Positions 1 to 64,000 of a stretch of 64,000 nucleotides of DNA are shown piece by piece. Origin of the DNA: Isurus oxyrinchus (Eukaryota); the NCBI GenBank assembly GCA_026770705.1, contig JANJGN010000150.1:496001-560000 (forward strand), written 5' to 3'. The notes below the pieces were generated by a model that was given only the letters and a program-made list of their open reading frames with translations, was not told where the DNA came from and did not search any database. Each line of letters starts with the position of its first letter. Position 1 is the first letter of the stretch. The position numbers and the translations under genes are program-made.

Positions 1-23589: not shown

Positions 23590-26370
23590 TAAATTTGGAA
23601 CAAAATGAATGAAGTTATAGCACAAATAGAGATTAATGGGTACGATAAGATGGACACTGCAGAGAGTTGGTTGCAAGGTAACCAAGGTTGGAAATTGAAA
23701 ATTGAAGGATATTTGGAATCTTTGAAAGGATAGGAAAAATGAAAAGGAGGTGGGGTCGCTCTGTTAATAAAAGATGAGACCTGTAAAGTAGTGAGAAATG
23801 ATTTTGGCTCAGATGTCAAGATGCACAGTCTTGGGTGAATATAAGGAATTGCAAGGGAAAGAATGTCTGATGGGTTGGTTTATACTCCCCCCTGACAGTG
23901 GTTACACTGCAGGGGTAGATTGTAAATCAATACATGAGGAGGTCTGTGAGAAAGGCACCACATTAATCATGGGAGTTTTCAATCGTCATATGGATTAGAC
24001 AAATCAGATTAGCAAATGTAGCTTTCAGCGAGGTTATACAGATTGTATTCAGGACAGTATTTTAGAACAATGCAACATGGAACCAACCAGGGAAGAGGCT
24101 GTTTTAGACCTGGCAATGTTTAATGAGACAAGACTAATTAACATCTCATTGTAAAGGACCCTCAAGGGAAGAATAATCATACGGTGTTGAAATTTAATAT
24201 TCAGTTTAGAAACTTGGTTCTGAAGCTAGTGTCATAAACTTAACTAAAGGCAATTACAAGGGTTAAAAGTAGAGTCGGCCCAAGTAGAGTGGGACAGCAG
24301 GTTAAAGGGGGGTGTGGTGTAGATGAGGAGTAACAGGCGTCTAAAGAGATGTTTCATAAATTCCAATGAAGATATTTTCCAGTAAGAAAGAAAGAATCTA
24401 TAAGAAGGATGGAGCATCGGCGGCTAACTCAGGAAGCTAAGGACGCTATCCAATTGTGAGATAAAGCCGGCAATGTTGGGATGCTTAGTGATAGGCTGGA
24501 GATTGGGAATATTTGAGAAACCAGAAAAGTGAGGGGAGAAATATAAGGAGGCAGAAATGATGATATGAGAGTAAACTAGCAAGAACCATAAACAATGACA
24601 GTGAGATGTTGTACATTAAAATAAGAGAGAAGCTCCAGTAATAATGGGACACAGAGAAAATCAGACTGGGGAATTAATAATGGGAAACAAGGAAATGACA
24701 GAGACTTTCAACAAGAATTTTGGGTCTGTCTGCACAGTAAAAATCTCTAAAACCATCCCAATAGCAGGAGAAAGTCACGGTGCAACAAGGAGGGAGGAAC
24801 ATAAAACAATCACTATCACCAGAGAAAAAGTATTAAGAAAACTAATGAGACAGATGCTGACAAGTCCCATGGAGCAGACGGCCTGAATGTGAGGGTCTGA
24901 AAGGAAATGGCTGCAGAGACGGTGGATGCATTGGATGTAATCTTCCAGAATTCCTTAGATTATGGGAAGGTCCCAGAGGATTGGAAAAACATAAATGAAA
25001 CATTTCTGTTCAATAAAGGGAGGAGGCAGAAAGCAAGAAACCACAGGTCAGTTAGTCTAATATCTGTCATTGGGAAAATACCAGAATTCATTATGAAGGA
25101 GGGAGCAGCAGGACATTTAGAAAACCATAATTCAATCAGACAGAGTCAACATGGGTCTGTGAAAGGGATATCATGTTTGAAAAAATAATTAGATTTTCTT
25201 GAGGATGTAACAAGTGGATTGGATAAAGTGGAACCTGTAGATGTGGTGTATTAGGGACTATGACACAGCCAAGGGTAAAGGCTGAGTTGTTCAAATCCCA
25301 GAGAGAAATTTGAAACAACTGTCATAACCCAATTTTGCTGTTTGTAATTTCGAGATGAAGACTTTGAATTCAGTAGGAATAAGACCACCGATGATTGTGG
25401 GTTTTTTATATAAAACTAAATAAACCATTTATTAATTTAACAACAAATTTAACACATACACATTGGCTACAAATAACTACTATAAAAACTTTTTAACAAA
25501 TCCCCCAATTAATCAACCTCACGTAAATCTCTACTAAGGCAACAATGAACCATTGACATAATATAGACACCAGGCAAAGCACATTTGACATTACGAATTC
25601 TGAATGAGGTTCCTTTGCAAGTTGGTTGGAGGCTACAGGCTGGTTCGGTCTGAAATGCTCCTGCCTCACACAAACTCCTTCCTTTATATAGCTAGCTTTC
25701 CCTTTGAATGTAAATTTTCCATTGTATCACTCGGTCTTCTGAACTCCAGCTCTTCGAACAATAAAACCCCCTTTCATAGCACCAATTTCATTAGTAAGTT
25801 CAAGATAAAACACATCTTTTGGCTCCTTCTAACTAGGTGCAAGATTTTACCCCCTGTCTGGAATGGTTTATTCAACAATTGCAAATGAACACTTTACTGT
25901 TCTCCTCACAATTCACCCAATTAACATCTCAAAAATACTAAACATCAAAGCACACAGACCAGCTGGCTTTAATCCAATTAAGACACACACAGACTCACAC
26001 CTATACATGGACCACCACTAGAATTCTATTTTAAATAATAATTTCCAAGCACATTTTACACACAAATATCTCTTCATGACATTGCATTTCCAAAAGGCTT
26101 TCGATAAGGTGCCACATCAAAGGATACTGCACAGGGTGAAATTGGATGGTGTTGGGGGGGATATATTAATACGGATAGAGGACTGGCTAACTGACAGGAA
26201 ACAGAAAGCCAGGATAAAAGGGTGATTTTCAGCTTGGTAAACTGTAACTAGTGGAGAGCCGCAGGGATCAGTGCTGAGGCCTCAACTATTCACTATCTAC
26301 ATTAGTGACTTAGATGAAGAGACTGACTGTACTGTAGGCAGATTTTCTGACTGCATGGTGAAGATAGGTA
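23590..26370 (+). mobile_element. Long decayed CR1 LINE ORF2 (endonuclease to RT)
   Basis: GGGVALLI, IMGVFN, KVPEDWK, SQHG, FQKAFDKVPH and PQGSVL motifs with stops and frameshifts. Confidence 0.85.
25256..26081. mobile_element. Solo LTR inserted in the CR1 RT motif VVYL^DFQKAF
   Basis: Ends TTCATGACA and splits a conserved motif; degenerate 4-bp TSD (tagg/ttgc). Confidence 0.7.
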
Positions 26371-26671
26371 GGAAATATATAAAACAAAAACAGAATTACC
26401 TGGAAAAACTCAGCAGGTCTGGCAGCATCAGCGGAGTAGAAAAGAGTTGAGGTTTCGAGTCCTCATGACCCTTCAACTGTGAGGAGGACACAAAGGGGCT
26501 GCAGAGGGAGAATAATAGTTTCAGTGAGGGGACAAAAAAATGAGTGGTTGGAATGTAAGGAATGAAAACGTCAGATTGTCCAGCTGATCCTACTTGTTCT
26601 GTTCTTATATTCTTATACAGACACAGGGTTTACTGACAGTGCACAGCAAAGTGCTGTTCTCTCACTTTGTT

Positions 26672-26688
26672 CCAACTTCCTCATTTTG
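26672..26688 (-). promoter_or_regulatory. PU.1/Spi-type ETS site (AAAATGAGGAAGTT); cores also at 28442, 30208, 31968 and 47277
   Basis: Close match to the AAAGAGGAAGT consensus just upstream of the putative first exon; degenerate in the 45.1-kb cassette. Confidence 0.45.
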
Positions 26689-26719
26689 TCTCACAGAGAC
26701 ACATCAACCCTTTCTAATT

Positions 26720-26814
26720 AAACACACAGAGGGAGCAGCACAGGAAGAGGTCATTCAGCCCAAGCAGAGCGTATGGGCAGTTCCTCCCCAGGCGAGCAGT
26801 CGGACAGGTCCTGG
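26720..26814 (+). other. Putative 5' non-coding exon (copies end at 26814, 28581, 30345, 32107, 45299, 47416); start position uncertain
   Basis: Strong donor TGG|gtaagt about 410 nt upstream of each signal-exon acceptor in all six cassettes. Confidence 0.55.
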
Positions 26815-27264
26815 GTAAGTAACGGAACGATTGGAATTCACTTCCACGACCAACACCGTCCTTTGTTGATGTTGTGACTTTATAAAGACAGATTCCAATG
26901 ATTGATGCCTTTGAAAGATTTCTACTGATTATTGAGATCTGGGTGTGAGGCTCAAGTCTGTTGTACAGAACATCTTTCTAGCTCAAGGGATGAGGGAAGT
27001 GGAGTGACATGAGATTTTGGATGCTCTGAGGTGGTGAAAGGTGCTATACAAATGCAGATCCTTCATTGTTTTTCTTCCTTAAAGCCTTGTAACTCTCTGC
27101 AGAACACCTATCATCCCACCGTGAATCAAATTAGTCAGTGAAGACATTGTCTAAAAGGAGTTCTGATCTTTCAAGAGCTGTCGGACAAGAGGTGAGGTCT
27201 CATTAACTCCTTTCTCTTTCAGATTTTGAGAGTGAGAAGTGAATGGAATATCTGGGAGTGGACA

Positions 27265-27304
27265 ATGATCGGGAAATCTTACTTCATCCTGTCACTTCTC
27301 CAAG
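27265..27304 (+). CDS. Unit B signal-peptide exon copy 1 (MIGKSYFILSLLQ)
   Basis: Exon begins 27223; donor CAAG|gtaat. Confidence 0.75.
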
Positions 27305-29031
27305 GTAATATCATCGTCAGCTTGGACAGATTTATGGTGAATAGTCTTTGTAAAAGATCATTCTTATTGAGCTGTGATTGGGAACCGATTCAGCAGTGAG
27401 ACAGTGTACAACCTCACACGAAGTCCCATTCACCCATCACCCCTGTGCTCACTGATATACACTGACTCCCTGTCTGACAGCAGAATTGGAGGAGAATAGA
27501 GATCTCAGAGGGTTGTAGGGGCTGGAGGAGGTTACAGGGTTAGGCAGGATTGTAGCAGCTAGAGCAGAATCTTAAACTTCAGGTGATGTCGGCTATTGGT
27601 CAGTGATAGATGGGGAGTGATGGGTTGAGCAGAAAATCAGGGAAAAAAACTGGGGGATGAAATCTATCCAGGTGCTAGGATTCTGATAGCAAAAACCAGA
27701 CATTTGAGTCTTTTGCTGATTTTAGACAGATTTTCCCATGAAGACAACACAGCAGCTCCTAGAATAGACAGGCTGTTCAGTGTCACACTTCCTGTCCATT
27801 CTCACCTTGCTAGATACTTCAATAAGGGAGCAAGATAACTGAAAGAGAGAAGGAAGGTAAAGCTGTCTGTGTGTAAAACTGTCAAATATTCTGAGTTATC
27901 ATGAGTGTCTCTGACCTGCTGCAGAGTTTAAATTTCACAGAATCTGAGCACTTTGGAGTTCAGAGAGAGACCATTGACTCACTGCCTGAAAGGGCGGTGG
28001 AAGCAGATTCAACAGGAACTTTCAGAAGGGGAACTGGATAAATACTTGAAGGGGACATTTTGCAGGGCTATGGAGGAGAGAGTAGAGGTGAGCGTGGGAC
28101 TAATTGGGCAGATCTTTCAAAGCCTCAACTATTCACAATCTACATTAGTGACTTGGATGAAGGGACTGACTGTACTGTCGGCAGATTTTCTGACTGTATG
28201 GTGAAGATAGGTAGCAAATATATAAGCTGTGCAGGAAAGCTGGTTGTGAGGAGGACACAAAGAGGCTGCAGAGGGAGATAAATAGTTTCAGTGAGTGGAT
28301 AAAAAAATGAGTGGTTGGCATAGAAGGAATGAAAATGTCAAGGTGTCCAGCTGATCCTACTTGTTCTGTTCTCATATTCTTATACAGACACAGGGTTTAC
28401 TGACAGTGCACAGCAAAGTGCGGTTCACTCACTTTGTTCCAACTTCCTCATTTTGTCTCACAGTGACACATCAGCTCTTTCTAATTAAATACACAGAGGG
28501 AGCAGCACAGGAAGAGGTCATTCAGCCCAAGCAGAGCGTGTGGGCAGTTCCTCCCCAGGCGAGCAGTCGGACAGGTCCTGGGTAAGTAACGGAACGATTG
28601 GAATTCACTTCCACCACCAACACCGTCCTTTGTTGATGTTGTGACTTAATAAAGACAGATTCCAATGATTGATGCCTTTGAAAGATTTCTACTGATTATT
28701 GAGATCTGGGTGTGGGGATCAAGTCTGTTGTACAGAACATCTTTCTAGCTCAAGGGATGTGGGAAGTGGAGTGACATGAGATTTTGGATGCTCTGAGGTG
28801 GTGAAAGGTGCTATACAAATGCAAATCCTTCATTGTTTTTCTTCCTTAAAGCCTTGTAACTCTCTGCAGAGCACCTATCATCCCACCGTGAATCAAATTA
28901 GTCAGTGAATACATTGTCTAAAAGGAGTTCTGATCTTTCGAGAGCTGTCGGACAAGAGGTAAGGTCTCATTAACTCCTTTCTCTTTCAGAGTTTGAGAGT
29001 GAGAAGTGAATGGAATATCTGGGAGTGGACA

Positions 29032-29071
29032 ATGATCGGGAAATCTTACTTCATCCTGTCACTTCTCCAAG
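29032..29071 (+). CDS. Unit B signal-peptide exon copy 2 (MIGKSYFILSLLQ)
   Basis: Exon begins 28990; donor intact. Confidence 0.75.
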
Positions 29072-30790
29072 GTAATATCATCGTCAGCTTGGACAGATTT
29101 ATGGTAAAGGGTCTTTGTAAAGATCAATCTTATTGATCTCTGATTGGGAACTAATTCAGCAGTGAGCCAGTGTACAAACTCATACCAAGTCCCATTCACC
29201 CATCACCCCTGTGCTCACTGATATACACTGACTCCCTGTCTGACAGCAGAATTGGAGGAGAGCAGAGATCTCAGAGCGTTGTAGGGGCTGGAGACGGTTA
29301 CACAATTAGGCAGGATTGTAGCAGCTAGAGCAGAATCTTAAACTTCAGGTGATGTCGAGTGTTGGTCAGTGAGAGATGGGGAGTGATGGGTTGAGCAGAA
29401 AATCAGGGAAAGAACCTGGGGGATGAAATCTATCCAGGTACTAGGACTCTGATAGCAAAAAACTGAAATTTGTGTCTTTTGCTGATTTTAACCAGAATTT
29501 CCCATGAAGACAACACAGCAGCTCCTAGAATAGACAGGCTGTTCAGTGTCACACTTCCTGTCCATTCTCACCTTGCTAGATACTTCAATAAGGGAGCAAG
29601 ATAACTGAAAGAGAGAAGGAAGGTAAAGCTGTCTGTGTGTAAAACTGTCAAATATTCTGAGTTATCATGAGTGTCTCTGACCTGCTGCAGAGTTTAAATT
29701 TCACAGAATCTGAGCACTTTGCAGCTCAGAGAGAGACCATTGACTCACTGCCTGAAAGGGCGGTGGAAGCAGATTCAACAGGAACTTTCAGAAGGGGAAC
29801 TGGATAAATACTTGAAGGGGACATTTTGCAGGGCTTTGGAGGAGAGAGTAGAGCTGAGCGTGGGAATAATTAGACAGATATTTCAAAGCCTCAACTATTC
29901 ACAATCTACATTAGTGACTTGGATGAAGGGACTGACTGTACTGTCGGCAGATTTTCTGATTGTATGGTGAAGATAGGTAGCAAATATATAAGCTGTGCTG
30001 GAAAGCTGGTTGTGAGGAGGACACAAAGAGGCTGCAGAGGAAGATAAATAGTTTCAGTGAGTGGATAAAAAAATGAGTGGTTGGCATAGAAGGAATGAAA
30101 ATATCAGGGTGTCCAGCTGATCCTACTTGTTCTGTTCTTATATTCTTATACAGACACAGGGTTTACTGACAGTGCACAGCAAAGTGCGGTTCACTCACTT
30201 TGTTCCAACTTCCTCTTTTAAACACACAGACACATCAACCCTTTCTGATTAAACACACAGAGGGAGCAGCACAGGAAGAGGTCATTCAGCCCAAGCAGAG
30301 CGTGTGGGCAGTTCCTCCCCAGGCGAGCAGTCGGACAGGTCCTGGGTAAGTAACGGAACGATTGGAATTCACTTCCACGACCAACACCGTCCTTTGTTGA
30401 TGTTGACTTTAAAAAGACAGATTCCAATGATTGATGCCTTTGAAAGATTTCTACTGTTTATTGAGATCTGGTGTGAGGCTCAAGTCTGTTGTACAGAACA
30501 TCTTTCTAGCTCAAGGGATGAGGGAAGTGGAGTGACGAGATTTTGGATGCCCTGAGGTGGTGAAAGGTGCTATACAAATGCAAATCCTTCATTGTTTTTC
30601 TTCCTTAAAGCCTTGTAACTCTCTGCAGAGCACCTATCATCCCACCGTGAATCAAATTAGTCAGTGAAGACATTGTCTAAAAGGAGTTCTGATCTTTCGA
30701 GAGCTGTCGGACAAGAGGTGAGGACTCATTAAATTCTTTCTCTTTCAGAGTTTGAGATTGAGAAGTGAATGGAATATCTGGGAGTGGACA

Positions 30791-30830
30791 ATGATCAGGA
30801 AATCTTACTTCATCCTGTCACTTCTCCAAG
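30791..30830 (+). CDS. Unit B signal-peptide exon copy 3 (MIRKSYFILSLLQ)
   Basis: Exon begins 30749; donor intact. Confidence 0.75.
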
Positions 30831-32557
30831 GTAATATCATCGTCAGCTTGGACAGATTTATGGTAAAGGGTCTTTGTAAAGATCATTCTTATTGAGCTGT
30901 GATTGGGAACTAATTCAGCAGTGAGCCAGTGTACAAACTCACACCAAGTCCCATTCACCCATCACCCCTGTGCTCACTGATATACACTGACTCCCTGTCT
31001 GACAGCAGAATTGGAGGAGAGCAGAGATCTCAGAGGGTTGTAGGGGCTGGAGACGGTTACACAATTAGGCAGGATTGTAGCAGCTAGAGCAGAATCTTAA
31101 ACTTCAGCTGATGTCGGCTGTTGGTCAGTGATAGATGGGGAGTGATGGGTTGAGCAGAAAATCAGGGAGAAAAACAGGGGGATGACAGCTATCCTGATGC
31201 TAGGACACGGATAACAATGCGCTGTAATTTTGTGTCTATTGCTGATTTTAGTCAGAATTTCCCATGAAGACAACACAGCAGCTCCTAGAATAGACAGGCT
31301 GTTCAGTGTCACACTTCCTGTCCATTCTCACCATGCCAGAAACTTTGATAAGGGAGCAAGATAACTGAAAGAGAGAAGGGAGGCAAAGCTGTCTGTGTGT
31401 AAAACTGTCAAATATTCTGAGTTATCATGAGTGTCTCTGACCTGCTGCAGAGTTTAAATTTCACAGAATCTGAGCACTTTGCAGCTCAGAGAGAGACCAT
31501 TGACTCACTGCCTGAAAGGGCGGTGGAAGCAGATTCAACAGGAACTTTCAGAAGGGGAACTGGATAAATACTTGAAGGGTAAATTTTGCAGGGCTTTGGA
31601 GGAGAGAGCAGAGCTGAGCGTGGGAATAATTAGACAGATATTTCAAAGCATCAACTATTCACAATCTACATTAGTGACTTGGATGAAGGGACTGACTGTG
31701 CTGTAGGCAGATTTTCTGACTGTATGGTGAAGATAGGTAGGAAATATATAAGCTGTGCAGGAAAGCAAGTTGTGAGGAGGACACAAAGAGGCTGCAGAGG
31801 CAGATAAGTAGTTTCAGTGAGTGGATAAAAAAATGTGTGGCTGGCATGTAAGGAATGAAAATGTCAGGGTGTCCAGCTGATCCTATTTGTTCTGTTCTTA
31901 TATTCTTATACAGACACAGGGTTTACTGACAGTGCACAGCAAAGTGCTGTTCTCTCACTTTGTTCCAACTTCCTCATTTTGTCTCACAGAGACACATTCA
32001 CCCTTTCTAATTAAATACACAGAGGGAGCAGCACAGGAAGAGGTCATTCAGCCCAAGCAGAGCGTGTGGGCAGTTCCTCCCCAGGCGAGCAGTCGGACAG
32101 GTCCTGGGTAAGTAACGGAACGATTGGAATTCACTTCCACCACCAACACCGTCCTTTGTTGATGTTGTGACTTTCTAAAGACAGATTCCAATGATTGATG
32201 CCTTTGAAAGATTTCTACTGATTATTGAGATCTGGGTGTGAGGCTCAAGTCTGTTGTACAGAACATCTTTCTAGCTCAAGGGATGAGGGAAGTGGAGTGA
32301 CATAAGGTTTTGGATGCTCTGAGGTGGTGAAAGGTGCTATAGAAATGCAAATCCTTCATAGTTTTTCTTCCTTAAAGCCTTGTAACTCTCTGCAGAGCAC
32401 CTATCATCCCACCGTGAATCAAATTAGTCTGTGAAGACATTGTCTAAAAGGAGTTCTGATCTTTCGAGAGCTGTCGGACAAGAGGTGAGGTCTCATTAAC
32501 TCCTTTCTCTTTCAGAGTTTGACAGTGAGAAGTGAATGGAATATCTGGGAGTGGACA

Positions 32558-32597
32558 ATGATCGGGAAATCTTACTTCCTCCTGTCACTTCTCCAAG
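32558..32597 (+). CDS. Unit B signal-peptide exon copy 4 (MIGKSYFLLSLLQ), closest to the V exon
   Basis: Exon begins 32516; donor intact. Confidence 0.82.
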
Positions 32598-33764
32598 GTA
32601 ATATCATCGTCAGCTTGGACAGATTTATGGTAAAGGGTCTTTGTAAAGATCATTCTTATTGAGCTGTGATTGGGATCCGATTCAGCAGTGAGCCAGTGTA
32701 CAAACTCATACCAAGTCCCATTCACCCATCACCCCTGTGCTCACTGATATACACTGACTCCCTGTCTGACAGCAGAATTGGAGAAGAATAGTGATCTCAG
32801 AGCGTTGTAGGGGCTGGAGACGGTTACACAATTAGGCAGGATTGTAGCAGCTAGAGCAGAATCTTAAACTTCAGGTGATGTCGGCTGTTGGTCAGTGATA
32901 GATGGGGAGTGATGGGTTGAGCAGAAAATCAGGGAAAGAACCTGGGGGATGAAATCTATCCTGGTGCTAGGATTCTGATAGCAATATCCTGAAATTTGTG
33001 TCTTTTGCTGATTTTGGTCAGAATTTCCCATGAAGACAACACAGCAGCTCCTAGAATAGACAGGCTGTTCAGTGTCACACTTCCTGTCCATTCACACCAT
33101 GCCAGAAACTTTGATAAGGGAGCAAGATAACTGAAAGAGAGAAGGGAGGCAAAGCTGTCTGTGTATTCTGAGTTATCCTGATTGATTCTGATCTGCTGCA
33201 GAGTTCAAATTTCACAGAATCTGAGCACTTTGCAGCTCAGAGAGAGACCATTGACTCACTGCCTGAAAGGGCGGTGGAAGCAGATTCAACAGGAACTTTC
33301 AGAAGGGGAACTGGATAAATACTTGAAGGGAAATTTGCAGGGATGTGTGAAAGGTGCTGGAGAGGAATTGGGAAAGAGCCAGCACATGCACGATGGGTCA
33401 AATGAACTCCTCCTGTGCTGTATCATTCAACAATCAGAGAATTTTAGATCCTTATCAGCAAATCTTCAGAATCCTGCTGAATCATGGATATTTCAGAAGG
33501 ACAGTTAACAAGAGGTTTCTGGTATCAGCGTTTCATATGGGACCCAGTTCAGTTTGAACAAATAAACAACACCATCTATGAAAGTCATGAACCCACCACA
33601 GTGGCACCTCCGACACATGCAGAGCTCAGGCTAGAGGCACTTTGTTAGTGTGTTTCACAGTGTCTGCTGGAGTAGGGTCAGTGCTGAGCTTGGGGACAAG
33701 TCAGTCTACAATGCTGCATCGGAATCAACAATACAACAATATGGGGTTTGGATCAGAAATAATC

Positions 33765-33988
33765 CCTTAGACAATGAGGATCCAAAGAGATTCCTTAGAC
33801 AATGAAGATCCAAAGAGATTCCTTAGACAATGAGGATCCAAAGAGATTCCTTAGACAATGAGGATCCAAAGAGATTCCTTAGACAATGAGGATCCAAAGA
33901 GATTCCTTAGACAATGAGGATCCAAAGAGATTCCTTAGACAATGAAGATCCAAAGAGATTCCTTAGACAATGAGCATCCAAAGAGATT
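33765..33988 (+). repeat. 28-bp tandem repeat x8 (ccttagacaatgaggatccaaagagatt); about 4.5 copies at 46570-46690
   Basis: Exact 28-nt period. Confidence 0.95.
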
Positions 33989-34599
33989 TCTTATTCCATT
34001 GGTTGTCTAATTGTGGTCCATAATTTTCCAAGGGGTCCTTGGCAGAATCAAATTATCGAGCACGAGAGAGAAAAACACCGGAGAGAACGGGAAAGGTGTG
34101 TTGGGTTCATGACTTTCAAAGATGGTGTTGTTTATTTGTTCAAACTGAACTGGGCCCCACACAAAACGCTGATACCAGAAACCTCTTGTTCCCTGTCCTT
34201 CTGAAATATCCGTGACTTCAGCAGGATTCTGAAGAGTTGCTGATGGAGGAACAGACACCCAATTTTTTTTTTGGTGAAGTTCAGTCAGGAACCAATAACG
34301 TTTTGTTTCAAGTAGACGTTGTTTGAGATTCAAGACACTTGCTAAGAGAATAAAGCGACAAGATTCCATTTTTGCACAGACACCCTGGGGTCTGCCTCGG
34401 CCCCCCCCAAAAATGACAAAAGCAGCAAATTGTGCTGCGAGCCCCCCGCGCACGTGTGAACCTCCCGAGGTCTGTGAGGACTCGGCGTTCCGGCTCTCTG
34501 CTCACGATGCACGAGGTCAGTCTGGATCTCAGGCCAAGGTGGGATGGAGGAACACAGGGAGAACGGATACAGATACATCATTCACCAAAAGTTACACCA

Positions 34600-35240
34600 C
34601 ACATTAACCAGGTCAGAAAAATAGCAGTCCAAACGCTAGACTTTATTCCGAAAGGGAGTGAATTGAAAAGCAGGGAAGTGATGGAAAACCTGTATTGAAC
34701 CTTGGTCAGTCTACATTGACCGTGCTGCCTGCAGTTCTGGTCACCGTGTTATAAAAAGGATATAGAGACACTGGAGAGGGCGCAGAGAAGATTGACAATG
34801 ATGATCCCAGAAATGTGGGGGTAAACATATGAGGACAGGACTGACGGGCTGGGTCTCTCTTCCCTAGAAGAGACAAGGCTGAGGGGATGACCTAATCCAG
34901 GTGTTTAAAACTGAGAAAGGTTTTGATGGAGTGGATACAGAGAGAGTGTTTCCTCTTGTTGGGAGAGGAGAGCAGAACTAGGGGCCCTCAATATGAGATC
35001 ATCACTGATAAACCCAATGGGGAATTCCGGAGAAACGTCTTTACCCAGAGAGTGGGGAGAATGTGGAACTCGCTCCCACAGGGAGTGGCTGGGGTGAATA
35101 GTATTGATGTATTTAAGACCGAACCTGGATTAACACATGAGGGAGAAAGGAACAAAGGGGTATGATGGTAGGTTTAGAGGAAAGTTTTTAGTTGACTGGG
35201 TAGACAGAGAATATTTCCCCTTGTGGGGAGGAGAATAACT
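34600..35240 (+). mobile_element. CR1 LINE 3' fragment
   Basis: KSREVMENLY and RRNVFTQRVGRMWNSLP motifs. Confidence 0.8.
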
Positions 35241-35710
35241 AGAGGCCGAGTGATTGGTGATTCCTTAAACATTGAAGAGAGAATGAACACCAATCAGATT
35301 GAATCAGATTAGCCAATCAGCTGTGTTGAAGAGCAGACAGGAATGTTAGGCTAATTAGTGATTCATGACGGTGATAATGGGGGGAGTTCTGAGGGCTCCT
35401 AATCCATTGTCCTGTCTTGTAAATCAGCACTGAATGGATCTCAGTTGGTGTGTCTTATAGACACTGTGTTGGGAGGAAGACTGGCTTCACTAAACAGGGT
35501 CCTGAGGATCATGAGCCAATGTAGAATGATCTTGTCCACTCCTGTGTCCAGGATTCTCTTCCATCCTTTGTGAAACCTTAGGGAGTTCGTTGTGTGTCCT
35601 GTAGATGGTCCACACTGCAGCCACTGTGCCCCAGTGATGGAGGGGGTGGATATCGAGTCTAGTGGATCTACAAAGTATCCAGGGTTAAATATTGAGATTT
35701 CTCTCCCCAG

Positions 35711-36079
35711 TTGGACTGTCACAAAAGTGGAAAGGTGACACACCACGAGAGGTGTCAGCGCAGGAAGGTTCGTGTGTACAGATTCCCTGTCATTACAGTT
35801 ATCCAGCAAAATTTGAAAACCAACCGCGAGGTGGAGTCTGGTTTAATAACGAGAAAGAGATTCCCTGGGCTCCCATTGCCTTTCACTCCAAGGATCACAG
35901 TCACGAGTTACCACGGTTCCACCATCGGACCCGGCTGTCTGGAGACCTGAAAGATGGCGACTGTTCCCTGATTATAAACAACATCAGACGGGAAGATGCA
36001 GGACCTTATTTTTTCAGAATAGAATTTGACAATGGTCCGAGCCATAACTATTACCCTGTAACCCAGCTTCACGTTTCTG
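35711..36079 (+). CDS. Siglec-like unit B, V-set Ig exon
   Basis: 369 nt, phase 1-1; GLSQKWKG...GSCVQIPC...GDCSL...YFFRIEFDNGPSHNYYP; essential Arg retained. Confidence 0.92.
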
Positions 36080-36479
36080 GTAAGTGCTGTGTTATAATTA
36101 CTCAACAATTCACATTCAGCACTCAATGGGAAATAACACAAACTGTGACGTTTACACATTAACACAAAACGCAGCTTATTATAACACACTGTCTGATTCT
36201 CAATAACCTGGTGATAGCTTCCAGTTCTGTCCTAAAGCAACCTCTAATACTCACTTTAATATCAATGATGAAATGCATTGATTGTGTCCATTAATGTTAT
36301 CAGGTTATCCACTCTCATCGATCTCTCTAATCCAGTTTAAAAGTCTCTCCTGATCATTGTAACCTTTCAGTTCTGATATCATCCTTGTAAAAGTGCTTTT
36401 TCTTGTGGGACTGTGATTTCTATTTGAACTGATGCTTCACGTTATATTTCTCTAAAAGGATCCATTCTCTGTCTGTTAG

Positions 36480-36776
36480 ATTTCACAGATAAACCCACGA
36501 TATTCCCTGCTGAAATTATTGCAGGAAAGCGTGTGGATGTAAGCTGCACCTTCAACACAACGTGCAATGGAACAGCAGCACCTGTCTTAACCTGGGACAC
36601 TCCCACTGACGTACCTGGATCAGTCTCAAACACTGTAACTCAGCATGGTGTCACTCTGACCTATACTTCTGTTCTGACCCTGACCCCATCACTCAAACAC
36701 CACGGACACACTCTAAGCTGCAGAGTGAGATATCTATCTGTTTCATCGGAGCGGACCCTCGTATTAACTGTGCAAG
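36480..36776 (+). CDS. Unit B C2-set exon 1
   Basis: 297 nt, near-identical to 11906-12202, splice sites intact. Confidence 0.92.
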
Positions 36777-36789
36777 GTAAGTATGGACA

Positions 36790-38200
36790 TCCAGTTTCTG
36801 GTGAGATAGTTGATACATTGGTTTTCATCTTCCAATACTCCCTAGATTGAGGGAAGGTCCCATTAGATTGGAAGATAGGAAATGTAGCTCCATTATTCAA
36901 AAAGAGAGGGAGACAGAAATTGGGCAACTATAGGTTTAACATCTGTCAGAGGGATAATGTTAGAAGCTATTATTAAAGACGTTATAGCAGGGCACTCCAA
37001 TAAGCTCAATGTCATCAGGCATAGTCAACATTGTTTTGTGACAGGGAAATTGCATTTAGCCAACTTATTGGATTTCTTTGAGGAAGTAACATGTGAATAA
37101 AGGGGAACTGGTGGATGTACTGTACCTATACATCCAGGAGGCATTGGATAAAGTGCCACATCACAGGTTATTGTGGATAATAAAAGCTCATTATGTAGAG
37201 GCTAACATTTCGGCATGGTTAGAAGATTGGCTAGCTAGCAGGAAGCAGTGAGTAGGCATAAATGGGTCTTTTTCAGGTTGGCAGAATGTGAGGATTGATG
37301 TGCCACAGGGGTCAGTGCTGGGACCACAACAGTTATCAATTTCTGTAAATCATTTTGATGAAGGGATTGTTGGGATGGTAACTAAATTTGCTGATGAGAC
37401 AGGGATATGAAATGGTCCATTTTGACAGGAGAAATGAAAGAGAAGCATGTTATCTAAGTGGTGAGAGATTGCATAGTTCTGAGGTGCAGAGGGATCTGGG
37501 TGTTCCAGTGCATGAATCATAAAAGGCCAATATCCAGGTTCAGCAAATAACTAGGAAAGCTAATAAAACGTTATCATTGATTGTGAGGGGGAATTGAATA
37601 CAAAAGTAGGGAGGCTACACTTCAGTTGTACAGGGAACTGCTGAGACCACATTAGGAGTACTGTGTACAGTATTGGTCTCCTTATTTAAGGAAGGATGTA
37701 AATGCGTCGGAAGCAGTTCAGAGAAGGTTGACCAGACCAATACCTGGAATGGGTGGGTTTGTCTGATGAGGAAAGGCTGGACAGACTAGGATTGGATCAG
37801 CTGGAGTTGAGAAGAGTAAGAGGCGACTTGATTGAAACATGTAAGATCCTGAGGGGTCTTGACAGGGTGGGTGTGGAGAGGGAGTTTCCTCTTATGGAAG
37901 AATCTAGAACTCGGGGTGACTGATTAAAAGTAACGGGACGTACATTTAAGAGAGAGATGAGATGAAATTTTTTTCTCTCCGGGTTTGTAAGTCTTTGGAA
38001 CTCTCTTCCTGAAATGATGGTAGAAACAGGGTCTTTAGATATTTTTAAAGCAGAGCAGCACAGATCCTTGGTCAGCAAGGGGGTGAGAGGTGATCGGGGG
38101 TGGATGGGATGCAGATTTCAGGTTAATATCAGATCAGCCAAGATCTTATTAAATGATGGACCAGCCTCAAGGGGCTGAATGGCCTACTCCTGCTCCTTGT
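36790..38200 (+). mobile_element. CR1 LINE RT-to-3'-end fragment inserted just after a C2 donor
   Basis: KVPLDWKIGNVAPLFK, PQGSVLGP and KFADET motifs plus the CR1 3' tail. Confidence 0.85.
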
Positions 38201-38299
38201 TTACCTATTCTACATCAGCTGTGATAGTCCTGACTTTGCACAGCAAGATCCCACAAACTGCTCTCTGTTTAGCAACAGATCACCTATCTGATAAAAATT

Positions 38300-39535
38300 C
38301 ACCTCTGACAGTGCAGCACTCTCTCAGAACTGACACTCCAACAGTTCAGCACCACCTCTCCACTGACCCTCTGACAATGTAGCGCTCCCTCAGTACTGAC
38401 ACTCCAAAAGTTCAGCACCATCTCTCTACTGACCCTCTGACAATGCATCACTCCCTCAGTACTGACCACCTGACAGTGCAGTGCTCCCGCAGCACTGACC
38501 CACCGACAATGCTGCAATCCCTAGGTACTGACCCTCCGACAGTGCAGCACTCCCTCAGTACTGAGAGTCAGTACTGCGGGAGTGCTGCACTGTCGGACGG
38601 TCAGTACTGAGGGAGTGCTGCACTGTCAGAGGGCAGTACTGAGAGAGTGCCACACTGTCAGAGTGTCAGTACTGAGGGAGTGCTGCACTGTCAGAGGGTC
38701 AGTACTGAGGGAGTGCTGCACTTCGGAGAGTGAATACTGAGGGAGTGCTGCACTGTCAGAGGGTCATTACTGAGGGATTGCTGCAATGTCAGAGGGTCAT
38801 TACTGAGGGAGTGCTGCACTGTCGGAGGGTCAGTATTGAGGGAGTGCTGCACTGTCAGAGGGTGAATACTGAGGGAGTGCTGCACTGTCGGAGGGTGAAT
38901 ACTGAGGGAGTGCTGCACTGTCATCGGGTCAGTACTGAGGGAGTGCTGAACTTTCAGAGGGTCAGTACTGAGGGGGTGCTGCACTGTTGGAGGGTGAGTA
39001 CTGAGGTGGTGCTGCACCATTGGGGGTTCAGTACTGACGGAGTGCTGCACTGTCACCGGGTCAGTACTGAGGGAGTGCTGCACTGTCAGAGGGTCAGTAC
39101 TGAGGGCTGCTGCACTGTCAGAGGGTCAGTACTGAGGGAGTGCTACACTGTCAGAGGGTGAGTACTGAGGGAGTGCTGCACTGTCAGAGGGTCAGTACTG
39201 ATGGAGTGCTGCACTGTCAGAGGGTCAGTACTGATGGAGTGCTGTACTGTCGGAGGGTCAGTACTGAGGGAGTGCTGCACTGTCAGAGGGTCAGTACTGA
39301 TGGAGTGCTGCACTGTCAGAGGGTCAGTACTGATGGAGTGCTGTACTGTCGGAGGGTCAGTACTGAGGGAGTGCTGCACTGTCAGAGGGTCAGTACTGAT
39401 GGAGTGCTGTACTGTCGGAGGGTCAGTACTGAGGGAGTGCTGCACCGTCGGAGGGTGAGTACTGAGGGGGTGCTGCACCTTTGGGGGGTCAGTATTGAGG
39501 GAGTGCTGCACCGTTGGGGGGTCATTGCCGAGTGA
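38300..39535. repeat. 33-bp satellite array with an orientation switch at 38566
   Basis: Plus-orientation units at 38300-38564, minus-orientation units at 38568-39535. Confidence 0.93.
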
Positions 39536-39714
39536 GTGCTGCTCTGTCGGAGAATCATCACTTGTATCAAAACGTTTTTAACTTTACTGTTGTTCCCACT
39601 TCAGCTGCAACTGCTCCACATCCCCATGTGTTAACTGGAGCATGTCAGCCTGGAGTTACGTGGAATTGCAGAGCAGAATCTGCTCTCACACATTGAAGCT
39701 GGCAATCGCTAAGT

Positions 39715-41070
39715 GTCCCTCAGTGATGATGTTTTCTGATGGAATGAAACTTGGCAAAGCAGTGGGTAGTGATAAGGAGAGATTGGGCATGAGAGGGGCA
39801 GGATCAGTGTGAGGTGGGCAGACACATGGCTGATGCAGTTCAGCGCAGTGTCGTGTGAAGTGACGCACTTTGTCAGGATGAATACAGACAGATATTGGAC
39901 AGTAATGATTTGGACAGGTGTAGGTGAGCAGAGACCTGGGCGTCTCTCTGCACTCATTCTGAAAGATTAAAGGACAACTTGTTGAGGTGATGAAGAAAGA
40001 AAATGTCTTCCTTGTGTTAACAGACTGAGGAACTGAGTTAAAAGCAAAGAGATCATGCGGGAACTTTATAAATCACTGGTTAGAACTCAGCTGGAATGTT
40101 GTTCAGAACGCTGGGCCTCCACACTTCAGGAAAGATGTAAGAGCTTCAGACAGGGTGTCCAAGAGGACAAAACTGTAAAAACTGGGACATAAGAGTCCTG
40201 CTCCAAACTGGTCTTGTATAGCTTAACGTATAACACCAGTAAAACTGGGAAATAAGAGTACTGCTCCAAACTGGTCTTGTATAGCTTAACATATAACACC
40301 AGTAAAACTGGGAAATAAGAGTCCTGGTCCAAACTGGTCTTGTATAGCTTAATATAGAACACCAGTAAAACTGGGAAATAAGAGTCCTGGTCCAAACTGG
40401 TCTTGCATAGCTTAATATATAACACCAGTAAAACTGGGAAATAAGAGTCCTGGTCCAAACTGGTCTTGTATAGCTTAATATAGAACACCAGTAAAACTGG
40501 GAAATAAGATTACTGGTCCAAACTGGTCTTGTATAGAATAATATAGAACACCAGTAAAACTGCGAGATAAGAGTACTGATCTGAACTGATTTTTTGCTTC
40601 TGGGTGGAGAAGAGATTGAGCAGAAGGGGTCCAGGGATGAAGGATTTTAGCTACAAGGTTGGGTTGGAGAAGCTGGGGTTGTTCTCCTTGGAACAAAGGA
40701 GATTGAGGGGGGATCTGATCGAGGTGTACAAGATGATGATGGGTTTAGATACGGTAGACAAAGAGAAGCTATTGCCATTAGCTGATGGTACAAGGACTGG
40801 GGGACACAGATTGAAGGTTTTGTGCAGAGGGAGTGATGTGAGGAGGAACTTTTTTATAGAGTGAGTGGTAATGAGCTGGAACTCGCTGCCTACGAGGATG
40901 GTGGAAGTGTAGACGATGAACGATTTCAAAAGGAAATTGGACGGACACTTGGAAATAAACTTGCAGGGATACGAGGACAGAGCGGGGGGAATGGGACTGA
41001 GTGGATTGCTCTACAGAGAAACAGCATGAACTGAATGGGCCAATGGCCTCCTTCTGTGTTCTGAGTGTCT
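39715..41070 (+). mobile_element. CR1 LINE fragment interrupted by a 63-bp minisatellite
   Basis: WADTWLMQF and LEKLGLFSLEQRRLRGDLIEVYK motifs. Confidence 0.8.
40170..40585 (+). repeat. 63-bp minisatellite, about 6.5 copies; related ~1.5 copies on the opposite strand at 63335-63435
   Basis: Period ccagtaaaactgggaaataagagtcctggtccaaactggtcttgtatagcttaatatagaaca. Confidence 0.92.
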
Positions 41071-41149
41071 GTGACCCTATTGAAAAATCAGAGGACAAAT
41101 CCAAATTGTTTTCTGCTTGTCAGTTAACATCTGGAACTTTCTATTCCAG

Positions 41150-41437
41150 ATGCTCCAGATAAGCCAGTTATTGTGCTCCTGAAGGATTTACAGGAGGGGA
41201 CTCCTGCACATATCATCTGTAAATGCCTCTACACCTGCCCTGATAACCACCCCAATCTAACCTGGAGTGAATTGCTGACTTCCTCGGTCAGCACCATCAC
41301 AGAGAACAGTGGTGATGTTTCCGCTCTACTGACCTTTAACCCTTCGTTCAAGCATCATGGACGAACTCTCTACTGTACGTGTGACTACTCTCAAACCAGC
41401 CATCGAGTGGTCAACTCAGTTACTCTGAGTGTAAAGT
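41150..41437 (+). CDS. Unit B C2-set exon 2 (second domain-2-type Ig, five Cys)
   Basis: tttctattccag acceptor, AAGT|gtaagt donor, 288 nt; DAPDKP...IICKCLYTCPDNHPNLTW...LLTFNPSFKHHGRTLYCTC. Confidence 0.88.
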
Positions 41438-41945
41438 GTAAGTATTGGTTAGAACATCCTGCTTGTGATGGAGGGGGAGTCAGTCTCCTACTAAATCAGG
41501 CATTGGAGAAGGTGCAAGTGGGATTGACAAGGATGATTCCAGAACTGAGAGGTTATAACTATCAGGAAAGACTGAACAAGCTGGGCTTCTTTTCTCTAGA
41601 AAAGAGAAGGCTGAGGGGGTGACCTGATCGAGGTCCTTAAAATGGTGAAAGGGTTTCGATAGGGTAGATGTGGAGAAGATGTCTCCACTTGTCGGAGTGA
41701 CGAAGAGTTAGGGGCCATCAATATAAGATCATCACTAATAAAATGGTGCACACTGCAAACAATGTGCGTTCATGGTGGAGGGAGTGAATGTTGAAGATGG
41801 TGGGTGGGATGCCAATCAATCGGGCTGCGTTGTCCTGGATGGTGTCGAGCTTCTTGAGTGTTGTTGGAGCCGCACTCATCCCGGCAACTGGAGAGAATTC
41901 CATCACACTCAGTGTTTAATGTGTTGATAATTTTGTATTTGAAAG

Positions 41946-42203
41946 ATTCTCCTCACAACACGTCTGTCAGGCTGACACTGGAAAAAGGAAAGGTGATTTC
42001 TCTAAGTTGTTCCAGTGACGAGAATCCTGCGGTCCACAATTTCACCTGGTTTAAGATATCCCAAGGAAAGGTGACGAATCTGGCGCTCGCTGGTCAAACT
42101 ATTACAGTTCCTTCTGGATTCGATGAGGAAATCTCCTACTACTGTGAAGCAACAAGTATCCTGGGCAGTTCCCAGTCTCTGCCCATTAGAATTCCCACTG
42201 AAT
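41946..42203 (+). CDS. Unit B C2-set exon 3 (CD22/sialoadhesin-like repeat)
   Basis: 258 nt, phase 1-1, donor GAAT|gtgagt; YSPHNTSV...LSCSSDENPAVHNFTWFK...YYCEATSILG. Confidence 0.87.
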
Positions 42204-42708
42204 GTGAGTAATTTCAATCCTGACTTTTAAACAATTCCACATCTTGTCCAAACTCCGAGGTGAACCAAATCTCCCCTTGGGTGTTGCTGAAAACATGCTG
42301 TCGAAGGTTTCAGTCTCGTCAGGACAGAGTCACGAGAAAACCCAATCTCAAAGGGAACAGCCATTTCTGATGCGGGGGAAGAGGGCGTGCTGATTGGCTG
42401 GCAAGACGACATTTCTCCACAGTTTGTTCACAATTCTCAGTGATGGTCACCATGAAACTACCAGATTGTTGTAAAAACCCTTCAGTACTGTCCCTCCAAC
42501 AGTGCAGATCTCCCTCGCTACTGACTCTCTGATAGTGTAGCACCCTCTCAGTACTGACCTTCTGACATTGCAGGACTCCCTCAGGACTGAACTGAAGTGT
42601 CTGCCTGAATTAAGTTCTTTGTGGTGAAGGAACCTACATTGATATCACACCTTTCACATTCTCAGGGTCTCTCAAAGTGTTTCACAGTCAATGTAAGTAA
42701 CTGATCAG

Positions 42709-42990
42709 ACACACCACAGAATCTCTCAATTAATTCTCTTGATATAATTAACGCTTCATCGATCAATATAATTGAGGGGAATTCTGCAGTGATAATCTGC
42801 TCTGTCGAGAGCTTCCCAGCTTCTAACCTGACGTGGCGACATCTTAATGTCCCAATGAACAGAACAAGTTCCAACAATGAGCTGTGGTTGGTGATTCCTC
42901 ACGTTACATCCAGGGACACGGGACACTATCAGTGTGCGGCAGAGAAGGAACATGGAGCAGTGGAGGGATTTATAACCATCTCTGTGGAAC
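42709..42990 (+). CDS. Unit B C2-set exon 4 (membrane-proximal)
   Basis: 282 nt open frame YTPQNLSI...IICSVESFPASNLTW...DTGHYQCAAE; donor GAAC|gtgagt. The acceptor (aagtaactgatcag) is weak. Confidence 0.8.
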
Positions 42991-43019
42991 GTGAGTTACA
43001 CAGAATTGAACGTTCTTGT

Positions 43020-44065
43020 GTTATTAGCTCATGGGATGTGGGCATTGTTGACAAGACCAGAAATTATTGCCCATCTGTAACTGCCCCTTGAGAAGGTGGT
43101 GGTGAGCTGCCTTCTTTAACCACTGCAGTCCATGTGGTGTAGGCACACCCACAGTGCTGTTTGGGAGGGAGTTCCAGGATTATGTCCCAGTGATGGTGAA
43201 GGAACGGCCGATATAGTTCCAAGTCACAGGGCAGACCACCACCTCAAGTTCACCTCCAAATCACACACCTCACTGACTTGGAACTGTCTTGGTGGAAGAG
43301 GTTAAGAGTTTGGAAGGTGCTGTCGAAGGAGCCTTGGTGAGTTGCTGCAGTGCATCTTGTAGATGGTGCACACTGCTGCCATTGTGTGCCAGTGGTGGAG
43401 GATATGAATGTTTATGCTGGTGGATGGGCTGTCGATCAAACAAGCTGCTCCTGGATGGTGTTGAGGTTCTTGAGTGTTGTTGGAGCTGCACTCATCCAGC
43501 CAAGTGGAGATTATTCCATCACACTCCTGACTTGTGCCTTGTCGATGGTGGACAGGCTTTGGGTGGTCAGGAGTTGAATTACTCACCACAGAGTTCCCAG
43601 CCTCTGACCCGCTCTTGTAGCCACATTATTTCCTGTTGCTGGGTTGTTGCCAGGGCCAATAGCCTTTGCTGTATCCAGTATCATCAGCTGATTCCTGATG
43701 TCACGTGGAGTCAATCGAATTGTCTGAAAGCTGACATCTGTGATGCTGGGACCCTCTGGAGGAGGCCGAGATGGAGCATCCACTCAGCACTTCTGGCTGA
43801 ACATGGTTGCCAATGCTTCAGCCTTGTCGTTTGCACTGATGTGCTGAGCTCCCCCATCATTAAGGATGGGGATATTTGTGGAGCATCCTCCTCCTGTTAG
43901 ATCTTTAATTGTCCATCACCATTCATGACTGGATGTGGCAGGACTGCAGAGCTTAGATCTGACCCGTTGGTTGTGGGATCGCTTTGCTCTGTCTATAGCA
44001 TGTTGTTTCCGCTGTTTGGCGTGTATGTAGTCCTGTGTGTCACCTCAGCAGCTTGGCACCTCTGT
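43020..44065 (-). mobile_element. CR1/Crack-like LINE fragments
   Basis: Same family as 22845-23580; LDTAKAIGPGNNP motif. Confidence 0.75.
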
Positions 44066-44254
44066 TATATGTGAATCCTCCTTATAGAAACCTGCATGTA
44101 CATGGATATTATCAATAAATATTACATAGATAAATGTTATTTGTATAAATCTTTCATGCATAGACAATATCACTTCACAAGTTCAGAATTACTACATGTA
44201 CATAGGGAACCATTCTCAAACTGTACCGGAGTCATTCATTGGCTGATTTTACAG

Positions 44255-44352
44255 GGCGAGATTCCAATGAATGGAAAGCAGGATTGCTTGGAGCTGGAAT
44301 CTGTTTGAGTGTTGGACTGAGTGGATTCTTCATTTTCAAGTGTGGTGAGAAA
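44255..44352 (+). CDS. Unit B transmembrane exon (homologous to unit A TM, +1 nt near the 3' end)
   Basis: attttacag acceptor, gtaagt donor; RDSNEWKAGLLGAGICLSVGLSGFFIFKCGEK; 98 nt versus 97 nt in unit A. Confidence 0.8.
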
Positions 44353-45742
44353 GTAAGTGTGAAGGTTTAATTGGTTGTTTTCGAAAATGTTTTCTTCAAA
44401 CTTCTCTCCTTATAGAAAGAACTTTCATTTCTATAGCACCTTTTACAACCCAAAACGCTTCACAGCCCCTGAAGAATTTTGATGTTCACCTACTGTTTAA
44501 CATCTCATCCAACACTCAATGTTTCACAACTCAGACCTGTAACAGGCAGTGTTGACCCGGACCATAAGATACCTTGTGACCTACTGAGGATGTGAAAGGT
44601 GCTATATAAATGAAAACCTTTCTTTTGTTAGTGAATGCAATCTCTTTCCTTTTTCCATGTTTCATTCACTCTCTCTTATCTCCACTAATGTTGGCCTTCT
44701 CATTCTCTCTCTCATTCACTCTCTCTCCAATCTCCACTAATGCTCTCCTTCTCATTCTCTCTCTCATTCACTCTCTCTCTCCAGTCTCCACTAATGCTTT
44801 CCTTCTCATTCTCTCTCTCATTCACTCTCTCTCTTATCTTCAGTCATGCCCTCCTTCTCATTCTCGCTCTCATTCACTCTCTCTCCTATCTCCACTAATG
44901 CTCTCCTTCTCATTCTCTCTCTCGTCCTCTTACACAATGTTCAGTATCTCACATTTTTAAGGAGCGCTGAGCAACATCTGCTCCTTCAGAAGATCCACCT
45001 CAACACCTGGAGTGAGCAGTGAATTGAAACTCGCTCACCAACTGCTCAGCTTTACACAGGAATCACGTCACAGAGTCAGGACACAAAGGGTTAACAGTTT
45101 GTTTACAACACAACACTAAGGCCCTACGTTTCAGTGAAAGGGTTTTCACAATTGTTCCCCAATTCCTGATTTTACTCACAGAGACACATCAACCCTTTCT
45201 AATTAAACACACAGAGGGAGCAGCACAGGAAGAGGTCATTCAGCCCAAGCAGAGCGTGTGGGCAGTTCCTCCCCAGGCGAGCAGTCGGACAGGTCCTGGG
45301 TAAGTAACGGAACGATTGGAATTCACTTCCACGACCAACACCATCCTTTGTTGATGTTGTGACTTTATAAAGACAGATTCCAATAACTGATGCCTTTGAA
45401 AGATTTCTACTGATTATTGAGATCTGGGTGTGAGACTCAAGTCTGTTGTACAGAACATTTTTCTAGCTCAAGGGATGAGGGAAGAGCAGGGACATGAGCT
45501 TTGGGGTGTCCTGAGCAGGTGAAAGGCGATATAGAAATGCAAGTCCTTCATTGTTTTACTTTCTTAAAGCCTTGTAACTCTCTGCAGAGCACATATCATC
45601 CCACAGAGAATGAAATTAGTCTGTGAAGACATTGTCTAAAAGCAGTTCTGATCTCTCGAGAGCTGTCAGACAAGAGGTGAGGTCTCATTAACTCCTTTCT
45701 CTTTCACAGCTTGAGAACCAATGAAATACCTGGGAGTGGACA

Positions 45743-45782
45743 ATGATCAGGAAATCTTACTTCCTCCTGTCACTTCTCCAAG
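45743..45782 (+). CDS. Unit C signal-peptide exon, distal copy (MIRKSYFLLSLLQ)
   Basis: Exon begins 45710; donor CAAG|gtgat. Confidence 0.7.
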
Positions 45783-47866
45783 GTGATATCATTGTCAGCT
45801 CGGACAGATTTATGGCTAATAGTCTTTGTAAAAGATCATTCTTATTGAGCTCTGATTGGGAACAGATTCAGCAGTGAGCCAGTGTACAAACTCACACCAA
45901 GTCCCATTCACCCATCACCCCTGTGCTCACTGATATACACTGACTCCCTGTCTGACAGCAGAATTGGAGGATAGCAGAGGACTTTGAGGTTTGCATGGTT
46001 GGAGGAGAAAGTGATTGGAGAAGAGGAATGGAGGGAATGGAAATTGAGGATGAGAATCTTAAACTCGAGGCTCTGCTGGACTGGGAGCCAGTGCAGGTCA
46101 GCGAGTGGCGGAAGGCGTGAGGTGTTGAATTGAGAAACAGTGATAAATACTGGGGGATGAAGTCTATCCTGATGCTTGGACTCCGATAGCAAAGGAATGA
46201 AATTTGTGTCTTTTGCTGATTTTAATCAGAATTTCCCATGAAGACAACACAGCAGCTCCTAGAATAGACAGGCTGTTCAGTGTCACACTTCCTGTCCATT
46301 CTCACCTTGCTAGAAACTTCAATAAGGGAGCAAGATAACTGAAAGAGAGAAGGAAGGTAAAGCTGTCCGTGTGTAAAGGTGTCAATATTCAGTTTGTATA
46401 TTTGTCTTTCTCTCGACACATGCAGAGCTCAGGCTAGAGGCGCTTTGTTAGTGTGTTTCACAGTGTCTGCTGGAGTAGGGTCAGTGCTGAGCTTGGGGAC
46501 AAGTCAGTCTACAATGCTGCATCGGAATCAACAATACAACAATATGGGGTTTGGATCAGAAATAATCCCTCAGACAATGAGGATCCAAAGAGATTCCTTA
46601 GACAATGAGGATCCAAAAAGATTCCTTAGACATGAGGATCCAAAGAGATTCCTTAGACAATGAGGATCCAAAGAGATTCCTTAGACAATGAACATACAAA
46701 GTGCACCAATCAGATTGAATCAGATTAGCCAATCAGCTGTGTTGAAGAGCAGACAGGAATGTTAGGCTAATTAGTGATTCATGACGGTGACAATGGGGGG
46801 AGTTCTGAGGGCTCCTAATCCATTGTCCTGTCTTGTAAATCAGCACCTTAATACTGACCCTCCAACAGTGCAGCACTCCCTCAGTACTGATCCTCCAACA
46901 TTGCAGCACTCCCTGATTAATGTCCCTCTGACAGTGCAGCACTCGTCAGTACTGACCCTCAAACAGTGGAGATCTCCCTCAGTACTGACCTTACAATAGT
47001 GCAACACTCGCTCAGTAATGACCATCCGACAGTGCAGCACTTGCTCAGTACTGACACTGGGGAGTTTCAGTCTACTCTGTGGGGCAGACGTCCCCTGAAT
47101 CGGGTCTTGAATCCCACAACATTCTGACCCCCTGAATTTGGCTGTGAAACCCACTGACCCACAGGAGAAACTCCTGGTCAATGACTGTCCACCTGTGAGC
47201 AGAAATATCACCACAGGGTCAGGACACAAAGTTCACCAACATCTCAAAACATGAGCTGCTCTGTCACTTTGATCCAACTTCCTCATTTTGTCTCACAGAG
47301 ACACATCAACCCTTTCTCACTAAATACACAGAGGGGGCAGCACAGGAAGAGGTCATTCAGCCCAAGCAGAGCGTGTGGGCAGTTCCTCCCCAGGCGAGCA
47401 GTCGGACAGGTCCTGGGTAAGTAACGGAACGATTGGAATTCACTTCCACGACCAACACCGTCCTTTGTTGATGTTGTGACTTTATAAAGACAGATTCCAA
47501 TGATTGATGCCTTTGAAAGGTTTCTACTGATTATTGAGATCTGGGTGTGAGGCTCAAATCTGTTGTACAGAACATCTTTCTAGCTCAAGGGATGAGGGAA
47601 GTGCAGAGACATGAGCTTTGGGACATCCTGAGGTGGTGAAAGGTGCGATAGAAATGCAAATCCTTCATTGATTTTCTTTCTTAAAGCCTTGTAACTCTCT
47701 GCAGAGCACCTATCATCCCACAGAGAATCAAACTATTCTGTGAAGACATTGTCTAAAAGCAGTTCTGATCTCTCGAGAGCTGTCGGACAAGAGGTGAGGT
47801 CTCATTAACTCCTTTCTCTTTCACAGCTTGAGAGTGAGAAGTGGATGGAATATCTGGGAGTGGACG

Positions 47867-47906
47867 ATGATCGGGAAATCTTACTTCCTCCTGTCACTTC
47901 TCCAAG
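47867..47906 (+). CDS. Unit C signal-peptide exon, proximal copy (MIGKSYFLLSLLQ)
   Basis: Exon begins 47827; donor CAAG|gtaat. Confidence 0.75.
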
Positions 47907-48597
47907 GTAATATCATCGTCAGTATGGACAGATTTATGTTTAACAGTTTTTGTAAAAGATCATTCTTATCTCTTTATCTCTGTAACGTCCTGCAACTCAA
48001 CCAAACAACTTCCCAGATCTCTGTGTTACTCCAATTCCGGCCTCTTGACCATCCCCCGATTCCCATCACTCCAATAGTGGCGGCCGTGCCTTCAGCTGCC
48101 TGGGGCCTGAGCTCTGGAATTCACTCCCTAAACCTCGGCGATGGAGGAGATCAGAGGGTTTCATTTTACTGAGAATCACCACGACCACATCACAGCTGCA
48201 GTCAGAATAGACAGAGAGTCCAGCCCTCACACTTCCTGCACAGTTTCACCATAGCAACCACAATAAGGAAGTAAAATAACTGAAAGTTAAACCGAAGCCA
48301 AACCAGTCGGTGTAGAGAGATGAGATGTTTACACAGTTTCCCTGTGTATCTTGTAGACACTGTGTTGGGTGGAAGACTGGCTTCAGTAAACAGAGTCCTG
48401 AGGACCATGAGCCAATGTAGAATGAACTTGTCCACTCCTGTGTCCAGGATTCTCTTCCATCCATTGTGAAACCTTGGGGTGTTCCTTGTGTGTCCTGTAG
48501 TTAGTCCACACTGCAGCCACTGTGCCCCAGTGATGGAGGGAGTGGATATCAAGTCTAGTGGATTGACAAACCATCCAGAGTTAAATATTGACATTTA

Positions 48598-48628
48598 TAT
48601 TACCCTGTAACCCGGCTTCACGTTTCTG
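48598..48628 (+). pseudogene. Remnant of unit C V-set exon (acceptor and about 340 nt deleted)
   Basis: The upstream intron (…ttaaatattgacattt) is fused directly to tattaccctgtaacccggcttcacgtttctg|gtaagt. Confidence 0.9.
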
Positions 48629-49487
48629 GTAAGTGCTGTGTTATAATTACTCAACAATTCACATTCAACACTCAATGGGAAATAACACTAACTGTGACGT
48701 TTACATATTAACACAAAACACAGCTTATTATAACACACTGTCTGATTCTCAATAACCTGGTGATAGCTTCCAGTTCAGTCCTAAAGCAACCTCTAATACT
48801 CACTTTAATATCAATGATGAAAAGCATTAACTGTATTATCAGGTTATCCATTCCCATCAATCTCTCCTGTCCTGTTTAAAAGTCTGACGTATCGATAAAA
48901 GAAAGATGTGCATTTCTGCAGCGCAATTTACCACCTCAGGAGGATCCAAATCCCTTCACAGCCAATGAAATTATTCCTGAATTGTAGTCACAGATGTAAA
49001 ACACAGCAGGCAGTTTGTGCACAGCAAGATCCAACAAACCACAAGGTGATAAATCACCCAGATCACTGAGGAAATTAGAAGCCAGTGAACTCAAACCTCT
49101 GGTCTGATGAAGAGTCATACGGACTCGAAATGTTAACCCTGTCTTCCTCTCCACTGATACTGTCAGACCTGCTGAGTCTTTCCAGCAATTTTTGTTTTTG
49201 TTTCAGATTTCCAGCATCCGCAGTATTCTGCTTTTAACTCCAATCTCTGGTCTGAGCCTCTTCTCTCATCCAGTGTTCTCAATTCACATGTCTCGGAGTG
49301 AACGTGTATTAAGCTGAGAGACAGAAACACTACTGCCAAAGAGCAAGAAAATCTTTCCTGATCATTGTAACCTCTCAGTTCTGATATCATCCTTGTAAAA
49401 GTGCTTTCTCTTGTGGGACTGTGGTTTCTATTTGAACTGATGCTTCATGTTATATTTCTCTAAAAGGATCCATTCTCTGTCTGTTAG

Positions 49488-49784
49488 ATTTCACAGATAA
49501 ACCCATGATATTCCCTGCTGAAATTATTGCAGGAAAGCGTGTGGATGTAAGCTGCACCTTCAACACAACGTGCAATGGAACAGCAGCACCTGTCTTAACC
49601 TGGGACACTCCCACTGACGTCCCTGGATCAGTCTCAAACACTGTAACTCAGCATGGTGTCACTCTGACCTATACTTCTGTTCTGACCCTGATCCCATCAC
49701 TCAAACACCACGGACACACTCTCAGCTGCAGAGTGAGATATCCATCTGTTTCATCAGAGCGGACCCTCGTACTAACTGTGCAAG
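49488..49784 (+). CDS. Unit C C2-set exon 1 (intact)
   Basis: 297 nt, near-identical to the A and B copies, splice sites intact. Confidence 0.85.
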
Positions 49785-50057
49785 GTAATTACATACACCT
49801 TTCATTCTACATCAGCACTCCCTCAGCGCTGACCCTCTGACAGTGCAGCCCGTTCTCAGTATCCACATTCTCAGACCTCTCTAAGTGCTTCAAAGTCGAT
49901 AGAAGTTAATTGATCTTTATTTGATTATTGCTGAATGAAGAGACAAGCTGTCTAAACTTTACATCTCACACACACCATTCTCCATGGCAACACCTCCACC
50001 TATCAGAGACCACTTGTCAGCCAATCAGCACTCTCTTCCCATTAAGTATAAATTGTT

Positions 50058-50160
50058 AACAAAAACAGAATTACCTGGAAAAACTCAGTAGGTCTGGCAG
50101 CATCGGCAGAGGAGAAAAGAGTTGACGTTTCGAGTCCTCATGACCCTTCGACAGAACTTG
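50058..50160 (-). mobile_element. Penelope-like element terminal fragment with a hammerhead-like core (related fragments at 26382-26478 minus and 49103-49236 plus)
   Basis: aaaactcagcaggtctggcagcatc family; core CTG(T/A)NGA-stem-GAAA(C/T)GT. Confidence 0.6.
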
Positions 50161-50663
50161 TTACTCAACAATTCACATTCAACACTCAATGGGAAATAAC
50201 ACTAACTGTGACGTTTACATATTAACACAAAACACAGCTTATTATAACACACTGTCTGATTCTCAATAACCTGGTGATAGCTTCCAGTTCAGTCCTAAAG
50301 CAACCTCTAATACTCACTTTAATATCAATGATGAAAAGCATTAACTGTATTATCAGGTTATCCATTCCCATCAATCTCTCCTGTCCTGTTTAAAAGTCTG
50401 ACGTATCGATAAAAGAAAGATGTGCATTTCTGCAGCGCAATTTACCACCTCAGGAGGATCCAAATCCCTTCACAGCCAATGAAATTATTCCTGAATTGTA
50501 GTCACAGATGTAAAACACAGCAGGCAGTTTGTGCACAGCAAGATCCAACAAACCACAAGGTGATAAATCACCCAGATCACTGAGGAAATTAGTTATACAG
50601 AGTATAAATTGTTGTTCACTTTCTGTTGGTAATCCTGTGAACGGGCTTCTTGATTCCTGCCCT

Positions 50664-50816
50664 GACATCTTAATGTCCCAATGAACAGAACAACTTCCAA
50701 CAATGAGCTGTGGTTGGTGATTCCTCACATTACATCCAGGGACACTGGAGACTATCAGTGTGTGGCAGAGAATGAACATGGAGCAGTGGAGGGATTCATA
50801 ACCATCACTGTGGAAC
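50664..50816 (+). pseudogene. 5'-truncated copy of the membrane-proximal C2 exon (no acceptor)
   Basis: Matches 42838-42990 (HLNVPMNRTTSNNELWL...ITVE); its 5' half is replaced by repeat sequence. Confidence 0.88.
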
Positions 50817-52494
50817 GTGAGTGTACACAGACTTCAACATCTCTCGCAGATTCGAACACGACACAAACACCCTCAAACATACACATCTAAGTAGACACAT
50901 GCAGACACACATATATGACCACACAGAAAGACACACTCACACACAAACACACTAACACACACTCCCCTGTGGGCGACCTGACCTCCCTCAGTACTGCCCT
51001 GGAGAGTTGGCCTTAATTCTGGGATTTGTGTTCCCATTCATATTTATGCAAGAATATGGAAATTACAAAGTCTATTACAGACAGTCAGATGCATAGAGAC
51101 ACTCACAGATACTCTCTGCCTCTCCAACTCTCTCTCTCCCTTTAAGAAGCTTCCTGAAAGCTCACCCTTCGAACAATCACCGGTCCCAAATCCTCCTTAT
51201 CTGATTTGTGTGATTTTCTTTGTGTATTTGAGAGTAAGAGAGAGGTGGAGAGGTTTAGGAGGAGAATTCCTGTTGGTGAAAAGCTTACATCATGTTCTCA
51301 CCTTTCCAGTGCCCATATTTCACATGATGTCCAATGTCCTTGTTCATAATGGGAATTGCCTATGTAAACATCACGCTGTAGTTACATTCTCCTACCAGTG
51401 GTGGCATTGTAGCACTTAATCCTTGTGTTTCCCAGCTTTTCAAGCAACTCCACTTCCCAGTTTGCTCCACAAGCTGTGAGTTCATTGGAATTCAATTATT
51501 TCTCAAACGGTAGATTTGATGTCATTTTATTGAAAACTTCCTCAGTGCCTCCCTGAAGGGTTTACACTCTCTGGGAAGCAGGAATAGGCTGGATGTTGGG
51601 GAGCTCATCTTTTCCCAAAGAGTAGTGATCCTCAGGAATGTGCTGTCAGTGGGTGTGGTGGTTGCTGATTCTCTGTCGCCTTCAAGAGGGATCTGGAGTC
51701 GTTACTGACTGGGGGAGAGATCATGGAAACGGAGAATGGTACAGCACAGGAGGAGGCCATTCAGTCCATTGTGCCTGTGCCAGGTCTTTCAATGTTCTAT
51801 CCAATCAGATCCAATAACCACCATTCCAATTTGCCACCATCTTCCTCCTTTAAGTATTTATCCAATTTCCCTTTTGAAAGTTCCTATTGAATCTGCTTCC
51901 ACCGCCCTTTCAGGCAGCACCTTCCAGATCACAACAACTCGCTCTGTCAAAACAAATTCTCCTCATCTCCCCCTCCGGTTCGTCAATCTGTGTCCCTCTG
52001 GTTACCAAGCCTCCTGCCCCTTAAGTACATTGATACTGTTCACCTCAACCACTCCCTGTGGGAGCGAGTTCCACATTCTCCCCTCTCTCTGGGTAAAGAT
52101 TGGAACTGTTTATTAAGTGAGGCCTGTAAGTCCGTGGGGGAGTCCATCTCGATCCTGCCCGATTCGTACACGTGTCCGAGATGGATTTCCACCCTGCACT
52201 AAACGTTTCCAGAATTTTCTACAGCACAATCCTGTACACAACGATTGGGAGAAACATTGGACAGGGAGTCCAACAGCACAATGATCCATTCTCACCAATG
52301 TTCCACGCTAAGGGGAAAGTTCCGATTGTCCACTCTTAGAGTGTTTACAATGAAAACATTCATTCCACATTGAATCCCAGTGGATGGGTCAATATTACAG
52401 CAAATGTTGCAGTGATATGAAGCTTGATTGTTCAGCCAGAGTGAGAGATTGAAAGCGGAGAGTCAGTGATGATTTCTTTCTGTGTGTTCTCTAG

Positions 52495-52634
52495 ACAGTG
52501 GAGGAGAGATTCTGCACGTGATCCTGATCCTGGGAATACGAGCTGTGATATTCCTTGTGGCTGTGGTTATCACTATCGCTGGAGTCTGTGTCTGGGAGAG
52601 ACAAACAGTGAAAGCAAGTCGACAGACTGTTTGA
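52495..52634 (+). CDS. Activating-type TM/short-tail terminal exon with intramembrane Arg
   Basis: Strong acceptor tttctttctgtgtgttctctag. Phase-1 frame reads SGGE-ILHVILILGIRAVIFLVAVVITIAGVCVW-ERQTVKASRQTV-stop. This frame is absent from the ORF track. Confidence 0.82.
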
Positions 52635-53684
52635 AGCTTTGTACAGCAACAATCTGGTCAGTCAGTGCGGACAAATAACGTGTGATGTTGGGTTAAGTTG
52701 TAATGAAACTGGTCAGTGTCCTGGTTAGAATCACCTTCGTATCAGAGAGGCATTCCAGCACAGTGGGAGCCCATTCAGCCCATTGAGTCCATGCACATTT
52801 TGCTCCTCCAGCACGATGGGAGGGACTGTGATGGTTACGGGGCTGGGGGGGGGGTGAAGTGGGAGGGGATAGAAGCTTACCTGGTGGTATTGCCTCAGAC
52901 CCACCCTTTTTCAAGCTGATCCAATGTCGCAGTTGAAGAATAAGCTACAAAACAAATTGGCAGGGGAGGTCTCCCAGGGCCTGTGGGAGACATCACCCAC
53001 TGCATCTTCGGCCTGTTTGAAGGGGCACCCGAACAATTCCGGCTTTTCCAAATGATGAGGAAGACACAGCTGCACCCCGAGTCCCCTACTGGGGATCCAG
53101 AAGGTTGCAATAGCGCTGCGAGGGACTCATGGGCTCCACAGTGACTCCCTAATTAGCGACTGGAAGGTTTATGTTCATTTATCTTTATTATCCGTTCATG
53201 TTGAGCCATGGAGCTCCTGATCTGACACCTTTCTGTACCTCGTCCAATGCTTCTGTTATCAGGACTTCCACATCGATGTGAAAGAGCCATGATGATAGCA
53301 GACAGTCGCACAATGGGAATGGCACTAGGCCAGTGATCCAGAGGCCCAGGTGAATGCTTTGGAGGTACGGGTTCAAATCCCACCACGGCAGCTGGAGGAA
53401 TTTAGATTCGATTAATCAATAAATTTAATTGATTGATACATTTTTTTCTTATTCATTTCAGGGATGTTGGTGTCGCTGACTAGGCCAGTATTTGTTGCCC
53501 ATCTCCATTTGCCTTTGAGAACATATGGATATCTGAGTTAGGATCAGGAGTAGGTCACTCAGTCCCTCGAACCTGCTCCGCCATTCAGTAAGATCATGGC
53601 TGATCTGATTGTCACCTCAACCTCACATTCCTGCCTACCCCCAATGACCTTTCACCCCATTGTTAATCAAGAATCTATCTAGCT

Positions 53685-55650
53685 CTGTGGAAGGGGAGCC
53701 AATCAATCGGGCTGCTTTGTCCTGGATGGTGTCAAGCTTCTTGAGTGTTGTTGGAGCTGCACTCATCCAGGCATGTGGAGAGTATTCCATCACACTCCTG
53801 ACTTGTGCGTTGTAGATGGTGGACAGGCTTTGGGGAGTCAGGAGGTGAGTTACTGTCTGCAGGGTTCCCAGCCTCTGACCTGCTCTTGCAGCCACAGTGT
53901 TTAAATGGCTGGTCCAGTTCAGTTTCTGCTCAATGGTAACTCCCAGGATGTTGATATTGGGGGATTCAGTGATGGTAATGCCATTGAATGCCAAGGGGCG
54001 ATGGTTATGAATGGTCTGTGGGATATTCTGGTACAAAATGTCAACACTCGGACTCCAGATGCAATATTCAAGTGGTTCCTTTATTACGCATGTGGGGAGC
54101 AAACGCTGGGCAGTCCAGGCGCTTCTCCACCGAGGTTCAAATGAGCACAGTTTATATATTTTTTACTCTCAGTTACAAGGTAATGGTATTAGTTAGACAA
54201 AGGCCACAGCACAATGACCCTCCGGTGGGCTGATAATTGTGTTCTTGTACAGTAATTACAGGGCAGAGACTGGCTATTGTCCTTTGGAGACAGCAAAGAA
54301 TCTATGTTTGTTCAATACAAAAGGTTTCCGGAGGCTGACTGGATGTGGTTCAAGGCCATCGGACGGTGTGAAATAACCTTCCCCATTTCTTGATTGAGTC
54401 ACCCAGTGTCCTTGTGTGTGTGTCTCCCATTTCCTCATTGCAAATTTACAGCTGAGCCCTTTGTACAGGTTTTTAGCTTTCACGTAAGGATGTGTATGCT
54501 TTGGCGCCCTAGCTGCTGGTCCTGGCTGGCTCTTTAAAATAAATCCAAATTTTCTGCGCCTTCAGTTAGATTCTCTCTTGTTGGAGCTGGTCATTGCCTG
54601 GTACTTGTGTGGCATGAATGTTACTTGTCACCTGTCAGCCCAAGCCTGGATGTTGTCCAGGTCTTGCTGCATTTGGACATAACTTGCTTCAGTATCTGAG
54701 GAGCCGTGAATGGTGCTGAACATTGTGCAAACATCAGCAAACATCCCCACTTCTGACCTTATGATGGAAGGAAGGACATTGATGAAGCAGTTGAAGATGT
54801 TTGAGCCTAGGACACTACCCTGAGTAACTCCTGCAGTGATGTCCTGGAACTGAGATGATTGACCCCCAACAATCACAACCATCGTCCTTTGTGCTGGGTA
54901 TGACTCCAAGCAGCGGAGAGTTTTCCCCCGATTCCCATTGACTCCAGTTTTGCTCGGGCTCCTTGTTTTGCCACACTCAGTCAAATGCTGCGTTGATGTC
55001 AAGGGCAGTCACTCTCACCTCACCTCTGGAGTTCAGCTCATTTGTGCATGTTTGAACCAAGGCTGTAATGAGGCCAGGAGCTGAATGATCCTGGTGGAAC
55101 ACAAACTGAGCGTCAGTGAGCAGGTTCTTGCTAAGCAGGTGCTGCTTGCAAGCGCTGTTGATGACCCCTTCCATCACTTTAGTAATGATCAAGAATAGAC
55201 TGCTGGGGAATTGGCTGGGTTGGATTTGTCCTGCTTTTTGTGTACAGGACGTACCCCATAGCCGGGTAGTTGCCAGTGTTGCAGCTGTACTAGAAAATTC
55301 CAGAAAAGCTTGGCTAGGGGCGCAGCAAGTTCTGGAGCACAAGTCTTCAGTACTATTGCCAGAATATTTTCTGGGCCTGGAGCATTTGCAATATCCAGTG
55401 CCTTCAGCCCTTTCTTGATATCACGTGGAATTAATCGAATTGGCTAAAGATTGGCATCTCTGATGCTGGGGACCTCCGGAGGAGGCCGAGATGGATCAGC
55501 CACTCAGCACTTCTGGCTGAAGATTGTTGCGCATGCTTCAGTCTTGTCTTTTGCACCGATGTGCTGGGCTCCTCCATCATTGAGGATGGGGATTTTTGTG
55601 GAGACTCCTCCTCCAGTGAGTTGTTTGATTGTCCACGACTGGATGTGACA
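53685..55650 (-). mobile_element. CR1/Crack-like LINE ORF2 fragment, split by a solo LTR
   Basis: TALDINAAFD, GVTQGSVLG, MFADVCT and QVRSVMEYSPHAW motifs. Confidence 0.85.
54008..54564. mobile_element. 557-bp solo LTR with a perfect 4-bp TSD (GTTA)
   Basis: TGAA...TTCA termini. Removing it restores gggcgatggttagattctctc, the reverse complement of the LINE sequence near 22845-22865. Confidence 0.8.
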
Positions 55651-57489
55651 TCTGGAATGCGAAGCTAGTCTCAGTAATGGTGACCATGAAACTAAGGCCA
55701 ATTGTTGCAAAAACCCATTTGGGTCACTAATGCCCTTTGGGGAAGGAAACCTGCCGTCCTTACCCATTCTGGCCTACGTGTGACTCCTGACCCACAGCAA
55801 TGTGGTTGACTCTTAACTGGCCCCTGAAATGGCCGAGCAAGCCACTGAGTTATATCAAAACCCGCCACAGACCAGTCAAACCAGGCGAACTGCAGCACTT
55901 CGAAAAGGCAGCTCAGCACCCCCTTCTCAAGGGGTCAGTCAGGAACAGGTAACAAACGCTGTCCACATCCCGTGAAAGAATTTTGGTAAAAAGGTAGCCG
56001 TGTATCACCACCCACGGCCAGCGCCAACCCCCCCACCCCTACCTGATTGCACCAGTTTCAGATTACACCAGGTCAATGAACGGATAGAAACCCAAACCAA
56101 TGAGATGAGCACAGAGAAGGATCAAGCCAGAGAGAGTTGGTGGGAAGAATTGGGAAAGCTACAAAAAAGGCAGAGCGGACACTAACACTATAACAAAGTA
56201 AAGACCAGAGGAGGAAGGAAGCAAGTGTGAAGAGGAATTGAGAGCAGAGCTGGTAGGCTGCTTGTCGAAGCCAAGGAACCTCCATAGGGCACATCCACAG
56301 TGCTGTTGGGGAGGGTGATACATGATTTTGACCCAGGATCATCAAGTGTTGCACTGGCAGAGCCTTTAAAGTAAAGGGACCTTTACTACCCATGCACAGC
56401 CCCGCCCTACAAAGCTGTTGACCTGCTGAGTCCAGCTGTACAGGCAACCTCCAGACAGTTGGCTACAGAGGCCATTGCAGCTGCTGAATATGACTTCCAG
56501 TTTCAAACCCTTCATGAATGCAAGGATGGAGAATTCAGCAGGAATATTCCTGCACACCCTGTGGCAGATCCTGTAAATAAAAGGGACCTTCACTCACTCC
56601 CCAAAGCTGCTGACCTGCTGATTCACATCTACAGGCAACCTCCAAATAGTCAACTAGAGAAGACAACGCAGCTGCTGAATGTGACTCCTAGTTTTAAACC
56701 CTTCACTCTGGAAAGAAGGAATCCAGAGCAATGGCCTCAGTATGATTCTTCACAGAAACTGATTTTAAATCTCATCTCTAAGTATTATTTTTCCTTTGCT
56801 TACATTTTAATCCCTGCACCTGATGGCTTTATCGCTTCAACTTAAATAACTTTCAGCAGGAGCCAGGTTCAAATTGAATGGACAAGCTGGCTTGGGGGGC
56901 CAAAAGGCCTACTCCTGCTTCTGTTTATTTATGTTTGTGTTGTTATGTAGTGGAACTAGAGAGGTTATAGCAGTTATGAGAACATTAAGCAAACAGCAGC
57001 AAGAATTGAACACCTACGTTGTGGTTTATGAAAAGGTTTTCAACCTGGTCAACTGGTAAAATCTGTTGAAAGTGGGCTATCATGGCGTGTGCCCTTTGTG
57101 TGATATTTGTAACAACGTTCTCGATGTCGGAACAGCTTGCATTGAACAAAGCTGATCTTTACCCAGAACTTCAGAGGAAGGGGGGACAATTGTTCCCTGG
57201 TGTGGGGGGGCATGGTGGGGGGGGGAGGGTGAGGGGGAGACAAGTAGCCTGAAATACCAAGCCAGACACTTTGTGAAGACAAAAGTTGTTTATTCATGTT
57301 TTTTTACAAATCATAATCTTTACAATTAAAGTCCCGACAAGATGATGGTGAATCATGAACACATTGTCGGGGTGAATCTGTGCCCGGGAGCATAAAGCAG
57401 CAAAATCAGGAGCCCGCTTTACATCTCTCTGAATTTTAACTATCATTAACCCCAGTTACATCCATTCAAATGACTTAGTCATAAGATTC

Positions 57490-57707
57490 CTCACACATTC
57501 ACTTGCACACTAACACACCCACACCCACACAGACACACTGACACACTCACTCATTCACATTGACACACACTGACACAGTCACACACACCCACACACACAC
57601 ACTGACACACTCACTCATTCACATTGACACACACTGACAGTCACACACACCCACACAGACACACTGACACACTCACTCATTCACATTGACACACACATAT
57701 TGACAGT

Positions 57708-57739
<32 letters not shown>

Positions 57740-57770
57740 CTCATAAAGACAGACACAAACACAGTCACGT
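57490..57770. repeat. CA-rich microsatellite/minisatellite
   Basis: (CA)n runs and repeated cactcactcattcacattgacac units. Confidence 0.85.
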
Positions 57771-59514
57771 GAGGTGAATAGTGTCGATGTATTTAAGGGG
57801 AAGCTGGATAAACACACGAGGGAGAAATGAATAGAAGGATATGGTGATGGGGTGAGATGGAGAAGGGGTGGGCGGAGTCTCGTGTGGAGCAGAAACACCA
57901 GCACGGAGCAGATGGGCCAAATGACTCTCTGACAATGCAGCACACCCTCAAAACTCACCCTCCGAGAATGCAACATCCCTCAAGAGTGACTCTCTGAGAA
58001 TGCAGCACAACTTCAGTACTGACCCTCCGACAATGCAGCACTCCCTCAAAACTCACCCTCCAAGAGTGCAGCACTCCTTCAAGACTGACCCTCTAACAGT
58101 GCAGCACACCCTCAGTACTGACCCTCTGACAGTGCAGCACTCCCTCAGTACTGACACTCTGACAGTGCAGCACACCCTCAAAACTGACCCTCCGACAGCT
58201 CGGTAATTTCTCAATTACGCCTGGTGGTCCTTTTAACTCGGAGCTGAGAGTTGCAGAGAATTGAGCAGACACCCTGAACTGACACTTGCAGTGCAAGTAC
58301 TGGGAGTGCGCTGGTCATTATCATGCTGCTGTCTGTGGGATCTTACTGTGCGCCAATGGCTGTTGCTTTTCCCACAGTACATCAGTGACCTCACATGAAA
58401 GAAAAAAGCACTCGATTGTCTGCGAAACACTTTGGGACGTCCTGATGTGTGGGAAAGCGCTAGAGAAATGCAAGTCCTCTTTGTCTTTCACTCGATCCTC
58501 TAAGGTGTCTGTTGATTAACCAGCCTCTCGGTGTATGATGTAGGCCTGGTTATAAACAGTTAGAAGGATCAAATATCAAAAGTGCTTTGGTTGACAGTCA
58601 AATCGATTGTGCATTCGGAGAGATTAGATATCGTCTGCACACAATGACTCCAATCTCTGGCACTGACTGCCGCCTGGGGTCTCCATTCCACATAACACTC
58701 ACAACTTGCATTTACACAGCGCCTCTGACATTGCAAAATGTCCCAGCCCACATTACCGGAGCGTAAATCAGAGAGAAGTCTAACACTGAGTCACATATGG
58801 AGATATTAGGGATAGGTGACCAAAAGCTTGGTCAAAGATGTCAGTTTTTAAGGAACGTCTTAAAGGAGAGAGAGAGAGAAAGAGAGAGAGGCAGAGAGGT
58901 TAAGGGAGGGTATTCCGGAGCTCAGGGCCCCAGGCAGCTGAAGGCACGGCCACCAATGGTGGAGCGATGGGAATCAGGGGGTCCCGGGAGATGCAGTAAT
59001 TTCAGAGATTTTGGAGGAACATCGGGACCGGAGGAGGTGTTCTCCTGCTCCATATCTCTCTCTCTCTTCCTCTCATCCACTCCTCCTCTCCCTGTCTCTC
59101 TCTCTCCTACTCTTCCTCTCAATTGCCCTCTCTCCCAATCTTTCTCTCCTCTCTCCCTTTTCCTGCTCTCTCCCTCTCTCTCTCCCTGTCTCCTTCTCCC
59201 ACTCTGTATCTCTCCCTCTCTCTCACACTATTTTTGTACCTTTTGCTCACTCTGTAACTCTCCCTTCCCTGTTAATTTCTCTCTCTTGGACAATCTCTCT
59301 TCCCTTTTCACTTTCCCTCACTCTGCATCTCTTTAATTTCTCCCTCTGTCACTCTCTCCCACCTATGTTCTTTCCCTTTCACCCCTCCCCGTCCCACTCT
59401 CTGTCTCTCTCTTCCAATCCCTCCCTCCCCCATTCCATCCCTCTCTCCGACTCTCGACTCCCAGCCTCTCTTTAACCCACTCCCAGGCTGGATCAGTCTC
59501 CCTCTCACTATTCC

Positions 59515-60060
59515 CGATGTTTTTGAAGTGCACTCACACTGTAGGAAATGTGGCAGCTGATTTGTGCACAGCAAGATCCCACAAATAGCAATGTGATCAT
59601 GGCCTAGATCATCTGTTTTTGGTGATGTTGGGTGAGGGATAAATATTGGTCCCAGGACACCGGGGAGAACACCCCCTGCTCTTCCTCCAAATAGTGGCTG
59701 TGGGATCTTTCACACCCGCCCGAGAGGGCAGACGGGGGACTCAGTTTAATGTCTCATTCAACATTGTTGTGCTCCCTCAGTACTAAACCTTTGACACTGC
59801 AGCACTCCCTTAGTATTAACCCTTCGATAGTGCTGCGCTCCCTCAGTACTGTCCCTCCGTCAGTGCAGCTCTATTTCAGTACTAACCCTTCAACACAGCA
59901 GCACTCCCTCAGTACTGACCTCCGACAGTATAGCACTCCCTCAATACTGTCCCTCCAATAGTGCAACACTTCCACACTACTGACCCTCTGAGAGTGCAGC
60001 ACTCCCTCAGCACGGAGCGTTGATCTACATTATGGGACTGAATTCCCTGGAGTGAGACTC
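59515..60060 (-). mobile_element. Deu-domain SINE (SacSINE1/AmnSINE1-like) with internal 33-bp unit expansion; another fragment at 1-55
   Basis: gcacagcaagatcccacaaa...ggataaatattgg...gggatctttcacac...gagagggcagacgggg resembles the DeuSINE core as I recall it; not searched. Confidence 0.65.
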
Positions 60061-60074
60061 AGACCAGTGATTTA

Positions 60075-61340
60075 GGTAGGGTTGTGGGGGCTGGAAGAGG
60101 TTACAGAGATAGGGAGGGCTGTAGAGGCTGTAGGAGGTTACAGAGAAAGGGAGGGTTGTAAGGGCTGTAGGAAGTTACAGAGATAGGGAGGGTTGTAGAG
60201 GCTGTAGGAGGTTACAGAGATAGGGAGGGTTGTAGGGGCTGGAGGAGGTTACAGAGATAGGGAGGGTTGTAGGGGCTGGAGGAGGTTACAGAAATAGGGA
60301 GGGTTGTAGGGGCTGGAGGAGGTTACAGAGATAGGGAGGGTTGTAGGGTCTGGAGAAGGTTACAGTGATCGTGAGGGTTGTGGGGCCTGGGGGAGGTTAC
60401 AGAGATAGGGAGTGTTGTGGGGACTGTAGGAGGTTACATAGATAGGGAGGGTTGTCGGGTCTGGAGGAGGTTACAGAGATAGGGAGGGTTATAGGGACTG
60501 GAGGAGGTTACAGAGATAGGGAGGGTTGTAGAGACTGTAGGATGTTACAGAGATAGGGATTGTTGTAGGGGCTGGAGGATGTTACAGAGATAGGGAGGGT
60601 TGTAGGGGCTGGAGGAGGTTACAAAGATAGGGAGGGTTGTACGGGCTGGAGGAGGTTACAGAGATAGGGAGGGTTGTATGGGCTGGAGGCGGTTACAGAG
60701 ATAGGGAGGGTTGTAGGGGCTGGAGGAAGTTACAGAGATAGGGAGGGTTGTAGGGGCTGGAGGAGGTTACAGAGATAGGGAGGGGTGTAGGGGCTGGAGG
60801 AGGTTACAGAGATAGGGAGAGTTGTAAGGCCTGGTGGACGTTACAGAGATAGGGAGGGTTGTAGGGGCTGGAGGAGGTTACATAGATAGGGAGGGTTGTC
60901 GGGTCTGGAGGAGGTTACAGAGATAGGGAGGGTTATAGGGACTGGAGGAGGTTACAGAGATAGGGAGGGTTGTAGAGACTGTAGGATGTTACAGAGATAG
61001 GGATTGTTGTAGGGGCTGGAGGATGTTACAGAGATAGGGAGGGTTGTAGGGGCTGGAGGAGGTTACAGAGATAGGGAGGGTTGTACGGGCTGGAGGAGGT
61101 TACAGAGATAGGGAGGGTTGTACGGGCTGGAGGAGGTTACAGAGATAGGGAGGGTTGTAGGGGCTGGAGGAAGTTACAGAGATAGGGAGGGTTGTCGGGT
61201 CTGGAGGAGGTTACAGAGATAGGGAGGGGTGTAGGGGCTGGAGGAGGTTACAGAGATAGGGAGGGTTGTAAGGCCTGGTGGAGGTTACAGAGATAGGGAG
61301 GGTTGTACGGGCTGGTGGAGGTTACAGAGATAGGGAGTGG
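60075..61340 (+). repeat. G-rich 37-bp minisatellite, about 34 copies, derived from an L2 3' region
   Basis: gttacagagatagggagggttgtaggggctggaggag; the reverse complement occurs in the L2 tail at about 8960-9035. Confidence 0.95.
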
Positions 61341-62289
61341 CTGAGGAGGGATTGAAAACAAGAATGAGAATTTCAGGGGAAATGACAGAAGGAAATGATG
61401 TTAAATTCATAGAGGGCGACAATATTAAAGGCACGAACATAATAATATCAAACTGCAGAAGAGACCAGTCTATCTGGGTGGTAGACGTAGAGTCATGTGC
61501 AAGAAACACCTCACCCAGAGGGACATCTCTTAGCTTAACCTCGACAAGGAGAAGAAGTGACTCAGCTGCAGGGAGAGCAGCAAAGTCAGAGTGAACAAGA
61601 CAAGTCGCCATTTCATCTGGGAGCTTCCCATCTCTGCCTGTCTCTTCTGATCTTCTGGCTCTGCTTTGATGCTTTGGTTTGTAACTAGAGGAGCTTCCTG
61701 CTCTTATACCTGAAACACTTGAAGGGGACAGCCGCGGGTGGGTAGCTGTGTGGTATCACACCCATTTCTGGATATTGCAGTGTCGATGTTCCCTGTCCCA
61801 CTGGCCTGGGACCAGCAGTAAGGTCACTGGGACATTGACTGTCTGGCACCGAGAACTATCAGTCCCTCCGCAACGCCCTTCACCTTGTGCAAATATGTGT
61901 TCATATTGATGCAACACAACATAGCAAAAACAGAGGGGCTGGTTCTTATGTCGGCAAATCAGGTGAAGCGCACGCCCCCTAACCCCTTACTCCTCTCATT
62001 GCTCCTCCTTCCTGCCAGACACTTACTATTTTACAAATTGTGTGCGTTGCTTTTATTTCGGACAAGGGGCCTCGAGGGGGAACTGATTTACGCTGAGGTT
62101 TAGGGGTTAACAGCCATGTCATGTGTTGATCGGTCAGTGTTTACCATGTGGAGACTGTCTGTCACCAGCTTTGTTAATGGTTTATCCAGGAACATTGAAG
62201 GGCATGAACGTTCTTGCTTTGTATGGAACAAGTTACCAACTGGGTTCAGTCATCGACTCAGACTCACATCAACATAAACTGGCTTCTGA

Positions 62290-62920
62290 CAGGTAAGTTT
62301 CTATTACATAAGGGTAGGAGGAGGCCACTTGGCCCCTCGAGCCTGCTCCACCATTCAAAGAGTTCATGGCTGATCTGCAAACTAGCCCCATATGCCTTTG
62401 TCCCATCTCCTTTAATACCTTTGGATAACAAAAATCTATCAGTCTCACAGGTTTAAAATGAACAACTTGATCGTGCATCAGTTCCTGTTTGGGGAAGAGA
62501 GTTCCAAATTTCTCCCACCCTTTGTACTTCCTAATTTAATTCCTTTTTAGGCTCTTACCCCGAGTCCCAGACTCCCCCCAACCAGGGGAAATGGTTTCTC
62601 TTTATCGCCCCCGATCTGTTCCCCTTAATATCATGCGAACTTTCATCAAATCTCCTGCTTAACATTCTAACTTCCAGGGAATACAAGCTGAGTTTGTGTT
62701 TAATCTCTCCTTGTGATTTAACCCTTGGAGTCCCGGTCTCATTCTGGTAAACTGACACTGCTCTCCCTCCGAGGTCAATATATCCTTCCTAAGGTGTGGG
62801 GCCCAGAATGTCTCACAGTGACTCCAGGTGTGGTCTAGCCAGGGCTTTATGTAGACTGAAGCATGACCTCTGCCCCCTTATATTCTAATCCGTGAGATAG
62901 AAAGGGCAGAGTTCCAGAAT
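62290..62920 (-). mobile_element. CR1 LINE 3' fragment
   Basis: GLEYKGAEVMLQS motif and CR1 tail. Confidence 0.7.
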
Positions 62921-64000
62921 TGTTGTGTTTATTCGACAACAGAATAACAGAGGAAGGTTTCCTCTCTGCCCTCTTCAGCCCCACTGGGAAGGTCAGGATG
63001 AGAAGGTTGGGCTGGGTCCCCTGTACTGGACACTCGCTGAATCTTCCAATGATAGTTCTGGGCTGGATTTCAAAACGCATAGACAAGGATTCAGTGTTCC
63101 ATCACATTCTGCCTTTGTCTCTTTTCCTCTCGTTCTCTTTCTCTACCATCCTCTGTCTCTATCTATCTATCTTTCTCCTCATTCTCTCCTGCTTCATCTC
63201 TATCACTTTCTTTCTACTTCTTTGTGTGTCTCTGTCTGTCTCTCTCTCTCACTCTTTCTTTCCTTGTCCTTATCTCTTTCAGTGTCTCCCTCTTTCTCTC
63301 TCTCTCTCTCTCTCTAAATGTGACCCTCTCTAACAGTTTGGCCCAGTACTCTTATTTCCCTGTTTTACTGGTGTTCCATTTGAAGGTATACAAGACCAAT
63401 TCAGACCAGAATGTTTATTTTCCAGTGTTTACTGTGTTTTTTTCATTCTGGGTGTCTCTCGACTCTGTCTGTCCCTCTCTGTCCTTTTATTTCATTCTTT
63501 CATGTGATGTGGACATCACTGCCTAGGCCAGCATTTATTGCCCAACCCTAATTGCCCTTGTTCAGAGGCCACTTTTTAAAAGTGAACCACATTGCTGTGG
63601 GTCTGGAGTCACATGTAGGCCAGACCAGGTAAGGACAGCAGATTTCCCTCCCTAAAGGGCATTTGTGACCCAAATACAAGAATCAGCAATGGTTTCCTGG
63701 TCATCATCGGACTTTTAATTCCAGGTTTTTATTGAGTTCAAATTCCACCAACTGCTGTGGTGGGATTCTAACCAGGGTCCCAGGAGCATTACACTGGGTC
63801 TCTGGATTACTGGTCCAGTGAAAATACCATCAGGCCAACACCTCCCCACTCTTCCCTTCCACCATATTTCACACTTGTTCTCTCTCTCTCTCACTCTCCT
63901 TCTCTCTTCTCCCTCTCTCAGTCTCTGTCTGTCTCTCAATCTCTCTATTGCTCTCTCTCTCCCTGTCGCTCTCTCTCTGACTGTCTCCCTCCCTATATCT

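What the first reader, a model, noticed from the sequence alone, without database searches (positions are those of the whole stretch)
52495..52634. Hidden TM exon with an intramembrane arginine (DAP12/FcRgamma-type docking)
Seen: a strong acceptor in phase 1 (matching every Ig exon donor here) opens ILHVILILGI-R-AVIFLVAVVITIAGVCVW, with the Arg codon CGA at 52539-52541, then a Tyr-free tail and TGA. The internal GAAA|gcaagt resembles the GAAA|gtaagt donor of the other TM exons, so the short tail may be read-through of a weakened or GC donor. Established: a basic TM residue plus a short tail recruits ITAM adaptors through their TM Asp. Which adaptor is used cannot be read from the sequence.
Basis: partly seen in the sequence, partly recalled or inferred. 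Interest (0 to 1): 0.8.

Follow-up and report, generated by a model that had tools for sequence, protein, structure and literature searches.

The report
Shark Siglec-like arginine membrane exon
This is a real, spliced exon that gives a shark Siglec-like immune receptor a membrane anchor with a buried arginine and almost no tail, the usual build of an activating receptor, and automatic annotation already shows the same exon in other sharks.

Summary
At 52495 a polypyrimidine/AG acceptor opens a stop-free frame reading SGGE-ILHVILILGI-R-AVIFLVAVVITIAGVCVW-ERQTVKASRQTV-TGA, with the Arg codon at 52539-52541.

Contigs of 4 of 4 runs laid (two coded organisms, three studies) join the upstream C2 exon (ends 49784) to 52495 across a GT..AG intron.

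The same cassette, with ILGIRA invariant, ends 15 of 15 homologous proteins from eight galeomorph shark species. Their ectodomains are Siglec-like, CD22-like and CEACAM/SLAM-like.

It is therefore not hidden: RefSeq models named "Siglec-14", "CD33-like" and similar already contain it.

All four runs read G, not C, at 52615. The exon runs on to 52656, where I infer a GT donor behind the stop. The 13-residue tail is conserved in relatives.

In this window the unit's V (lectin) exon is deleted, while the transcripts carry one, so this copy may be defective or mis-assembled.

Coupling to an adaptor chain is inferred by analogy and was not tested.

This scan has already reported the same cassette on other pieces of this genome.

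The finding is a new member of a known kind, of modest interest.

The parts
47867..47906 (+). Leader exon coding part (ATG..MIGKSYFLLSLLQ + 1 base, donor G|GTAATA, phase 1) of the activating unit
   Evidence: Sequence. One of 7 leader copies in the window. Contig pieces lie on 47826/47828-47904/47906 in X5 and X6. The residues match the N-termini of P0001-P0004, P0006-P0008.
48598..48628 (+). 31-nt remnant of the V-set (lectin) exon with its donor (CTG|GTAAGT). The acceptor and about 337 nt of the exon are absent from the window.
   Evidence: blastn gives 48344-48596 = 35448-35700 and 48598-48885 = 36049-36346, so the equivalent of 35701-36048 is missing. Breakpoint shown. Joint 48628|49488 is seen in 4 of 4 runs.
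49488..49784 (+). C2-set Ig exon (297 nt, open, phase 1 at both ends)
   Evidence: Pfam C2-set_2, E 6.7e-9. Frame. It is 290/297 and 289/297 nt identical to the C2 exons at 36480 and 11906, and homology stops just past the donor. Contig pieces lie on 49487-49782.
50664..50838 (+). 175-bp fragment of a third-type C2 exon (93.7% to 42838-43011) inside the intron. It is not part of the listed C2->TM contigs.
   Evidence: Contigs laid here carry loose upstream ends that continue the full exon of paralogues (tables 7 and 8).
52495..52656 (+). Transmembrane exon. The coding part is 52495-52634: linker SGGE, a 29-residue hydrophobic run with Arg (CGA 52539-52541), a 12-residue tail and TGA at 52632-52634. 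Then come 22 nt of 3' UTR up to the inferred donor CTG|GTCAGT.
   Evidence: Joint 49784|52495 in 4 of 4 runs. The pieces of X5 contig 18 and X6 contig 24 end at 52656, with 390 and 55 further letters not among the listed pieces. X1 contig 7 runs on unspliced to 52760.
52539..52541 (+). Arg codon (CGA) of the invariant ILGIRA motif
   Evidence: Invariant in 15 of 15 homologues.
52610..52619 (+). Base 52615 (C) is read as G in the transcripts (GCA Ala -> GGA Gly).
   Evidence: table 3: 52615 C>G at full depth in X1, X3, X5 and X6. for the codon. Relatives have Gly here (P0005, P0010-P0016).
15539..15635 (+). Uncharged TM exon of a neighbouring inhibitory-type Siglec-like gene (donor GAAA|GTAAGT), for comparison
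44255..44352 (+). Uncharged TM exon of the neighbouring multi-C2 Siglec-like gene (donor GAAA|GTAAGT), for comparison

Best explanation
The stretch is the transmembrane exon of an activating-type member of a shark Siglec-like (CD33/MAG-like) receptor cluster.

**Shown**
- The exon is spliced to the preceding C2 exon.
- It encodes a type I membrane anchor with one arginine about a third of the way into the hydrophobic run, followed by a 12-residue Tyr-free tail and a stop.
- The stop lies 22 nt before the point where spliced contig pieces end. I infer an exon junction there, so any downstream exons would be 3' UTR.
- The cassette, with ILGIRA invariant, is conserved across three orders of galeomorph sharks and is attached to several different Ig ectodomains.
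- Neighbouring genes with nearly identical C2 exons carry uncharged TM exons and Tyr-motif tails.

**Inferred**
- The buried Arg pairs with the two TM aspartates of a dimeric signalling chain (DAP12-, DAP10-, FcR-gamma- or zeta-type). The receptor then needs that chain for surface expression and signals activation, as the counterpart of its inhibitory neighbours.
- The Arg is deep (position 11 of 29), which resembles DAP12-type partners more than FcR-gamma-type partners. An Arg side chain is what FcR-gamma partners carry. The adaptor therefore stays open.

**This window's copy**
- Its V (lectin) exon is deleted while transcripts carry one. This particular copy may be a defective allele or paralogue, or an assembly error.

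**Confidence.** The figure given (0.7) is for the whole statement, including the inferred adaptor coupling. That the exon is real, spliced and conserved I hold at about 0.95.
For: **Sequence**
- Acceptor, frame, Arg codon and stop are as described.
- It is the strongest hydrophobic segment in the window.
- The flanks obey the positive-inside rule: DSGGE outside, ERQTVKASRQTV inside (read).

**Splicing**
- Joint 49784|52495, GT..AG, in 4 of 4 runs.
- Joint 48628|49488 in 4 of 4 runs.
- X6 contig 24 runs leader, 368 unlaid letters, C2, TM.
- X5 contig 18 runs C2, then TM to 52656, then 390 further letters.

**Conservation**
- 3 of 9 proteins returned end in the cassette.
- 3 of 3.
- 9 of 10.
- one more cluster member.
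- In all, 15 distinct proteins from 8 species, with ILGIRA invariant in 15 of 15 and every natural tail Tyr-free.
- The species checked belong to Lamniformes, Carcharhiniformes and Orectolobiformes.

**Ectodomain family**
- P0005 is closest to CD33 (1e-26), MAG and Siglec-5/-8/-10. It is further from Siglec-15 (8e-11).
- P0018 is closest to CEA/CEACAM1 and CD2.

**Paired design**
- The C2 exon is 97.3-97.6% identical in nucleotides to the neighbours' C2 exons, and homology ends after the donor.
- The neighbours have uncharged TM exons and tail exons with TEYAQI.

**Principle**
- One basic TM residue plus a pair of acidic residues of a signalling dimer drives assembly (PMC1440944, abstract and passages).
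- Activating Siglec-14/-16 are paired with Siglec-5/-11 (PMC13358205 and PMC4042635, passages).
Against: - No adaptor association, surface-expression dependence or signalling was or could be tested here.
- The runs are only guessed to be RNA, and they are contigs, so they give no expression level or strand.
- All four runs differ from the window at 49621 and 52615, and they carry a V exon that the window lacks. The transcripts may come from another allele or from a near-identical paralogue, not from this very copy.
- Unspliced contigs across both exon borders also exist (X3 contig 15, X1 contigs 6 and 7).
- In human type I receptors, DAP12 partners carry Lys and FcR-gamma partners carry Arg near the outer end of the TM (PMC1440944). 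A deep Arg fits neither rule cleanly.
- Whether sharks have the adaptors rests only on an unchecked note of this scan (s1-869613). My paper searches found nothing on it.
Confidence: 0.7

Rival explanations
1. The cassette is real, but this window's copy is a dead or crippled gene. Its lectin (V) exon is deleted, so it makes either nothing useful or a V-less leader-C2-TM product. The transcripts seen would then come from an intact allele or paralogue.
For: - The equivalent of 35701-36048 is missing at 48597 with a clean breakpoint.
- Transcripts carry 368 letters between leader and C2 (X6 contig 24).
- They differ from the window at 49621 and 52615 in 4 of 4 runs.
- An exact 432-bp duplicate and a stray C2 fragment lie in the intron.
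- Another follow-up note of this scan describes a dead copy elsewhere in the genome (s1-871938, not checked by me).
Against: - The leader, C2 and TM exons are all open, with intact splice sites.
- Transcripts are 99% alike to this copy, against 92-97% for the other C2 copies in the window.
- The deletion and the exact duplicate could be assembly errors.
- A leader-to-C2 splice would stay in frame (both phase 1).
Confidence: 0.4
2. The receptor is a tail-less decoy or adhesion molecule. The TM Arg serves something other than an ITAM/YxxM adaptor, such as ER retention and quality control, oligomerisation, or pairing with another receptor chain.
For: - No adaptor has been shown.
- The Arg position and side-chain combination fits neither the human DAP12 rule nor the FcR-gamma rule (PMC1440944).
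- The cytoplasmic tail has no motif.
Against: - ILGIRA is invariant in 15 of 15 proteins across three shark orders and across unrelated ectodomains. That argues for one specific, shared intramembrane partner.
- The paired layout with ITIM/ITSM-type neighbours is the known activating/inhibitory design (PMC13358205 passages).
Confidence: 0.12
3. The short tail is an artefact of read-through of a weakened GC donor at 52614. The true protein splices there to further cytoplasmic exons.
For: The window reads GAAA|GCAAGT, which looks like a GC-AG donor and like the GAAA|GTAAGT of the two uncharged TM exons.
Against: - 52615 is G, not C, in 4 of 4 runs.
- Contig pieces pass through to 52656.
- No joint from 52613 is among the 15 listed (25 more were not shown).
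- Relatives in three species encode the same tail..VKGSRQTV, then stop (P0010-P0013).
Confidence: 0.03
4. It is a chance open frame in an intron or repeat, never used.
For: None remains. The stretch is short, and hydrophobic frames do occur by chance (13 others, mostly simple repeats).
Against: Spliced contigs in 4 of 4 runs. Conservation in 8 species.
Confidence: 0.01

Closest known systems
Human Siglec-14 and Siglec-16 (activating partners of the pairs Siglec-5/-14 and Siglec-11/-16)
   Same: - Siglec V-set plus C2-set ectodomain.
- A basic residue in the TM, a short tail without Tyr motifs, and no ITIM.
- It sits beside inhibitory genes whose first Ig exons are almost identical, with the similarity ending after the shared Ig exons (PMC4042635 and PMC13358205 passages).
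- RefSeq itself names some shark models 'Siglec-14'.
- A loss-of-function structural variant is known for human SIGLEC14 (PMC4042635 passage). Here the V exon is deleted.
   Different: - It arose independently. The cassette is shark-specific as far as the searches show: one search gave hits in galeomorph sharks only, apart from one unrelated hit.
- The shark names are automatic, not orthology.
- The same TM exon also serves CD22-like and CEACAM/SLAM-like ectodomains.
- The adaptor is unknown.
Siglec-15 (activating Siglec; recalled, not checked here, as conserved through vertebrates with a TM Lys and DAP12 coupling; PMC13358205 lists it among the DAP12-associated Siglecs)
   Same: V-set plus one C2-set domain, a basic TM residue, and an activating type.
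   Different: - The shark ectodomain (P0005) is much closer to CD33/MAG/Siglec-5 (1e-26 to 1e-23) than to Siglec-15 (8e-11).
- The residue is Arg, not Lys.
- The tail is only 12 residues.
- The gene lies in a cluster of CD33-like paralogues.
FcR-gamma-coupled and DAP12-coupled Ig receptors of mammals (Fc-alpha-RI, KIR2DS) as analysed by Feng, Call and Wucherpfennig 2006 (PMC1440944)
   Same: One ionisable basic residue in an otherwise hydrophobic TM, and a short tail. Assembly is focused on that residue.
   Different: Fc-alpha-RI has Arg at TM position 3 and KIR has Lys at position 9 (passages). The shark cassette has Arg at about position 11 of 29, a combination those rules do not assign.
MDIR of the clearnose skate and NITR of bony fish (multigene activating/inhibitory Ig receptor families of fishes)
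   Same: They show that paired activating/inhibitory Ig receptor families exist in cartilaginous and bony fish (PMC3031540 passages).
   Different: They have different ectodomain families (CD300/TREM-like, or V-type NITR). No sequence comparison was made here.

Membership tests
Activating member of a paired Siglec set (Siglec-14/-16 type design) | Siglec V-set domain with the sialic-acid-binding Arg (the FFR-x-E motif is recalled, not from a call) | tested here: inconclusive
   In the window's copy the V exon is deleted apart from its last 31 nt. Transcripts carry a 368-letter exon in its place, but I could not read it. Homologues with the cassette have V-set/Ig_CD22 domains with ..YFFRIEF.. 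(P0005, P0003).
Activating member of a paired Siglec set (Siglec-14/-16 type design) | A single basic residue inside the TM helix | tested here: met
   Arg is residue 11 of the 29-residue hydrophobic run. It is invariant in 15 of 15 homologues.
Activating member of a paired Siglec set (Siglec-14/-16 type design) | A short cytoplasmic tail without ITIM/ITSM/ITAM tyrosines | tested here: met
   ERQTVKASRQTV then TGA, with no Tyr. The stop is retained in X5 contig 18, whose only difference from the window on this exon is at 52615. The tails of homologues are 5-12 residues (counted like the window's) and Tyr-free, leaving aside P0020, a fused model.
Activating member of a paired Siglec set (Siglec-14/-16 type design) | A linked inhibitory counterpart with a near-identical ectodomain but an uncharged TM and a Tyr-motif tail | tested here: met
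   The C2 exons are 289-290 of 297 nt identical, and homology ends after the donor. Uncharged TM exons lie at 15539 and 44255. Tail exons at 18118-18363 and 20950-21195 carry TEYAQI. V-exon identity could not be compared for this copy.
Activating member of a paired Siglec set (Siglec-14/-16 type design) | Physical and functional coupling to DAP12 or another signalling chain through the TM charge | not testable with these tools
   This needs co-expression, co-precipitation and an Arg mutant.
Siglec-15 orthologue | Ectodomain closest to Siglec-15 | tested here: not met
   P0005 against PDB chains: CD33 1e-26, MAG 1.8e-24, Siglec-5 1.6e-23, Siglec-15 8.4e-11. No tree was built.
FcR-gamma-coupled Ig receptors (Fc-alpha-RI type) | [quoted passage not shown] | tested here: not met
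   The Arg is at position 11 of the hydrophobic run, against position 3 for Fc-alpha-RI (PMC1440944 passage). The side chain (Arg) does fit.
DAP12-coupled type I receptors (KIR2DS type) | Lys near the centre of the TM (about position 9) | tested here: inconclusive
   The depth fits (position 11 of 29) but the residue is Arg, not Lys. In the cited assay a K-to-R change cut KIR-DAP12 assembly to 15% (PMC1440944 passage). From memory, not checked here, human Siglec-14 has a TM Arg and still uses DAP12.

The most novel reading that the evidence does not exclude
The ILGIRA exon is one ancient, mobile 'activation cassette' of galeomorph sharks. By exon shuffling it has been placed behind at least three unrelated Ig ectodomain families: CD33/MAG-like Siglecs, CD22-like multi-Ig receptors and CEACAM/SLAM-like receptors. 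All of them therefore plug into one dedicated signalling chain through the same invariant intramembrane face. In the Siglec cluster it forms activating/inhibitory pairs whose ectodomain exons are kept alike by gene conversion. That would be an independent, far older re-invention of the primate Siglec-5/-14 arrangement.
Probability: 0.4. Interest if true: 0.5.

Novelty: new member of a known kind. Interest (0 to 1): 0.3.

Why it matters
The finding shows that the activating half of the paired-receptor design (a basic TM residue and no tail) is present and expressed in a shark Siglec-like cluster, next to inhibitory genes that share its Ig exons. If the adaptor is found, sharks would give an independent example of activating/inhibitory Siglec pairs, which are thought to arise under pathogen pressure. 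The invariant ILGIRA face would be a handle for finding which signalling chain cartilaginous fish use.

For genome annotation it gives exact exon limits: 52495-52656, with the stop 22 nt before the inferred donor. It also flags that this copy lacks its lectin exon.

Taken alone it is an expected kind of gene. Automatic annotation of related sharks already contains it, and this scan has already met it elsewhere in the same genome.

Tried and rejected
- **Paralogues of the TM exon in the window.** blastn and tblastn found none.
- **Phase argument against the GC donor.** I dropped it. The two uncharged TM exons are 97 and 98 nt, so their GAAA|GT donors are themselves in different phases. Phase therefore decides nothing, and the RNA letters decide it instead.
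- **Pfam on the 45-residue exon.** No family, as expected for a TM segment.
- **Region search with P0005 residues 222-270.** It returned only 3 proteins among 6 candidates and missed the S. canicula proteins that carry the cassette, so that tool's blank elsewhere means little. The exhaustive phmmer is the better guide. It listed 10 hits. I dropped P0019, a metagenome protein with 11 low-complexity stretches, 44% identity and other Pfam families, as unrelated.
- **Six of the 9 proteins do not end in the cassette.** P0001, P0002 and P0007 are short models. P0004 and P0006 end in what look like read-through tails. P0009 (sawfish) has an uncharged TM and a Tyr-motif tail.
- **Literature.**
  - Searches for shark or cartilaginous-fish Siglecs with an activating TM found no paper describing this receptor.
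  - Searches for DAP12/TYROBP/FcR-gamma in sharks found nothing on it either.
  - This covers only the open library searched.
- **Outside Galeoidea.** No hit was found at E <= 0.001 with a 45-residue query. This is a weak negative.
- **Where the exon(s) after 52656 lie.** Not found: the contigs' further letters are not among the listed pieces.

Full report
**What the window is.** The + strand carries a cluster of Siglec-like genes of a cartilaginous fish.
- V-set exons lie at about 7094, 10788 and 35689 (Pfam V-set and Ig_CD22).
- C2-set exons lie at 11906, 36480 and 49488. A run of three further Ig exons lies at 41128-43088.
- Two uncharged transmembrane exons lie at 15539-15635 and 44255-44352, both with the donor GAAA|GTAAGT.
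- Two tail exons at 18118-18363 and 20950-21195 carry TEYAQI.
- The best-matching named proteins are from the great white shark. The C2 exon at 49488 is 96 of 98 residues identical to P0011.

**The observation.**
- At 52495 a pyrimidine-rich tract and AG open a frame. After the two bases that finish a split codon, it reads SGGEILHVILILGIRAVIFLVAVVITIAGVCVWERQTVKASRQTV, then TGA at 52632-52634.
- The Arg codon CGA is at 52539-52541, and Arg is residue 11 of a 29-residue hydrophobic run.
- The segment has the highest hydropathy of the 14 found in the six frames of the window.
- It has no paralogue in the window.
- An acidic flank lies outside and a net basic flank inside, which fits a type I orientation.

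**Is it used?** One search found runs that hold the stretch. Their kind is only guessed as RNA, and ids and organisms are coded. I laid the contigs of four of them on 47700-53600: X1 and X3 (organism A, one sample), X5 (organism A, another study) and X6 (organism B).
- All four hold a joint listed as 49782->52493, GT..AG, cut +2.
- All four hold the joint 48628|49488, the V exon's end joined to C2.
- X6 contig 24 (972 letters) lies on the leader (47828-47906). Then it lies on C2 (49487-49782) and the TM exon (52493-52656), with 55 letters beyond.
- X5 contig 18 (850 letters) lies on C2 and on 52493-52656, with a single differing letter on the latter. It has 390 more letters that are not among the listed pieces.
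- Both pieces stop at 52656, directly before GTCAGT. I infer a donor there, so the stop lies 22 nt before an exon junction and what follows is 3' UTR.
- Unspliced contigs also exist across the acceptor (X3 contig 15, X1 contig 6) and past 52656 to 52760 (X1 contig 7).
- Contigs cannot give level, strand or ends.

**The GC-donor idea.**
- All four runs read G there at full depth. This turns Ala (GCA) into Gly (GGA).
- Relatives have Gly at that place and the same tail..VKGSRQTV (P0010-P0013).
- The short tail is therefore the conserved coding end, not a read-through.
- A phase argument does not help, because the two uncharged TM exons differ by one base in length.

**Relatives.** I searched the exons apart and did not join them into a spliced model.
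- A V-exon query returned nine shark proteins. Three (P0003, P0005, P0008) end in this cassette. The other six are short models, read-through tails, or an uncharged-TM form with a Tyr-motif tail from a sawfish.
- A region search with the end of P0005 gave P0005 again plus P0010 and P0011.
- An exhaustive phmmer of the 45-residue exon against 1.84 billion representatives gave 10 hits at E <= 0.001. Nine carry the cassette. One (P0019) is unrelated and was dropped.
- Their cluster look-up added P0022 and the public names.
- Altogether there are 15 proteins from eight species: great white shark, two catsharks, a smooth-hound, two bamboo sharks, the epaulette shark and the whale shark. The three species whose lineage I looked up, one per order, belong to Lamniformes, Carcharhiniformes and Orectolobiformes.
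- ILGIRA is invariant in 15 of 15. The tails are 5-12 residues (counted like the window's) and Tyr-free, apart from P0020, where the model runs on into another gene's C2 exon.
- The ectodomains differ:
  - V plus C2 Siglec-like. P0005 is closest to CD33, MAG and Siglec-5, and far less close to Siglec-15.
  - Siglec-like with more Ig domains (P0013, P0014).
  - CD22-like multi-Ig (P0015, P0016, P0022; Pfam for P0015 and P0016, the source's name for all three).
  - A single V-set domain (P0017).
  - CEACAM/CD2/SLAM-like (P0018; P0021 by its public name).
- The exon is thus a shared cassette. It is not hidden in general, since RefSeq models named Siglec-11, -12, -13, -14, CD33-like, CD22-like and SLAMF9-like contain it.

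**Paired layout.**
- The C2 exon of this unit is 290/297 and 289/297 nt identical to the C2 exons of the neighbouring genes.
- The 250 nt upstream are still alike (185/244 and 217/250). The 250 nt downstream are not.
- The neighbours continue to uncharged TM exons and Tyr-motif tails.
- This is the layout described for primate Siglec-5/-14 and -11/-16, where conversion covers the first two domains only (PMC4042635 and PMC13358205, passages read).

**This copy's defect.**
- At 48597 the equivalent of 35701-36048 is missing. That is the V exon's acceptor and about 337 of its 368 nt.
- The intron also holds an exact 432-bp duplicate (48647-49078 = 50161-50592) and a 175-bp fragment of another Ig exon.
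- The transcripts carry a V-sized exon, and they differ from the window at 49621 (synonymous) and 52615 in all four runs.
- I cannot tell whether the window shows a real deletion allele, a crippled paralogue or an assembly fault.
- The leader, C2 and TM exons are intact, and a leader-to-C2 splice would stay in frame. No such joint is among the 15 listed (25 were not shown).

**Mechanism.**
- Established principle: activating immune receptors assemble with dimeric signalling chains through one basic TM residue and a pair of acidic residues, with little demand on the rest of the helix (PMC1440944, abstract and passages).
- In that work FcR-gamma partners have Arg near the outer end (position 3 in Fc-alpha-RI), and type I DAP12 partners have Lys near the centre (position 9 in KIR).
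- The shark cassette has Arg at a central depth. The adaptor cannot be assigned, and the depth leans towards a DAP12/DAP10-like partner. This is inference.
- The invariance of ILGIRA across unrelated ectodomains and three orders argues for a specific shared partner.
- I found no paper on such adaptors or on activating Siglecs in sharks.
- Activating/inhibitory Ig receptor families as such are known in a skate (MDIR; PMC3031540 passages).

**Earlier notes of this scan.**
- The same cassette was flagged on at least seven other pieces of this genome.
- Three follow-ups reached the same reading: real and spliced, annotated in other sharks, reused by three receptor families, with one dead copy.
- I had reached the cassette-sharing result before reading them.
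- They are not independent evidence.

**Limits.**
- Supplements were closed.
- The runs' kind is a guess.
- Only contigs were available.

**Verdict.** The finding is a new member of a known kind, of modest interest.

Noticed in passing
window 1796, 27265, 29032, 30791, 32558, 45743, 47867 (+): There are seven copies of the Siglec leader exon (ATG..MIGKSYFLLSLLQ). Four of them lie in tandem units of about 1.76 kb at 26.9-33 kb, upstream of the V exon at 35689. That is far more leaders than V exons.
   Followed up: partly
window 48647-49078 and 50161-50592: An exact 432-bp direct duplicate lies inside the activating unit, next to the V-exon deletion at 48597. It is either a very recent rearrangement or an assembly artefact.
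   Followed up: partly
window 50664-50838: A 175-bp fragment of the third-type C2 exon (93.7% to 42838-43011) is stranded in the intron between the C2 and TM(Arg) exons. Relatives P0013 and P0014 join that kind of Ig domain directly to the cassette.
   Followed up: partly
window 15539-15635 and 44255-44352: The two uncharged TM exons share the donor GAAA|GTAAGT but are 97 and 98 nt long, so their donors are in different phases. One gene may be frame-shifted, or it may use a different next exon.
   Followed up: no
window 7094-7591 and 10788-11258: Two V-set exons lie 3.7 kb apart before one C2 exon (11906). Great white shark models P0010 and P0011 also string two V domains before C2 and the cassette.
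   Followed up: no
proteins P0015, P0016, P0018, P0021 (other sharks): The ILGIRA cassette also closes CD22-like multi-Ig and CEACAM/SLAM-like receptors, so it is shared between receptor families.
   Followed up: partly
window 800-1213, 17687-18000, 38694-39577, 57925-58203: There are long arrays of a repeat of about 30 nt that is open in several frames on both strands (..VSTEGVLHCQR.. / ..TVQHSLSTDP..). It is a common interspersed satellite of this genome.
   Followed up: no
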